The notes beneath the pieces are model-generated. The model was not told the DNA's origin. It ran no database searches and was given only the letters and a program-made list of their open reading frames with translations. 64,000 bases of DNA from an uncultured delta proteobacterium (lineage in GTDB: Bacteria > Desulfobacterota > Desulfobacteria > Desulfobacterales > Desulfosalsimonadaceae). The DNA is taken from assembly GCA_963826785.1 (NCBI GenBank), contig CAWGYD010000003.1:288001-352000 (forward strand), written 5' to 3'. Position 1 is the stretch's first letter, and every line of letters starts with the position of its first letter. This document shows, piece by piece, positions 1 to 64,000 of the stretch. Position numbers and translations under genes: made by a program.

Positions 1-946
1 GGCCCGCAATGTGAAGCTCCCTGGCCAGATCATAGAGTTCTTTTTTGTTCTTGTGCGCAAGCGATTCACCCGATTCCCGCACGCGGTCCGAACCATTGGC
101 CGATTCGGGTACTTTTTCGTCTTCACTGCTTTCTTCCTCCTGCAGCGAGCGCTTGAGCACCGCCATCAGATCGATGACATTGCTCTGCTGCTCAGTCTCT
201 TCCTGCCCGGCCGCAGCAGGCAAAGCGCCCTCGCCGGCCGCCTGCTTTTGCGCCACCAGCGTCTCCAGCCGCGCAGCTTCTTCATCGGCAAGCGCTTCCA
301 TGTCCAGGCCATCGGATCGGGCGGCGCGGATGGCTTCAGTCATGGCCTTGAGCGTCTCTTCCGGCACATCGGCTTTAATGCATCGGCGAGCCCGACTTCC
401 TCCACCGGGCGGATCTCTTCGGCAAATCGAAGGGTTTGCGGCCCGCAGGAGTCCATTTTCCGAAAGGATCGCCACCAGGTATTCCTTTCCCCGCATCACG
501 AAAGTGGCGATGCCGGCGCGCCCGGTTTTTTCCATGGTTTCGGCCAGCAGCTTGTAAGGTTTTTTGGAGTCGCCCGTGGGCACCAGGAAGTAGGCCCGGT
601 CGAACATGACCGGATCGATCCGGCCCGCCGGTACGAACAGGCGCAGGTCGATCTCCCGGCTCTTTTCCGGCTGCAGGGCGTCAAGCTCTTCGTCGGTGAC
701 GGTGATGAACCGGCCCTTTTCGATTTCATATCCCCGGATGATTTCTTCCGGTGCAACGGGCCGGTCTTCTCTGGGACAATAATACCGGCGGGAAAGCGGG
801 GTTCCGTCCGGAGCCAGCATCCGCAGCCGCACGCCCCGGGAGCGGCTTCCCGCCAGGAGCGCCACCGGTATGCTGACCAGTCCGAAGGTGATGCTGCCGG
901 ACCAGAAGGCGCTGCGCTTGATCTGCCGGTCATGCGGTTCAGGCAT
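1..946 (-). CDS. ku: Ku DNA end-binding protein (NHEJ) with C-terminal Rho_N-like helical tail; runs off the window edge
   Basis: Manual translation from ATG 946: MPEPHDRQIKRSAFWSGSITFGLVSIPV...IIRGYEIEKGRFITVTDEELDALQPEKSREIDL...DRAYFL...NVIDLMAVLKRSL...KKELYDLARELHIAG. Not in the ORF track because it has no stop in the window. Two compensating indels near 375-440 scramble the TLRFAEEIR motif. Confidence 0.9.
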   Translation of the reverse strand, partial: MPEPHDRQIKRSAFWSGSITFGLVSIPVALLAGSRSRGVRLRMLAPDGTPLSRRYYCPREDRPVAPEEIIRGYEIEKGRFITVTDEELDALQPEKSREIDLRLFVPAGRIDPVMFDRAYFLVPTGDSKKPYKLLAETMEKTGRAGIATFVMRGKEYLVAILSENGLLRAANPSICRRDPPGGGSRARRCIKADVPEETLKAMTEAIRAARSDGLDMEALADEEAARLETLVAQKQAAGEGALPAAAGQEETEQQSNVIDLMAVLKRSLQEEESSEDEKVPESANGSDRVRESGESLAHKNKKELYDLARELHIAG

Positions 947-1727
947 GTCTGCGCACTCCTTTCGTCCGCTCGAGGCTCTTTTGAAGCATATCGGCCAGGG
1001 ACGCGGCCGCAGGCTTCGGCGCCTCGGGCTTCCGGAAAGGGATGGTCCTGCCGCCGGCCTTGGCCCGGATCATCGCCATGACCTGCTCCCGGTATTCGCT
1101 GCGATATGCCGCCGGCTCGAATTCACCCTCCAGGGCGCCCACCAGCTGCTCTGCCATTTTCAGTTCCTGCGGGGAAAGGTCCCGGGTCTCTGGCCGGGGG
1201 ATGACCGAGGCATCCACGACCTCTTCGGCATGGCGCAGGGTAATCATCCGGAGAAATCCGTTCTGTGCCCCCAACGCGCCGATATAGCGCTTTTTTCGCA
1301 TGGTCCACCGGCAAACCCCCTCTTTATTTTCCTGCGCCAATGCCCGGGCCAGCGCAAAATAGAGATCCGTTTGCCCGTCCGGCCCCATGTAGTAGGGCCG
1401 GTCATACCACTGGTGATTGATCACGGCGGGTTGGACAAACCGGGTAATTTCGATATCCCGGGAAGCTTCGGGTGAAAGCGACTCGAGTTCCGCATCCGAC
1501 AGCATGATGATCTGTCCATCCCCGGTCTCCGCCCCCCGGCGAACCTGATCCGCCGGGACCGGTTTTCCGGTTTCGGAATGAACCATCTTCTGCTCCACCG
1601 GCGTCAGGTCCGTTTCGTGAAGCAGACGGAAATGGATGTTTTTATCCAATATTGCCGAATAGAACTTCACCGGAACCGACATACCGCCGATGCGGATATT
1701 GCCTTTCCATATGGCCCGGGCCGTCAT
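939..1727 (-). CDS. ku: Ku DNA end-binding protein (NHEJ), second copy
   Basis: MTARAIWKGNIRIGGMSVPVKFYSA...SRDIEITRFV...YDRPYY...LADMLQKSL. Start placed at ATG 1727 after AAGGGGA; stop overlaps the start of the next Ku. Confidence 0.93.
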   Translation of the reverse strand: MTARAIWKGNIRIGGMSVPVKFYSAILDKNIHFRLLHETDLTPVEQKMVHSETGKPVPADQVRRGAETGDGQIIMLSDAELESLSPEASRDIEITRFVQPAVINHQWYDRPYYMGPDGQTDLYFALARALAQENKEGVCRWTMRKKRYIGALGAQNGFLRMITLRHAEEVVDASVIPRPETRDLSPQELKMAEQLVGALEGEFEPAAYRSEYREQVMAMIRAKAGGRTIPFRKPEAPKPAAASLADMLQKSLERTKGVRRHA

Positions 1728-1847
1728 GACCGGATCCCCTTTTGACATGTTTTCAAGACAATTCACCCATCCCCAAGTGACGGTTTTGATGCCATATATA
1801 AAAATAAAACCGGCATGCGGATTGGCAAATCGAAGATCGAGCGGGCA

Positions 1848-1896
1848 GCGGGCAAAAAAACGGCCGGGCTTTCCTGCCCGGCCGTTTTCTGCCCGC
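1848..1896 (-). terminator. Intrinsic terminator after the Gln-rich gene
   Basis: Minus strand reads CGGCCGGGC-AGGAAA-GCCCGGCCG followed by a T7 run. Confidence 0.75.
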
Positions 1897-1962
1897 CTCA
1901 GTTCTTCTTTCAGACACACGAATTGAGGCGTTAGTCTTTTTTAAGCGATCAAACCCGGGAAT

Positions 1963-3478
1963 CTATATTCCCGAACCCGAATCCGAACTCTGACCCTGAC
2001 TGCCGGTATGATCCGGCGAATTCATCTGATCCTTCTGACTCTGACCGGACGGCTGATCCTGCTGCGTGTCCATGCCCGGCTGGGTCGACTGCTGCTGATT
2101 TTTCTGATTCTGCCGGGTGTCCATCCCCTGCTGACCCTGCTGGTCTGGCTGGGTGCCGTAATAGCCCCGGGTCTGGTCCTGGCTGCCGGTCTGGTCCTGC
2201 GGGTTCAATTGATCCTGGGTGTTCTGCGGGTTCTGCTCACTGGGCTGGGTCTCCATTCCCTGCTGGCCCTGATTCTGCTGGGTGTCCGTGCCCTGCTGGC
2301 CCGGCTGGGTGCCGTAATATCCGCGGTTCTGCTCCTGGGTCTGGTGTTCCCTGCTGACCCTGCTGCCCCTGGCTGATCATGTCCACATTGAGGCCGCCCA
2401 CCAGTTTATCGATGCTGCTGATGTTCAGGTTTCCAGTGGGCTCGAGGCCGTTGGCCTGCTGATAATTCATCAGCGCCTTGCTGGTGCGGGCGTCCCAGTT
2501 TCCCTGCACGTTCCCGCTTTCATAGCCGGCCTGGTTCAGGGCCTGCTGGATCTGACGAACGGTCGCCGGGCTGATGTACAGCGGTGCACCGCTGCCGGAT
2601 GCCTGCTCCTGCGTCCATTTCTGGCTGGCGGCGCCGCTCTGGGCCCCCTGCTGCTGGCCGCCGTAATATCCACGACCCTGCTGCGCCTGCTGATTTTGTG
2701 CGCCCTGCTGCGCCATCTGGCTTCCGGCCTGCTGACCCTGTCCGGTCAACCCGGCGATCAACTGGTTGAGCCCCAGGGAACTGACCAGCCGCAGATCGAC
2801 ATTTCCGGTGGGCTCAAGCCCCTGAGCCTGCTCATAATTCTTGATGGCCTTCCGGGTGCCCTGCCCCCATACGCCATCGATCTGCCCCGGGCTGTATCCT
2901 TTCTGATTCAGCTGCTGCTGAATCTGCCGCAAATTGGCGGGGCTGATATACAGGGGGGCACCTCCCCCTTTAACCGTTGTTTCCTGGGCCAGCCGCTGAC
3001 CGCTCTGCTGCTGCTGCCCGCCGCCGGAAAGCACCTGGGGCACACCCAGGCGCTCAATGGTCGTCAGGTTCAGTTTCCCGGTGGGCTCCAGATTGTTTGC
3101 TTTCTGAAAAGCCACAAGGGCCTGCTGGGTATTCTTGCCCCAGATCCCGTCGACGCTGCCCGCGCTGTATCCCGCGGAACTGAGTTTCTGCTGCACCACC
3201 CGAAGCGCCGCCGGGCCGATATAGAGCTGTGCACCCGGCCCTACCGCCTGCTCCTGGGTAATCCGCTGTGAAGCGATCTGGGACTGGGACTGCTGTGAAG
3301 CGCTCTTAGCCTGGCTTTGCTGGTTTGCGCTCTTAGCCTGACTCTGCTGGCCCATATCCTGAGACTGACCCTGGGGCTGCGCCTGCTGCACTGCGCTGAC
3401 TTGAAACACCCCCACACCCAGAACCATCAGCAGAGCGCATGTGATCCCGATGATGCTTCTAAAAGATATCTTATTCAT
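1963..3478 (-). CDS. Exported Gln-rich protein with three peptidoglycan-binding (PG_binding_1-like) domains; frameshift near 2345
   Basis: Signal peptide MNKISFRSIIGITCALLMVLGVG. Three repeats of Q..L...GY..G..DG.WG..T..A...Q...GLEPTG. ORF 2237..3610 joins ORF 1963..2256 across a 1-nt indel. RBS GGAGG at about 3484-3488. Confidence 0.85.
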
Positions 3479-3694
3479 CATTTCCTCCTGTCTGAATTCT
3501 TGGTTGATCAACTTGTTCCGGAATTTCCCAGTCGAGGTCTTCATACCTGGAAAAAACGGGCTACACGCTAAGACTAGCGGAGAACGGCTCTTTTCGACAA
3601 TACTGTCCATCCTTTACGGGCCACGAAAAAACAACCTGAATGCGCCGGGACAAAACCCTTCCGCAAGAAAAAAAATGATGTGTTCAGACCGGAT

Positions 3695-4366
3695 TCATCG
3701 GCCCAATTCATTGCCCGTCTGCATTCCGGACGGGTTCGGCTGCGTCAGTCCCTGGTTGTTCTGCTGGCCATAAGAATTCTGCTGACCATAACCCGGCTGG
3801 CCCGGTTGATTCGAATTCAATGAGTTCGGTGAACCATAGTATCCCCGGCCTTGATTCTGCCCGCCATAGACCCCCTGGTTTCCATTCGGGCTTTGCTGAT
3901 TGTAGAGTCCCTGCTGACCGTAGTCCTGCCCATATGGCCCCTGCTGCTCATATCCGGGTTGACCGGGCTGACCGTAATTGCGCTGGCCATATTCCTGCTG
4001 GCCATATATTCCCTGCTGGCTGTAGGGGCTCTGGCCGTATTCCTGTCCATACTGCCCCGACTGATTTCCATATCCCTGATTCAGGCCCTGCTGCCCGTTC
4101 ATGCCCGGCTGGCCCAACTGGGTCTGTCCGCCATAATCCTGGCCGTATGGGCTCTGCTGGCCGTAAAGCCCCTGTTGCCCGGATGGGCCGTACTGATTTT
4201 GACCCCCATAAGAGGGGGTCTGCATCCCATATCCCTGTCCATACTGGCTCTGGGTATTTCCGGAATAGGCCTGCTGGGCGCTGCTGCTTTTGCCCTGTAC
4301 CGCAATCATCAGAATGACAGCGCAAATCACTGCGCCGAATCGAAGTGCATATCTATTGTTTTTCAT
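3695..4366 (-). CDS. Exported low-complexity Gln/Gly/Tyr-rich protein
   Basis: Signal peptide [33 protein letters not shown], 19 YG dipeptides in a Q/G/N/S/P background. Confidence 0.8.
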
Positions 4367-4863
4367 GATGGTGTCCTCTCGTTTTTAAGGTTTTATCGAT
4401 TCCAATCCATTTTATCTCTCTACGTGCCAGGCCCTCATATATGGACCGGCGGATTCTTTCCGGCCCATTGCGCAAAGTCTAAGTTCAGCGGGAGGCATGA
4501 CAATACATCAAATCCCGTAGATCCGATTGCACGCCTTTTGATATCGGTGAACGGGTCAGAAGGCGAAACGCCTTTTTTCCGTTTTGCCAACAGACTTATC
4601 CGCTTGGCTTTACGCGCAATCAGTTGCCATCGGGTTTCAAACGACAGATACGCCTCCCGCAGGCCCGGCAAGAAGAAAATACCGACTGCTCTGCTCCCAA
4701 ATACTTTACCGACCGTATTTATCCCTTGATGCCTTTCCCCTATTTTTTAGTAGCTGTCAGCGCTTTGCTTCAGCCGGAGACTGAAAAAAAAGCGGTTATA
4801 AACATGAAGCTGCCGGGCAAAACCAAAAAAAATGCCCGGAGTGGAAGGAACTTCAAGGCGGAA

Positions 4864-6599
4864 ATGAGAATCGAAATCGCAAAACATGCGGGTTTTTGCA
4901 TGGGCGTCAGACGGGCCGTGGAAATGGTCTTCGATGCCGCCGCTAAAGATCCGTTCACGCCGATTTATACATTCGGACCCCTGGTCCACAATCCCCAGGT
5001 TCTGGACCTGCTGGGCCAGAAGGGGATCGGTGTGCTCGACCAGGTCCCTGACTACGGGCGTGGAACGGTGCTGATACGGGCACACGGTGTCCGGCCCCAC
5101 ATAGAGAACAATCTGAAGGATGCGGGTTTTGACGTGATGGATGCCACCTGTCCGAAAGTTCTTAAAATCCAGCAGATTATCAGAACATATACCCGCAGGG
5201 GGTTTGCGGCTGTCATCGTGGGGGATGAACACCACCCGGAGGTGGTGGGGTTGCTGGGGTATGCCAACGGACAGGGGCACGTGGTCGGCAACGTCGATGA
5301 ATTCAAAGGGCTGCCGGAATTTGAAAATGCGGTGGTGGTCGCCCAGAGCACCCAGAACACGGCGCTTTTTGAACAGGTCCGGACGTGGACGGCGCAGAAC
5401 CACCCGCACTATAAAATATTTAACACCATATGCGACTCCACGGAGCGGCGGCAGGCGGAGCTCAAGCGCCTGGCCGGAGAAGTGGACGCGGTCATCGTGG
5501 TGGGAGGAAAAAACAGCGGGAATACCCGGCGGCTGGTGGAAATCGTCGAAGAGAGCGGAAAACCGGTATGCCATATCGAAGCGGAAACCGATCTGGGCTC
5601 CGCGGACCTGGACGTGCTGCGGTCTGCGAAAAACGTGGGGATTACCGCCGGCGCATCGACTCCCAACTGGGTGATCAAAAAGGTGTACCGTGCGCTCGAA
5701 GAGCTTCCCGATAAACCCAAGCCCAACCTGAAGCGCCTGCTGTTCAGGGCCCAGCGCATGCTCCTGCTCACCAACCTGTATGTTTCCATGGGCGCCGGAT
5801 GCCTCGCTTATGCGGCCACCAAACTGGCCGGGATGCAGGACAACCTCCTCTTTTTTTTCTGTCCATGTTCTACGTTCAATCCATGCACATCATCAATCAT
5901 CTGACCGGGCAGACCGCCCAGCAATACAATGATCCCGACCGGGCGGAATTCTATCTGGACCACCGTTACATTCTCGCCTCCATGGCCGCGATTTCCATGC
6001 TGGCGGGGATGGCGGTCGCCCTGGCCATCGGCAGATGGACATTCGGCATTTTTCTTCTCATGTCGCTGGTGGGCATCAGCTACAACTTCAAACTCGTTCC
6101 CATAGGGTTCAGGAAATCGAAATACCAGCGCATCCGGGATATTCCCGCCTCCAAAGTCTTTCTGGTAGCCATCGCCTGGGCCGTGCTGGCGGTCATCGTG
6201 CCGCCGATGTCCACGGAAAAGCACCTGGGATGGATGCACCTGATCCTCTTCTTGTGGGTGGGGGGGCTGGTATTCGCCCGGACGGCGTTTTTCGACATTC
6301 TCGACATGCAGGGTGACCGCATCGTCGGGAAGGAAACCATTGCATTGCTGCTGGGGGAAAAACGGCTGCTTCGCCTCCTGGAAACCCTGCTGGCAGGACT
6401 CATCGCCATGCTCGCGGCTGCGGCAGCCCTGCACCTGGTGCTGCCGGTGGGGTTCGGGATCATGCTGGGCCCGCTCTTTTTCCTCCTGCTGATGCAGGCA
6501 TACAAGAATGGCAATGTACTTCCGGGTGTCCGTCTGGAGTTTCTGGCAGATACCCATTTTATCGTGGCCGGGCTGATCGCATTTTTATGGCCATACTGA
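4864..6599 (+). CDS. ispH: 4-hydroxy-3-methylbut-2-enyl diphosphate reductase fused to a UbiA-like membrane domain; frameshift in the T run at about 5851-5858
   Basis: AGFCMGVRRA, GPLVHNPQV, IRAHG, DATCPKV, TICDST, TAGASTP motifs. The frame continues into a hydrophobic domain (ORF 5799..6599) with DILDMQGDRIVGKETI, a UbiA-like Asp-rich motif. Confidence 0.88.
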
Positions 6600-6682
6600 A
6601 GGTGCACAATGATGATCCTGACCGCAACAGAACCAAGGCCTGAATCCGGGTCGCAAAGCACACCACTTCCCAGGAGAATTTT

Positions 6683-7756
6683 ATGGAATCACCCCAAGAC
6701 AGAGCAGAACGTCTGAACTGGGAAAACGATATTCTGCAGAAAGTGTCCCGTTCCTTTGCGCTGACCATCCCGCAGCTTCCGGCCGGTCTGCGTGAAAGGG
6801 TGGCAAACGCCTACTTGATGTGCCGGATCATCGATACCATCGAAGATGAAAAAGGCCTTTCGCTCTCGGAAAAACGTGATTTTTTCGACCGGTTCATGGA
6901 GGTGATCGAAGGCAGGACCGCTGCCGGTGATTTTGTCGGGCATCTGCATCCCAGGCTGAACGGAAACACCCTGCCGGCGGAGAAGGAGCTGGTCTTCCGG
7001 ACCGGCGAGGTTCTGGACACATTTTTCGAATTCAGCCCGGCCCAGCAATCGATCATCAAAAGATGCCTCCGGATCATGGCGTCCGGGATGCTCCGCTTCC
7101 AGGAGATCCAAAGCCCCGACGGACTGAAGGATCTGACGCACCTCAATGGATACTGCTACCATGTGGCCGGGGTGGTGGGGGAGATGCTTACCGAACTTTT
7201 CTGTGATTATTCGGAAGAGATCGCCCAATACCGAAAACAGATGCTCGCCCGGGCGGCCTCCTTCGGCCAGGGCCTCCAAATGACCAATATCCTGAAAGAT
7301 CTCTGGGAAGACCGGGAGCGCGGCGCCTGCTGGCTGCCGAAGGATATTTTCAGAAAATCGGGATTCGATCTGGCCCGGCTGGATAAAGATCATTACACGG
7401 CGGAATTCGGCAGCGGCCTGGAAGAACTGATCGGAATCGCCCACCAGCACTTAAAGACCGCGCTTTCCTATACGATGTTCATTCCATCATCGGAAAAAGG
7501 CATCCGCAAGTTCTGCCTGTGGGCCATCGGCATGGCCATTCTGACGCTTCGCAATATCAACGATTGCAGAAGGTTTACCTGCGGAGAAGACGTCAAGATT
7601 TCACGTTCCGATGTCAAAGCCATTGTGGCCATCTGCAACATGACGCTCTGGAATGACTGGCTCCTGTGGGGATCCTACCGGATCGCCGCCAGGAAACTGC
7701 CCCTGAATCCGGATGAGCAGAACTTGAAAGGAGAACGAATTTGGGTATCCCCCTGA
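6683..7756 (+). CDS. Squalene/phytoene synthase (single-enzyme SQS type)
   Basis: VSRSFALTI, CRIIDTIED, YCYHVAGVVG, LQMTNILKDLWEDRERG motifs; hopanoid context. Confidence 0.9.
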   Translation: MESPQDRAERLNWENDILQKVSRSFALTIPQLPAGLRERVANAYLMCRIIDTIEDEKGLSLSEKRDFFDRFMEVIEGRTAAGDFVGHLHPRLNGNTLPAEKELVFRTGEVLDTFFEFSPAQQSIIKRCLRIMASGMLRFQEIQSPDGLKDLTHLNGYCYHVAGVVGEMLTELFCDYSEEIAQYRKQMLARAASFGQGLQMTNILKDLWEDRERGACWLPKDIFRKSGFDLARLDKDHYTAEFGSGLEELIGIAHQHLKTALSYTMFIPSSEKGIRKFCLWAIGMAILTLRNINDCRRFTCGEDVKISRSDVKAIVAICNMTLWNDWLLWGSYRIAARKLPLNPDEQNLKGERIWVSP

Positions 7757-8757
7757 GGCAGAAAGCCTATGTCAGTGCGATGATCATTCGACAGCTGCTG
7801 GCCGGCCATCGGAAATTTCCCCTGGTGCTGATGCTGGAGCCGCTGTTCCGCTGCAACCTGCGCTGCCGGGGCTGCGGCAAAATCAAGCGCGCCGGCGACA
7901 CAGTCGACCTGGATGTCGATGCCTGCCTGGCCGCAGCTGAGGAATGCGGGGCGCCGATTGTTTCCATCGCCGGGGGCGAGCCCCTGCTGCACCCGGATAT
8001 GCCCGCCATCGTCGATGGCCTGATCAAAAACCGGCGATTCGTCTATTTGTGCACCAATGCCCTGCTGCTGGAAAAACGGATGGATGAATTTCAGCCGTCC
8101 ACCTATTTTTCCTTCAATGTTCACCTGGACGGTCTCCGGAAGCACCACGATGGACTGGTGGGCCGGCAGGGTACGTTCGATCAGGCCGTATCCGCCATCA
8201 GGATGCTGACCCGAAAAGGCTTCCGGGTAACCACCAACACCACGCTCTTTCTGGATGTGTCCCCGGAAGAAACGGTCCGGTTCTTTGATTTCCTCACCGA
8301 ACTGGGGGTGGAGGGGATGACGGTGGCGCCGGGATTTAATTTTGAAACCGCCCTCGATCCCGATCATTTCCTGACCGACCGGGCCGAAACCCGGAAACGG
8401 TTTTCCGATATCTTCGCCATCGGGAAAAACCGGGGATGGAAATTCAACCACAGCAGCCTCTACCTCGATTTTCTGGCCGGCGGCCGGGAGTACCAGTGCA
8501 CCCCCTGGGGAAATCCCACCTACAACCACTTCGGATGGCAGCGGCCCTGCTACCTGCTGGATGACGGATATGCGACCAGCTTCGCGGACCTGATGGAGAA
8601 CACCGACTGGGAGGCCTACGGCGTGGGCCGGAACCCCAAATGCGGCGCCTGCATGGTCCACAGCGGTTTTGAAGCCAGTGCCGTGATGGACATGCTGCAA
8701 AATCCGCTCCAGTCACTGCGATTCCAAATGTCGAAACATGCTGAGGCGGGCCTGTGA
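7741..8757 (+). CDS. hpnH: Adenosyl-hopene transferase (radical SAM)
   Basis: FPLVLMLEPLFRCNLRCRGCGKI, CTPWGNPT, GWQRPCYLL, CMVHSGFE. Confidence 0.95.
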   Translation: MGIPLRQKAYVSAMIIRQLLAGHRKFPLVLMLEPLFRCNLRCRGCGKIKRAGDTVDLDVDACLAAAEECGAPIVSIAGGEPLLHPDMPAIVDGLIKNRRFVYLCTNALLLEKRMDEFQPSTYFSFNVHLDGLRKHHDGLVGRQGTFDQAVSAIRMLTRKGFRVTTNTTLFLDVSPEETVRFFDFLTELGVEGMTVAPGFNFETALDPDHFLTDRAETRKRFSDIFAIGKNRGWKFNHSSLYLDFLAGGREYQCTPWGNPTYNHFGWQRPCYLLDDGYATSFADLMENTDWEAYGVGRNPKCGACMVHSGFEASAVMDMLQNPLQSLRFQMSKHAEAGL

Positions 8758-8768
8758 CCGACCGCCGT

Positions 8769-9572
8769 TCATTGACCGTTAACGTTCGAACGCGCCTGCG
8801 ACGAACGGATCAGGTATGCGGGAAAGCCGCTGCGCGCCAGTGTCCTCCAGGCGTCCTGCAGGATTTGCAGGGACAGATGGTACTGGCGTCCCATGCGGAC
8901 CAGGTGAATCATAAGGGCCGGTTTGCGCGAAATGGCCCTGATCAATGCAGGATACCGAATGCGGCCGTTCGGGAGAAGGCATGCAAACACATCGGGCGGT
9001 ATGGATTGCGCGGCCGGGTCGCAGACAACGCGCAGCGCAAAGACGGGGATGTTCGCCTCGGCCGCGGCCTTGGCCACGGCCGCACTTTCCATGTCCACCG
9101 CCAGGGCGGCAGACTGCCGATGCAGGGCGGACTTGGAGGCGGCCGAAAGGGCGGGGCCTTGCGCGGTGATTACCGCACCGTTCCGGACGGAAAATCTGGC
9201 CGCAGAAAGCGTTTTTACCGCACGGGCGGATCCCTTTGCATGGGGATGGCAGATTTCCTGAAAAACGCCGCCATCGAGATGCAGGAACCGGTCGGCCGCG
9301 ACCAGGCCGCCACTTGAGATGCCCGGATCCAGGCCTCCGGAAACACCGATGCTGACCAGGGCGCCTGCCCCCTGTCCGATGAGCCGGCGGGCAGCGCAAA
9401 GGGCGTTGTCTAAGCCCATGCCGGAAATCATCGCCAGCAGGGGCGTCTGATCGTCGGCCATCGAGCGCTGGATGATAAATCCATGGTCATGGCGCCACCC
9501 CTTCCGGCCGAGCAGCCGGCGGCCTTCGGAAGAAAGGGCGGCCACCATGCCCAGAATCGGTTTTACGGGCAT
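8769..9572 (-). CDS. hpnG: Hopanoid-associated nucleosidase/phosphorylase
   Basis: SIGVSGGLDP, AVDMESAAVA, LRVVCDPA motifs of the PNP/MTA nucleosidase fold; lies between hpnH and shc. Confidence 0.8.
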   Translation of the reverse strand: MPVKPILGMVAALSSEGRRLLGRKGWRHDHGFIIQRSMADDQTPLLAMISGMGLDNALCAARRLIGQGAGALVSIGVSGGLDPGISSGGLVAADRFLHLDGGVFQEICHPHAKGSARAVKTLSAARFSVRNGAVITAQGPALSAASKSALHRQSAALAVDMESAAVAKAAAEANIPVFALRVVCDPAAQSIPPDVFACLLPNGRIRYPALIRAISRKPALMIHLVRMGRQYHLSLQILQDAWRTLARSGFPAYLIRSSQARSNVNGQ

Positions 9573-9822
9573 ATCCGGAGTTTTCTCTTCCTGAACGGGG
9601 TATATTGAATGCAAAATTGACGGTTCCGTCGAAAGCAAAATTTTAACGTAAAATGCACAAAGGGCACCAGGAATACTAAATGTAAAATAAGCATCATTTT
9701 AAATTCGTGCGCTTTGTGGCCTTCGTGGTTTTTAAATTTCGAAGACAATTTTAAAAAGCTCCCGATCCCATTGTGCGGTGTTTTTACAGGAAGGAACTTT
9801 TGAATCGTAATGGCCAGCGGTC

Positions 9823-9965
9823 CGACACCCCCCTTTTATTCCCCCCTCAAGGGGGGACTCCATTTTTTATTCCCTCCTCGAGGGGGGACTCCATTTTTTA
9901 TTCCCTCCTCGAGGGGGGACTCCTTTTTTTATTCCCCCCTGCGAGGGGGGACCAAGGGGGGTGTT
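9823..9965. repeat. CCCCCC-TYRA-GGGGGG palindrome cluster (about 4 tandem units of 30 bp)
   Basis: TTCCCCCCTCAAGGGGGGACTCCATTTTTTA-like units repeated upstream of shc. Confidence 0.85.
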
Positions 9966-10035
9966 GGACCTGCGGATAACAAAAAAAATGAAGTCACTCA
10001 ATCTGTTTGCCAATAGGAAAGGAAACAAAAAAGAT

Positions 10036-12093
10036 ATGGATAATGTTCTTACCCTGAAAAACCCGGCAGAAACCGACCTGCACCAGACCATTGAAAACGC
10101 CCTGCAATGGACCGCGGCAAACCAGGACCCGGCGGGATACTGGGTCGGCATGCTCGAATCCAACGTCTGCATGGAAGCCCAGTGGCTTCTGGCCTTTCAC
10201 ATCCTGGGGATCACGGATGATCCCAAGATCGAAGGGTTGAAGCAGGGCATCCTGGATGAACAGCGGCCGGACGGGTCCTGGGAAATCTTTTACCGTGCGC
10301 CGGAAGGCGACATCAGCGCCACGGTGGAAGCCTACGCAGCCCTGCGGGCCTGGGGCATGGGACCGGACGAAGCGCCCCTGCAGCGGGCTTGCCAATGGAT
10401 CCTTGACCACGGCGGCGTGTCCGGCGTCCGGGTATTCACCCGCTACTGGCTGGCGCTCATCGGGGAATGGCCGTGGGAAAAGACGCCCAACATCCCCCCG
10501 GAAATCATCTTCTTTCCCTCCTGGTTCCCCTTCTGCATCTATAATTTTGCCGCCTGGGCCCGGGCCACCATCATGCCGCTCTCCATCCTCTCCGCCAGGC
10601 GGATGACGCGGCCCCTTCCAGGGGGAAAACGACTGGATGCGCTTTTCCCGCAGGGGCGCGGTGCAGTCAACTACGATCTGCCCGCCCGGGGGGGATCATT
10701 TTCCTGGGAAGGGTTCTTCAAGGCGGCCGACAGATTTCTCCATCGATATCAGCGCACAGGGTTTACCCCCGGCAGAAAAAACGCCATCCGCTCCGGCCTG
10801 GAATGGATCATCCGGCACCAGGATGCCGACGGCGCCTGGGGCGGCATCCAGCCCCCCTGGGTATACAGCCTGATGGCCTTGAATGCCGAGGGCTATCCGG
10901 TCACCCACCCGGTGATGAAAAAAGGGCTTTCCACCTTAGACGACCACTGGTCGTTTACACGAAACGGCGCCCTGCACATCCAGGCCAGCGAATCACCGGT
11001 CTGGGATACCCTGCTCACGCTGATGGCCCTGCAGGACTGCGGAATCGAATATGCCAGATCGGAGAGCATGCAAAAGGCCCTGGAATGGATTCTGGGCCAG
11101 GAGATTCGCACCCCGGGCGACTGGCAGGTCAAGATCAAAGGGGTCGAACCGGGCGGATGGGCCTTCCAGCGGGCCAACAATTTCTATCCGGATGTGGACG
11201 ATACGGCTGTTGCCCTGATCGTTTTGTCGAAGCTCAAGCCCTTTTATTCTGATCCGACCCGCCTGGACGGGGCCATGAACCGGGCCCGGGACTGGCTGAT
11301 GGCCATGCAGTGCCGGAGCGGCGGGTGGGCCGCATTCGATAAAGACAACAACCGCGAAATCATCACCCGAATTCCTTTCTGTGATTTCGGAGAGGTCCTT
11401 GATCCGCCCAGCGTGGACGTCACCGCGCATGTCCTGGAAGCCTTCGGCGAAATGGGCATGGACCGGTCCCACCCTGCCGTGGCCCGGGGGCTCAAATTCA
11501 TCCTCAAAGAGCAGGAATCCGACGGCTCCTGGTTCGGAAGATGGGGCGTAAATTACGTATACGGCACCTCAGCCGTCGTCTGCGGCCTCAAGGCCGTCGG
11601 CCATGACATGCGGGCGCCGGAAATCCGCAGGGCAACGGACTGGATCAAGAACCGGCAGAACCCGGACGGCGGCTGGGGGGAATCGTGCGAGTCCTACATG
11701 GATAACCGCTTGTGCGGAAAAAGCGTGAGCACCGCGTCCCAGACCGCATGGGGACTGATGGCGCTGATCGGGGCCGAGGACGAATTGTACCGGGAGGCCA
11801 TTGAAGCCGGTGCGGCATTTCTGGCCCGGACCCAGCAGGAAGGGACCTGGGACGAGCCCTGGTATACCGGGACCGGGTTTCCGGGCTACGGCGTGGGGGC
11901 GCGCATCGACCTGTCCGCAGCCGACACCAGCATCCAGCTCCAGCAGGGCACGGAACTGAGCCGGGGATTCATGATCAATTACAACCTCTATCGCCACTAC
12001 TTCCCCCTGATGGCCCTGGGCAGGGCTCAAAAGATGCTGGCGGGCGGAGGAAAAAATGAGGCTGGGGCTGAAAAGTTAAAAGCGATAAATTAA
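10036..12093 (+). CDS. shc: Squalene-hopene cyclase
   Basis: DVDDTA catalytic motif, several QxxDGxW repeats, GSWFGRWGVNY. The start could be 9988. Confidence 0.97.
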   Translation: MDNVLTLKNPAETDLHQTIENALQWTAANQDPAGYWVGMLESNVCMEAQWLLAFHILGITDDPKIEGLKQGILDEQRPDGSWEIFYRAPEGDISATVEAYAALRAWGMGPDEAPLQRACQWILDHGGVSGVRVFTRYWLALIGEWPWEKTPNIPPEIIFFPSWFPFCIYNFAAWARATIMPLSILSARRMTRPLPGGKRLDALFPQGRGAVNYDLPARGGSFSWEGFFKAADRFLHRYQRTGFTPGRKNAIRSGLEWIIRHQDADGAWGGIQPPWVYSLMALNAEGYPVTHPVMKKGLSTLDDHWSFTRNGALHIQASESPVWDTLLTLMALQDCGIEYARSESMQKALEWILGQEIRTPGDWQVKIKGVEPGGWAFQRANNFYPDVDDTAVALIVLSKLKPFYSDPTRLDGAMNRARDWLMAMQCRSGGWAAFDKDNNREIITRIPFCDFGEVLDPPSVDVTAHVLEAFGEMGMDRSHPAVARGLKFILKEQESDGSWFGRWGVNYVYGTSAVVCGLKAVGHDMRAPEIRRATDWIKNRQNPDGGWGESCESYMDNRLCGKSVSTASQTAWGLMALIGAEDELYREAIEAGAAFLARTQQEGTWDEPWYTGTGFPGYGVGARIDLSAADTSIQLQQGTELSRGFMINYNLYRHYFPLMALGRAQKMLAGGGKNEAGAEKLKAIN

Positions 12094-12124
12094 TGCGGGC
12101 TGAAGGTGGATGGGCTGAAATCGA

Positions 12125-12325
12125 GACACCCCCCTGCCCCCCTCAAGGGGGGATTGGGTCGATGCTCAAAGGGGGATCGGGGTTATGCTCAAGTTGGGAT
12201 TGGGTCGATGCTCAAGGGAGCATTGGAAGTATGCGCCTGAAGAGCCCCCCGAGAGGCGAAAAAAAACCAATTCCCCCCTTGAGGGGGGCCAGGGGGGTGT
12301 CTCGCTCCACGGCCAGGGGGGTGTC
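12125..12325. repeat. Inverted pair of C6-TYRA-G6 palindromic repeats
   Basis: ACACCCCCCTGCCCCCCTCAAGGGGGGAT ... ATTCCCCCCTTGAGGGGGGCCAGGGGGGTGT. Confidence 0.85.
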
Positions 12326-12362
12326 CTTTCGCTTTCAGCCTAAACCCTGAAGGACCCAAAAA

Positions 12363-13383
12363 ATGACCACATTTGTCACCGGTGCCACCGGATTTGTCGG
12401 ATCGGCCGTCGCCCGCCGCCTGCTGGCCCTCGGCCATGATGTACGCGTGCTGGTGCGGCCGGGCAGCAGCCGGTGCAACCTGGAAGGGCTTGCGGTCGAT
12501 TGCGCGGAAGGCGACCTCAACGACTTCCATTCCCTTAAACGCGCGCTGGCCGGATGCACGGCCCTGTTCCATGTGGCCGCCGACTACCGCCTGTTTGTCC
12601 CTGATCCGGAGAAGATGTACCGGACAAATGTGACCGGCACCGTCAATGTCCTGCAGGCGGCGGCAGATGCCGGCGTTTCGAAAATGGTGTACACCAGCAG
12701 CGTCGGCGTTCTGGGAATCAGGACCGACGGAGCGCCGGCCGACGAAAATACGCCGGTGATGATCGAAGATATGATCGGCCACTACAAACGCTCCAAGTTC
12801 CTGGCGGAACACCAGGTCCGGCGAATGGTGGAAAAACTCGGACTTCCGGTGGTGATCGTCAACCCTTCCACGCCGGTGGGTCCGGGAGACATCCGGCCCA
12901 CCCCCACGGGACGCATGATTTCAAATGCAGCCCGTGGAAAAATGCCGGCCTTTGTGAATACGGGCTTAAATATCGTCCACGTGGATGACGTGGCGGCAGG
13001 CCATCTCCTGGCCTTTGAAAAGGGCCGCATCGGCGAGCGATACATCCTGGGCGGCGAGGATATGACCCTGGCCGAGATCCTGCGGCGCATCGCCTTGATC
13101 ACCGGCCGCCGGCCCCCCCGCCTGCGGATTCCCGTTTCCGTGGTGATGCCGGTGGCCTGTGCGGCTGAAATATGGGCGCGCATCACCGGCGGCGAAGAAC
13201 CCCTGACCACCATCGACGGCACGAAGATGGCCCGTAAAAGCATGTTTTTCACCAGTCGAAAAAGCGATGCGCGACCTGGGATATTCCCCCCGGCCGGCAG
13301 ATGAGGCGCTGCGGGATGCCGTCCGCTATTTTGGTCCGAAGAGCCGTAAATATAGCATACCTATTCGATCGGAGGCTTCTTGA
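12363..13383 (+). CDS. hpnA: Hopanoid-associated NAD-dependent sugar epimerase/dehydratase; frameshift near 13260
   Basis: TGATGFVG, HVAADYRL, YKRSK, NPSTPVGPGDIRPTPTG. The C-terminus KAMRDLGYSPRP..EALRDAV lies in another frame ending at TGA 13381-13383, which overlaps the next ATG. Confidence 0.9.
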
Positions 13384-14883
13384 TGGGAGACGGGAGTGGA
13401 AATGCCATAAAAAAAGTCAGGGAAACCGGCGAGAAAGTCGGCAGAAAGGCGCAAGACAAACTCGGCGGACCGGCCCGATTTCAGATCATTCTCATGCTCG
13501 CGGCGATCTTGGGCCTCGACGGCGCGGACAAGGCAGCGGTTTCCGCTGTGGCGGACAGCCTCCAGAAGGTATTTGCCATCGGCAACACGCAGATCGGAAT
13601 TCTCATCGCCGTGGTGTCCTTCACCGGGGCCATCGCCACCCTCCCCATCGGCATCCTGGTGGACCGGATCAACCGGCGGCGGGTACTGATTGCGGCCATT
13701 GCCCTGTGGTCGGCGGCCATGGTGGTCAGCGGCATTTCCCAGTCCTTCATGTTTCTGCTGGTCACCCGGATCGCCCTGGGGGCGGTCACCGCCACCGCCA
13801 CCCCCGCCGTGGCTTCCCTGCTGGGCGACTTTTTCAAGGCCAGCGAACGGGCCCGGATCTACGGACTGGTCCTTACCGGAGAACTGGTCGGCACGGGGAT
13901 CGGATTTTTCGTTGCCGGAGAGGTTTCCGCCTGGCTCAACTGGAGATGGGCGTTTTTTTCACTTTCCATACCGAGTGCACTGCTGGCGGCGGCGGTCTGG
14001 AAATATCTGCCGGAACCCGCCCGAGGCGGCCAGAGCTGGCTGCGACCCGGCCAGGAAGAGATCGTCACCGGAAAAGATGCGGCCGAGGGCAGGGCCCCGG
14101 ACAAAGCGGATCAGGACGGAATCGGATGAAACCGAACTGGCCCGGGAAAAAATAAAGGAATCCGGCATCTTCCCAAAAGAGGAACTGGTGCTGCGGTCCG
14201 ATCCTGCGGGAAACAGCTTGTGGTGGGCTATTCGATACGTGCTGAGCATCCGCACCAATGTGCTGCTGATTATCGCCTCCGGCCTTGGGTATTTTTTCTT
14301 CTCCGGACTCCGGGCGTTCGGCATGATTTTTATCACCCAACATTACGGGATCAGCCGAAGCACCGCCAGCGCACTGGTCATCGTACTGGGGATCGGCGCA
14401 ATCGCCGGCGCCGTCGGCGGCGGACGGCTGGCCGACGCGCTCCTTGCCCGGCGCTGGATCAATGCGCGGGTCATTGTCCCGGGTTTCACCCTTTTTCTCT
14501 CCGCGCTTCTTTTTGCACCCGGCATCTGGACGACCTCGGTCCTGTTTGCCATTATCCTGTTCACCCTGGCGGCCCTGGCCCTGGGGGCCTCAAACCCGCC
14601 CCTGGATGCCGCCCGTCTCGACATCATCCATCCGAGGCTCTGGGGACGGGCCGAATCGGTGCGCACCACCCTGCGCATGAGCCTTGAGGGGGCCGCCCCC
14701 ATCATATTCGGCCTGGTTTCCCAATATGTTTTCGGCGGCAGGAAAAGCGGGCTGGAGTATACGTTTCTGATCATGCTCATCCCGGTGATCATCGCCAGTT
14801 CACTGGCCATTCCCGCCCGGCGCACCTACCCGCGCGACGTGGCCACCGCCGCAGCCTCGGCGGAAGCCACCTATGGGGATTAA
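13383..14883 (+). CDS. MFS transporter (spinster-like); frameshift near 14120
   Basis: MFS motif A GILVDRINRR and GGRLADALL; two 6-TM halves in ORFs 13380..14129 and 13690..14883. Confidence 0.85.
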
Positions 14884-14986
14884 ATAGGGTGGATTCGGGA
14901 TGAGAATAACGAACGGACCCCATTTCGATCAGATGATGACTCCGATAATACAATATTGATCAGAAGGATGAATCCCGGAAAAGGGG

Positions 14987-16147
14987 GTGGGTACGATTCC
15001 GAAAGACGACCATTCAGCAGACCAGCCGGCCGACTTCACCACCGGGCAGGCGGATTCGGGCCGAACCGTGATCTTCTTCAAGGGGCAACTGGATAAACGA
15101 CATATCGCGCCCCTGTGGGAAAAGATGCAGACATTTCTGGCTCAAGAGGACCCCCGGGAAATCACTTTTGATTTCAAGGAGGTCACGGGGTTTGACACCG
15201 CCGGCATGGCCCTGTTGAGGCGGATCGAAACCCATTGCAATGAAAAAAGCGGAAGCTGTGAACGGCGCAATCTGTCGGATTCGATCCGCCATTTCCTGGG
15301 TTACGTCTCCCGGCGGTCATCCGAAGAAAATCTTCAGCAGGAACCCGATGAACCGGGAATCATCGCCCGGCTGGGAAGGTGGGGGCGGCAGGAAAAGAAT
15401 GACGGGTACGATGTCATCCGCTTTTTCGGTGATTTCATCAACACCACGGCGACTGCTCTGCGCCGGCCCCATAAAATCAAGCTGTCCAATTTTTTTTATC
15501 ATCTGCAGAAGGTCGGGGCCGAAGCCGTTCCGCTGGTGTTTGCCTTAAGCGGTCTTCTGGGGCTGGTGATTGTCTTTCAGGGCTTGCGCACGTCCAATAA
15601 ACTGGGATCCGACATCTTCATCGCCGATATGGTGGCCATGTCGGTCACCAAACAGATGGCCCCGCTTCTGACGGCCATCATCATTGCCGGTCGTTCCGGG
15701 GCGGCGTTTGCCGCCGAAATCGGCTCCATGAAGATCCGGCAGGAGCTTGACGTCCTTTCGGTCATGAATTTCGACATCACCGGATTTCTGCTGCTGCCGC
15801 GCATATTCGCCATGCTCATAGCGACGCCGCTGTTGATCATGATCGCAAATGCCGCCGGCATCCTGGGGGGATTGGTGACCAGCCTGGTGGTGCTCGACCT
15901 GTCGGCCATCCGGTTCATCACGGAAGTCCGAAACGCCCTGGCCCCGACCGACATCTACACGGGCCTGGTCAAGGGAGTCGGATTCGGTTTGCTGGTGGGC
16001 ATGACCGGATGCTACCACGGGTTAAAGACACAAAACACCGCCGACAGCGTGGGGGTGGAAACCACTTCGGCCGTGGTCAGCGGCATTCTTTTCGTTATCC
16101 TGGCGGACGCCATTTTCGCCATCATGTTCAGTAAATTCGGATGGTAG
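14987..16147 (+). CDS. mlaE: MlaE-family permease with N-terminal STAS domain
   Basis: FDTAGMALL STAS motif; AGRSGAAFAAEIGSMK, LLPRI, SVGVETTSAVV. Confidence 0.9.
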   Translation: MGTIPKDDHSADQPADFTTGQADSGRTVIFFKGQLDKRHIAPLWEKMQTFLAQEDPREITFDFKEVTGFDTAGMALLRRIETHCNEKSGSCERRNLSDSIRHFLGYVSRRSSEENLQQEPDEPGIIARLGRWGRQEKNDGYDVIRFFGDFINTTATALRRPHKIKLSNFFYHLQKVGAEAVPLVFALSGLLGLVIVFQGLRTSNKLGSDIFIADMVAMSVTKQMAPLLTAIIIAGRSGAAFAAEIGSMKIRQELDVLSVMNFDITGFLLLPRIFAMLIATPLLIMIANAAGILGGLVTSLVVLDLSAIRFITEVRNALAPTDIYTGLVKGVGFGLLVGMTGCYHGLKTQNTADSVGVETTSAVVSGILFVILADAIFAIMFSKFGW

Positions 16148-16156
16148 TCGAAAAGG

Positions 16157-16993
16157 ATGCCGGCCATGGATGACCACATGGACAGCAATGGGCGTGAACA
16201 TGGGGAAACAAACGATGTCATCACGGTGAATGACGTGACCCTCGGATACGGGAAGAGGACCGTTCTGGAAAATGTCAGCTTCACCGTTGAAAAAGGCGAT
16301 ATCTTCGCCATCATCGGACCGAGCGGCTGCGGCAAGAGCACGCTGCTCAATGCCATCATCGGCCTCATTCCGGTCAACAGCGGCAGGATCGTGGTGGCCG
16401 GCGAAGAGATCACCCAATCCGAAGATGAAGAGGCACTGCGCCGGGCCCGGAAAAACATGGGCGTGCTGTTTCAATCCGGGGCGCTGCTGGACTGGATGAC
16501 CATCGGCGAAAATATCGCTTTCCCTATGCGGGAGTTCACCGATCTGCCCGATGACCTGATCGAGCAGATGGTCAAAATCAAACTGGGAATGGTGGATATG
16601 GACAATCAGGCGGACAGGATGCCCTCGGAACTCAGCGGCGGCATGGTGCGCCGGGCCGGCCTGGCCATCGCCATGGCCCTTGACCCCCCCATCCTGTTCT
16701 GTGACGAGCCCTCCTCCGGACTCGATCCGGTCACGGCCAAGGAAATGGATGAACTACTGATCGAATTCAACAACTACTTCAATGTGACGGTGGTGGTGGT
16801 CACCCACGAGGTGCCCAGCCTGGAAAATATCGCCACCCGATGCATCATGCTCGACAAGAAAGACAAGGGAATTATCGCTTCCGGAACGTTTGCGGAAGTG
16901 AAAAACCAAAAAGATGATCGGCGGGTACAGCGGTTTTTCGAACGCCGCACCGATAAAAAGCCCAGAAAGAGGGATCATGACCCGGTTCAGTGA
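16157..16993 (+). CDS. mlaF: MlaF-family ABC ATPase
   Basis: GPSGCGKS, FQSGALL, PSELSGGM, CDEPSSGLDP. Confidence 0.92.
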   Translation: MPAMDDHMDSNGREHGETNDVITVNDVTLGYGKRTVLENVSFTVEKGDIFAIIGPSGCGKSTLLNAIIGLIPVNSGRIVVAGEEITQSEDEEALRRARKNMGVLFQSGALLDWMTIGENIAFPMREFTDLPDDLIEQMVKIKLGMVDMDNQADRMPSELSGGMVRRAGLAIAMALDPPILFCDEPSSGLDPVTAKEMDELLIEFNNYFNVTVVVVTHEVPSLENIATRCIMLDKKDKGIIASGTFAEVKNQKDDRRVQRFFERRTDKKPRKRDHDPVQ

Positions 16994-17933
16994 TTTCAAA
17001 ATCGGCCTGTTTGTCCTCTCCGGCATTGTCATCGGGCTGGGAGCGCTGTTCTGGATCAGCACCTCTACTCTATTCAAGAGCACCCACACCTATGTCACTT
17101 TTTTCGACACGTCCGTCCAGGGAGTCAGCACCGGATCGGAAGTGAAATACCTGGGCATGGCGGTGGGGCGGATTTCAAGCATGAAACTCGTCACCGGAAA
17201 ACAGCTCGTTGAAATCAAGATGAGCCTCAATCCCCATTTCAAGGTCAAGGACTGGATGGCCGCACAGCTGCAGTTCGGCGGCATCACCTCCGGCAAGTAC
17301 CTGGGCATCGTCAAAGCCCCGGACAACATACAGAAAGTGACGCCTAAAATCGATTTTTCCACTCAGTATCCGGTGATTCCCTCCGTCCCCGGACAGATCG
17401 AAAAGGCCATGAGCGCCCTTAAAAACGTCTATTCGGATGTTCAGTCCCTCGACATCGGAGACCTGGTGACCCAGTGGGAGCAGGTGGCAAAACATGCCAA
17501 TGCCCTGCTCGCCGGAGGAGCGCTCGAAAAGGCGGTAAAGAATATCGATGCGGCCACCCGGCGCATCGACAAGCTCACCGGCGCCATTGCCGACGAGCAG
17601 TCCGTGGGCAAATGGCATCAGACGCTTTCCGATGTCACGGCCGCCGCCCAATCGGCGCGCAAGGCCGCTTCGAGCCTGGAAAACCAGCTGGCAAAAATTC
17701 CATCGGGGCAGGTGTCCGACATTTCCTCGCAGACGGACAAGACCCTCAAGACGATCAATCAATCCACCCGGGATGTCCAATCCCAGATCAGCCAGGCCAT
17801 GGTGCTCCTGCAGGAGAACATGCGGCAGCTGAACCAGACCCTGACCGAATTCCAGGATCTTGCCCAGTCCCTTCGACAGCAGCCGGGCAGGATTCTCACC
17901 CAGCCCGAGCAGGAGGAGCCTTTCAAGAGATGA
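16977..17933 (+). CDS. mlaD: MlaD/MCE-domain protein with long helical tail
   Basis: KIGLFV TM anchor, SVQGVSTGSEVKYLGMAVGRI, GITSGKYL. Confidence 0.9.
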   Translation: MTRFSDFKIGLFVLSGIVIGLGALFWISTSTLFKSTHTYVTFFDTSVQGVSTGSEVKYLGMAVGRISSMKLVTGKQLVEIKMSLNPHFKVKDWMAAQLQFGGITSGKYLGIVKAPDNIQKVTPKIDFSTQYPVIPSVPGQIEKAMSALKNVYSDVQSLDIGDLVTQWEQVAKHANALLAGGALEKAVKNIDAATRRIDKLTGAIADEQSVGKWHQTLSDVTAAAQSARKAASSLENQLAKIPSGQVSDISSQTDKTLKTINQSTRDVQSQISQAMVLLQENMRQLNQTLTEFQDLAQSLRQQPGRILTQPEQEEPFKR

Positions 17934-18562
17934 ACTTAATGCCCCGAATCGCCGCCATGATACTTCTTATACCCCTGGCCATCGGCTGTTCTTCCATGCT
18001 CCGGCCCAAATCCCCTGAACCGGCCTTCTACCAGCTGGAGTACCCATCTACAAAGGTGGACTGCTCCAATTCCTTCAATGGCGGGGTACGGGTCTGGAAT
18101 TTCACCACCGCGCCGCCCTATGACCGGACCCAGATGGTGGTCCGGGCGCCGGACCGGGAAGTCATGTTTTCCCGGAACTATCAATGGGCCGCCCTTCCCG
18201 GCACCATGCTGACCAAGCGGATCCAAAACGACCTGGAGAAAGAAAAACTGTTTTCGGGAGGGGTGGTGCAGGCCGGTCTCGCAAATGTGCCCTGGGAACT
18301 TTCCGGCAAGGTAGAGACGTTCGCCTGTCAGCGCACGGATTCCAGCTGCAAAGCCATCCTGGGGGTCGATGTTTCCCTCAACAGCACCAGCCCGGGAGGC
18401 GAAAAGATTTTTCAGAAGAATTATCGGTTTACGAGCGAACCGTTCAGCAAGGATGATTCGGCAAAATTTGCGGCCGCCATGAGCGGAATCGCCCGGCAGT
18501 TTTCGGAACAGCTCCAGAAAGACCTCTGCCAGGCCGCCGGAAAAAACGGGCAGAGGCAATAG
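17930..18562 (+). CDS. PqiC-like ABC transport auxiliary lipoprotein
   Basis: Lipobox LAIGC, QWAALPGTML motif; last gene of the mlaEFD run. Confidence 0.8.
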   Translation: MNLMPRIAAMILLIPLAIGCSSMLRPKSPEPAFYQLEYPSTKVDCSNSFNGGVRVWNFTTAPPYDRTQMVVRAPDREVMFSRNYQWAALPGTMLTKRIQNDLEKEKLFSGGVVQAGLANVPWELSGKVETFACQRTDSSCKAILGVDVSLNSTSPGGEKIFQKNYRFTSEPFSKDDSAKFAAAMSGIARQFSEQLQKDLCQAAGKNGQRQ

Positions 18563-18623
18563 CGTTTGGATTGAAATGTTGAAATGAATACAAGGTGGAA
18601 TGATTGAACGTGCCTGCTGGGGA

Positions 18624-18955
18624 GAACACCCCCCCTGCCCCCCCTCAAGGGGGGAATTAAAGGGGAGGCAGCCCTCAAGTGGTGAATTAAAGAGGGGGTA
18701 TCCCTCAGGAGGAATAAAGAGGGGCCCACATAGAGGGGGAATAAGGGAAATGGGGTCAAACCCAAATCCTTCCTTTGCGTCAGGGGAAGCAGAGGGGAGT
18801 GTCGATTCAAATCCCCCCTCGAGGGTGACCAATCCAAATCCCCCCTTGAGGGGGGCCAGGGGGGTGTTCCCCTCGAGGGGGACCAAATCCAAATCCCCCC
18901 TTGAGGGGGGGCGGGGGGGGTGTTCACCCTGAGGGGCCAGGGGGGTGTTCCCCCA
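18624..18955. repeat. C6-TYRA-G6 palindrome cluster
   Basis: One forward and two or three reverse units with degenerate 26-bp tandem copies between them. Confidence 0.85.
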
Positions 18956-19096
18956 AAAAACCAAATCCATTCGGAGATAAATATGACCCGACTGCTTTTT
19001 GAATTCTGTAACCATCATTTCGATATTGCATCGTTTCATCAGTTCGCTTCGAGCGGAAAGGACCGCCGTGAAATATAAAGACCGAGGTGAAAGCCC

Positions 19097-20260
19097 ATGA
19101 CTGTATTACTGGAAGCCATTCTGCTGATCGTAATCGGCCTGTCGACTTTTTATTATCTCTATTGCGCCATGAGCATGCGGTGGTTCATCACGTCAGCCCG
19201 CAGAAAACCGCCCCGCAGCGCCGGCGGGGTGACCCTGATGGTGCCCGTGTGCGGAATCGATGAAGGCGCCTTTGACAACTGGGCATCCCTGTGCCGCCAG
19301 GATCATCCCGACTACGAGGTGCTCTTCGGGGTCATGGATGCAAAGGATCCGGCCGTTCCCATTCTCGAAAAAATGATCCGGCAGTTTGAATCCGGATCAA
19401 TGAAAAGCGGCGCCCGACGGATCAGGCTCCATTTCTGTCCGGAGGCGCTGGGGGCCAACCACCAGATCAGCAATCTGATCCACCTGTTTAAAATTGCGGA
19501 AAATGAAATCATTATCCTGGCCGACAGCGATATCCGGGTCACACCCGATTATCTCCGGCGGGTAACGGGACCGCTCAAAGATCCCCGTGTGGGGGTGGTC
19601 ACCTGCGGCTACCTGGACCGCGCTCCCAAATCCCTGGGGGCGGCCATGGCCGCCTTCGGCCGCGGTCTGGATTTCATCCCGGCGGTGCTGGTGGCCCGCA
19701 GGATCGACCGGGGCCTGAAATTTGCCATCGGGCCCACCATTGCCACCCGCAAAACGGTTTTAAAACGCGTCGGCGGACTGGAACGCTGCTTGAACCGCAT
19801 CGGCTCGGATTACCATATCGGCCGCCTGGCATCGGAGGCCGGTTTCAAGGTGGAGCTTTCCGATTACGTATTGGGAAACGACTGCGGGCGCGAACGTATC
19901 TCCGATGTGTTTCTGCGGGAATTGCGCTGGGCCCGGACCATCCGGCTGAACCGGGGCCTGCAGTATTACGGCATGGGCGTATGTTACGGAACCGTGTACG
20001 CCCTCCCCCTGTGGTGGCTGTCCGGTTTCCAGGCCTGGGCGGCATGGACCATGATGGCGGTCATTGCCAGCCGTCTGCTCCAGGTGCTTGTTTCCATGCG
20101 GGCGCTCAACGCCCCCCGGCTCATGTTCTGGCTCTGGGCCCTGCCGCTCCGGGAGTTGATGAATGTGGCCATCTGGTTCGGTGGCGGCTTCGGCCGGCGG
20201 GTATACTGGCGGGGAAGGCGCCTGCGCATCGGCGTAAAAGGCGTGCTGGCAGAGTCATGA
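19097..20260 (+). CDS. hpnI: Bacteriohopanetetrol glucosamine glycosyltransferase (GT2/GT21)
   Basis: SLCRQDHPDYEVLFGV, ADSDIRV, VGVVTC, SDYHIG, RELRWARTIR, VYWRGRR. Confidence 0.8.
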   Translation: MTVLLEAILLIVIGLSTFYYLYCAMSMRWFITSARRKPPRSAGGVTLMVPVCGIDEGAFDNWASLCRQDHPDYEVLFGVMDAKDPAVPILEKMIRQFESGSMKSGARRIRLHFCPEALGANHQISNLIHLFKIAENEIIILADSDIRVTPDYLRRVTGPLKDPRVGVVTCGYLDRAPKSLGAAMAAFGRGLDFIPAVLVARRIDRGLKFAIGPTIATRKTVLKRVGGLERCLNRIGSDYHIGRLASEAGFKVELSDYVLGNDCGRERISDVFLRELRWARTIRLNRGLQYYGMGVCYGTVYALPLWWLSGFQAWAAWTMMAVIASRLLQVLVSMRALNAPRLMFWLWALPLRELMNVAIWFGGGFGRRVYWRGRRLRIGVKGVLAES

Positions 20261-20335
20261 TGGCTCCGCAGCAGCTTGTACGCCGGCGTGCGGTGTTTTG
20301 CAGTAAGAAACTTTCGACTCGCATTGGCTGACCGC

Positions 20336-20506
20336 CACACCCCCCTTTAATTCCCCCCTCAAGGGGGGATTGAAGAGACTGTTCCCCGCTCAAGGGGGGG
20401 ATTGAAGAGACTGTTCCCCGCTCAAGGGGGGACCGAAGAGACTATTTCCCCTCAAGGGGGTGTGATCGATGATTCCCCCCTCGAGGGGGGACGAAGGGGG
20501 GTGTTG
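20336..20506. repeat. Palindrome cluster with three ~31-bp tandem units
   Basis: CTCAAGGGGGGATTGAAGAGACTGTTCCCCG repeated, bracketed by inverted ACACCCCCC ends. Confidence 0.85.
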
Positions 20507-20613
20507 AACCCTATAGCCGGGTCAAACGATAGCCATGAATGAGGAGGATCGAGTCATACCCATTTACAAAAGTGAATTTCTCTGAAGAAAGGTAAATGGG
20601 CCTGAAGATGCAA

Positions 20614-21732
20614 TCAATTTTGAATTTTTGCCAGGTGCCGCAGCGTGGTCCAGTTGCGGATCAGGGTTTTGACGGACAGGTAGTTGGTGGGTTTCAAAAT
20701 GACATCGGCGGCCCGGGCATATTCACCGGCCCGGAAATGCCTCAGGGCATCGGCAAAGGAAACCCCGGTGTGCATCAGGACACTTGCATCCCGGTAGCAG
20801 CCGCTGATGCATTGGGTGCAATGGTCCCGTACAAAGGGATGATCTTTGAAATCGAGGACGGAGCACATCTTTTCGGGCCAGAAATCGCACCGATAAATGT
20901 CCAGGTAATAGTCGATATAAAAATACCGGTACCCCGCCTGGCACGGAAACAACTGGGGTTCGCCCCGGACAAACCGCAGGATTTCGGACAGGGCCTCTTC
21001 CGAGTTGAGAATGGCGTACCGGCCCTTGAGGCTACGGATGGTTTCCAGGATGGCCGAAAGTTCCTGAGGGGTGTAATCGATGAGGTTCGAATCATGGGAA
21101 AAAGACAAGGCGGCCGAATGGAGCATCCGCTTGGGATAGGCGAAATTGACGGTATGGAGCCCCAGCCGGGAAAGATATTCCAGCATGTCCGGGATATCAT
21201 CGATGAGCCGGTTGATGGTGACGGAGGCCACGGCATTGATGCCGAGGCGGTTGCACGCTTCGGTGGCCTCCCGGATACGGCCGCATACCCCGGGAAGACC
21301 GCGGTTGCCTTCATGGCGTTCATCGGAGGCGGCATCCATGGAAATAAACAGGGTTTTTAATCCGGCCGCCTTGAGCCTGCGGACATAATCGGAGGACAGC
21401 CGCGAACCGTTGGTCACGATGGACGGCTGTATCCCCCGGTTCACCGCATAGGAGACGATATCGAAAATATCCGGGTGCAGGGTGGGTTCACCGCCCACCA
21501 GGGTGATAAACCGGATCCCGCGTTCATAGAGGATGTCGACGGCCCGGCAAAAAGCATCGAAATCAATGGAAACCCGGCGTCCTACGAATTTTTTATGCAC
21601 GGCATAATTGCAGAAATCGCATTTTGCGTTGCACACGTTGGTCACGGCCATGTTGCAGACGCCCGGTCCCCCCTGGGGCAGGAGTCTGAGCGTATCGGCA
21701 ATCTGATGAAAAGTGGACATCGTCTCTCCCAT
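20614..21732 (-). CDS. Radical SAM protein with C-terminal Cys-rich (SPASM/twitch-like) region
   Basis: CNAKCDFC, GGEPTLH, CQAG...YRCD...CTQCISGC. Confidence 0.88.
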   Translation of the reverse strand: MGETMSTFHQIADTLRLLPQGGPGVCNMAVTNVCNAKCDFCNYAVHKKFVGRRVSIDFDAFCRAVDILYERGIRFITLVGGEPTLHPDIFDIVSYAVNRGIQPSIVTNGSRLSSDYVRRLKAAGLKTLFISMDAASDERHEGNRGLPGVCGRIREATEACNRLGINAVASVTINRLIDDIPDMLEYLSRLGLHTVNFAYPKRMLHSAALSFSHDSNLIDYTPQELSAILETIRSLKGRYAILNSEEALSEILRFVRGEPQLFPCQAGYRYFYIDYYLDIYRCDFWPEKMCSVLDFKDHPFVRDHCTQCISGCYRDASVLMHTGVSFADALRHFRAGEYARAADVILKPTNYLSVKTLIRNWTTLRHLAKIQN

Positions 21733-21823
21733 TATGGAAAATTAATGGAATCCGTACATCAGAAACTTAAAAAAAGGAATTTCAGCGTGAATCAGCCATC
21801 TCAATCCAAACAGCCCTCATCGG

Positions 21824-22228
21824 ATGAACTCGCGGCACAGGAACAGCGAAACCGGGCGACTGCCCAAAGAAGCGCGGAAACGGTATGCACTGGCGCTTCT
21901 GGCTGTCGCCGCGGCGGGTTCCACCGGAAACGTGATGGTCAAGTACGGCATGGATCATATCCAGGTCCACTCGGCGTTGGGAATCTTCAGCAGCATGTGG
22001 CTGGATGTGGGCGTTTTTCTGCTATGCGTCCAGTTTGTCGCGCTGACCCTCGCCTTCCGCTGGGGGCCGCTGAGCCTGACCGTTCCCCTGCGGGGCGCGT
22101 CCATATACATCCTGACCGCCCTGCTGGCCATATTTTTCCTGGGCGAACAGATCAGCCTCATGCGCTGGGCCGCCATCGTGGTGATCACTATCGGCATAAC
22201 CCTTATCGGCATCTCCGGAGGAAAGTGA
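21824..22228 (+). CDS. Small 4-TM DMT/EamA-like protein
   Basis: GNVMVKYGM, PLSLTVPL, FFLGEQISLMRWAA. Confidence 0.8.
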   Translation: MNSRHRNSETGRLPKEARKRYALALLAVAAAGSTGNVMVKYGMDHIQVHSALGIFSSMWLDVGVFLLCVQFVALTLAFRWGPLSLTVPLRGASIYILTALLAIFFLGEQISLMRWAAIVVITIGITLIGISGGK

Positions 22229-22647
22229 TGTATCTGTTTATCGGAATTACCATCGCCATTATCTGTTCGGTTTCAGGGGATTTCTTCGTCAAAGAGGGTT
22301 CCGACCGGATCAGAACCTCGGCCGTGGAAGAAGTGGGCGGATGGGACCGGATGATCAATCCCAATTACCTGGTCGAATATGCCCGCGAAGCCAATATTTT
22401 CAACTGGCGGCTTAATCTCGGCATCGGCTTTCTGGCGCTTTATTTCGGCGGATACCTCCTGGCCATGAAATCCGCCCCGGTCACTGTGGTGGTGCCGCTC
22501 ATGTCCTTTGTTCACGTCCTGAATACGCTTCTGGGAAAATACATGCTCCATGAGGAAGTGACCCCGCTGAGATGGACGGGGGTGGCCGTCATCGTCTGCG
22601 GGATCATCCTCCTGGGCGCTTTCGGCGGATCAGGCGCCGGCGGCTGA
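22228..22647 (+). CDS. Small 4-TM DMT/EamA-like protein, probable partner subunit
   Basis: GDFFVKEG, PVTVVVPL, LHEEVTPLRWTG; TGATG translational coupling with the upstream gene. Confidence 0.8.
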   Translation: MYLFIGITIAIICSVSGDFFVKEGSDRIRTSAVEEVGGWDRMINPNYLVEYAREANIFNWRLNLGIGFLALYFGGYLLAMKSAPVTVVVPLMSFVHVLNTLLGKYMLHEEVTPLRWTGVAVIVCGIILLGAFGGSGAGG

Positions 22648-24069
22648 TGACAGAACCGGAATGGGACCGCTTCCCGTCACCAGGGCCTCCCATTCCTTTC
22701 TTTCGGGCATCACCGGGGGCGTGACCGCAAAATCCGGCGCCCCCTGAGCTTTCATTTCCACCGGGTCGGTGAAAAATTCGGTGGGCCTCGCCTTTCGGAA
22801 AAACATGTTGTAGACGGTCCAGTAAAACCGGCTGCGGGAGCCCGTCACCGGAAACCGGCGCATCATGGATTCCGCCGAATAAAACTGCTTATACGCATTC
22901 AGGTAGCCTGAAGTCAGCTCCCGGGGTTCCAGGTTGGCGGGCTTGAATACCATGTGACGCTGGTCGTACTTGTTCCAGTCATAGGTCAGGATGCGGTTGT
23001 CCCGTATCATTTCATACCAGGCGATGGTTCCCGGATAGGGCGTCAGCACCGAATAGGCGCAAAGATCCAGGCCCACATCCATGGTGAACTTCGTGGTGGG
23101 TTCGAAGATGGATGCTTCATCGTGATCGAACCCGAACATGAACAAGCCCGAAGACCAGAATGCCGTAGCTCTGGACCTTTTTCACCAGGGCCTCGAAGTT
23201 TTCCGGACGGTTCTGGTACTTGTGAACGGTTTTCAGGGTTTCCCGGGAGATGGATTCCAGGCCGATGCTGAGCATGTAGCAGCCGCTTTCGGCGGCCAGT
23301 TCCAGCAGTTCGTCATTGAAGGCATCCCGGCTGTTCACGCCGGCCTGCCATCGAAGGTTTTTTCCCTTCAACGCGCGCATCAGTTTTTTCGCGCGCATTG
23401 GGAGAGCCGAAAAAATCCGCGTCATTGAGCGATATCACCCGTCCGTCGCAGGCGTCGATTTCCCTCAGGACTTCCCGGATGGGCCGATATCGGAACCGCA
23501 GGCCGTTCATCATGTGCTCGGCGCAGAAAGTGCAGGCGTGATGGCATCCCCTGGACGTCTGGACGAAATTTTTGTTCACGTACCGGTTTTTCTTGAGCAG
23601 GTCGTAGCGGGGCAGGGGCAGGTTCTCCAGGGAATGGAGCCGGTCGGCCTTGTAGATGCCCTTGAGCGTACCCGCTTTCAGATCGGACAGGACCTTCGGC
23701 ATCACATACTCGGCTTCCCCGACCACCACCGCATCCGCGTGTTGAAGCGATTCCGTGGGCAGAAAACTGGGGTGGACCCCTCCCATGATCACCGGAACGC
23801 CCCGTTTACGGAACGCATCCGCGATTTCATACCCCCGGTTAGACGAAGGAAGTCATGGCGGAAATGCCCACCATGTCCGCCTTGAGGTCGAAATCGATGG
23901 GTTCGATATTCTCATCGGTGAGCACCACTTCGTACTGGTCCGAAGGGATCAGGGAAGCCGTGGCAAGGAGTCCGGCCAGCGGTGAATAAAGCGCCCGGTT
24001 GAAATATACGGGGCGGGTGGTGAGGCTGTCGGCTTTAGGGTTGATCAGATGAATTCGACGTGTTCTCAT
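22630..24069 (-). CDS. Cobalamin-binding (class B) radical SAM enzyme; about three frameshifts
   Basis: Fragments 23839..24069, 23313..23792, 23117..23425 and 22630..23145 join into DENIEPIDF...GGVHPS...GEAE...SRGCHHACTFC...IGLES...FGFDHD...TPYPGT. Confidence 0.85.
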
Positions 24070-24108
24070 AATTTACCATTCCTTGATCTTGTGTGAATTG
24101 CCGGTTGT

Positions 24109-25614
24109 TTACGGATGGCCGTCATACACTCCCGGGGCGGCCCGGCTGTGGATGAACAAAGATTGCCCGCGGCCGGCTATGATCGTATCCCCGGTTTCGG
24201 GCGTCTGCATGGCATACCTGACCTCGCGTGAATGATCGCCCAGCTGTTTTCTGGGGTCCGGCGCAAACCGAAAATTGATAACCGATCGGGCGAAATTCAT
24301 ATGCCCGTTGCCCAGGTGCCAGAGGGTTTTCTTCAGGGCCTTGAACAGGGTCCCTTTTCGGATATGCTTGCGGTACAAAACGGCCTGGGATTTCACCAGT
24401 TCCTGGTAGAACTGCGCCAGGGGCAGCCGGGTGGGGAGCACCGCGTGATGGATGTCGAAAAGGCGGTAATCCAGTGTGGTGAGGTCCCGGGAGGCATCCG
24501 CCCAGGTTTCCGTGCCCGGATAGGGTGTCATCACTGAAAGATGGACGATTTCCGGAACGCTTTTGGCCCACTCCTCGACGATGCGGAACCGGCTCTCGTC
24601 CCAGTCGGGACCGACGATGATGTTGATGGCCACCACAACGCCCAGCTTGCGGGCGATTTCCAGGGCGCGGAAGTTGTCGTTTAGGCTCACCTTCTTTCGG
24701 AATGATTTGAGCCCTTCCGCATCGATGGCTTCAAAACCGAGGAACAGGTAACGCAGCCCCAGCTTTTTCCAGAAGGCGAAAATTTCTTCGTTGCGGATCA
24801 GGACGTCGCAGCGCGTTTCCATGTAATACCGTTTGCGGATGTTTCTTTTTTCAACTTCCCGGGCGATGGCGAGGGAATGCTCGGCATCCAGCAGGGCCAC
24901 ATCATCGAGCAGAAACACATTGGGCTCGGCGATGCTCGACAGATCGTCGATGATCCCTTCGGGGGAAGCTTTACGGTACGTCCGGTTATAAAACGTCCAT
25001 GCACTGCAAAAAGAGCAGTTCCATGGGCATCCCCGGGTGAATTCGATGGATGCGCAGGGATCGAGTTCTCCCGCGAAATACCGGTCCCGCCGGGGCAGCA
25101 GGTCCCGGGCGGGCAAAAAATGATCCAGGTCCGCCCGGGTGATCAGTGCCGGGTCGGGCCCGATCTCCTGCCGGGTGACGACTCCCGGCAGGCTTTCGAT
25201 TCCGCCGCCTTCAAATGCCTCCATCAACAGCGGGGCCGTGATTTCGCCTTCCCCCTTAACGATGCAGTCGATGCTTCCCCCGGCGTGCTCCAGGAGTTCA
25301 CGGGGGATGAAGGAGGCGGTGTGGCCGCCCACGAATATGAGGCAATCCGGCAAAAGCGGTTTGGTGGCGACGGCCAGGTCGATGACTTCCGGAACGTTGG
25401 CCAGGTAGTTTAAGGAAAATCCCACGGCGCGGGGGCGGGTTTCAGAAATTTTTTTGTAATAGTCCCGATGCCTGAACACCTGCAGGTCCATCAGGTGAAC
25501 CCGGTGCCCGGCCATCCGCAATGCTGCCGCCACCCGCTCCATTCCCAGCGGCTCCAGGCGCATGTAAACTTTGGCATAATTGATGAGGCTTGGATGAACG
25601 AGAAGAATGTCCAT
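24109..25614 (-). CDS. hpnR: Hopanoid C-3 methylase
   Basis: LVHPS...YMRLEPLGMERVA...DLQV...FSLNYLANVPEVIDLA, RGCPWNCSFCSAWTFY, METRCDVL, DYRLFDIHHAVLPTRLPL; matches HpnR signatures as I recall them. Confidence 0.9.
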   Translation of the reverse strand: MDILLVHPSLINYAKVYMRLEPLGMERVAAALRMAGHRVHLMDLQVFRHRDYYKKISETRPRAVGFSLNYLANVPEVIDLAVATKPLLPDCLIFVGGHTASFIPRELLEHAGGSIDCIVKGEGEITAPLLMEAFEGGGIESLPGVVTRQEIGPDPALITRADLDHFLPARDLLPRRDRYFAGELDPCASIEFTRGCPWNCSFCSAWTFYNRTYRKASPEGIIDDLSSIAEPNVFLLDDVALLDAEHSLAIAREVEKRNIRKRYYMETRCDVLIRNEEIFAFWKKLGLRYLFLGFEAIDAEGLKSFRKKVSLNDNFRALEIARKLGVVVAINIIVGPDWDESRFRIVEEWAKSVPEIVHLSVMTPYPGTETWADASRDLTTLDYRLFDIHHAVLPTRLPLAQFYQELVKSQAVLYRKHIRKGTLFKALKKTLWHLGNGHMNFARSVINFRFAPDPRKQLGDHSREVRYAMQTPETGDTIIAGRGQSLFIHSRAAPGVYDGHP

Positions 25615-25646
25615 GCCTTTCCTTTCGCAGATGCGCGTTTTAACGG

Positions 25647-26318
25647 CTACTGCCCCTTTTTCACCCCGGGTTCGCCGATGCCGTAATTGAGTTCCGGTGC
25701 GTCTGCGGCAGGCTTCATCTTCACCACCGGCAGAATGGCCCGTCCGAATACCGCCTCCATCATCATGGCCGTGGCCGCATACCAGGCCAGAATGGCCGAG
25801 GCGAAAAAGATCCATCCGGCAACGATCACCCACCCTTCTGAACCGGCGAATTTGGCGTACGCCATCACCGATGAGGCCAGGGCCAGGACTCCCAGGGTGA
25901 CCGTGAGCGCGAGATTTTCCCCCAGGGCGGCGATCGTGCCCGTCCAGGTGATCCAGGCCAGGGAGACAAACCAGAAGGCCAGCGCCGGAAACGCCCCTTT
26001 CGGTTCGGTCAGGGTGCCGGTGGCAAAAAGCAGGTTGAGGAACCCGTATCCGATCCAGAATGAGCCCCACATGCCGTGCATGGCCGTGGCGATGGCGTCG
26101 CGCACCTTGTAGGCCCACATGCCGGCCGCGAACTGGGCCATACCGCCGAAAGCGGCGGCAAAGGGAAAAAGATAAAGGGCGGTGTCATTTCCCCCGTACC
26201 ATTTGGCCAGGTAAGCGGAAACCATCAGGGTCGCCCCGGCAAACGCATACAGCCCCAAGATGGAGGGGGCCGCCGTGGGCTGAAGGAAGATAGTCGCCTG
26301 TTTTTTATATTCATCCAT
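25647..26318 (-). CDS. GPR1/FUN34/YaaH (SatP-like) carboxylate channel
   Basis: AAPSILGLYAFAG, FGGMAQFAAGMW, GSFW; six TM helices. Confidence 0.85.
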   Translation of the reverse strand: MDEYKKQATIFLQPTAAPSILGLYAFAGATLMVSAYLAKWYGGNDTALYLFPFAAAFGGMAQFAAGMWAYKVRDAIATAMHGMWGSFWIGYGFLNLLFATGTLTEPKGAFPALAFWFVSLAWITWTGTIAALGENLALTVTLGVLALASSVMAYAKFAGSEGWVIVAGWIFFASAILAWYAATAMMMEAVFGRAILPVVKMKPAADAPELNYGIGEPGVKKGQ

Positions 26319-26484
26319 GGTATAATCACCTTTCAATACAGGGTTAATTCATCAGATGGATATCATTCCCTGCTCACAGTAAGGGATTCGTTTTAAATTC
26401 TGAATACGCGCAACACATTAATTCCGGGTGCCGGTTACGGTAAATGGAATGCAGGAAACGATGTATGCTCCCGACCCTGATAAA

Positions 26485-26518
26485 ATAAAGGCGGCCGGAA
26501 TCATCCGGCCGCCTTTAT
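26485..26518. terminator. Perfect 15-bp hairpin, probable terminator
   Basis: ATAAAGGCGGCCGGA-ATCA-TCCGGCCGCCTTTAT. Confidence 0.75.
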
Positions 26519-26591
26519 ACCGATAAAAGGCCGCTTGTTGAAGCCGGGCAGGACAGTCCCGCCCGGCCTCGCTTGTCCTGGATACTCGATT

Positions 26592-28211
26592 CTACTGATT
26601 CTGCTGTCCGGACTGACCCTGCTGACCCTGCTGATTCTGCTGGCCTTGCTGATTCTGCTGGTCCTGCTGATTCTGCTGGTCCTGCTGACTTTGCTGGTTC
26701 TGCGGGTTCTGCTGTCCCTGCTGACCGGATTGCCCCTGCTGCCCCTGGGAACCATAATATCCGCGGGGCTGATTCTGCTGACCGTACTGGCCCTGGTTCT
26801 GATACCCCTGCTGGCCCGGCTGCTGCTGGTACTGTTGCTGGCCATACTGACCCTGCTGACCCTGCTGGGGTTGATAGCTCTGCTGGTTCTGGGCACCCTG
26901 CTGGCCGCCATAGTAGCCGCGCTGCTGGCCCTGACCCATCATGCCCTGACCCTGCATGCCCTGGCCGCCCATCATGCCCTGGCCTTGCATGCCCTGCTGG
27001 TTCTGGCCCATCATGCCCATATTCTGCCCCTGCTGGCCCTGGTGGCCCTGGCCCCGGGAGCCCTGGACGTTCATCAGATCCACATTGAGTCCGCCGGTCA
27101 GCAGCCGAATGGTGCTGATATTCAGATTGCCTGTGGGCTCCAGCCCCTGGGCCTGCTGAAAATTCCTCACCGCCTGGCTGGTCTGCTGATCCCAGTTGCC
27201 TTGTATGTCTCCGCTTTGATATCCGGCCCGGTTCAAAGCCTGCTGGATCTGCCGGACTGCAGCCGGGCTGACATACAATGGTGCGCCGGTTCCGCTGGCC
27301 TGCTCCTGGCCCCAGCGCATGCCGGACATACCGCTCGCGCCCTGCATTCCCGGCTGGCCCTGCATTCCCTGCTGGCCCTGCATGCCTTGCTGACCCTGCT
27401 GCCCGCCATAGTAGCCGCGTGCCTGCTGATTCTGCTGATTCTGCTGGTTCTGTTGATTCTGCCGGGCCATCTGCTGCCCTTGCTGACCCTGCTGGTTCTG
27501 CTGTCCCTGCTGTCCCTGCTGGGCCATCTGGTGACCCTGCTGACCCTGTCCAAACAACCCGGCTACCAGCTGATTAAGCCCCAGCGAGCTGATCAGGCGC
27601 AGGTCCACTTTACCCGTAGGCTCAAGACCACGGGCCTGTTCGAAATTGGCGATCGCCTGCTCGGTCCCCTGCCCCCAGACACCGTCCACCGTTCCGGGAT
27701 CATAGCCGTTCCGGTTCAATGCCTGCTGGATCTGACGGAGGTCTGCCGGGCTGACATACAGGGGCGCCCCAGTTCCGGTGGACTGCTCCATATACAGGCG
27801 CTGGTTGCTTTGCCCCTGATATCCGGCGGTCCCGCTGAGCACCTGGGGGACTCCAAGGGACTGGAGGGTGGCCAGGTTCAGGTTACCGGTCGGCTCCAGG
27901 CCCTGGGTGCGCTGGAAGGTGGATACCGCCTCTTCGGTCTGCTGACCCCAGTTTCCGTCAACGTTTCCGGCGTTGTACCCCGTCTCATTCAGCCGCTGCT
28001 GAACCACCCGCAAGGCGGCCGGGCTGATATAGAGTCTCGCCCCCGGACCGACCGTTGTCGTCATGGTCAGCCGCTGGTTCTGGGCACTGACATTCTGCCC
28101 TTGCTGCTGCCCTTGCTGCCCCTGCTGCTGGGCGGTGACGCTGTCTGCCGCAATCGTGAAAATGCAGAAAACTGCGCAGATGGTTAAAGTGATAATAGAC
28201 ATTTTCTTCAT
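26592..28211 (-). CDS. Exported Gln/Gly-rich protein with three peptidoglycan-binding domains, paralogue of 1963..3478
   Basis: RBS AAGGAGG, signal peptide MKKMSIITLTICAVFCIFTIAA, three LY(I/V)SPA..R..QQ.LN..GY...GLEPTG units, long QGQ/QNQ tail. Confidence 0.88.
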   Translation of the reverse strand: MKKMSIITLTICAVFCIFTIAADSVTAQQQGQQGQQQGQNVSAQNQRLTMTTTVGPGARLYISPAALRVVQQRLNETGYNAGNVDGNWGQQTEEAVSTFQRTQGLEPTGNLNLATLQSLGVPQVLSGTAGYQGQSNQRLYMEQSTGTGAPLYVSPADLRQIQQALNRNGYDPGTVDGVWGQGTEQAIANFEQARGLEPTGKVDLRLISSLGLNQLVAGLFGQGQQGHQMAQQGQQGQQNQQGQQGQQMARQNQQNQQNQQNQQARGYYGGQQGQQGMQGQQGMQGQPGMQGASGMSGMRWGQEQASGTGAPLYVSPAAVRQIQQALNRAGYQSGDIQGNWDQQTSQAVRNFQQAQGLEPTGNLNISTIRLLTGGLNVDLMNVQGSRGQGHQGQQGQNMGMMGQNQQGMQGQGMMGGQGMQGQGMMGQGQQRGYYGGQQGAQNQQSYQPQQGQQGQYGQQQYQQQPGQQGYQNQGQYGQQNQPRGYYGSQGQQGQSGQQGQQNPQNQQSQQDQQNQQDQQNQQGQQNQQGQQGQSGQQNQ

Positions 28212-28622
28212 CGGATCCTCCTTGATTTGATTGATTAGGTACCTTGTTGTCGGCTTTCTGGCTCTTACTTTGCCAAAATTACGGACGGCCGAAGATGACT
28301 GAATCCGCCCGCATTTTCCTAAAACCGTAGAGGCAGACGCTTGATCCGACAATACCGACAAATCTGTAAAGTGAAGGTATGGCGACAGTATTGATGATGA
28401 AGGCATTCTCTATCGGATGGGGATTTGTGATTAACCCGCATGAAAAAACCAGATCGCTGATTTCCGTTTAGCGGGTGTCTGGCTGCCTTTGAACCGGCTG
28501 CGGATCCCCATTGCGATCACCGCAAGACCGATTCCGGTGCAGCCGAAACAGCTGCGGCAGTTTTGACCGCATCATGCCTGCTCATCCTCCGTTATTGCGG
28601 CTGGGTAATCGTTTGGTTTTCC

Positions 28623-28653
28623 TGGATTCCGGCTAAAAGCCTGCCGGAATGAC
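28623..28653. repeat. Solo CGTC-type hairpin repeat
   Basis: TGGATTCCGGCTAAAAGCCTGCCGGAATGAC, same family as the hairpins flanking the GIY-YIG gene. Confidence 0.8.
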
Positions 28654-28922
28654 AAAAATGGTGAGCAGGGGGCGGAGGTCGGCAAAAAGATCCCTGAGCG
28701 ACCCGTCCCCTGCTCGCGCGCCCCCCTCCAGTTTTTTATTTCGGACATGGGAAATGAAAAACATCAAATACATACGGATAATTTTGAAAATACAGGACAG
28801 ACCCTATTTTCGAATAACGCGGCCGGCCGGTATGGTTCAAAAAGCTGCTCTGCAATAACCCGCTCCGGGGGCAGTGCCTGAACGGATGGGATGACTTTAA
28901 AATGATCGGAGACTGACTGAAA

Positions 28923-30601
28923 ATGAAAGATCTCAACATCATTATCGCCGGGTCCGCGGGTGAAGGGGTCCAGACGGTGGGGGCGCTGCTGTCCGAAACC
29001 GTTCTGGCCCGGGGATATGCGGTGTTCTCCTGGCAGGAATACGAATCGCGCATCCGGGGCGGGCAGAACAGCTACACCATCCGGATCACCGAGACCCCCT
29101 GCAATTCCCCCCGGATGGATGCCGACATCCTGCTGGCCCTGAATGCGGGGGCCGCCGACAAGTACGCATCCCGCCTCAGGCCCGACGGCATCCTGATCAG
29201 CCCCGCGGAAAAAGAAAAAAACGCCATCACCATCGATTTCAACCAGCTGGCAAAAGACGAGATCGGTGCGAAAATCTATGCGAACACCATTGCCGTGGGC
29301 GCCCTGGCCGGCACCCTGGAGATCGATCCGGAAGCCTTGAACCGGGTCATCCTTCCCCGGTTCGAGAAAAAGGGCGATGAGGTGGTGGAAAAAAACCGGC
29401 AGGCCGCAAAAAAAGGATACACCGCCGCCCGGGAAAAATGCCGTGACCTGTGCCCGTGGGAGCTGCCCCAAAGGGACGCGCGCTTCATGCTCATCGACGG
29501 CAACGAAGCCGTCAGCCTGGGGGCGGCGTACGCGGGGTGCCGTTTCGTGGCCGGCTACCCCATGACCCCGGCCACCAGCATCCTGACCTTTCTGGCCAAG
29601 GAGGAAGACCGGCTCAAGGTGTTCGTGGAACAGGCCGAAGACGAGATCTCCGCCGTCAACATGGCCATCGGCGCAAGCTTTGCCGGAGCCCGGGCCATGA
29701 CGGCCACATCGGGGGGCGGGTTCGCCCTGATGGTCGAAGCCATCAGCCTCTCCGGCATGACCGAAACCCCCCTGGTGATCATCCTGGGACAGCGGCCCGG
29801 CCCGGCCACCGGCCTGCCCACCCGCACCGCCCAGGGAGACCTGCTCTTTGCCATCCATGCCGGCCACGGGGAATTTCCCAAGCTGGTGCTCGCCCCGGCC
29901 GATCCCAAAGACGCCTTTCACAAGACGGTTTTTGCCTTCAACATGGCAGACAAGTACCAGATGCCGGTGATCCTGCTGACCGACCAGCACCTGGCCGAAT
30001 CGGCTTTTTCACTTGCCGGGTTTGATGTGGCGGCGTCGACGCCGGAGATTCATCTCGCCGATGGCCGGGAGATGGAAGCGTATCACCGGTACCGGATCAC
30101 CGAATCGGGCATCTCCCCGCGGCTCTATCCCGGTCAGAGCCTCCACCTGGTGGGAGCCGACAGCGACGAACACAACGAAGACGGCCATATCACCGAAGAC
30201 CTTTCCGGCATGGCGAACCCATGCACCAAAAGCGCATGCGCAAAATAGACGGGCTGCGGGGCGGAAATCCCGCCTCCGGAGCATATACGGGGACGCGGAT
30301 GACGCGAGACGTTGCTGGTCGGCTGGGGCTCGACCTGGGATGCCATCCTGGAGGCGATGGACGCAGCTTGAATCCGACGGCATGGCAAGCGCGGCCATGC
30401 TGCATTTCTCCCAGGTCGTGGCCGCTCCTGCCGGATTACCGCTTTGCCGAAAACAGGAACTACTGGGTGGTGGAGAACAACGTCACCGGGCAGTTCGCTA
30501 AATGGCTGAAACGAGAGACCGATATTGCCGTCTCCGGCCGCATCCACCGGTCCGACGGCCTGCCGTTCACCGCCGAAACCATCAGGAGCCGGTTTAAATG
30601 A
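28923..30601 (+). CDS. 2-oxoacid:ferredoxin oxidoreductase alpha subunit; frameshifts near the 3' end
   Basis: GSAGEGVQT, YESRIRGG, GYPMTPA, EDEISA, ATSGGG, RPGPATGLPT, DEHNEDG, VENNVTGQF. Confidence 0.92.
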
Positions 30602-31464
30602 GCGACACGACAATATTTGACAACCCGGTGGAAAACCAGTGGTGCCCGGGCTGCCGCAACTTCGGCATCCTTCAGGCGGTCGAAAAAGGCGCTGGCGGAA
30701 CTGGGCAAGGCGACCCCGCATGAGGTCTGCCTGGTCTCCGGCATCGGCCAGGCCGCCAAGCTGCCCCATTATCTCAACTGCAATTTCTTCAACGGGCTGC
30801 ACGGCCGGGCCCTGCCCGTGGCCACCGGCATCAAGCTGGCCAACCACGAGCTCACGTCATCGTCACCACGGCGACGGGGACTGCTACGGCGAGGGGGGAA
30901 ACCATTTCCTCCATGCCGTCCGGCGAAACACCGACATCACGGTCTTCGTCCACAACAACGAACTCTACGCCCTCACCAAGGGGCAGGCCTCCCCCACCAC
31001 TCTGCCCGGGGAAAAGCGGACCCTGCAGATCAAGGGGGTGGAAAAGCGGGCGGCCAACATGCCGGCCGCGGCCCTGGTCAACGGCTGCACCTTCCTGGCC
31101 GGGGTTTGCCGGCGACATTGAGCATTTAAAAGACCTGATCGTCGCGGCGGTCAAACACAAGGGGTTCTCCTGCATCGACGTGGTGCAGCCCTGCATCACC
31201 TGGGGCACCCGGAAGGTGGGCTGGTACCGTGACCGGGTGTACAAGCTGGGAGATGACTACGATTCCGGCAGCCTGCAGGCGGCCCTGGAAAAAACCACCG
31301 AGTGGGGCGAAAAAATCCCCATCGGCATCCTCTACCAGGCAAAGCCTGCCGCCGTGTTCGGCCAGCGCTTCCGAAAAAGCGTCGAAAGCGCCCCCCTGCC
31401 GGAAATCCCGCCCCCAAAACCGGATATGATCGAGGCGGCTCTGGAAGGCTATTACGCCAAATAA
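30598..31464 (+). CDS. 2-oxoacid:ferredoxin oxidoreductase beta subunit; several frameshifts
   Basis: [38 protein letters not shown] spread over three frames. Confidence 0.9.
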
Positions 31465-31481
31465 GCGGAAGACGGTTTTAA

Positions 31482-31568
31482 AGTCCCCCTTTTAAAAAGG
31501 GGGATTTAGGGGGATTTGGTGCGGAACCGAAGAAATCCCCCCCGGCCCCCCTTTGAAAAAGGGGGGAG
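31482..31568. repeat. Inverted pair of a variant palindrome (CCCCCTTTT/GAAAAAGGGGG)
   Basis: GTCCCCCTTTTAAAAAGGGGGATTTAGGGGGATT facing AATCCCCCCCGGCCCCCCTTTGAAAAAGGGGGGAG. Confidence 0.75.
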
Positions 31569-31652
31569 AAAAACAGTTAGTGAAGCATTGCAGACAATCA
31601 GAAAAGAATTTTTTTATTGGCGGCTTTGCCAAAAACAAATTCCCCCCTCGAG

Positions 31653-32129
31653 GGCATAGGCGCTAACTTAATGACCGATGCAATATCTTCTAATTTGTCG
31701 TTCCTCTTAAGAGCGTCATTCCGGCAGTCTTTAAGCCGGAATCCAGGAAGACGAAATGAACAGGCAACCAGCGGTATACATTCTTGCAAATAAAAGAAAC
31801 GGCACCCTTTATATCGGTGTGACCTCCGACCTCATCAAGCGAGTTTGGGAACATAGAAACAATTTCGTGGAAGGGTTCACCAAAAAGTATGGAGTCCATT
31901 TTTTGGTTTGGTATGAGCTTCATGGAAGTATAGAATCTGCTATCCAGCGAGAGAAACGATTGAAAGACTGGAAACGAAAGTGGAAAATGCATTTGATTGA
32001 GAGAACGAATCCCGATTGGGAGGATTTGTATCCCGCAATCATTTAGATGGATTCCGGCTAAAAGACTGCCGGAATGACATAAAGGATGATTACGGGGGGG
32101 ATACTATGCGTTAAGTTAGCGCTTATGCC
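31653..32129 (+). mobile_element. TIR-bounded, transposase-free cassette carrying a GIY-YIG nuclease
   Basis: TIRs GGCATAGGCGCTAACTTAA / TTAAGTTAGCGCTTATGCC; inner inverted hairpins at 31714-31745 and 32048-32078; flanks CCTCGAG and CCTTGAG. Confidence 0.88.
31756..32046 (+). CDS. GIY-YIG nuclease family protein (96 aa)
   Basis: VYILAN...LYIGVTSDLIKRVWEH...AIQREKRLK...NPDW; AT-rich compared with neighbours. Confidence 0.93.
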   Translation: MNRQPAVYILANKRNGTLYIGVTSDLIKRVWEHRNNFVEGFTKKYGVHFLVWYELHGSIESAIQREKRLKDWKRKWKMHLIERTNPDWEDLYPAII

Positions 32130-32390
32130 CCTTGAGGGGGGTCAGGGGGGTGTTCGCCCCCGGCCATTTCCAACCCGTCGGAACAATTTATTCCAAAACA
32201 GAAAAGCCCATCGGCTTTTTTAACAGTGTCCATCCACGAATGAGATAATTTGTTCAAGTTCAAGGAAGGCGAAAATTTTAACCGCAGGAATACTCAAGGT
32301 ATTTTGAGGATTAAAATTTGAGCCTGACGCAGAAATTGGGCAAATTAGCCATTTGTGGATGGACACTAACCAAGATGAAAGGAGAACGAC

Positions 32391-32900
32391 ATGAGCAAGA
32401 TCGCAGCCCTGGTAACCCACTATTTTGAAGATGTGGAATATACACAGCCCGCAAAGGCATTTACGGATGCGGGGCATGAAATCGTCAACGTGGGACTTAC
32501 CGCCGGAGAGACGGTGGAGGGGAAAAAGGAGCACACCCCGGTCAAAATCGACAAGGCGGTTTCCGACGTGACCGCCTCCGATTTCGACGCGCTGTTCATT
32601 CCCGGCGGCTTTTCCCCGGACCAGTTGCGGGCCCATGACGCACCGGTCAATTTCGTTTCGGCCTTCATGGATACCGGCAAGCCGGTGTTTGCCATCTGTC
32701 ACGGCCCCCAGCTCCTGATTACGGCCAACAAGCTCAAGGGCCGCACCGCCACCGGATACAAGTCCATCGCCCAGGACATCAAGAATGCCGGGGCCAATTT
32801 CAAGGACCAGGAAGTGGTCATCGACGATAAGCTGGTGACCAGCCGCAACCCCAATGACATTCCGGCGTTTATCAAGCAATCCTTGAACATGCTCTCCTGA
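32391..32900 (+). CDS. PfpI/DJ-1 family general stress protein (YhbO-like)
   Basis: FEDVEY, IPGGFSPDQLR, AICHGP, LVTSRNPND. Confidence 0.93.
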   Translation: MSKIAALVTHYFEDVEYTQPAKAFTDAGHEIVNVGLTAGETVEGKKEHTPVKIDKAVSDVTASDFDALFIPGGFSPDQLRAHDAPVNFVSAFMDTGKPVFAICHGPQLLITANKLKGRTATGYKSIAQDIKNAGANFKDQEVVIDDKLVTSRNPNDIPAFIKQSLNMLS

Positions 32901-32903
32901 TCC

Positions 32904-35553
32904 ATGGGGATAGCCGAATACCGAAAGAAACGGGATTTTGAAAAAACCCCGGAACCCGAAGGAGAGATCCGTCCCCCGGGTTCCGGGCGGCTCTATGTGA
33001 TCCAGAAGCATGCCGCCACCCGCCTGCATTACGACCTGCGCCTGGAGCTCAACGGATATCTCAAAAGCTGGGCGGTTCCCAGGGGGCCCAGCTTCGACAC
33101 CCGGGAAAAGCGGCTGGCCGTCCACGTGGAGGACCATCCCGTGGCCTACGGCACCTTCGAAGGGATCATCCCCAGGGGCGAATACGGCGGCGGCACCGTG
33201 ATGCTCTGGGACCGGGGAGAATGGGAGCCCCAGCATGATGCCGAAAAGGACTATGAAAAGGGCCATCTCAAGTTCATCCTGTATGGGGAAAAGCTCAAGG
33301 GCCGCTGGGCGCTCATCCGGATGGGGGGCAGCGGCAACGAAGAGGGGAAAAACTGGCTGCTGATCAAGGAAAAGGATGAATTTGCCGCCGCCGGAAATGA
33401 CGGCGGTCTTTCTCCGGCAGAAGACGACCGAAGCGTGCTGACGGACCGTTCCATGGAGGAAATCCGGAAAGCCGGGGATGCGGTGTGGCAAAACGGAGCG
33501 GTCACGGCCGCCCCCGATGCGCAGGAAGCCAAAACCCCGTCCGAAAATCAGCCCCGCGCCTCCGGAATTGAACCGGACATCGATCCGGGCGGCCTCGCCC
33601 ATGCCGAAAAGTCCGATATGCCCACCGATCTTCGCCCCCAGCTGGCGACCCTGGTGGACCGGGTGCCGGAAGGGGGCCAGTGGGTGCACGAAATCAAGTA
33701 CGACGGCTACCGCCTCCTGGCATACAAGGACGGCGATGCCATACGGCTGCGCACCCGCCGGGGAAATGACTGGACCGACCGGTTTGCCAAGATCGCCGCC
33801 GATCTGGCGTCATTTCCCGCCGGCTCCGCCATTTTAGACGGCGAAGCCGTGGTCCAGCGGCCCGACGGCACCACCGATTTCCAGGCCCTGCAGAACCTGC
33901 TCCAGGGCATCGAATCGGGCCGGCTGATCTACTATCTCTTCGATATTCTCTACTGCGACGGATACGATCTCACCGCCGCCCCCCTTATCGCGCGCAAGAA
34001 CCTGCTGGCCCACCTGTCGGGAAAAGTCGACCCGCAAAAATCCTGCCTGCGCTACAGCGATCATGCCCGGGGGCAGGGCCAGTCCATCTATCGGCATGCC
34101 TGCGCCCTGGCCCTGGAAGGGATCATCTCCAAGCACGAAAACAGCACGTATCAGCAGAAACGCGTCCGCAGCTGGCTCAAGGTAAAATGCCAGCACCGGC
34201 AGGAGTTCGTCATCGGCGGGTACACCGATCCTTCCGGGTCCCGCACCGGGTTCGGGGCGCTTTTGCTGGGATACTATGATGAGGCCGACCGGCTGCGGTT
34301 CTGCGGCAAGGTGGGCACCGGGTTCAACGAACGGCAGCTTGACCGGCTCAAAACGGAAATGGAGCGCTATGACGGCGCCGGCGCCGCCCTTTGCGAACCC
34401 GCCGGCCGGCCGGGAGGCCAAAGGCGTGCACTGGGTGCAACCGGAACTGGTGGCCGAAATCGAATTTGCGGAATGGACCCGGGAGGATATTCTGCGGGCA
34501 CCGTCTTTCAAGGGGCTGAGGGAAGACAAATCCGCCCGGGAGGTCCGCCGGGAGACCGGGCTGGTAAAAGACGCGCCGGAAAAACAACCGGATTTAGATA
34601 AATCCCCAAAGGAGACCGTCATGGAAAGCAGCCCAGGACAGGCCGGCGGCGACCGGGTTTCCGGCGTGCGCCTGACCCATCCGGACCGGGTGCTCTACCC
34701 CGAGCAGGGGGTGACCAAGCTGGCCCTGGCCCGATATTACGAAAAAATAGCCGCATACATGATCCCGCACATCAAGGGCCGCCCCCTGACCCTGGTCCGC
34801 TGCCCCCGGGGAAGGGAAAAAGAATGCTTCTACCAGAAGCATTTCACCGAGGCCATGCCCGAACACCTCCGGGGAGTGGAAATCGCGGAAAAAAAAGGGG
34901 TCGACACCTATGTGGTGGCAGACGACGTCCGGGGGCTGATCAGCCTGGTCCAGATGGGGGTGCTGGAAATCCACCTGTGGAACTGCCGGGAAGACAAGAT
35001 CGAACGGCCGGATCTGATGATCATGGACCTGGACCCGGGACCGGATGTGACAATGGAGGCCGTCATCGAAGCCACCCTGATGATGCACGACCTGCTCGGT
35101 GAGATCGGGCTTCAAAGCTTTGTCAAGACCTCCGGCGGCAAGGGGTTTCACGTGGTGGTCCCCCTGGTGCGCCGGACCGGCTGGGATGAGCTCAAAGCAT
35201 TTTCCCGGGCCGTGGCCGAAACTCAGGTGAAGCGCCACCCGGACAAATTTGTGGCCACCATGACCAAAAGCCGGCGCCACGGCAAAATCTTCATCGATTT
35301 CTTCCGAAACGGCCGGGGGGCCACCAGCGTGGCCCCCTATTCCACCCGGGCCCGGCCCGGCGCGCCGGTGTCGGCCCCTTTGCGCTGGGATGAACTGACC
35401 GCAGACCTCAAACCCGATGCCTACCGGACCGACAACCTGATCCACCGGATGGCGGCCCTGACGGAAGACCCCTGGAACGATTTTTTTGCCCCCTCCCAGT
35501 CGATCACCCGGAAAATGAAGCAGGCGGTGGGGATGAAAGATGTCCGGAGCTGA
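32904..35553 (+). CDS. ligD: DNA ligase D (phosphoesterase-ligase-polymerase); frameshift near 34375
   Basis: KRDFEKTPEP, HYDLRLE, EIKYDGYR, WLKVK, LTHPDRVLYP, DLDP, KTSGGKG. Confidence 0.95.
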
Positions 35554-35605
35554 AGGGGACAGGTTATCGTGCACGTGTATGTTTACGTACGGCCATCGCC
35601 GGTAC

Positions 35606-35938
35606 GACACCCCCCTGGCCCCCCTCGAGGGGGGAATCTTTTTATTTAAGGGAGGACCCTGTTGGCTCCGGGGGAGCCCGCTTTACTTCCAGGGAACTTA
35701 ACTCGGTAAAGCGTTTTTCACCCGTTTAGCTTTTGATTTCACACCGGTCCGACACCCCCCTGCCCCCCTCGAGGGGGGAATCTTATTTGACCGTTACTCC
35801 AAGGGCCCCTTTACTCCCCCTTGAGGGAGGTATCACTCTTTACTTCCCCCCTTGAGGGGGGAATTTGACCAAGGCCTAATCCCCCCTTGAGGGGGTCTCC
35901 TCTTTCTTCCCCCCTTGAGGGGGGCCAGGGGGGTGTCC
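35606..35938. repeat. C6-TYRA-G6 palindrome cluster
   Basis: Two forward and four reverse units. Confidence 0.85.
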
Positions 35939-36057
35939 CGACGGAGGCCTTACGATTCAAAAGCTCCTTGCTGCAAAAACACCGCGCAGCGGGGTGCGAC
36001 GCCTTTTACAAATCCATCAGGACTTACCGGCCGACAATCTGGCAGGAGAATTGAACC

Positions 36058-37107
36058 ATGCCCGACACATCGGAAAATTACATGGATTTTGCCCGCAAAG
36101 TGCTGATCGCCGCAGGCATCCTGGTGCTGGTGGGGTTTGCGGTCATTTTTTTCTGGTTTACCATCCAGATCATTCTTCTGCTGTTCGGCGGCATTCTTCT
36201 GGCCATCTTCATCCGGGGGATCAGCAACTGGATCACCCGCAAGACCTCCCTTCCCGTCAAAGCGTCCGTCAGCCTGGTGCTGATCGTGATCACGCTGATG
36301 ATGCTCATTTTCACCACCCTTTTCGGCATGCGCATCTACAACGAAGGGCTTCGGCTGGTCCACCAGGTGCCCGGCTCCATGGACCGGCTGGAAAGCATGC
36401 TCCGGGAAAACCAGGCCGGCCGGATCATCCTGGATGAAATCCCCGATTACCGCAATTTTCTCCGCCCCGTGTGGAACAAGGTTTCCAATTTCTTTTTCAC
36501 CATGAGCGGGTTTCTGTTCAGCATGGTCTTCATCGCGTTTCTGGGGATATATTTGGCCTTTGATCCGGGCCTGTACGTGGAAGGGGCGCTCCGGCTGATT
36601 CCGGCGCGCCGGCGGGACCACATCCGCGAGGTGCTGCAGACCGTCGGCTACATTCTCCACTGGTGGCTGGTGGGGCGCCTCTTCACCATGGCGGTGGTCG
36701 GCGGGCTGACCATCATCGGCCTGTTCATCATCGGCATTCCCCTTGCCCTCACCCTGGGGGTGTTCGCCGGGATCATCTCCTTTGTCCCCTACATCGGACC
36801 GCTGGTTTCATTTGTCCCGCCGGCCCTGCTGGCGCTGTCCATGGGATGGAACCAGGTCCTCTATGTGCTCATCGTCTACACGGTGATTCAGACCCTTGAA
36901 AGCTACATCCTCACCCCCCTGATCATCCAGCGCACCGTCCTGGTCCCGCCCCTGATCACGCTCACCGCCCAGGTGGTATTCGGCATGGCCGCCGGCATCG
37001 TGGGCATCGTGTTTGCCCTGCCGGTCATGGCCGCGCTCATCGTAATGGTCAAATACTTCTACATCCAGGATTTTCTGGGAGAAGAAATCGACGCGGAGGG
37101 GACGTAG
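36058..37107 (+). CDS. AI-2E family transporter
   Basis: FVPYIGP, QTLESYILTPLI, GIVFALP. Confidence 0.9.
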   Translation: MPDTSENYMDFARKVLIAAGILVLVGFAVIFFWFTIQIILLLFGGILLAIFIRGISNWITRKTSLPVKASVSLVLIVITLMMLIFTTLFGMRIYNEGLRLVHQVPGSMDRLESMLRENQAGRIILDEIPDYRNFLRPVWNKVSNFFFTMSGFLFSMVFIAFLGIYLAFDPGLYVEGALRLIPARRRDHIREVLQTVGYILHWWLVGRLFTMAVVGGLTIIGLFIIGIPLALTLGVFAGIISFVPYIGPLVSFVPPALLALSMGWNQVLYVLIVYTVIQTLESYILTPLIIQRTVLVPPLITLTAQVVFGMAAGIVGIVFALPVMAALIVMVKYFYIQDFLGEEIDAEGT

Positions 37108-37122
37108 GCGGGGAGGACGCCC

Positions 37123-37276
37123 GACACCCCCCTTCGCCCCCCTCAAGGGGGGATTTGGTTAAGGTAAAGGCCCCCTTTTTGTTCAATTCCCCCTTGAGGC
37201 CCCCTTTTTTTCAATTCCCCCTTGAGGCCCCCTTTTTTTCAATTCCCCCCTTGAGGGGGGCGAAGGGGGGTGTCCC
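37123..37276. repeat. Inverted palindrome pair with internal ~28-bp tandem units
   Basis: GGCCCCCTTTTTTTCAATTCCCCCTTGA repeated three times. Confidence 0.8.
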
Positions 37277-37433
37277 CCCATCCGGTATTCGATCCCCCCC
37301 GAAATACAGCTTGGATATCCGCCAAATAAACGATTCATCCCATTTCCGCACACCCGGCCCCGGGTTAAGCTTTTTTAAATTTCCGATACTTAAAATAAAA
37401 CTGAATTTTTTGCATATACAGGAGGATATTCAT

Positions 37434-38648
37434 ATGAAAGCGGTCGTATTCCGAGGGATCGGTGACATCCGGCTGGAAGATGTGGAAGAACCCCAGATCA
37501 AGGAACCCACGGATGCCGTGGTGCGGCTTACCGCCAGCGCCATCTGCGGAACGGACCTGCACATGGTGCGGGGCACCATGACCGGGATGGTGCCGGGCAC
37601 CATTTTAGGCCATGAAGGCGTGGGCATCGTGGAAAAAGTGGGATCCCAGGTGCGCAACATCAGGGAGGGCGACCGGGTGGTGATTCCCTCCACCATCGCC
37701 TGCGGATACTGCTCCTATTGCCGCTCCGGCTATTACGCCCAGTGCGACAACGCCAATCCAAACGGCAAGCGGGCCGGCACCGCCTTTTTCGGCGGCCCCA
37801 AGTCCACAGGCCCTTTTCACGGCCTCCAGGCGGAAAAGGCGCGCATCCCCTTTGCCAACGTGGGGCTGGTGAAGCTTCCCGACGAAGTCACCGATGATCA
37901 GGCGATTTTGATTTCCGATATTTTCCCCACCGGCTATTTCGGCGCGGACATCGCGGACATCTCGTCGGGCGACACCGTGGCCGTGTTCGGGTGCGGCCCC
38001 GTGGGGCTGTTTGCCATCGCCAGCGCCAGGATGTTCGACCCGGGGCGCATCCTGGCGGTGGACCGGCACCCCACCCGACTGGAGGCAGCGCAGAGGCTGG
38101 GGGCGGAAATCATCAATTTCAATGAAGAAGACCCCGTCCAGACCATCCTTGAACTCACCGGCGGCATCGGCGTGGACCGGGTCATCGATGCGGTGGGCAT
38201 CGAGGCGGAAAGCCCCGAAAGCGGCCCGGCGGCCGAAAAAGCCCGGCAGAAGCAGGAGGCATACCGCCAGGAAATGAAAGAAGTGGCGCCGGAAACCCAT
38301 CCGGAAGGGGGTGCCTGGAAACCGGGAGGCGCGCCCACCCAGGCCCTTTCCTGGGAGATCGAGAGCGTGGCCAAGGCCGGGACCGTCTCGGTGATCGGGG
38401 TCTACCCGCCCACCCTGAAGCATTTCCCCTTCGGCCAGGCCATGATGAAGAACCTGACCTTCAACATGGGCAACTGCAACCATCGCAGATACATCCCCCA
38501 GCTGGTGGAGCTCACCGCCGGCGGCGCCGTCGACCCGGCAGGGATCCTCACCCAGGTGGAACCCATGTCATCGATCATCGAGGCCTACATGACGTTTGAC
38601 AAGCGCGAACCCAACTGGATCAAGGTGGAAATCGTACCCGGAATGTAA
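37434..38648 (+). CDS. Zn-dependent alcohol dehydrogenase (formaldehyde dehydrogenase-like)
   Basis: CGTDLH, GHEGVG, CGYCSYC...C, SDIFPTG, GCGPVG. Confidence 0.92.
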   Translation: MKAVVFRGIGDIRLEDVEEPQIKEPTDAVVRLTASAICGTDLHMVRGTMTGMVPGTILGHEGVGIVEKVGSQVRNIREGDRVVIPSTIACGYCSYCRSGYYAQCDNANPNGKRAGTAFFGGPKSTGPFHGLQAEKARIPFANVGLVKLPDEVTDDQAILISDIFPTGYFGADIADISSGDTVAVFGCGPVGLFAIASARMFDPGRILAVDRHPTRLEAAQRLGAEIINFNEEDPVQTILELTGGIGVDRVIDAVGIEAESPESGPAAEKARQKQEAYRQEMKEVAPETHPEGGAWKPGGAPTQALSWEIESVAKAGTVSVIGVYPPTLKHFPFGQAMMKNLTFNMGNCNHRRYIPQLVELTAGGAVDPAGILTQVEPMSSIIEAYMTFDKREPNWIKVEIVPGM

Positions 38649-38695
38649 TCTCCCGTCGGCCCGCGAAGGGGGGAACCGAACGCCCAAGGGGATAT

Positions 38696-38746
38696 TGGAA
38701 TGATGGAATGATGGGATGATGGGATGATGGGATGGGGGGATGGGGG
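38696..38746 (+). repeat. G-rich GGAATGAT/GGGATGAT octamer tandem repeat
   Basis: TGGAATGATGGAATGATGGGATGATGGGATGATGGGATGGGGGGATGGGGG. Confidence 0.8.
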
Positions 38747-38998
38747 CCGGTTCCGGGAGGAATTCAACCGCCTGTGCGGGCAGCTGGGGGTATGAGAACC
38801 GTCGTGAATAACACCCCGAAGAACACCCCCCCTGCCCCCCCTCAAGGGGGGAATTTGGGAGGGGGTCCTCGGGGGGGGGATTTGGTATGGTTAAGGCCCC
38901 CTGTGTTCGGCTTGCACAAGGGGACCCTCCCTCAGACGGTGAATGAAAGGGCCGGCCCCCGATATTCATCCCCCCCCAACACTAATCCCCCCTTGAGG

Positions 38999-39248
38999 GG
39001 CATAGGCGCTAACTTAATGACCGATGCAATATCTTCTAATTTGTCGTTCCTCTTAAGAGCGTCATTCCGGCAGTCTTTAAGCCGGAATCCAGGAAGACGA
39101 AATGAACAGGCAACCAGCGGTATACATTCTTGCAAATAAAAGAAACGGCCCCCTTTGCTATTCATTGGATTCCGGCTAAAAGACTGCCGGAATGACATAA
39201 AGGATGATTACGAGGGGGATACTATGCGTTAAGTTCAGCGCTTATGCC
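38999..39248 (+). mobile_element. MITE: internal-deletion derivative of the GIY-YIG cassette
   Basis: Same TIRs and inner hairpins as 31653..32129; keeps only the first ~18 codons of the nuclease; direct repeat CTTGAGG on both sides. Confidence 0.9.
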
Positions 39249-39361
39249 CTTGAGGGGGGCCAGGGGGGTGTTCCCCTCGAGGGAGGCCAGAGGACTGTTC
39301 CCCTCGATGGGCCAGGGGGGATGTCAAAAATCAACTCCAAACGCAAACGGGGAGAACAAAC

Positions 39362-40900
39362 ATGGAAACGCCATACAGATTCGACCGCTCGGTGCTGCCG
39401 GGCAAGCCAGAAGCCCTGTGGATCGGCACTACTCCGCGATCCGGGTATCCGCCCCAGCCTGCCGGGGAAACCGTCGTGGACGTGGCCGTGGTGGGCGGCG
39501 GCATCGTGGGGCTGACCGCGGCCTTTTTGCTGAAGCAGTCCGGCGCCACCGTGGCCCTGATCGAAGCCAACCGGATCGGAGAAGGGGTCAGCGGCCATAC
39601 CACCGCCAAGGTGACGTCGGCCCACGGCCTGATCTACAAGCACCTCATGGACTATTTCAACGCGGAAAAGGCGCGCCAGTACGCGGACGCCAACCAGGCC
39701 GCCATCGAATTCATCTCCGAATTCATCTCCGAAAACCAGCTGTCCTGCGATTTCAACCGCACCTTTGCCTGCACCTATGCGGTGGACGATGCGGACGTAA
39801 AGCACATCGAGGCGGAGGTTTCCGCGGCCGGTGAACTGGGCCTGCCGGTGTTCTACTCGGATGACCTGCCGCTCCCGTTTCCGGTCAAGGGCGCCATCTG
39901 CTACGAGAACCAGGCCTGTTTTCATCCCCGCAAATACCTGCTGGCCATGACCGAGCAGATCGCAGGAGAAAAAAGCTTCCTTTTTGAAAAGACCCGGGTG
40001 ATCGACATCGAGGAGGGCAGTCCCTGCAGGGTGACCACCGATATGGGGACGGTGCTGGCCGACCGGGTGATCTGCGCCACCAACTTTCCCATCCTCAACC
40101 GGGGCCTGTTTTTCGCCAAGATGGTGCCCCGGCGCTCCTATCTGATGGCGGTCAAAGCCGTGGGGGAGCTGCCCGAGGGCATGTACTACAGCACGGAAAC
40201 GCCGTTTCACACGTTTCGGCGCCACACCAGTGACGACGGTGAAACCGTGCTCATCGTGGGGGGCGAACACCACGAAACCGGCCATGAAAGCAACACCATC
40301 GAGCGGTACCGGCAGGTGGAGGCCTTTGCCCGCAGGCACTTCAACATCGCATCGGTCCTGTACCGGTGGTCGGCCCAGGACAACCGGCCCGTGGACCGGG
40401 TCCCCTTCATCGGCCGGCATTCCCTTCGGTCCCACCGGCTCTTCGTGGCCACGGGGCTCCAGGGATGGGGGATGACCAACGGCACGGCCGCGGCCATGAT
40501 CCTGTCCGACATGCTGGCGGGGCGGGCCAATCCCTGGAGCGCGGTATACGACCCCAACCGCATCGCCTCCTTCGTCTCCCGCAAATTCATCTCCAGAAAC
40601 ATCCATGTGGCCAAGATGTTCATGCAGGATTACGTGCTGGGCGACAAGGGCAAGACCCTGTCCGACATCGCCCGGGGCGAGGGGGGGATCATCGACCACG
40701 AGGGAAAGGAAGTGGCCGCCTACAAGGACGGGGACGGAAAGATGCACATGCTCTCCCCGGTCTGCACCCACATGATGTGCAAGGTCAAGTTCAACAACGC
40801 CGAGCTGAGCTGGGACTGCCCCTGCCACGGCTCCCGGTTCGACGTGAATGGAAAGGTCATCCACGCCCCGGCGGTAAAAGACCTGGACCGGGAGATATGA
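39362..40900 (+). CDS. FAD-dependent oxidoreductase with C-terminal Rieske domain (YhfW-like)
   Basis: VVGGGIVG, SGHTTAK, WSAQD, CTH...WDCPCHGSRF. Confidence 0.92.
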   Translation: METPYRFDRSVLPGKPEALWIGTTPRSGYPPQPAGETVVDVAVVGGGIVGLTAAFLLKQSGATVALIEANRIGEGVSGHTTAKVTSAHGLIYKHLMDYFNAEKARQYADANQAAIEFISEFISENQLSCDFNRTFACTYAVDDADVKHIEAEVSAAGELGLPVFYSDDLPLPFPVKGAICYENQACFHPRKYLLAMTEQIAGEKSFLFEKTRVIDIEEGSPCRVTTDMGTVLADRVICATNFPILNRGLFFAKMVPRRSYLMAVKAVGELPEGMYYSTETPFHTFRRHTSDDGETVLIVGGEHHETGHESNTIERYRQVEAFARRHFNIASVLYRWSAQDNRPVDRVPFIGRHSLRSHRLFVATGLQGWGMTNGTAAAMILSDMLAGRANPWSAVYDPNRIASFVSRKFISRNIHVAKMFMQDYVLGDKGKTLSDIARGEGGIIDHEGKEVAAYKDGDGKMHMLSPVCTHMMCKVKFNNAELSWDCPCHGSRFDVNGKVIHAPAVKDLDREI

Positions 40901-40923
40901 ATTGGAGCGGAGGTGGAGAAATC

Positions 40924-42087
40924 ATGAAAAAAACAGATTGGATGTATTACCTGCTGCTGATGATCTCGGCTGCGATTCTCTTCGGGCACGGCGTGGCCGC
41001 AGGGGCCGACGGGAACAACGGGTGCACGGCCGTGGACAATACCCCCGGGCATACGGGTCTTCAGACCGTGGCCCGGTTCGACGACCGGCTGGTGACCGGG
41101 GTGACCGTTTCCGAGGCCGGCCGGATATTCGTCAACTTCCCCTACTGGTATCCGGAGTGGTACCAGGGGGCCGTGGCCGAGGTGAATCCGGACGGCTCCG
41201 TGACCGCCTATCCCGACGACCAGTGGAATGCCTGGCGCCTGGAAAACCGGCTGGATCCGGTCAACCATTTCGTGTGCGTCCAGTCGGTGGTGGCCGATAA
41301 ACGCGGAAGCCTGTGGGTGCTCGATCCCGGGGCGCCCTGGCCTTCCGGGCACATCGAAGACGCCCCCAAACTGGTCAGGATCGATCTTGAAACCAACCAG
41401 GTGGCCAAAATCTTCAAGTTTCCTTCCGAGATCACCCCCGAAGGCTCCTATTTAAACGACGTCCGCATCGATCTGGATCATGGATATGCCTACATGACCG
41501 ACTCGGGAAAAGGGGCGCTGGTGGTGCTCGATCTGAAAACCGCACAGGCCCGCCGGGTGCTCGAAGGCCACCCGTCCACCACGGCCCAGCCCGTCACCCT
41601 GCTGATCGGGGGCCGGCCGCTGGCCGGCGGAAACGGAAAGACCCCGAAGATCAACAGCGACGGCATCGCCTATGATCCCGGGGCCGACATGCTCTATTAC
41701 CACTGCCTGACCGGATACCACACCTGGCGCGTCCCCGCAGACGTCCTCCGGACGGGCACCCCCGAACAGGTTGCATCGGCGGTCAAAGACCTGGGGTCGG
41801 ATGTGGTCACCGACGGCATGCACCTGGATGCCGAAGGCAGGCTCTACTACACCGCCCTGGAGTATGACGGCATTCTCCGGCGGGACACGGAAGGAAACAT
41901 CGCGCCGCTGATCATCGACTCCCGCCTGAAATGGCCCGACACCCTGGCCATCGGGCCGGACGGGGACCTCTATGTGACCATCTCCCAGATCCACAATACC
42001 CCGCGGTTTAGTGATCAGCCGGGCGTTCCCGGCCCCTGGGCACTCTACCGCATCAAGGCCGGCATCGGCTGGCCGGGGAAGGAGTAA
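40924..42087 (+). CDS. Exported MRJP/yellow-family beta-propeller protein
   Basis: Signal peptide; GVTVS..GRIFVNFP, CVQSVVAD, LWVLDPG, SYLNDVRID, AYMTDSG, DGIA, WPDT. Confidence 0.88.
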   Translation: MKKTDWMYYLLLMISAAILFGHGVAAGADGNNGCTAVDNTPGHTGLQTVARFDDRLVTGVTVSEAGRIFVNFPYWYPEWYQGAVAEVNPDGSVTAYPDDQWNAWRLENRLDPVNHFVCVQSVVADKRGSLWVLDPGAPWPSGHIEDAPKLVRIDLETNQVAKIFKFPSEITPEGSYLNDVRIDLDHGYAYMTDSGKGALVVLDLKTAQARRVLEGHPSTTAQPVTLLIGGRPLAGGNGKTPKINSDGIAYDPGADMLYYHCLTGYHTWRVPADVLRTGTPEQVASAVKDLGSDVVTDGMHLDAEGRLYYTALEYDGILRRDTEGNIAPLIIDSRLKWPDTLAIGPDGDLYVTISQIHNTPRFSDQPGVPGPWALYRIKAGIGWPGKE

Positions 42088-42169
42088 AGTCCTAATTATT
42101 GATGAATTCTAAAAAGGCAGAGTCAAAAACTTAAATTATTGATTATAATTGATCATAGGGAATAGGCGC

Positions 42170-42590
42170 TACACCCCCCCTGCCCCCCCTCAAGGGGGGA
42201 ATTTAAAGGATGTCGCCCCTCGGGGGGGGGAATTAAAGGGATGTGTTCCCTCGAGGGGGGGAATACGTAACACATGGCATCAGGAAACGGCAAAGTACAT
42301 GAGGGGATCGATAAATTAGAAGATATCGTCCCGGCCATCAGGTCTATCAGAATGGCTGACTCCCCCCGTTAAAGCACCCCACCCAATTCCCCCCCTTTAA
42401 AACACCCACCCAATTCCCCCCTTTAATATACCCCACTAATTCCCCCCTTGAGGGGGGCGAAGGGGGGTGTTCCGCTTGAGAAGGGCGAAGGGGGGTGTTC
42501 CTCCTGAGCGGAGCCAGAAGGGTGTTCCCCTCGGAAGCCGGGGGGGTGTTCCTCCTGAGCGGGGCCAGAGGGGTGTCCCCCTCGAGGAGG
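42170..42590. repeat. C6-TYRA-G6 palindrome cluster between convergent genes
   Basis: Multiple intact and degenerate units in both orientations. Confidence 0.8.
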
Positions 42591-42613
42591 CCTACAGGTA
42601 TTCCAGGGAGATG

Positions 42614-44360
42614 TCACCCCGAAACGACGCTGCGGATGGTTTGCAGCAGTTCGTTGCGGTTGCCGCTTTTCTTCAGATAGGCGGCGGCACCCACCTGCCG
42701 GATGGCCTCGGCCTGGTCGGCGGCATCGAACATGGACAGGCCGATGATCTTGATATCGGGGTTTTCGGCATGGATGATCCGGGTCGCCTCGATTCCATTC
42801 ATCTTGGGCATGCTGATGTCCATCAGGATCAGGTCCGGGCATAGTTCCCGGGCCATTATAATCGCATCTTCGCCGTCCGATGCTTCTCCCACCACGTCGA
42901 TGTCGGGGTAATCGGAAAGGAGCAGAGAAAGGCCCTGGCGCATGACGGAATGATCATCGACCAGCATGACCCGGATGCCGGCGCCGGATTTCTCCCGATC
43001 CGCGCCGGCACTTGATGGCCGTGTTTCCGTGTCGGCGGGCATCTTCTTCTTTGGATGTGCTTTAACGGATTCCTCGTGGATGGGGGCGAGGAGGCAAACG
43101 GTGGTCCCACGGCCCGGTGAACTGTCAATCCGGCATTTTCCGCCCATGAACTGCAGCCGCTCCCGGATGCTGAACAGTCCGAATCCCGAGGCCATTTCAT
43201 CGGGTTCATCGGCGCACCGGTCCGGATCGAATCCGGCGCCGTGATCCACCACCGTGATCCGGATATGGGCGTGGTCCGGGCAGGCCAATTCAATTTCCGC
43301 CGATAAAACGTCTGCATGTTTGACCACGTTTAGCAGCAGTTCGCGAACCGAACTGAACAACAATGTTTTGATATCCTGGCGCATGGAATCGCCGCAGCCA
43401 TCTTTATCAATGAGGTTGACCGTCAACCCGTGCTTTTCGTTCATCCAGCGGACCAGCCATTGCAGCGCCCGGAGCAGGCCGCCCTCGTAAAGAACCGGCG
43501 GCGACAGTTCAACCGTCAGGGTTCGGGAGACATCCAGCGATTCCTGCATCAGGTTTGCGGCATTTTCGATGATCCGCCAGTATTCGCCTGGGACGCGCCC
43601 TTCAAGCGTTTCCAGGCTGAACCGGGCGCCGACCAGGAGCTGCTGCAGGTGGTCGTGCAGAATCTTGGCCAGACGCCGACGCTCCCGGTGTTCGGCCATG
43701 GTCAGCTCCGAAGACAGGCGGCTCAGCTGCGCTGCCCTCAACCGGAGTTCGGAATTCTTGCCCGTGAGTTCTTCGGCATAATCTTTGAGCCGGGTTTCCG
43801 TTTTTTTCAGCTCCGTCAGATCCGTCACCACCATGCAGACGGCATCGAGTTTTTCCTCGGAGCTGAAATGACGCAGGGAGACCAGGACGGGGATCAGATC
43901 CCCTCTGCCGGTCGAAAGCCGCATTTCGGCCTTGATCCCCTCTTCCCGGAACGCCCGCCGCATGAGGTCCTCCAGCGCCTTTTCGTCCTCGGGAACCGCC
44001 AGATCCGCAAGTGATCCCCCGATGACATTCTCGATGGGCATCCGGAGCATGTCTGCAAGCCGGCGATTGCAATACAGGATGATGCCGTCTTCGGACAGAA
44101 CGATGGCCCCCTCGTTCATGGTTTCGATCATGATGCGGTAGCTCTGATCCGCCCCTGCCAGCGTATAGATCTGCTCCCCTTCCGGTCCGGGGACCACCAG
44201 GGCATCCACCCGGCCGCTGCGGATGGCATCGAGCACTTCCTCGGTCTCTTCGAGGCGCTCGCGTAGCTAGTTTTACTTCCTGAATCAGATCTTCTTTTGT
44301 TTTCTCTGAATCGGTCACGTCACTTCTCATACTATCGTAAGGGGGCTTCATATGGGTCAT
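42614..44360 (-). CDS. PAS / HisKA_3 / HATPase / REC hybrid sensor kinase; frameshift near 44270
   Basis: [57 protein letters not shown]...[10 protein letters not shown]. Confidence 0.9.
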
Positions 44361-44722
44361 GGCGCCTCTTTTGAATCCGGATGCCGGGGTCTTAAATCGA
44401 GTCCCACCAGGATCTTTTCCGTATCCGACAGGTCGCCGATAAATTTGCGCAAGGGAGACGGAAGTTTTTTGATCAGGGTGGGGGCGGCGATAATCTGCGC
44501 TTCCTTTCCCAGTTCCGGCTGCTGATAGATGTCGATCACTTCCAGGTCATAACGGCCCTTTAAATGGGTTTTGCAGATCTCCTTGATCTTCTGGATGGCC
44601 CGGAGGGATTTGGGGGTCATGCCGCTGACGTAAAGCCTGAGGACATAGGATTCCTGATCGTCTGGATGGCGCAGCAGCTCTTCGAATTTTTCGGTGGTGC
44701 TTTTCTCCGGCTGGTCGTTCAT
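44357..44722 (-). CDS. kaiB: KaiB-family protein
   Basis: [14 protein letters not shown]...LEVIDI...[23 protein letters not shown]. Confidence 0.92.
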
Positions 44723-45021
44723 GTCGATCTTCCATTGTTTTCCCGAAGATCCAACCCTACCAGCACGCGCTCGGTGTTGGAAAGATCCCCGATAATCTTG
44801 CGGATGGGTTCGGGCAGCTTGCGCACCAGCGTGGGGATGGCCAGGATCTGGTCCCCCTTGGCCAGCTGCGGATTTTCCAGCAGGTCGATGACCTCGATGT
44901 GGTAGCGCCCTTCCAGGTGCTCTTCGCAGATGTTCTTCAGATTGGCAAAGGCCGTAAGCGACTTGGACGTCTGCCCGGCCACATAGAGTCGAAGATTGTA
45001 GTATTCTTTCCCGTTGTCCAC
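44719..45021 (-). CDS. kaiB: KaiB-family protein
   Basis: [12 protein letters not shown]...[26 protein letters not shown] start after GGAGG. Confidence 0.93.
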
Positions 45022-45050
45022 GGCCTCCCCCTTTTTTCCGATTCAAGAAT

Positions 45051-45182
45051 GATGAATCTGTAAAAAGTCCAAAGTTCGTCACTCCGGTGAAAACCGGAGT
45101 CTATAACCAACTTAGTTTGTAGTAGATTCCGGCCTCCGCCGGAATGACAAAAGCGTAAAATCCCACTTTTTACGGATTCATC
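45051..45182. mobile_element. 132-bp MITE with 18-bp TIRs and 6-bp target duplication, enclosing two CGTC-type hairpins
   Basis: GATGAATCTGTAAAAAGT ... ACTTTTTACGGATTCATC, flanked by AAGAAT on both sides. Confidence 0.85.
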
Positions 45183-45295
45183 AAGAATGATGAAGCCTTA
45201 AAATGCATTGTACCCCGATGCACGGAGTTTTTTCAGAAAGGAACTTTTGATCTTTTGATTGCATGAAGCCTAACACCCCCCCGGCCCCCCTCAAG

Positions 45296-45544
45296 GGCAT
45301 TACGTCTAACTTAACGCATAGTATCCCCCCCGTAATCATCCTTTATGTCATTCCGGCAGTCTTTTAGCCGGAATCCAATGAATAGCAAAGGGTGCCGTTT
45401 CTTTTATTTGCAAGAATGTATACCGCTGGTTGCCTGTTCATTTCGTCTTCCTGGATTCCGGCTTAAAGACTGCCGGAATGACGCTCTTAAGAGGAACGAC
45501 AAATTAGAAGATATTGCATCGGTCATTAAGTTAGCGCCTATGTC
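45296..45544 (-). mobile_element. MITE: second deletion derivative of the GIY-YIG cassette, reverse orientation
   Basis: Near-exact reverse complement of 38999..39248; 8-bp direct repeat CCCTCAAG on both sides. Confidence 0.9.
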
Positions 45545-45572
45545 CCCTCAAGGGGGGATTTGGTGTACTATT

Positions 45573-47267
45573 TCACTCCGTATCCGCCATCCTGCGATCC
45601 GCCATCTCCAGGCGGTTTTTGGAAAGGGTGTCCAGCTTTGTCGCATGATCCGACACGGTCCTTTCGATTTCTTCCTTATCGGCTTCCATCTGGAAACGCA
45701 GCGCCTCGATCCGGGATTCGATGACGCGATGCTTGCGCTCAAGCTCCCGCTTTTTGAACTCGATCTCCTTTTCCATGCGCATCACTTCCGCCTTTTCCCG
45801 GGCTTCCTGGGCGGTGCGGGCCGACCCGGTCAGCACACCGGCCGGACCGGTGTAGACATCGATCAGGTCCACGCCGCTGCCGGTGAGCAAAAATTCCCGG
45901 ACCTGGTTGGAGTGCGCCATTCCCCTGGATTTGATGATGTTGAGCACCCGGTTGCGCTCCCCCGAAGACTCGATTTCCTTCAGTATCAGCCAGGTGTCCA
46001 TCAGGGAGGAAACCCCGATATCCGTGCTTTCAAACGCCTCCCCCTGGAGGAGATGGGTGAACATGGAGGTGATCATTTTCGATTTCATCAGGTCCACCAG
46101 GCGCATGAGCGCGATTTTGACCTCTTGCGCATTCCCCACGGAGATCAGGTTGGAAATGGGGTCGAGCACCACCACCGCCGGAGAAAATTCCGTAATCGTT
46201 TTATACATCTCCGCCAGGTGCGTTTCCAGCCCGTAGAAAGTGGGGCGGATCGCCCTGAAACGCAAAAGGCCCTTTTCCTGGCATTTTTCCAGGTCGAGTC
46301 CGATGGAGTGCATGTTTCGGATAATCTGGCTGCTCGACTCCTCGAAGGCGTAATACAGGCACCGTTCATTGTTGCGGCAGGCCTCCTCTACGAAATGGCC
46401 GCAGAAACTGGTCTTTCCCGTGCCGGCCGTTCCGGAAATCAAAATACTGCTTCCCCGGAAAAACCCCTTGCCGCTGAGCATCGCATCGAGCCGGGAAATT
46501 CCCGTCGATATCCGATCCGATGAGACATCGTAGTTAAGCCCCACCGAGGTGATGGGCAAAACGGAAATCCCCCCCTCGTCGATCAGAAAGGGGTATTCAT
46601 TGGTGCCGTGGACCGTTCCGCGGTATTTCACCACCCGGAGGCGCCGGGTGGAGAGCTGATCCTTCACCCGGTGGTCGAGGACGATCACGCAGTCGGACAC
46701 GTATTCCTCCAGCCCCTGGCGGGTGAGCCCGCTTTCGGAATTCCCCCTTTCGGCGGTGATCACCGCCGTGATCCCCCGGTCCTTGAGCCATCGAAACAGC
46801 CGCCGGATCTCGGCGCGGAGGATGAATTGATTGGTAAATCCGGAAAACAGCGCCTCCAGCGTATCTAAAACCACCCGCTTGGCCCCGATGGCATCGATGG
46901 CAAATCCCATCCGGACAAAGAGCCCTTCCAGGTTGTATTCCCCCGTCTCTTCGATTTCGGAGCGTTCAACCCGGACACAGTCCAGGCTGATCTTTTTTGC
47001 CGCTTCCAGCGCTTTGAGGTCAAAACCCAGGGAGGCAAAATTGGCGGCAAGGTCGTCCTCGGATTCCTCGAAGCTCATGAACATGCCGGGCTCCCCGAAT
47101 TCCGTTGCCCCCCGGACCAGAAATTCCATTCCGAAAAGGGTCTTGCCGCTGCCCGCCCCGCCGCAGACCAGCGCCGGCCGCCCCCGGGGAAGCCCGCCAT
47201 GCGTAATTTCATCAAAACCCTTGATGCCGGAGGGCGATTTGGGAAGCATTGCGATGGGGTGATTCAT
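45573..47267 (-). CDS. kaiC: KaiC-family double-domain ATPase with coiled-coil tail
   Basis: GGAGSGKT and GTAGTGKT Walker A motifs, EEYVSD, KYRG, SSLMDT, KSRGMAHS. Confidence 0.95.
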   Translation of the reverse strand: MNHPIAMLPKSPSGIKGFDEITHGGLPRGRPALVCGGAGSGKTLFGMEFLVRGATEFGEPGMFMSFEESEDDLAANFASLGFDLKALEAAKKISLDCVRVERSEIEETGEYNLEGLFVRMGFAIDAIGAKRVVLDTLEALFSGFTNQFILRAEIRRLFRWLKDRGITAVITAERGNSESGLTRQGLEEYVSDCVIVLDHRVKDQLSTRRLRVVKYRGTVHGTNEYPFLIDEGGISVLPITSVGLNYDVSSDRISTGISRLDAMLSGKGFFRGSSILISGTAGTGKTSFCGHFVEEACRNNERCLYYAFEESSSQIIRNMHSIGLDLEKCQEKGLLRFRAIRPTFYGLETHLAEMYKTITEFSPAVVVLDPISNLISVGNAQEVKIALMRLVDLMKSKMITSMFTHLLQGEAFESTDIGVSSLMDTWLILKEIESSGERNRVLNIIKSRGMAHSNQVREFLLTGSGVDLIDVYTGPAGVLTGSARTAQEAREKAEVMRMEKEIEFKKRELERKHRVIESRIEALRFQMEADKEEIERTVSDHATKLDTLSKNRLEMADRRMADTE

Positions 47268-47380
47268 AGAGCCACACCTTTCTTGTCATTGATTCCAGAT
47301 TCAAAGAACGAAAAAATAGCACCCAATTGACTGAAAGTAAAGTATATGATTGAAAAAATGCGCTGATCCGTCACCCCGTT

Positions 47381-48091
47381 TCATGCGAACAAAACAGCGA
47401 ACAAATCGGATACGGCGCCGCCCGCATCCGCAAAAAGCGATCCGGCCATTGCGATCATGATCATCCCGGAGACCAGGTCCGAATAGTGCCGGTACTTGAT
47501 GCCGATGCGGGAAAAGCCGGTGCCGAAGATCATCAGGGCCGGCAGGGTGCCCGCGCCGAAGGCCGCCGCCAGCATCCCCCCCCGGATCGTCCCGCCGGCG
47601 GCCAGGGCCCGGGAAAAGGCGGCATAGGACAGCCCGCAGGGCAGAAACCCCATCATCAGGCCCAGCAGCCCCATGCTTGCATTGCTCTTCGTTTTAAGGA
47701 CGGAGCCGATCACGCCGCGCAATCCCGGTATTTTCGACGGCTTCGCCGTGCCCATCCAGGCGGGCTCGGCGAAAAACCCCAGGCGGGACAGACCGAAAAT
47801 CAGCAGAAAGACGGCCGCTGCAATGGAAAATCCCACCTGTATCCGGGCGATCCAGGCCAGCGGCGCCACCCCGCTGTTCCGGGCCAGCCTCGAAATCCCC
47901 GCGCCGATGCCCCCCATGACCATGCCGGCAGCCGCATAGGTGGCCAGGCGGCCGGAATGGTAGAACAGGTGGGCGGAAAACCGGCCGGCCCCCGCCGGAA
48001 AGACCAGCACCAGCGGCCCGCACATCCCCACGCAGTGCCCGGCCCCAAACAGCCCCAGCAAAAACATCGAGGTGATATCCAGATGACTCAT
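47381..48091 (-). CDS. TauE/SafE-like (DsbD_2) membrane protein
   Basis: GHCVGMCGP, GRLATY, FLPCGLSY, FGAGTLP. Confidence 0.85.
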   Translation of the reverse strand: MSHLDITSMFLLGLFGAGHCVGMCGPLVLVFPAGAGRFSAHLFYHSGRLATYAAAGMVMGGIGAGISRLARNSGVAPLAWIARIQVGFSIAAAVFLLIFGLSRLGFFAEPAWMGTAKPSKIPGLRGVIGSVLKTKSNASMGLLGLMMGFLPCGLSYAAFSRALAAGGTIRGGMLAAAFGAGTLPALMIFGTGFSRIGIKYRHYSDLVSGMIMIAMAGSLFADAGGAVSDLFAVLFA

Positions 48092-48119
48092 GATGGATCG
48101 CCTTTGATCCCTATTTTAA

Positions 48120-48198
48120 TATTCGATGTTCGATGTTCGATGTTGAACGTTGAACTTCGAACGTCGAACGCTGAACGCTGAACGCTGAACATCGAATG
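48120..48198. repeat. Heptamer tandem repeats in inverted arrangement
   Basis: (TTCGATG)3 ... (TGAACGC)3 ... AACATCGAAT. Confidence 0.8.
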
Positions 48199-48546
48199 TT
48201 AACGATGATTAGTTGACATTAATTATTGTTAAAGTCGCGTATTTCCGGGAGAACACCCCCCGGCCCCCCTCAAGGGGGGAATTTTCACTTATGACACTGA
48301 CGGGGAGTTTGAGCCGATCCCACTGCGCGGCCCTTTCCGTCATTTCCGGTCGGAGAAGGAACCCGGTGAATCCCGCAATCCAAATCCCCCCTGGAGGGGG
48401 GCGAAGGGGGGTGTCCGGCCCATTTGACAACCCCGGCCCAGCGGACTACTTATTTTACGTCCGTTGCCGATATTTTTCAAAAATTCCGGGGTGCGGGACG
48501 GATTTCAAAATTTCGTCTTCGCACCCCGCAGCCAAGGAGATTTTCC

Positions 48547-49350
48547 ATGAAGAAAATATACGTCATCTTATTCTGCCTGACAATTTTACTGGCCCCCGTG
48601 TTCCTTTGCGCGTGCGGCGAGGACGGGACCGAGTCGGCCACCCCGGAAGAGCAACCCGGGCGGGTGGTGAAACCCGACAGCGGCGCCGCAAAAGAGCAAA
48701 GGCGGATGCCGGAATCGGATATGACCATGCCGCAGAACACCGGGATACCCGGTCACGAGCGCCCTGAAACCGCCGTGCCCCAGCCCCCGGAAATCGAGGG
48801 CCAGAACCCCCAGGATCAACCGCCGGCGACCCGGGAAGAAAATTCCGAGAACGACCAGGTGACCCCCCAGCTGTTCGATGACCGGCCGGTGCCCGGGGTG
48901 TTGCCGTTAGATGAGAACGACATCCTGCAGGTCAGCGACACCGACCGCTGCCCGGTCTGCGCCATGCAGGTGGCCAAACACCCGAAATCCGCCGCCGCCA
49001 TCGTGCTTGCGGACGGCACCACCTGGTATTTCTGCGGCACCGGGTGCATGCTCAAGTCCTGGATGCACCCGGAGATCTATCTGGGCGTTCAATCGGGCGA
49101 TCTTGAAAAACCGGTGGTGCAGGAATATTTCACCGGCGCCCCGGTGGATGCCCGGGAGGTGAAATGGGTGGCCGGGTCCGATGTCATCGGGCCCATGGGC
49201 CCCTCCCTGGTGCCGGTCGACATGGCGCAGCTGGCGGCATTTCAGGCGCGCCACGGGGGGGCCACGGTATTTTCCCTGGCGGACCTGGATGATGCCAGGT
49301 GGAAACAAATCACCGGCAAAGACATCGTCTCCGCCAAAATGTCCGAGTAA
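48547..49350 (+). CDS. NosL-family lipoprotein
   Basis: Lipobox LCAC, CPVCAM, FCGTGCM, GSDVIGPMG, F..RHGG. Confidence 0.85.
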   Translation: MKKIYVILFCLTILLAPVFLCACGEDGTESATPEEQPGRVVKPDSGAAKEQRRMPESDMTMPQNTGIPGHERPETAVPQPPEIEGQNPQDQPPATREENSENDQVTPQLFDDRPVPGVLPLDENDILQVSDTDRCPVCAMQVAKHPKSAAAIVLADGTTWYFCGTGCMLKSWMHPEIYLGVQSGDLEKPVVQEYFTGAPVDAREVKWVAGSDVIGPMGPSLVPVDMAQLAAFQARHGGATVFSLADLDDARWKQITGKDIVSAKMSE

Positions 49351-49365
49351 GCCGCCTTTTTCCTC

Positions 49366-49677
49366 ATGGATTGCGATCCCGCCCATACCGACCGGTTCGA
49401 TGCGGCCGTGCTGCTGATCAAGGCCGTTCTCATCATCTTCGTATTTGCCGCTGTTCTGATCCTGCTTTCCGCCCGTTTCCAGCACGCCTTGAATGACGGC
49501 CGGGCAGAAGCCCTGGTTTCCCTGCTCAACCTGTCCGCCCCCGCGCTGGTGCCCTCCGGCCGGGCCGCCAGGCATCCGGAAATCCCGGATGCAGGTGCGA
49601 GCGCTCGATTTTCACCCGAAATTTTTATCCCCGACCCGGACCCCATGCGCATGGTCTTCCGGGGGACGTCCCCATGA
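49366..49677 (+). CDS. Small membrane protein, hypothetical
   Basis: One TM helix; overlaps the next ATG (ATGA); LSAPALVPSGR motif. Confidence 0.55.
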   Translation: MDCDPAHTDRFDAAVLLIKAVLIIFVFAAVLILLSARFQHALNDGRAEALVSLLNLSAPALVPSGRAARHPEIPDAGASARFSPEIFIPDPDPMRMVFRGTSP

Positions 49678-50810
49678 ATTTTCATTTCCGCCCCCTTTAT
49701 GTGTGGGCGGCCCGTGACCTGCTGCGCCGTCCTGGTGAGGCCCTCCTGCTCACAGGGGTGCTCGCCCTGGTCATCATGGTCGCCGCAGCCGCCCTGCTGC
49801 TGACCCGCGCCCTGTCCGACACTGCCCTGAAAATCATCGATGCGGGGCCGTCTTTGGTCATCCGCAGGACCGGGCCCGGCGGGTGGCAGCCCATGGAGGC
49901 CCAAACCGCGGTGGCGGCGGCTGCCGTCGTTGCCGGGGTGATCCATCCCCGGCCCCGGGTGTGGGGATTGGTGCGTGCGGGCGATACGCAACTCACCCTG
50001 GTGGGGATGGAAAAGCCGGCGGGGGCACTGGCCAATGCCGGCGCGCCCGGCCGGGGCCAGGCCATTGCCGGACCGGCTGCCGGGTGCGCGCCGGGAGACA
50101 CGCTGATTCTGACCGGGCAGCACACGCAATCGTTTACCGTGATCGCCACCTTTGAGCGCTTTGTTGCCGCAGCGGTCCAGGACGTGGTGCTGGTCGGGGC
50201 CGATGACGCCCGAAAGGTGCTGGGCCTGCCCCCGGGATATGCCACCGATCTGGCTGTTGACGTTTTTCATGACGGGGAGCAGGACGCCATCCTTCCCGAT
50301 CTTCTAAACGCCTTCGAATTTCCGGTGCGCATCGCCACCCGGCAGAGCACTGCGGGCTGGTATGCGGCATCCTATGCCATGCGCGGCGGCCTCTTCATGA
50401 CGGCGCTGATCCCTTCGGTGCTGGCCCTGGTGCTGATCATGATCTATTCCGGCCGGGAAGGCGCCGGACGGAAGCAGGAGATCGGACTCTTAAAATCCAT
50501 GGGATGGACCACCAAAGACATCGCCGCCCTCCAAATGACCCGTGCGGCCATCATCGGTCTTGCGGCTTCGGCCATCGGCATGGCCGCGGCATACGCCCTG
50601 GTCTTTTTTCCCGGCGCTACCTGGCCGGCGGCCTTCTTCTTCGGCTGGCAGCAGCATCCCCCCGCCTTGTTTCCCGATCCTGCCGGGGCGTTGGCGGTGC
50701 TGGTCCAGGTTTGCGCCCTCGTGGTCGCCCCCTTTGCCGCAGCCGGCCTGCTGTCCGCCCTGAGATATGCATCCGCCGCGCCCATGGATATGATCGACGG
50801 GGAAGCCTGA
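49674..50810 (+). CDS. FtsX/LolE-type ABC permease
   Basis: RKQEIGLLKSMGWT; 1+3 TM topology. Confidence 0.85.
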   Translation: MNFHFRPLYVWAARDLLRRPGEALLLTGVLALVIMVAAAALLLTRALSDTALKIIDAGPSLVIRRTGPGGWQPMEAQTAVAAAAVVAGVIHPRPRVWGLVRAGDTQLTLVGMEKPAGALANAGAPGRGQAIAGPAAGCAPGDTLILTGQHTQSFTVIATFERFVAAAVQDVVLVGADDARKVLGLPPGYATDLAVDVFHDGEQDAILPDLLNAFEFPVRIATRQSTAGWYAASYAMRGGLFMTALIPSVLALVLIMIYSGREGAGRKQEIGLLKSMGWTTKDIAALQMTRAAIIGLAASAIGMAAAYALVFFPGATWPAAFFFGWQQHPPALFPDPAGALAVLVQVCALVVAPFAAAGLLSALRYASAAPMDMIDGEA

Positions 50811-50961
50811 AGGGAAAATTGACGGGAAATCGTGAAGTGAGAGGAAGTGAGAGCGTGAAGTGAGAGCGTGACGGGGTCTGCGTTCTCCCCCCTTTCGCAA
50901 AGGGGGGCGGGGGGGATTTTGGACACCCCGATTAACAATAAGGGCCTATCAGACCCTGAAC

Positions 50962-51702
50962 ATGGAAAAGGTGATCATGCGGGAACTGTCCTGCCGGCAC
51001 ATCTCTTTTTCCCGGCCCGGTCCCGGGGGAAAAGAGAGGTGCGTCATAGACGATATCAGCACCGCGTTTTGCGCCGGGCAGGTGCATCTCATCGGCGGGG
51101 ACACCGGGGCGGGCAAGAGCACCCTGGTTCACCTGCTGGCCGGGCTGATCCGGCCGGGAAAAGGCGAGATCGCCGCCGACGGCGAAGCCGTGTCCCGGTG
51201 GGTTTCGGCCCACAAGGACCTGTGGCGAAGGCGGGTGGGCATCATCTTCCAACATGCCCGTCTGCTGCCGGGATTGTCGGCAGTTGAAAATGTGATGGCG
51301 CCGCTGATTCCCCGGGCCATGAAAATATCAGACATCCGCCTTTCTGCGCGCGCGGCCCTTGAATCCATCGGCGCGGGGCACCTGGCGGGAAAAGGCGTGC
51401 ATGAACTTTCCGGCGGTGAGCGCCAGAAGGTGGCCATCGCCCGGGCGCTGTGCCCGCAGCCGGAGCTGATCCTGGCCGACGAACCCACGGCCCACCAGGA
51501 CGATGCCGCCACCGCATGCATCCTGGAGCGCCTCAGGGCCCATGCCGATGCCGGCCGCATCGTGGTCGTCACCGCCCACGACCACCGGGTGATGCGTTCG
51601 CGATTTGCGGACCGGCGGTTTAAGCTGATACAGGGGAAGTTGGGCGGGGAGTTGTCCCCTTTTGGCGGTGATGGCGCAGATGGCGCAAATGGGGCAAATT
51701 GA
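50962..51702 (+). CDS. ABC ATPase (LolD/FtsE-like)
   Basis: GDTGAGKS, LSGGERQ, ILADEPT. Confidence 0.9.
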   Translation: MEKVIMRELSCRHISFSRPGPGGKERCVIDDISTAFCAGQVHLIGGDTGAGKSTLVHLLAGLIRPGKGEIAADGEAVSRWVSAHKDLWRRRVGIIFQHARLLPGLSAVENVMAPLIPRAMKISDIRLSARAALESIGAGHLAGKGVHELSGGERQKVAIARALCPQPELILADEPTAHQDDAATACILERLRAHADAGRIVVVTAHDHRVMRSRFADRRFKLIQGKLGGELSPFGGDGADGANGAN

Positions 51703-51742
51703 GCAAATGGCGCAAATGGCGCAAATGGTCGATTCCGTGAAG

Positions 51743-52275
51743 AACACCCCCCTGCGCCCCCCTCAAGGGGGGAATTTAGAAAGGGCGGCCCCTCAAGCGG
51801 GGAATAATGCGAAGGGGGTTCGATTCTGTGGAGAACACCCCCCTGCGCCCCCCTCAAGGGGGGAATTTAGGAGGGGCGGCCCTTCTCGAGGGGGGAATAG
51901 ACAGGCAAAATTCGCAAATCCCCGCCCGGGGGAGGAGAAATCTCCGGTTTTAAATCCAGGAGGGGCCAAATATTCAAATTCCCCCCTTGAGGGGGGCGAA
52001 GGGGGGTGTCGCAAAGGAGGTTCCCGGGTGGGTGTCGCCGACGAGAAATCCCCAGGTTTTAATCCAGGAGGGACCAAATATTCCAATTCCCCCCTTGAGG
52101 GGGGCGAAGGGGGGTGTCGCACAAGGAGGTGTTGCCCGGGTGGGTGTCGCCCGGGGGGTGAGAAATCTCCGGTTTTAAATCCAGGAGGGGCCAAATATTC
52201 CAATTCCCCCCTTGAGGGGGGCGAAGGGGGGTGTCGCACAAGGAGGTATTGCCCAGGGAGGTGTCGCCCGGGGGG
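51743..52275. repeat. Palindrome cluster with three 108-117 bp tandem units
   Basis: GAGAAATC...TAAATCCAGGAGGG...TTCCCCCCTTGAGGGGGGCGAAGGGGGGTGTCGC starting at 51935, 52043 and 52160. Confidence 0.85.
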
Positions 52276-52284
52276 AGCCCCCCT

Positions 52285-53334
52285 ATGATCTGGCACCCCC
52301 TTTCGCTGACCGTCCTCTCTTTCGACCTGCTGGCCCTGGTGTTTCTGTCCCGGGCGGCAATCGTTTCCGCGCGGGTGCTGGTCTTCTGGGACCCGGCATC
52401 TGCTGAAAATGAACAGCTGCGCCTGGAAAGTGCGGCCGAAACCGCGGCGCTTTCGGGCCGGGCCGCCTTCGTCCTGGCCCTGTTTGCGGCCGCCGCCCTG
52501 GTCATGGCCGTCACCAACGGGTTTCCGGCGCTGGTTCCCGGCGCCATGTGCGGCACCGGGGTGCTCCAGGCCGCCGCCGGGCGTGGGGGAAAAGCCTTTT
52601 TTTTCACCCTGTGCGCCCTGGCATCCCTGTATGCCTGGCGCGTACTGGAGCGGATCAATCACGGCCGGCCCGATTTCCCCCTGGTCAAACCCGCCTCCCG
52701 GATGCTGCTTTTCTGCCTGCCCCTGCTGGTGCTGGCATCGTTTGCCGCATTTGACTTTCTTTCGCACGTAAACACCCATTCGCCCGTGGACTGCTGCAGC
52801 GCGGTGTACGATCAGGTTGCTTCGGTTGCCTCCGGGGGCGCTGCCGTGCGCGCCGGCGGCAGCCAAGTCATCGGCGATGCCGGCCTGGTGCGGCTTTTTT
52901 TCCTGCTGACGTTTTTTATGGCGGCCGCCGGCGGGCACGGTTTTTTCACCCGGGCCGATCCCGGCGGAAGTGCCGCGGCCGCGGCTGTTCTTTGTATATT
53001 GTGGGCGCCTGTGGCGGCCCTGGCCCTGGTCCGGGTCTTTTCCGCCTATATCTATGAAGTCCTGCACCACCACTGCCCCTGGTGTCTGTTTCTCCCGGAG
53101 CACCGCTTTGCCGGGTTTCTGCTGTTCGGCCTGTTGGGCATGGCCGCAGTCCAGGGCCCCCTGGCCCTGATGATCCACCGGGTATGCGCCCGCCGCCCCG
53201 ATCTCCTGCCCGAGAAAACCCGCCGCACCCGCCGCGCCCTTGCCGTCATGGCGGCCTGCGCCCTCCTGTTCGCCGCTTTTGCCGTCTACCCCGCCCTGTC
53301 CTGGCGGATGCGCTTCGGGGTGTGGATGGGATAG
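52285..53334 (+). CDS. Polytopic membrane protein with Cys/His motifs, hypothetical
   Basis: About 8 TM helices; PGAMCGTG, DCCS, YIYEVLHHHCPWC. Confidence 0.75.
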   Translation: MIWHPLSLTVLSFDLLALVFLSRAAIVSARVLVFWDPASAENEQLRLESAAETAALSGRAAFVLALFAAAALVMAVTNGFPALVPGAMCGTGVLQAAAGRGGKAFFFTLCALASLYAWRVLERINHGRPDFPLVKPASRMLLFCLPLLVLASFAAFDFLSHVNTHSPVDCCSAVYDQVASVASGGAAVRAGGSQVIGDAGLVRLFFLLTFFMAAAGGHGFFTRADPGGSAAAAAVLCILWAPVAALALVRVFSAYIYEVLHHHCPWCLFLPEHRFAGFLLFGLLGMAAVQGPLALMIHRVCARRPDLLPEKTRRTRRALAVMAACALLFAAFAVYPALSWRMRFGVWMG

Positions 53335-53428
53335 ATCCGGTGTGCCCGGATTTGCATTCAACCGGTGCGGAGCGTAAGGTTTTTCGAGGTGGGCGGGTTT
53401 TGGGGGAGCAGAGGGGTTCTTCGGGGGA

Positions 53429-53746
53429 ACACCCCCCCTGCCCCCCCTCAAGGGGGGAATTGCACAGTTAGGGGCTCCCTCCAAGGTGGACAAATAACGT
53501 CTGTGGTGGATAAAGAACGTCTATGGTGGATTTATATTTATCGGGATTCACAACGATTTCCACCATCACAATTCCCCCCTTGAGGGGGGCGAAGGGGGGA
53601 ATTGCACAGTTAGGGGTCCCCTCCAAGGTAGGCAAATAACGTCTGTGGGGGATAAAGGAACGTCTATGCAGGATTCACATTTATCGGGATTCATAACGAT
53701 TTCCACCATCACAATTCCCCCCTTGAGGGGGGCGAAGGGGGGTGTC
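53429..53746. repeat. Two ~145-bp tandem units bounded by palindromes
   Basis: GGAATTGCACAGTTAGGG...CAAATAACGTCTGTGG...CCATCACAATTCCCCCC duplicated. Confidence 0.85.
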
Positions 53747-53817
53747 GCACCTGGCAAAAAACACATGGCAATCAATAAATGAAACACATGGCAGTCGATA
53801 ATAATGGATTCGGAATC

Positions 53818-54697
53818 ATGAAAAAAAATCACCCGGCAGTCCTGCTGGCCGTCCTGCTCCTGGTCCTGGCCCTTTCCGTACCCGGCGACGCCCGGGAAGA
53901 CCGGCGGATCATGGTGCTTAATCTGGCCGGGCAGGAAGATGTGCCGCCGGGAAAACCCTTTCTGGCCTATGCCGAAACGCGGGGATGGACAAGCCCCCTG
54001 GGCGACCCGGTCTACTTCTTTATCAGGGATGGAAAACTGCACCTGGTGAGCCGGCCCGGGCCGGTGTACAACAGCCGATACTGGCTGGCCATTTTCAACC
54101 GGGACAAGTTGAAGGACCGGATCGAAAACAAGGTGCTGATGCGCATCACCCCTGCAACATTTCGCATCGACCCGCAAACCTATCCCCTCCTCGGATTTGC
54201 CATGACCCCCGAAAAGCTCCCTTCACCGGCGGCGGACCTGCGGGATTCGGGCAAAAACGACGCCGCCTTTTACCTCATCGTGGCTTTCGATACCCGGCGG
54301 CACGATTTCATGGGCTACGAAATGCCCGAGTCCATCGCCTATGTCTGGGCCAACCGGCGCTGGGAAAAACCCGTGGCCGTTGACCCGGATTATGATGCGT
54401 TCATGCGCTACATCGCCATCGGATGGGGAAGCGGGCAGCTGGGGAAAACAGCAGGGTGTGCTTCGCGACGTCGGCAAGGATTTTCTGAAGGCCTACCCGG
54501 AGCACCAAAGCGTCCCGGATATCATCGGCATCAGCCTCATGATCGACAGCAACACCCTGGGCGGGACCGCCGAGTCCACGCTGTCGCGCGTCTGGTTTGA
54601 AAGGAGGGGGGGCCTCGGGGCGGCCGCAGGCCGCAACACCCCCCTTCGCCCCCCTCAAGGGAACACCCCCCCAACCCCCCCTCAAGGGGGGGAATAA
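53818..54697 (+). CDS. Exported DUF3047-like protein; frameshift near 54445
   Basis: Signal peptide; KNDAAFYL.VAF, SIAYVWAN, then in another frame RDVGKDFLKAY...IIGISLMIDSN. True 3' end uncertain. Confidence 0.65.
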
Positions 54698-55326
54698 ATA
54701 GGGGGGATGCCCGGGTGAGAGCGGGATTCATCATTTGATTGCTTGACTGGATTCCGGCTAACAGATTGGCGGCGGCAGGCCGCGACACCCCCCCTAACCC
54801 CCCTCAAGGGGGGAATAAATAGGGGGTCGCCCGGGCGAGAGCGGGATTCATCATTTGATTGCTTGACTGGATTCCGGCTAACAGATTGCCGGAATGACGG
54901 AGGTTTGCAGGGGGGATGCCATACGTTTGCATTCCCCTCTCGAGAGGAGATATTCGTATTTCCCCCCTCGAGAGAAGATGTCAGCATTCCCCTCTTGAGA
55001 GGAGATTCCTTGCTTTCGTATTCCCCCCTAAGGGAAGATGCCGTGCGTTCGTATCCCCTCTTGAAGGAGATGCCCTTGCATTCGTATTCCCCCCTTGCAG
55101 GGGAGATGCCACCTGTCGTATTCCCCCCTTGCAGGGGAGATGCCACCTGTCGTATTCCCCCCTTGAGGGGGGTCAGGGGGGTGTAGCGCTTGAGGGTATA
55201 GTGAATATGCCCCTTCGAGGAGGGTCAGAAGGATGTTATACATAGCGGAAATTCCCCCCTTGTGGGGATCCAAGGGGGTGTTCCGTATTTCTAAATTCCC
55301 CCCTTGAGGGGGGTCAGGGGGGTGTC
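54635..55326. repeat. Composite repeat array: two ~122-bp units with a CGTC hairpin, then about eight degenerate 27-34 bp palindromic units
   Basis: GGATTCCGGCTAACAGATTG twice; CGTATTCCCCCTTGCAGGGGAGATGCC-like units at 54930-55170. Confidence 0.85.
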
Positions 55327-55507
55327 GTGCCTGTACCCCTTCTGCGGGCCGGGTAGCTGTTTCCGGCCAAGGCCACTTAACCCCGGAGCCAAAGGGTTGC
55401 CGCTGCCCGAATTCTGATCAATTCTGACAGAATTGAATTGATAATAATTTGAAATTGTCTATAATGTTGATCTTTATGCATCAAATACGCCCCAAGGGAG
55501 GGGAACC

Positions 55508-58500
55508 ATGGCCGAAAGGAAAAAAGCGCCGCAGAAGTCCAGAAAAAGGACCGCGCCCGAACACGAGCCCGAACTCGATGGAGAGTTGAAAAAACCCGAA
55601 AACCGCGACGATCGAGCCGCACCGCCGGCCAAAGACCCAAAGAGTCGTTCCGGTGATCCGGAATATCTGCCGCCGGCCGTCAAAACCCCCATCGTGGCCA
55701 TCGGGGCTTCGGCCGGGGGACTCGAAGCCCTGCAGTTATTTTTTTCCAATATGCCGGTGGATTCGGGCATCGGGTTTGTGGTGATCACGCATATCAAACC
55801 CCATCGGGAGAGCCTGCTCCCCGAACTGATCGCCAACGTCACCGACATTTCCGTTACATCCGGCGAGGAATCCACGCGCATCGAGGCCAACCGGATCGTG
55901 GTGGCCAAGGACTCCCTGCTCACCATCTCAAACGGCGTGCTTCACCACGTAAAGCAGGATGACATGCCGGAAGTCTCCTATCATCCCATCGATTATTTTT
56001 TCCGCGCCCTGGCCGATGATCAAAAGGAGTACGCCATCGGCGTAATCCTCTCCGGATCGGGAAACGACGGCACCCTGGGCATAAAAGCCATCAAGGCCGC
56101 CGGCGGCATGGCCATGGTCCAGGACCCGGATACGGCCAAGTACGCCGGCATGCCGGACAGCGCCATCACTACGGGCCTGGTCGATTTTGTTCTCTCGCCC
56201 GAATCGCTTCCCGAAGCCCTGGTGCAATACTGCCGGGGTCCCTTTCTCAAGCTTTCGCACCGGAAAGAAAACCTGCTGCTGCCGGATGAGGCCATCCACG
56301 GCATCCTGGTCCGCCTGCGGAGCCATACGGGGCAGGATTTCACCAGCTATAAAAAAAGTACCATGTCCCGGCGCATCGAGCGGCGGATGAACGTTCACCG
56401 GATCGAAGGGCCCCGGGACTACCTGCGCTTTCTACGGGAAAACCCCCGGGAACTCGATATCCTGCTCCAGGAGCTGCTCATCAGCGTCACCAGTTTTTTC
56501 AGGGACCCGGAGGCGTTTGAGGCCCTGGCGCAAAAAGCCATCCCCAAGCTCCTGGAATCCCGCGAGGACGGCCGGAACCTGCGCGTGTGGATCCCCGGCT
56601 GCGCCTCGGGGGAAGAGACCTATTCCATCGCCATCCTGCTCGACGAACAGATCCGCAGGGCCGAGAAGATCATGCAGGTCCAGATATTTGCCACCGACCT
56701 GGACGAACACGCCATCGAGACGGCCCGCAGCGGGCTGTATCCCGAAGGGATCGCCGCCGACGTCTCCCCCGAGCGCCTGATCCGGTATTTCTCCAAAGAA
56801 GACGGATACTACCGCATTCACAAAAGCATTCGGGACATGGTGGTTTTCGCCATTCAGAACGTCATCTCCGATCCGCCCTTCACCCGGATGGATCTCATCG
56901 TCTGCCGCAATCTGCTCATTTACCTGGACGCCAGCGCCCAGCAGCGGCTCTTCCCCCTTTTCCATTACGCCCTGAAACCCGGCGGGATGCTCTTTCTGGG
57001 TTCATCGGAGACCCCGGGGGAATCGAGCCGCCTGTTTCAGATGATCGACAGCCGGCACAAGATCCTGCGGCGACTGGAAACATCACATTATGTGTATCCG
57101 CAGCTGCCCCCGGTGCACCGGCACGACCGGGATGAACCGCCCGATGCGCCCGAAGCGCGCACCGGCCGCGGGGGGGGCATGCTGCCCCGGAGCATCGAGC
57201 GCCTGCTGCTGGAATGGTTCGTGCCCTGCAGCATCGTGGTGGACGAACACGACACGGTGCTCTATGTCCACGGCCGCTCCGGCCTGTACCTGGAGCCGGA
57301 GCAGGGGCAGCCGAAAAACAGCCTCCCCGGCATGGCCCGGGAAGGACTCAAGACGGCCCTTACCGCCGCGCTGCGCCAGATCCGGCAAAAAAAGAAGGCG
57401 GAAGTGGTGCAGCGCGGCATCCAGGTAAAGACCAACGGAAGCACGACCTCAACGGACATGACCGTCCGGGCCCTCAATGCCCCGGAAAATCTTCGCGGAT
57501 TGCTGCTGGTGACCCTGCAATCGTCCCCTCTTGCCGAAAAGAAGAAGCCGGGAAAGGGTGCGGCACCGGAAAAAGCGACCGAGGAGCCCGGACTCCGGGA
57601 GCAGCTGGAGATGGAACTCCAGTATACCCGGGAAAGCCTCCAGTCCACCATCGAGGAGCTGCAGACCACCAATGAGGAACTCAAGAGCTCCAATGAAGAG
57701 CTTCAGTCCACCAACGAGGAGCTCAACAGCTCAAATGAAGAGCTGGAGACCTCCCGGGAAGAGATGCAATCCCTGAATGAAGAATTAAACACCGTCAATG
57801 CCGAGCTTACTGCCAAGGTGGAAGCCCTGGCCCGCTCCAATGACGACATGAACAACCTGCTCAACTCCATGCAGGTGGCGATCATATTTCTGGACAACCA
57901 GCTGCGGGTCAAGCGCTACACCCAGAAAGCCCGGGACCTGGTCAAGTTCATCGACACGGATATCGGCCGGCCGCTGTCCGATCTGACCTTCAGCATGGAT
58001 TACCCCGACCTGATGAAAGACTGCCGCCGGGTGCTCGATTCGCTCATCCCCGCCGAAAAGGAGGTGCAGGACCAGGACGGCCGGTGGCACCTGGTGCGCA
58101 TGCTCCCCTACCGCACCACCGAAAACGTCATCGACGGCCTGGTGATGACCATCGTGGACATCAACAATATCAAAACCGCCAAGGCCTCCCGCGACTTTTT
58201 CGAAAGCATCGTGGATACGGTGCGCGAACCGCTGCTGGTGCTCGATGGCCAACTGCGGGTGGTAAAAGCCAATGAAGCGTTTTACCACCAGTTTGCCGCC
58301 CACCCGAGACAGACGGAAGGCCTGCCCGTTTATGAACTGGGCAGCGGCCAGTGGAAAATCCCCGAACTGCGGCGGCTTTTGGAAGAGATTATGCCCCGGG
58401 ACAGCGTCATTTCGGATTATGCGGTGGCGCACGATTTTCCAGTCATCGGCCGCCGGACGTTTTTGCTCAACGCCCGCCGGCTCAAACAGCTCGGACAGGA

Positions 58501-58552
58501 ATCCGACCTCATCCTGCTGGGTTTTGAAGACGCAACGGAGAAAAACGCATGA
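55508..58552 (+). CDS. CheB-CheR-coiled coil-PAS fusion protein
   Basis: GASAGG / H / SGSGNDG methylesterase triad; SVTSFFRD, GCASGEE, CRNLLIY; EELQSTNEEL repeats; DIGRPLSDL. Confidence 0.93.
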   Translation: MAERKKAPQKSRKRTAPEHEPELDGELKKPENRDDRAAPPAKDPKSRSGDPEYLPPAVKTPIVAIGASAGGLEALQLFFSNMPVDSGIGFVVITHIKPHRESLLPELIANVTDISVTSGEESTRIEANRIVVAKDSLLTISNGVLHHVKQDDMPEVSYHPIDYFFRALADDQKEYAIGVILSGSGNDGTLGIKAIKAAGGMAMVQDPDTAKYAGMPDSAITTGLVDFVLSPESLPEALVQYCRGPFLKLSHRKENLLLPDEAIHGILVRLRSHTGQDFTSYKKSTMSRRIERRMNVHRIEGPRDYLRFLRENPRELDILLQELLISVTSFFRDPEAFEALAQKAIPKLLESREDGRNLRVWIPGCASGEETYSIAILLDEQIRRAEKIMQVQIFATDLDEHAIETARSGLYPEGIAADVSPERLIRYFSKEDGYYRIHKSIRDMVVFAIQNVISDPPFTRMDLIVCRNLLIYLDASAQQRLFPLFHYALKPGGMLFLGSSETPGESSRLFQMIDSRHKILRRLETSHYVYPQLPPVHRHDRDEPPDAPEARTGRGGGMLPRSIERLLLEWFVPCSIVVDEHDTVLYVHGRSGLYLEPEQGQPKNSLPGMAREGLKTALTAALRQIRQKKKAEVVQRGIQVKTNGSTTSTDMTVRALNAPENLRGLLLVTLQSSPLAEKKKPGKGAAPEKATEEPGLREQLEMELQYTRESLQSTIEELQTTNEELKSSNEELQSTNEELNSSNEELETSREEMQSLNEELNTVNAELTAKVEALARSNDDMNNLLNSMQVAIIFLDNQLRVKRYTQKARDLVKFIDTDIGRPLSDLTFSMDYPDLMKDCRRVLDSLIPAEKEVQDQDGRWHLVRMLPYRTTENVIDGLVMTIVDINNIKTAKASRDFFESIVDTVREPLLVLDGQLRVVKANEAFYHQFAAHPRQTEGLPVYELGSGQWKIPELRRLLEEIMPRDSVISDYAVAHDFPVIGRRTFLLNARRLKQLGQESDLILLGFEDATEKNA

Positions 58553-60729
58553 TCGGCGATCAACACGGCCATTGGGAAGACAATTTCAAGGACCTGCGCA
58601 AAAAAGCCCTGACCCGGCTTCAACGCCGGCGGCCGGACCTGTCCGGCCTGGACACCGGGGACATGAAAGTCCTGGTGCACGAACTGGAAGTGCACCAGGT
58701 GGAACTCGAGGTGCAGAATGAGGAGCTTCGCCGGACCCAGTCCGAACTGATCGACGCCCGGGACGCCTACCTCGACCTCTACGAATTTGCGCCGGCGGGA
58801 TATCTTTCCGTAAACGACGATGGGACCATCCGGCGGCTCAATCTCACCGCGGCCACCCTGATGGGCGAGGAACGCGCGAAGTTGATGGGCCGGCGTGTGG
58901 AAACCCTCATCATCCCCGAGGACCGGGACGCCTGCTATCGCCTTTTGCGGGAAAGTGCCGCCGAAAATGCATCCCGGACAAAAGACCTGCGCCGGGTCTG
59001 CCCGGATGGCCGGGTGATCTGGCTCAATGCAACCGCGGTTCCCGTGCGGGATGTGACCGACGCAAGGGAAGGCTTCCGGGTGACCCTGTTCGACGTCACG
59101 GCCCGCAGGGAAGCCGAGGCGGCCCTGCAGCAGAGCGAGGCCACGTTCCGCAGCCTGATTGCCGAATCCTTCGACGGCATCATCATCATCGACCATGAGG
59201 GCAAGATTGTCGAGTGGAACAAGGGAGAGGTCCAGATCACCGGCATTTCACGGGAGCAGGCCATGGGCGCCTACCTGTGGGATGTCCAGTACCGGCTGGC
59301 CCCCCGCGAAATCCGGACACCCGCTTTCCTGGAAACCGCCCGGAAAAAACTGCTGGCGGCCCTGGAAGAAGGGGCCTACCTGAAGCGGACCATCGAGGAT
59401 GAAATCGAGCGGGAAGACGGCGCCCGGCGCATCGTGCAGTCCAACATTTTCGCCGTGCGCATCGGGGGAAAGCTTCTGGCCTGCGGCATCTGCCGGGATG
59501 TCACCCGGCGCCGGCAGGAGGAAAAAGCGCTGGCGCGCTACCGCGATGAACTGGAAGTCCGGGTGGCCGAACGCACCGCCGAAGCCGAAGCCCGGGCCGA
59601 GGCCATGGGCCGGCTGGCCCTGGAACTGTCCCGGGCCGAAGATGCCGAGCGGCGGCACATCGCCGCCATCCTGCATGACGACCTGCAGCAGTACCTGGCC
59701 TCCATGCGGTTTCGCCTGGGCAGCCTGGTTCCGGAAGACCAGATGAACGAAAAACTCGCGGGGCGGCTTTCTTCATTCGAGCAGATCATCGATGAGGCCA
59801 TCGGCAAATGCCGGACCCTTTCCCATGAACTCAGCCCCCCCGTTCTGGCCCAGAACGGTCTGCTGGCCGCGCTGAACTGGCTGGCGAGAGACATGAAGGA
59901 AAACCACGGAATCGACGTTTCCCTTCACACCGCCCCGGAAGCGGAACCCGAATCTCCCGCGCTGGCCTCCGCCCTGTACCGCTCGGTGCGGGAACTGCTC
60001 TTTAACATCGTCAAACATGCCGGAATACATGAGGCGAAACTCGACATCGAAGAAACCGGCGGACAGATCCGCATCCGCATCCACGATTCCGGCCGGGGAT
60101 TCGATCTGCCCGAACTCCGGAACCGGCAGGCAAATGACGACGGGTTCGGCCTGTTTGCCGTGGAGGAGCGGATCGGGTTTCTGGGGGGAACATTTGAGAT
60201 CACCACCGCCCCGGGGCAGGGCTGCCGCATCGAACTGAGCGTCCCCAGGGAGATCCGGCCGCATCCCGATGATGGGGAAGAACCGCTGAGCGCCGATTTT
60301 CCGGAGGCGCGCGTCGAAAAGCCGTCCGCCGGCCCGGAAATTACGGCAAAGCCGGACAAAATCCGCATCCTGCTGGCAGACGACCATGCCGTGATGCGCC
60401 AGGGCCTGGCCGGAATCCTGGAAAACCAGGCGGATTTCGAGGTGGTGGCCCAGGCCGAAAACGGCCGGCAGGCGGTGCACCTGGCCGAACAGACGTCCCC
60501 CGACGTCATCCTGATGGACATCTCCATGCCCGGTATGGACGGCATCGAGGCCACCGCCGAAATCATCAAAACCCATCCGGAAACCCGGATTATCGGCTTG
60601 AGCATGCATGATGACGATTCCACCAAAGAAAGAATGCGCCAAGCCGGCGCCGCCGCCTTCATCTACAAAGCCGAATCCACCGAAAAACTCGCCCAGGCCG
60701 TCCGCTCCGTCGTTGACGGCGGAAAATAG
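58549..60729 (+). CDS. PAS-PAS / HisKA_3 / HATPase / REC hybrid sensor kinase
   Basis: HELEVHQVELEVQNEELR, LHDDLQQ, ELLFNIVKHA, DSGRGFD, LLADDH...LMDISMP. Confidence 0.92.
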   Translation: MIGDQHGHWEDNFKDLRKKALTRLQRRRPDLSGLDTGDMKVLVHELEVHQVELEVQNEELRRTQSELIDARDAYLDLYEFAPAGYLSVNDDGTIRRLNLTAATLMGEERAKLMGRRVETLIIPEDRDACYRLLRESAAENASRTKDLRRVCPDGRVIWLNATAVPVRDVTDAREGFRVTLFDVTARREAEAALQQSEATFRSLIAESFDGIIIIDHEGKIVEWNKGEVQITGISREQAMGAYLWDVQYRLAPREIRTPAFLETARKKLLAALEEGAYLKRTIEDEIEREDGARRIVQSNIFAVRIGGKLLACGICRDVTRRRQEEKALARYRDELEVRVAERTAEAEARAEAMGRLALELSRAEDAERRHIAAILHDDLQQYLASMRFRLGSLVPEDQMNEKLAGRLSSFEQIIDEAIGKCRTLSHELSPPVLAQNGLLAALNWLARDMKENHGIDVSLHTAPEAEPESPALASALYRSVRELLFNIVKHAGIHEAKLDIEETGGQIRIRIHDSGRGFDLPELRNRQANDDGFGLFAVEERIGFLGGTFEITTAPGQGCRIELSVPREIRPHPDDGEEPLSADFPEARVEKPSAGPEITAKPDKIRILLADDHAVMRQGLAGILENQADFEVVAQAENGRQAVHLAEQTSPDVILMDISMPGMDGIEATAEIIKTHPETRIIGLSMHDDDSTKERMRQAGAAAFIYKAESTEKLAQAVRSVVDGGK

Positions 60730-60982
60730 GTTGGAAAATAAGGGGGTTAGGGGTTAGGGGTTAGGGTAGGGTTAGGGGTTGAGGGTTGAGGGTTAGGGTT
60801 AGGGTTAAGGGTTAGGGGTTAGGGATTGATGGGATTGAGGGAGTGATGGGAATGATGGGATGAGGGTGAGGGATGATGGGGTGAGGGATTGATGGGATGA
60901 GGGAATGATGGGATTGATGGGAATGATGGAATGATGGAATGATGGAATGATGGAATGATGGAATGATGGAATGATGGGAAAT
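60721..60982 (+). repeat. Cytosine-free G-rich tract: TTAGGG(G) repeats grading into GGAATGAT repeats
   Basis: About 12 TTAGGG/TTAGGGG/TTGAGGG units (60742-60824), a mixed zone, then (GGAATGAT)7; no C in 262 nt. Confidence 0.9.
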
Positions 60983-61003
60983 CTTGTTTCTCCCCGGCCC
61001 CCC

Positions 61004-61380
61004 GACACCCCCCTTCGCCCCCCTCAAGGGGGGAATTTTAAGAAGGGGCCGCCCCCCTGATCTTACCAATTCCCCCCTTGAGGGGGGTGGGGGTTTCCGC
61101 TTGAGGGGGGGTGTTCCGCTTGAGGGGGAAGGGCAAAGGGGGGCAGTCCCCCCAAGGGATGGATTAAGGAGGGGGCAGTCCCCCTGAGAGTGGATTAAGG
61201 AAGGGCCGTCCCCCTGATATCCTATTCCCCCCTTTGAGTTTTCACTTTTTTTATTCCCCCCTTGAGGGGGGGCAGGGGGGGTGTTCCCCCTCGAGGCTTC
61301 ACTTTCTTCATTCCCCCCTCGAGAGTTCCCCATTTCTCAATTCCCCCCTTGAGGGGGGCGAAGGGGGGTGTTCCGCTTGA
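61004..61380. repeat. C6-TYRA-G6 palindrome cluster
   Basis: One forward and three reverse units plus degenerate copies. Confidence 0.8.
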
Positions 61381-61404
61381 GGAAATAAATCCCCCGTTAA
61401 TCCA

Positions 61405-62001
61405 TCAAAACAGCGCAAATACCGACAGGGTCAGCGCGCCCGGGCGGATGGTCCGGGCATCTTCGGGATAGGGCCGCTCGATGTCGACCCGGGCGCCGTC
61501 GTATGCGGCTTCCAGTCCCAGGCGCAGGCGTTTTTTTCGCAGCAGCTCCATCCCCGCACCCGCCAGCACCCCCGGGCGGGATTTCGACACGTAATCCCCC
61601 GAAGCGTAGTGCCAGGACAGCCCGGCGCGCACATAGGGAGAATATGCCGCATCGGGGAAAAAGAGGAATTTTGCGCTCAGACTGGCCGGAATCTGGACAT
61701 GATTCGCATCATCGATGAGGAGCATGAAAGGCCCCGCGCCGGCCCCCGCCCGGAGCCGGTCCGTGATCCTGCGGTGGGCCTGGAAAAACACGCCGATGGA
61801 CAGGGGATAGATGTCATCGCCCCGGCCGGCATCCCGGGCGTTTTGCCGATAGGCCGACCGGATCTCGTAAAAACCGCTCAACCAGGAATACCCCGCCGAA
61901 AACAGCCAGTCGTCCGCGTGGGCCTGCACCGGCAGGGGCAGAAGCAGCAGCATGGTCAGTACCAGGGAAGAGACAAGTGACTTTAAGGCATCCATCGGCA
62001 A
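61405..62001 (-). CDS. Small outer-membrane beta-barrel protein
   Basis: Signal peptide VQAHA, SPYVRAGLSW, alternating strands, C-terminal Phe. Confidence 0.7.
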   Translation of the reverse strand: MPMDALKSLVSSLVLTMLLLLPLPVQAHADDWLFSAGYSWLSGFYEIRSAYRQNARDAGRGDDIYPLSIGVFFQAHRRITDRLRAGAGAGPFMLLIDDANHVQIPASLSAKFLFFPDAAYSPYVRAGLSWHYASGDYVSKSRPGVLAGAGMELLRKKRLRLGLEAAYDGARVDIERPYPEDARTIRPGALTLSVFALF

Positions 62002-62032
62002 ATCATCTCAGGAATGCCGGCCCGCATGCAAG

Positions 62033-62974
62033 TTAAAAAGCAGCCTTCCCGTCCTGTCTTCGCCAGTTTTCAAACTGGCTGCAGGAGCGGACGCAGCCGA
62101 GGGTGCAGCGGTCCTGGCACGGTTTGGACGCGTAAAACCGCTCCTTCAAGTGACGCATGGAGAGCCTTTCAAGCGGCATGGACCAGTGCTGGCGGGTCTG
62201 GGAGCACATGGAGACCCGGCCCGTTTCATCCACGTAGATGAAACGGCTTCCGGCCCGGCATTTAAAGGGCGCGGCCCCGTTTCGGGCCAGCCGGCCCCGG
62301 TACCCGGAAAAATCCCGGAAGGTGCGGGGAAGCAAAGAGAGGATATCCGCATGGCGAAAAAGCGCCTCCGGGGAAAGGCTCAGCTGACCCAGGGCCTCGT
62401 GCATCAATCCCACCCGGGCGGCAAACCCCATCTGCTTTGACCAGCACAGGATGGTTTTGAGCTCATGGGGCGGGCATGCACCGGCCACCGCGTTTACGGT
62501 GACGTTGAACCGGCTGTTCGCCCGCAGGATTTCCATGGGTTTTTGCAGGTGATCCAGGACCTTTCGGGTGATTTGATTCCGGCTGACCCCGTCGATGGAG
62601 ACCTGCAATTCCTGGAGTCCGGCGGCATCGAGTTCCCGGACCAGGGAGGGGGTGAAATTGAGGGCGTTTGAAATCATGGACACCCGGAAGAAACCCAGCC
62701 TGCGGCCATATCGAATCAGTTCGCAGAGGTCCGGGTGCAGGGTCGGCTCACCGCCGGTGAGGGTGATGATCCGGGTCCCGAGTGCTTTGAGCCGCTCCAT
62801 CCGCTTTTCGAGAACCCGCGCCGAAACCGGTTCCCCTAAAGGTTCATGCTCGCTGCAGTAGGCGCAGGCCAGATTGCACCGGCGGGTGACCACCAGTTGG
62901 GCCACAAAGGGGGAAAAGCGCAGTTTTTGAATCAAAGACGGCATGTTGAAAAACAGATCTCTCGCCGAAGGCAT
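62033..62974 (-). CDS. Radical SAM protein with C-terminal Cys-rich region
   Basis: RRCNLACAYC, TGGEPTLH, CRAG...SMCSQ...CQDRCTLGC. Confidence 0.88.
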   Translation of the reverse strand: MPSARDLFFNMPSLIQKLRFSPFVAQLVVTRRCNLACAYCSEHEPLGEPVSARVLEKRMERLKALGTRIITLTGGEPTLHPDLCELIRYGRRLGFFRVSMISNALNFTPSLVRELDAAGLQELQVSIDGVSRNQITRKVLDHLQKPMEILRANSRFNVTVNAVAGACPPHELKTILCWSKQMGFAARVGLMHEALGQLSLSPEALFRHADILSLLPRTFRDFSGYRGRLARNGAAPFKCRAGSRFIYVDETGRVSMCSQTRQHWSMPLERLSMRHLKERFYASKPCQDRCTLGCVRSCSQFENWRRQDGKAAF

Positions 62975-63060
62975 GAGGCGATTTGGATGTTTTTAAGGGC
63001 TTTGAATTGGCAAACAGATTAAATTAAGTGACTTCATTTTTTTTTGGTATCCGCAGGTCC

Positions 63061-63572
63061 GACACCCCCCTGACCCCCCTCGAGGGGGGAATAAAAAAAG
63101 GAGTCCTTCCTGGAGACGGGCGGTCGGACACCCCCCTTCGCCCCCCTCAAGGGGGGAATTAATGAAGGGATGCCCCCTCGATCGCTTCTCTATCCCCCCT
63201 CGAGAATACGCTTGTGCGCCCCCATCAAGGGAACACCCCCCCTCACCCCCCTCAAGGGGGGAATAAAAGAGGTCCCCTCTGGAGACGGGCGGTCGGACAC
63301 CCCCCTTCGCCCCCCTCAAGGGGGGAATTATGAAGGGATGCCCCACGATCGCTTCTCTATCCCCCTCGAGAATACGCTTTGCGCCCCCATCAAGGGAACA
63401 CCCCCCTCACCCCTCAAGGGGATAAAGAGGTCCCCTCTGGGACGGGCGGGGACACCCCCTGCCCCCCTCAAGGGAACACCCCCCCTCACCCCCCTCGAGG
63501 GGGGAATAAATGAAGGGAGAGGCGAGAATCCTTTTTTCAATTCCCCCCTTGAGGGGGGCGAAGGGGGGTGTC
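63061..63572. repeat. Palindrome cluster with ~170-bp higher-order duplication
   Basis: TGGAGACGGGCGGTCGGACACCCCCCTTCG...GATCGCTTCTCTATCCCCC...GAGAATACGCTT repeated. Confidence 0.85.
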
Positions 63573-63637
63573 CCCGCGCCGGTGCCGACAACGGGCAGAA
63601 AGACACCCGCTGTTTCAATCCATACGCAAGAAAAGCT

Positions 63638-64000
63638 TTACTGTGCGTTGAACATGCGCGCCAGGGACGGCAGGTTTTCGCCGTAGGTGGGGTGGATGTG
63701 AACCGCACGCTCCAGCAGCTTCCAGTCGGCATCGGCCTCTATGAGATCGACGAACACGTGCACCAGTTCCCCGGCCTCGTACCCCACCAGGGTCGCCCCC
63801 AGGATCCGGCCGGTGTCCTGGTCGATGACCATCTCGTAGAATCCGAGTTCATCTCCCCACTCGATGGCCCGGGCCATGTCCTTGACCGCCATGGTCGCGG
63901 TTTGAATCCGGAAGCCTTCCTCCACCGCCTGCTCGGCGCTCAGGCCCGCCCGGCCCACCTGGGGTTCGGTAAATACGGCATAGGCGAGCACCCGGTCGTC
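63638..64000 (-). CDS. Pyridine nucleotide-disulfide oxidoreductase (MerA/Lpd-like), C-terminal part only
   Basis: AVFTEPQVGRAG, ILGATLVG, HIHPTYGE; no C-terminal CC pair, so not called merA. Confidence 0.8.
   Translation of the reverse strand, partial: DDRVLAYAVFTEPQVGRAGLSAEQAVEEGFRIQTATMAVKDMARAIEWGDELGFYEMVIDQDTGRILGATLVGYEAGELVHVFVDLIEADADWKLLERAVHIHPTYGENLPSLARMFNAQ

Follow-up and report, generated by a model that had tools for sequence, protein, structure and literature searches.

Organization of the cassette

The window, by which we mean the whole 64,000-nucleotide stretch of DNA that was analysed, contains a cassette of 473 bp at 31655–32127, bounded by 17-bp terminal inverted repeats (TIRs) whose first bases are CAT. 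The left TIR (31655–31671, plus strand) matches the end of IS186 at 16 of 17 positions, and the right TIR (32111–32127, minus strand) is identical at 17 of 17 to the first 17 nt of Escherichia coli IS186 (locus L140) and to both ends of another element, L141. Inside the TIRs, a left spacer (31672–31713, plus strand) and a right spacer (32080–32110, minus strand) lead to two hairpins of the NTS/SRM type with their heads facing outward, at 31714–31746 (plus strand) and 32047–32079 (minus strand); the left one is CGTC-headed, with an 8-bp stem, a 9-nt loop and a CCA tail. The sole open reading frame between the hairpins (31756–32046, plus strand) encodes a 96-residue GIY-YIG protein (Pfam E = 2e-14) and is directly preceded by a ribosome-site-like AGGAAG motif; a consensus promoter scan returned no convincing promoter for this gene. 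Repeat searches recovered the outer inverted repeat at 31652–31671/32111–32130 (20 nt, 95%) and the inner pair at 31715–31745/32048–32078 (31 nt, 97%) and, together with the Pfam search, bore out the initial annotation, which had described an inverted hairpin pair with only a 96-residue GIY-YIG gene between. End motif frequency and hairpin folding are both beyond chance: the genome contains the motif 22 times and a reversed control 0 times, and the hairpins fold with z-scores of −2.8 and −5.2.

The cassette is flanked by an 11-bp target duplication (31644–31654 and 32128–32138) whose two copies differ by a single C/T mismatch at the variable central base. Its insertion interrupts a C6-T-YG-A-G6 palindrome of the C6-T-NN-A-G6 repeat family, in keeping with the earlier claim that the unit splits a palindrome. 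Such a target, with its C-run leading into a G-run, leaves the exact junction ambiguous for most copies of the element. One copy, at C5:294105–294577, lies in a G-run/G-run site between the two halves of an exact 11-bp duplication; it starts with CAT, and its last bases are ...TTATG, not ...ATGCC. The leading GG is therefore target DNA, and the element runs from CAT to ATG. The TIR-bounded unit first proposed is real, but its dimensions of 477 bp with 19-bp TIRs had included this GG. Two further copies in the window are internally deleted: one of 246 bp on the plus strand at 39001–39246 (C3:327001–327246), with 18 codons left and an exact 11-bp duplication, and one of 245 bp on the minus strand at 45298–45542 (C3:333298–333542).

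Copies and target sites in the source genome

The genome-wide check of TIRs and hairpins that had been recommended yielded 12 copies at separate sites in the source genome (G000, 87.8% complete), each with its own flanks and duplication, together with four remnants. Six copies are 473–475 bp long (one of them frameshifted), five are 245–246 bp and one is 333 bp; one remnant lacks the left end but carries an intact, 93%-identical gene. Relative to the window's gene, four copies differ by 1 base and one by 2 (three and one when only intact full-length copies are counted), and this near-identity among intact full-length copies indicates recent spread. Three other runs contain stretches nearly identical to the element (1 difference in 376 nt, 2 in 325 nt and 0 in 191 nt), and one public run shows a different internal deletion.

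The target duplications measure 11 bp in 10 of the 12 copies and 12 bp in 2; they are exact in seven, rare target variants included, and mismatched in five. Eleven targets are of the C-run/G-run type and one is G-run/G-run. The C6-T-NN-A-G6 palindrome is present in 301 intact copies in the genome, and these unoccupied repeats represent the pre-insertion structure at the level of the repeat family only. Three duplications (that of the cassette at 31644–31654/32128–32138, and those at G000 C8:28207 and C5:314836) vary at one and the same central position between CG and TG/CA, a pattern that deamination of a methylated cytosine, or conversion between copies, would be expected to leave.

The five 245–246-bp copies, which retain 18 gene codons and lack most of the nuclease gene, occupy the same target with the same duplication as the full copies; the nuclease gene is therefore not needed in cis, and the nuclease may act on the deleted copies in trans from intact ones. 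The idea that the nuclease itself chooses or cuts the C6-G6 target is not supported, in view of these five copies and of the related enzyme SsnA, which cuts only single-stranded DNA beside its own hairpin (accessible text of PMC11893778).

A search for empty or polymorphic sites, another check that had been put forward, found none among relatives at the DNA level or in four public runs. The window locus was found at the DNA level in no relative, with 6 of 61 genomes matching any part of the element, and comparison of the four public runs with window positions 30400–33600 gave no contig joining across the element.

Ends and family assignment

Both cassette ends fit every fixed position of the IS231-subgroup end consensus, CAT-------AA--TAA, which Table 1 of PMC2266710 lists with 10–12-bp repeats and without naming IS186; the duplications of 11 or 12 bp fall within that range. 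NCBIfam models place the IS186 protein and the protein of a second locus, L084, in the IS4 family above cut-off. Judged from sequence, the ends and the duplication fit the IS4 family, IS231 subgroup, and not IS1595. The initial annotation had pointed to a passenger-only derivative of the IS1595 family with GGC ends and 8-bp duplications, as the GGCAT junction of most copies would suggest, but this is highly improbable: the GG belongs to the target, as copy C5:294105 demonstrates, GGC ends would imply duplications of 7 bp where 11 bp are observed, the ends start with CAT and match those of IS186, and a search of the genome for an IS1595 transposase (PF12762) gave no match.

The likeness to IS186/IS421 of E. 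coli extends from the first 17 nt of the end to a target that depends on G/C runs and, if the ends are taken from CAT, to a duplication of about 10–11 bp. Unlike IS186/IS421, the cassette lacks a transposase and its targets are C-run/G-run or G-run/G-run, not the GGGG(N6/7)CCCC given for IS186 in the accessible part of PMC5009759. None of the 12 cassette sites matches that target, which indicates that the partner transposase is not IS186 itself; one relative, L189, does use it.

A candidate transposase acting in trans

An IS186-like transposase was found in 5 of 301 genomes of the order. One of them, G125, contains the complete 1377-bp element L141, both of whose 17-bp ends are identical to the cassette's right end; it sits in a G-run site with a duplication of 11 bp, and its transposase is intact, has a YREK motif and is 51% identical to an NCBIfam IS4 transposase. 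At two further loci, L084 and L101, an IS186-like transposase stands beside an end in a C-run/G-run target. The partner of the cassette is probably a related transposase that reads G/C runs in either orientation.

Searches of G000, at its 87.8% completeness, found no IS186-like transposase; IS4-type searches gave only weak matches to other families, and self-comparison for multi-copy elements recovered nothing but the cassette with IS186-type ends. No intact IS186-like transposase was found in three other genomes that carry cassettes or remnants (G002, G019 and G364), and only in G013 do cassette remnants occur together with partial transposases. The search for an autonomous transposase with the same ends therefore succeeded within the order, in L141, but not within G000 itself.

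IS186-type ends also bracket unrelated small cargo in other genomes, and the ends are therefore a general vehicle. At seven loci (L030, L055, L081, L089, L091, L131 and L324) they surround other repeat dimers or heptamer arrays, and the smallest IS186-ended element seen is 25 bp long and consists of two fused ends. The earlier reading of a repeat-associated nuclease module held between IS ends with no transposase inside stands, and movement in trans is most likely, given the deleted copies and the cognate-ended L141.

The cargo is an Ssn-type nuclease

The accessible text of PMC11893778 (Chenal et al. 2025) describes Ssn proteins as single-domain GIY-YIG nucleases encoded between CGTC-headed hairpins, with NTS and SRM repeats and with SsnA of Neisseria meningitidis (cd10448) as the reference. 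There, cleavage by SsnA is confined to single-stranded DNA and falls a few bases upstream of the hairpin, with no double-stranded DNA activity reported; the identity of the hairpin loop is not essential, Ssn lowers transformation in Neisseria, and the NTS-ssnA-NTS arrangement is likened to a mobile element, with mobility put forward as a hypothesis.

The window protein, at 96 residues (<150) with PF01541 as its sole domain, resembles these enzymes of about 95 residues. It shares 58 of 94 residues without gaps (62%) with an N. gonorrhoeae homologue (E = 5e-33, 97% covered), which passes the homology threshold of E < 1e-10 over >75% of the length as measured against that homologue; the latter, our reference for comparison, has 12 NTS matches around its gene. 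Tyr8, Tyr19 and Glu66 correspond in the ungapped alignment to SsnA Tyr6, Tyr17 and Glu64, the residues mutated in SsnA, with the same spacing, and CGTC-headed hairpins lie on both sides. The cargo gene is, on these sequence grounds, an Ssn-type GIY-YIG nuclease with predicted cleavage of single-stranded DNA. As both hairpin heads point outward, cuts would be predicted in the spacers, on opposite strands; by analogy with SsnA (accessible text of PMC11893778), the predicted cut zone of the left spacer is its final few bases.

The cassette differs from the published Ssn units in its 9-nt hairpin loop and in an SRM pattern that is off by one loop base: the strict published pattern misses both hairpins, and both match once one loop position is freed. 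Strict matches on both sides were found at 38 of 96 homologue loci; the corresponding figure in the accessible text of PMC11893778 is 42%. It differs further in being enclosed in IS ends and amplified to six full copies; no description of Ssn units packaged in IS ends was found in the accessible part of that paper.

The hairpins also recall the CGTC-tagged REPs surveyed by Di Nocera et al. 2013, which share with them the CGTC/TGTC head, the 8-bp stem starting with AT and the CCA tail, and which the accessible part of that survey (PMC3733652) treats as REPs without a dedicated transposase. Unlike those repeats, the cassette hairpins have a longer loop, and 28 of the 40 hairpins of the window subtype in the genome (≤5 mismatches) lie inside cassette copies or remnants. 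Solitary SRM hairpins of the same subtype without IS ends occur in the window at 28623–28653 and 54868–54898, and in some of the genome's solitary hairpins the ribosome-site-like tail of the nuclease gene is retained. A second ssn-type gene, 63% identical, lies at G000:C4:167247–167525 with a different hairpin variant and with no IS186-type end seen. Homologues of the nuclease were found in 33 records of a plasmid collection and in none of a phage collection.

Purifying selection on the nuclease gene

We estimated dN/dS by the Nei-Gojobori method at loci picked by protein similarity, a choice that favours intact genes. Values were 0.09–0.10 among L186, L189 and L200 (dS 0.25–0.44), which share homologous spacers and have therefore diverged as whole cassettes. 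Other comparisons gave 0.13 (window versus L169), 0.25 (L176 versus L201), 0.23 (window versus the 93%-identical copy) and 0.49 (L207 versus L210, based on three changes only). Low dN/dS at moderate dS indicates purifying selection on the gene while it is inside the ends, despite the bias towards intact genes.

Recurrence of the pairing in other genomes

Homologue loci were assembled from the best 80 of 492 metagenome matches and 29 from a search of the phylum (n = 109); a collection scan gave at least 119 stretches. In a strict search, 19 of the 109 loci had one IS186-type end or more, and 6 had both. We then built a profile from 20 ends at loci that lack ssn and searched with it within 200 nt, leaving out 10 loci with a flank of <100 nt. 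The threshold of 9 bits exceeded the 99th percentile of scores in 357 control stretches, of which one reached 15.5. Within one ssn branch, 24 of the 49 loci have such ends, 16 of them on both sides, as against 0 of 50 outside; the branch was taken from a quick, unfinished protein tree, and some rows were assigned by hand.

A DNA tree of 94 genes (≥60% identical, 240–300 nt), collapsed at 95% to 76 lineages, gave the same picture: 22 of 37 lineages of one branch are end-bearing (L198, at 8.0 bits, was scored so by eye) versus 0 of 39 outside, with support for the 37-row branch of only 89/81. Relatedness of the hosts could contribute to this clustering. Strict monophyly of the 22 end-bearing lineages is rejected (p-AU 5e-6), forcing at least five changes, and from one lineage to another most of the spacers between end and hairpin do not align. 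Decayed ends at the expected distance did, however, turn up at several loci that had at first been scored as without ends, so that losses can explain the rejected monophyly. Repeated capture had been drawn from a first tree test (p-AU 1e-7); it was weakened by those decayed ends, and the loci were relabelled and the test repeated. A single old capture followed by decay would, from the sequence comparisons, be the preferred origin; several captures inside the one branch are possible.

A probable trans-mobilized cassette with the nuclease as proposed working cargo

We consider it likely that the element is a transposase-free, IS186-ended cassette carrying an Ssn nuclease and its hairpins, moved in trans by an IS186-like transposase, with the nuclease as working cargo. 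An IS186-like DDE transposase would bind the 17-bp ends, excise the unit and, through cuts staggered by 11 bp, insert it between G/C runs; in G000 the ~300-copy C6-G6 repeat would supply these runs. The pairing would have arisen once or a few times in one ssn branch and persisted, with ends decaying in stranded copies. The nuclease would be kept intact by selection on its activity and not as the catalyst of the jump; the benefit might lie with the host, through restriction of incoming hairpin-bearing single-stranded DNA, or with the hairpin/nuclease unit itself. Several observations count against this reading: the transposase was not found in G000 despite its near-identical copies, nor an intact one in G002, G019 or G364; no empty site was found among the relatives and runs searched; 5 of the 12 duplications are mismatched; none of the 12 targets fits that of IS186; strict monophyly of end-bearing genes is rejected and most spacers do not align; support for the 37-row branch is modest; and the choice of loci favours intact genes in the dN/dS test.

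As to origin, it is possible, if on balance somewhat unlikely, that the two hairpins and the nuclease form a unit that moves on its own and has landed repeatedly, and each time independently, in small IS186-type MITEs that gather other repeats as safe sites, with no stable partnership. Spacers that are mostly unrelated between lineages and the five or more changes forced by the rejection of a strict clade would follow from such landings; L183 is sister to L189 and yet lacks ends, and IS186-type ends are found around several further families of repeats, the smallest such element measuring 25 bp. Against this, the end-bearing lineages are confined to one branch (22 in 37 rows, with 0/39 outside), decayed ends at the expected distance favour losses over repeated gains, and no empty MITE with the window's spacers was seen.

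A stronger version of partnership, in which one Ssn branch has long resided inside IS186-type ends as a selected partner, hairpin cutting aids spread or retention and the tandem disperses CGTC-type repeats, appears doubtful to us. Decidedly unlikely is the proposal that the nuclease belongs to the machinery of mobility or retention, Ssn cutting single-stranded replication or repair intermediates outside the hairpins and so promoting copying, retention or spread of the cassette while supporting deleted copies in trans. The gene is indeed under purifying selection inside the ends, the outward hairpin heads would place the predicted cuts so that they bracket it, no transposase was found in four cassette-bearing genomes, related copies show spacer shortening and hairpin duplication right at the heads, and the authors of the Ssn paper themselves draw the comparison with a mobile element (PMC11893778, accessible text). 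The insertion junctions, however, coincide with the IS186-type ends, not with the hairpins, and show 11-bp duplications in the DDE style; these ends also move where there is neither nuclease nor hairpin; and the accessible text of PMC11893778 reports no double-stranded DNA activity for SsnA. That copies were created or homogenized by mis-assembly, as the frameshifted look of adjacent genes and indels in some copies might suggest, is very hard to credit given the separate flanks and duplication of each copy, the near-identical pieces in three other runs and the recurrence of the architecture in other genomes.

Relation to known mobile cassettes

Returning to the proposed trans-mobilized cassette, its closest published counterpart is MIC231 (IS4 family, IS231 subgroup), with which, according to the accessible parts of PMC6199540 and PMC2266710, it shares the subgroup ends, duplications of 10–12 bp, a passenger gene in place of the transposase and a proposed mobilization in trans; for MIC231 such mobilization has been shown, according to the accessible part of the review PMC6199540. 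The same source gives MICs a size of ~700 bp to 3 kb, versus 473 bp here. Unlike MIC231, the cassette has IS186-type ends, a G/C-run target within a repeat family, a repeat-bound nuclease as cargo and a host other than Bacillus. Compared through the published descriptions of MIC231, the element is filed as MIC-like and not as MIC231.

The initial annotation knew of no named system with this architecture. Both layers do have names, the inner NTS/SRM-ssnA-NTS/SRM unit and the outer mobile insertion cassette; their combination was not found described, and literature searches, with ISfinder and subscription journals outside their scope, returned no description of IS186-ended ssn cassettes. The layers are known separately, and the new part is their recurrent, selected combination. 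Hitch-hiking between IS186-type ends, recently active here, offers a concrete route for the spread of ssn genes and CGTC/SRM hairpins. The cassette also adds a longer-looped example of an Ssn/hairpin pair; combined with an L141-type transposase, the 473-bp unit forms a natural two-part system in which to ask whether the nuclease aids or impedes transposition or has no effect on it.

Neighbouring elements and a possible second nuclease/repeat pairing

Just upstream of the cassette, at 31485–31565, two C5-T/A-G5 palindromes from a related family of repeats lie as a pair; the autonomous element L141 adjoins a repeat of this type. Downstream, at 32225–32367, an 18-bp inverted repeat encloses a further small element, which is repeated in the genome and abundant in other runs and is likely another MITE. 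The genes for 2-oxoacid:ferredoxin oxidoreductase and LigD in the window (28923–31464 and 32904–35553) are split over overlapping frames, probably by sequencing frameshifts. Elsewhere in G000, two copies of a ~2-kb multi-copy element (C5:280845–282841 and C5:304611–306614) lie <100 bp from deleted cassette copies.

The genome's single gene for a DUF559 (Vsr-like) nuclease (L279, G000:C5:9032–9986) is situated among six C6-G6 repeats, the target family of the cassette. Across 29 DUF559 loci of the phylum (L281–L310), there are 11 perfect C-run/G-run palindromes in the 17 kb close to the gene and 1 in 29 kb farther away, with none in 14 kb around ssn genes. DUF559 and C6-G6 are possibly a second pairing of a small nuclease with a repeat, like Ssn/SRM, of which a literature search gave no description; only three of the DUF559 loci have C-run/G-run palindromes on both sides.
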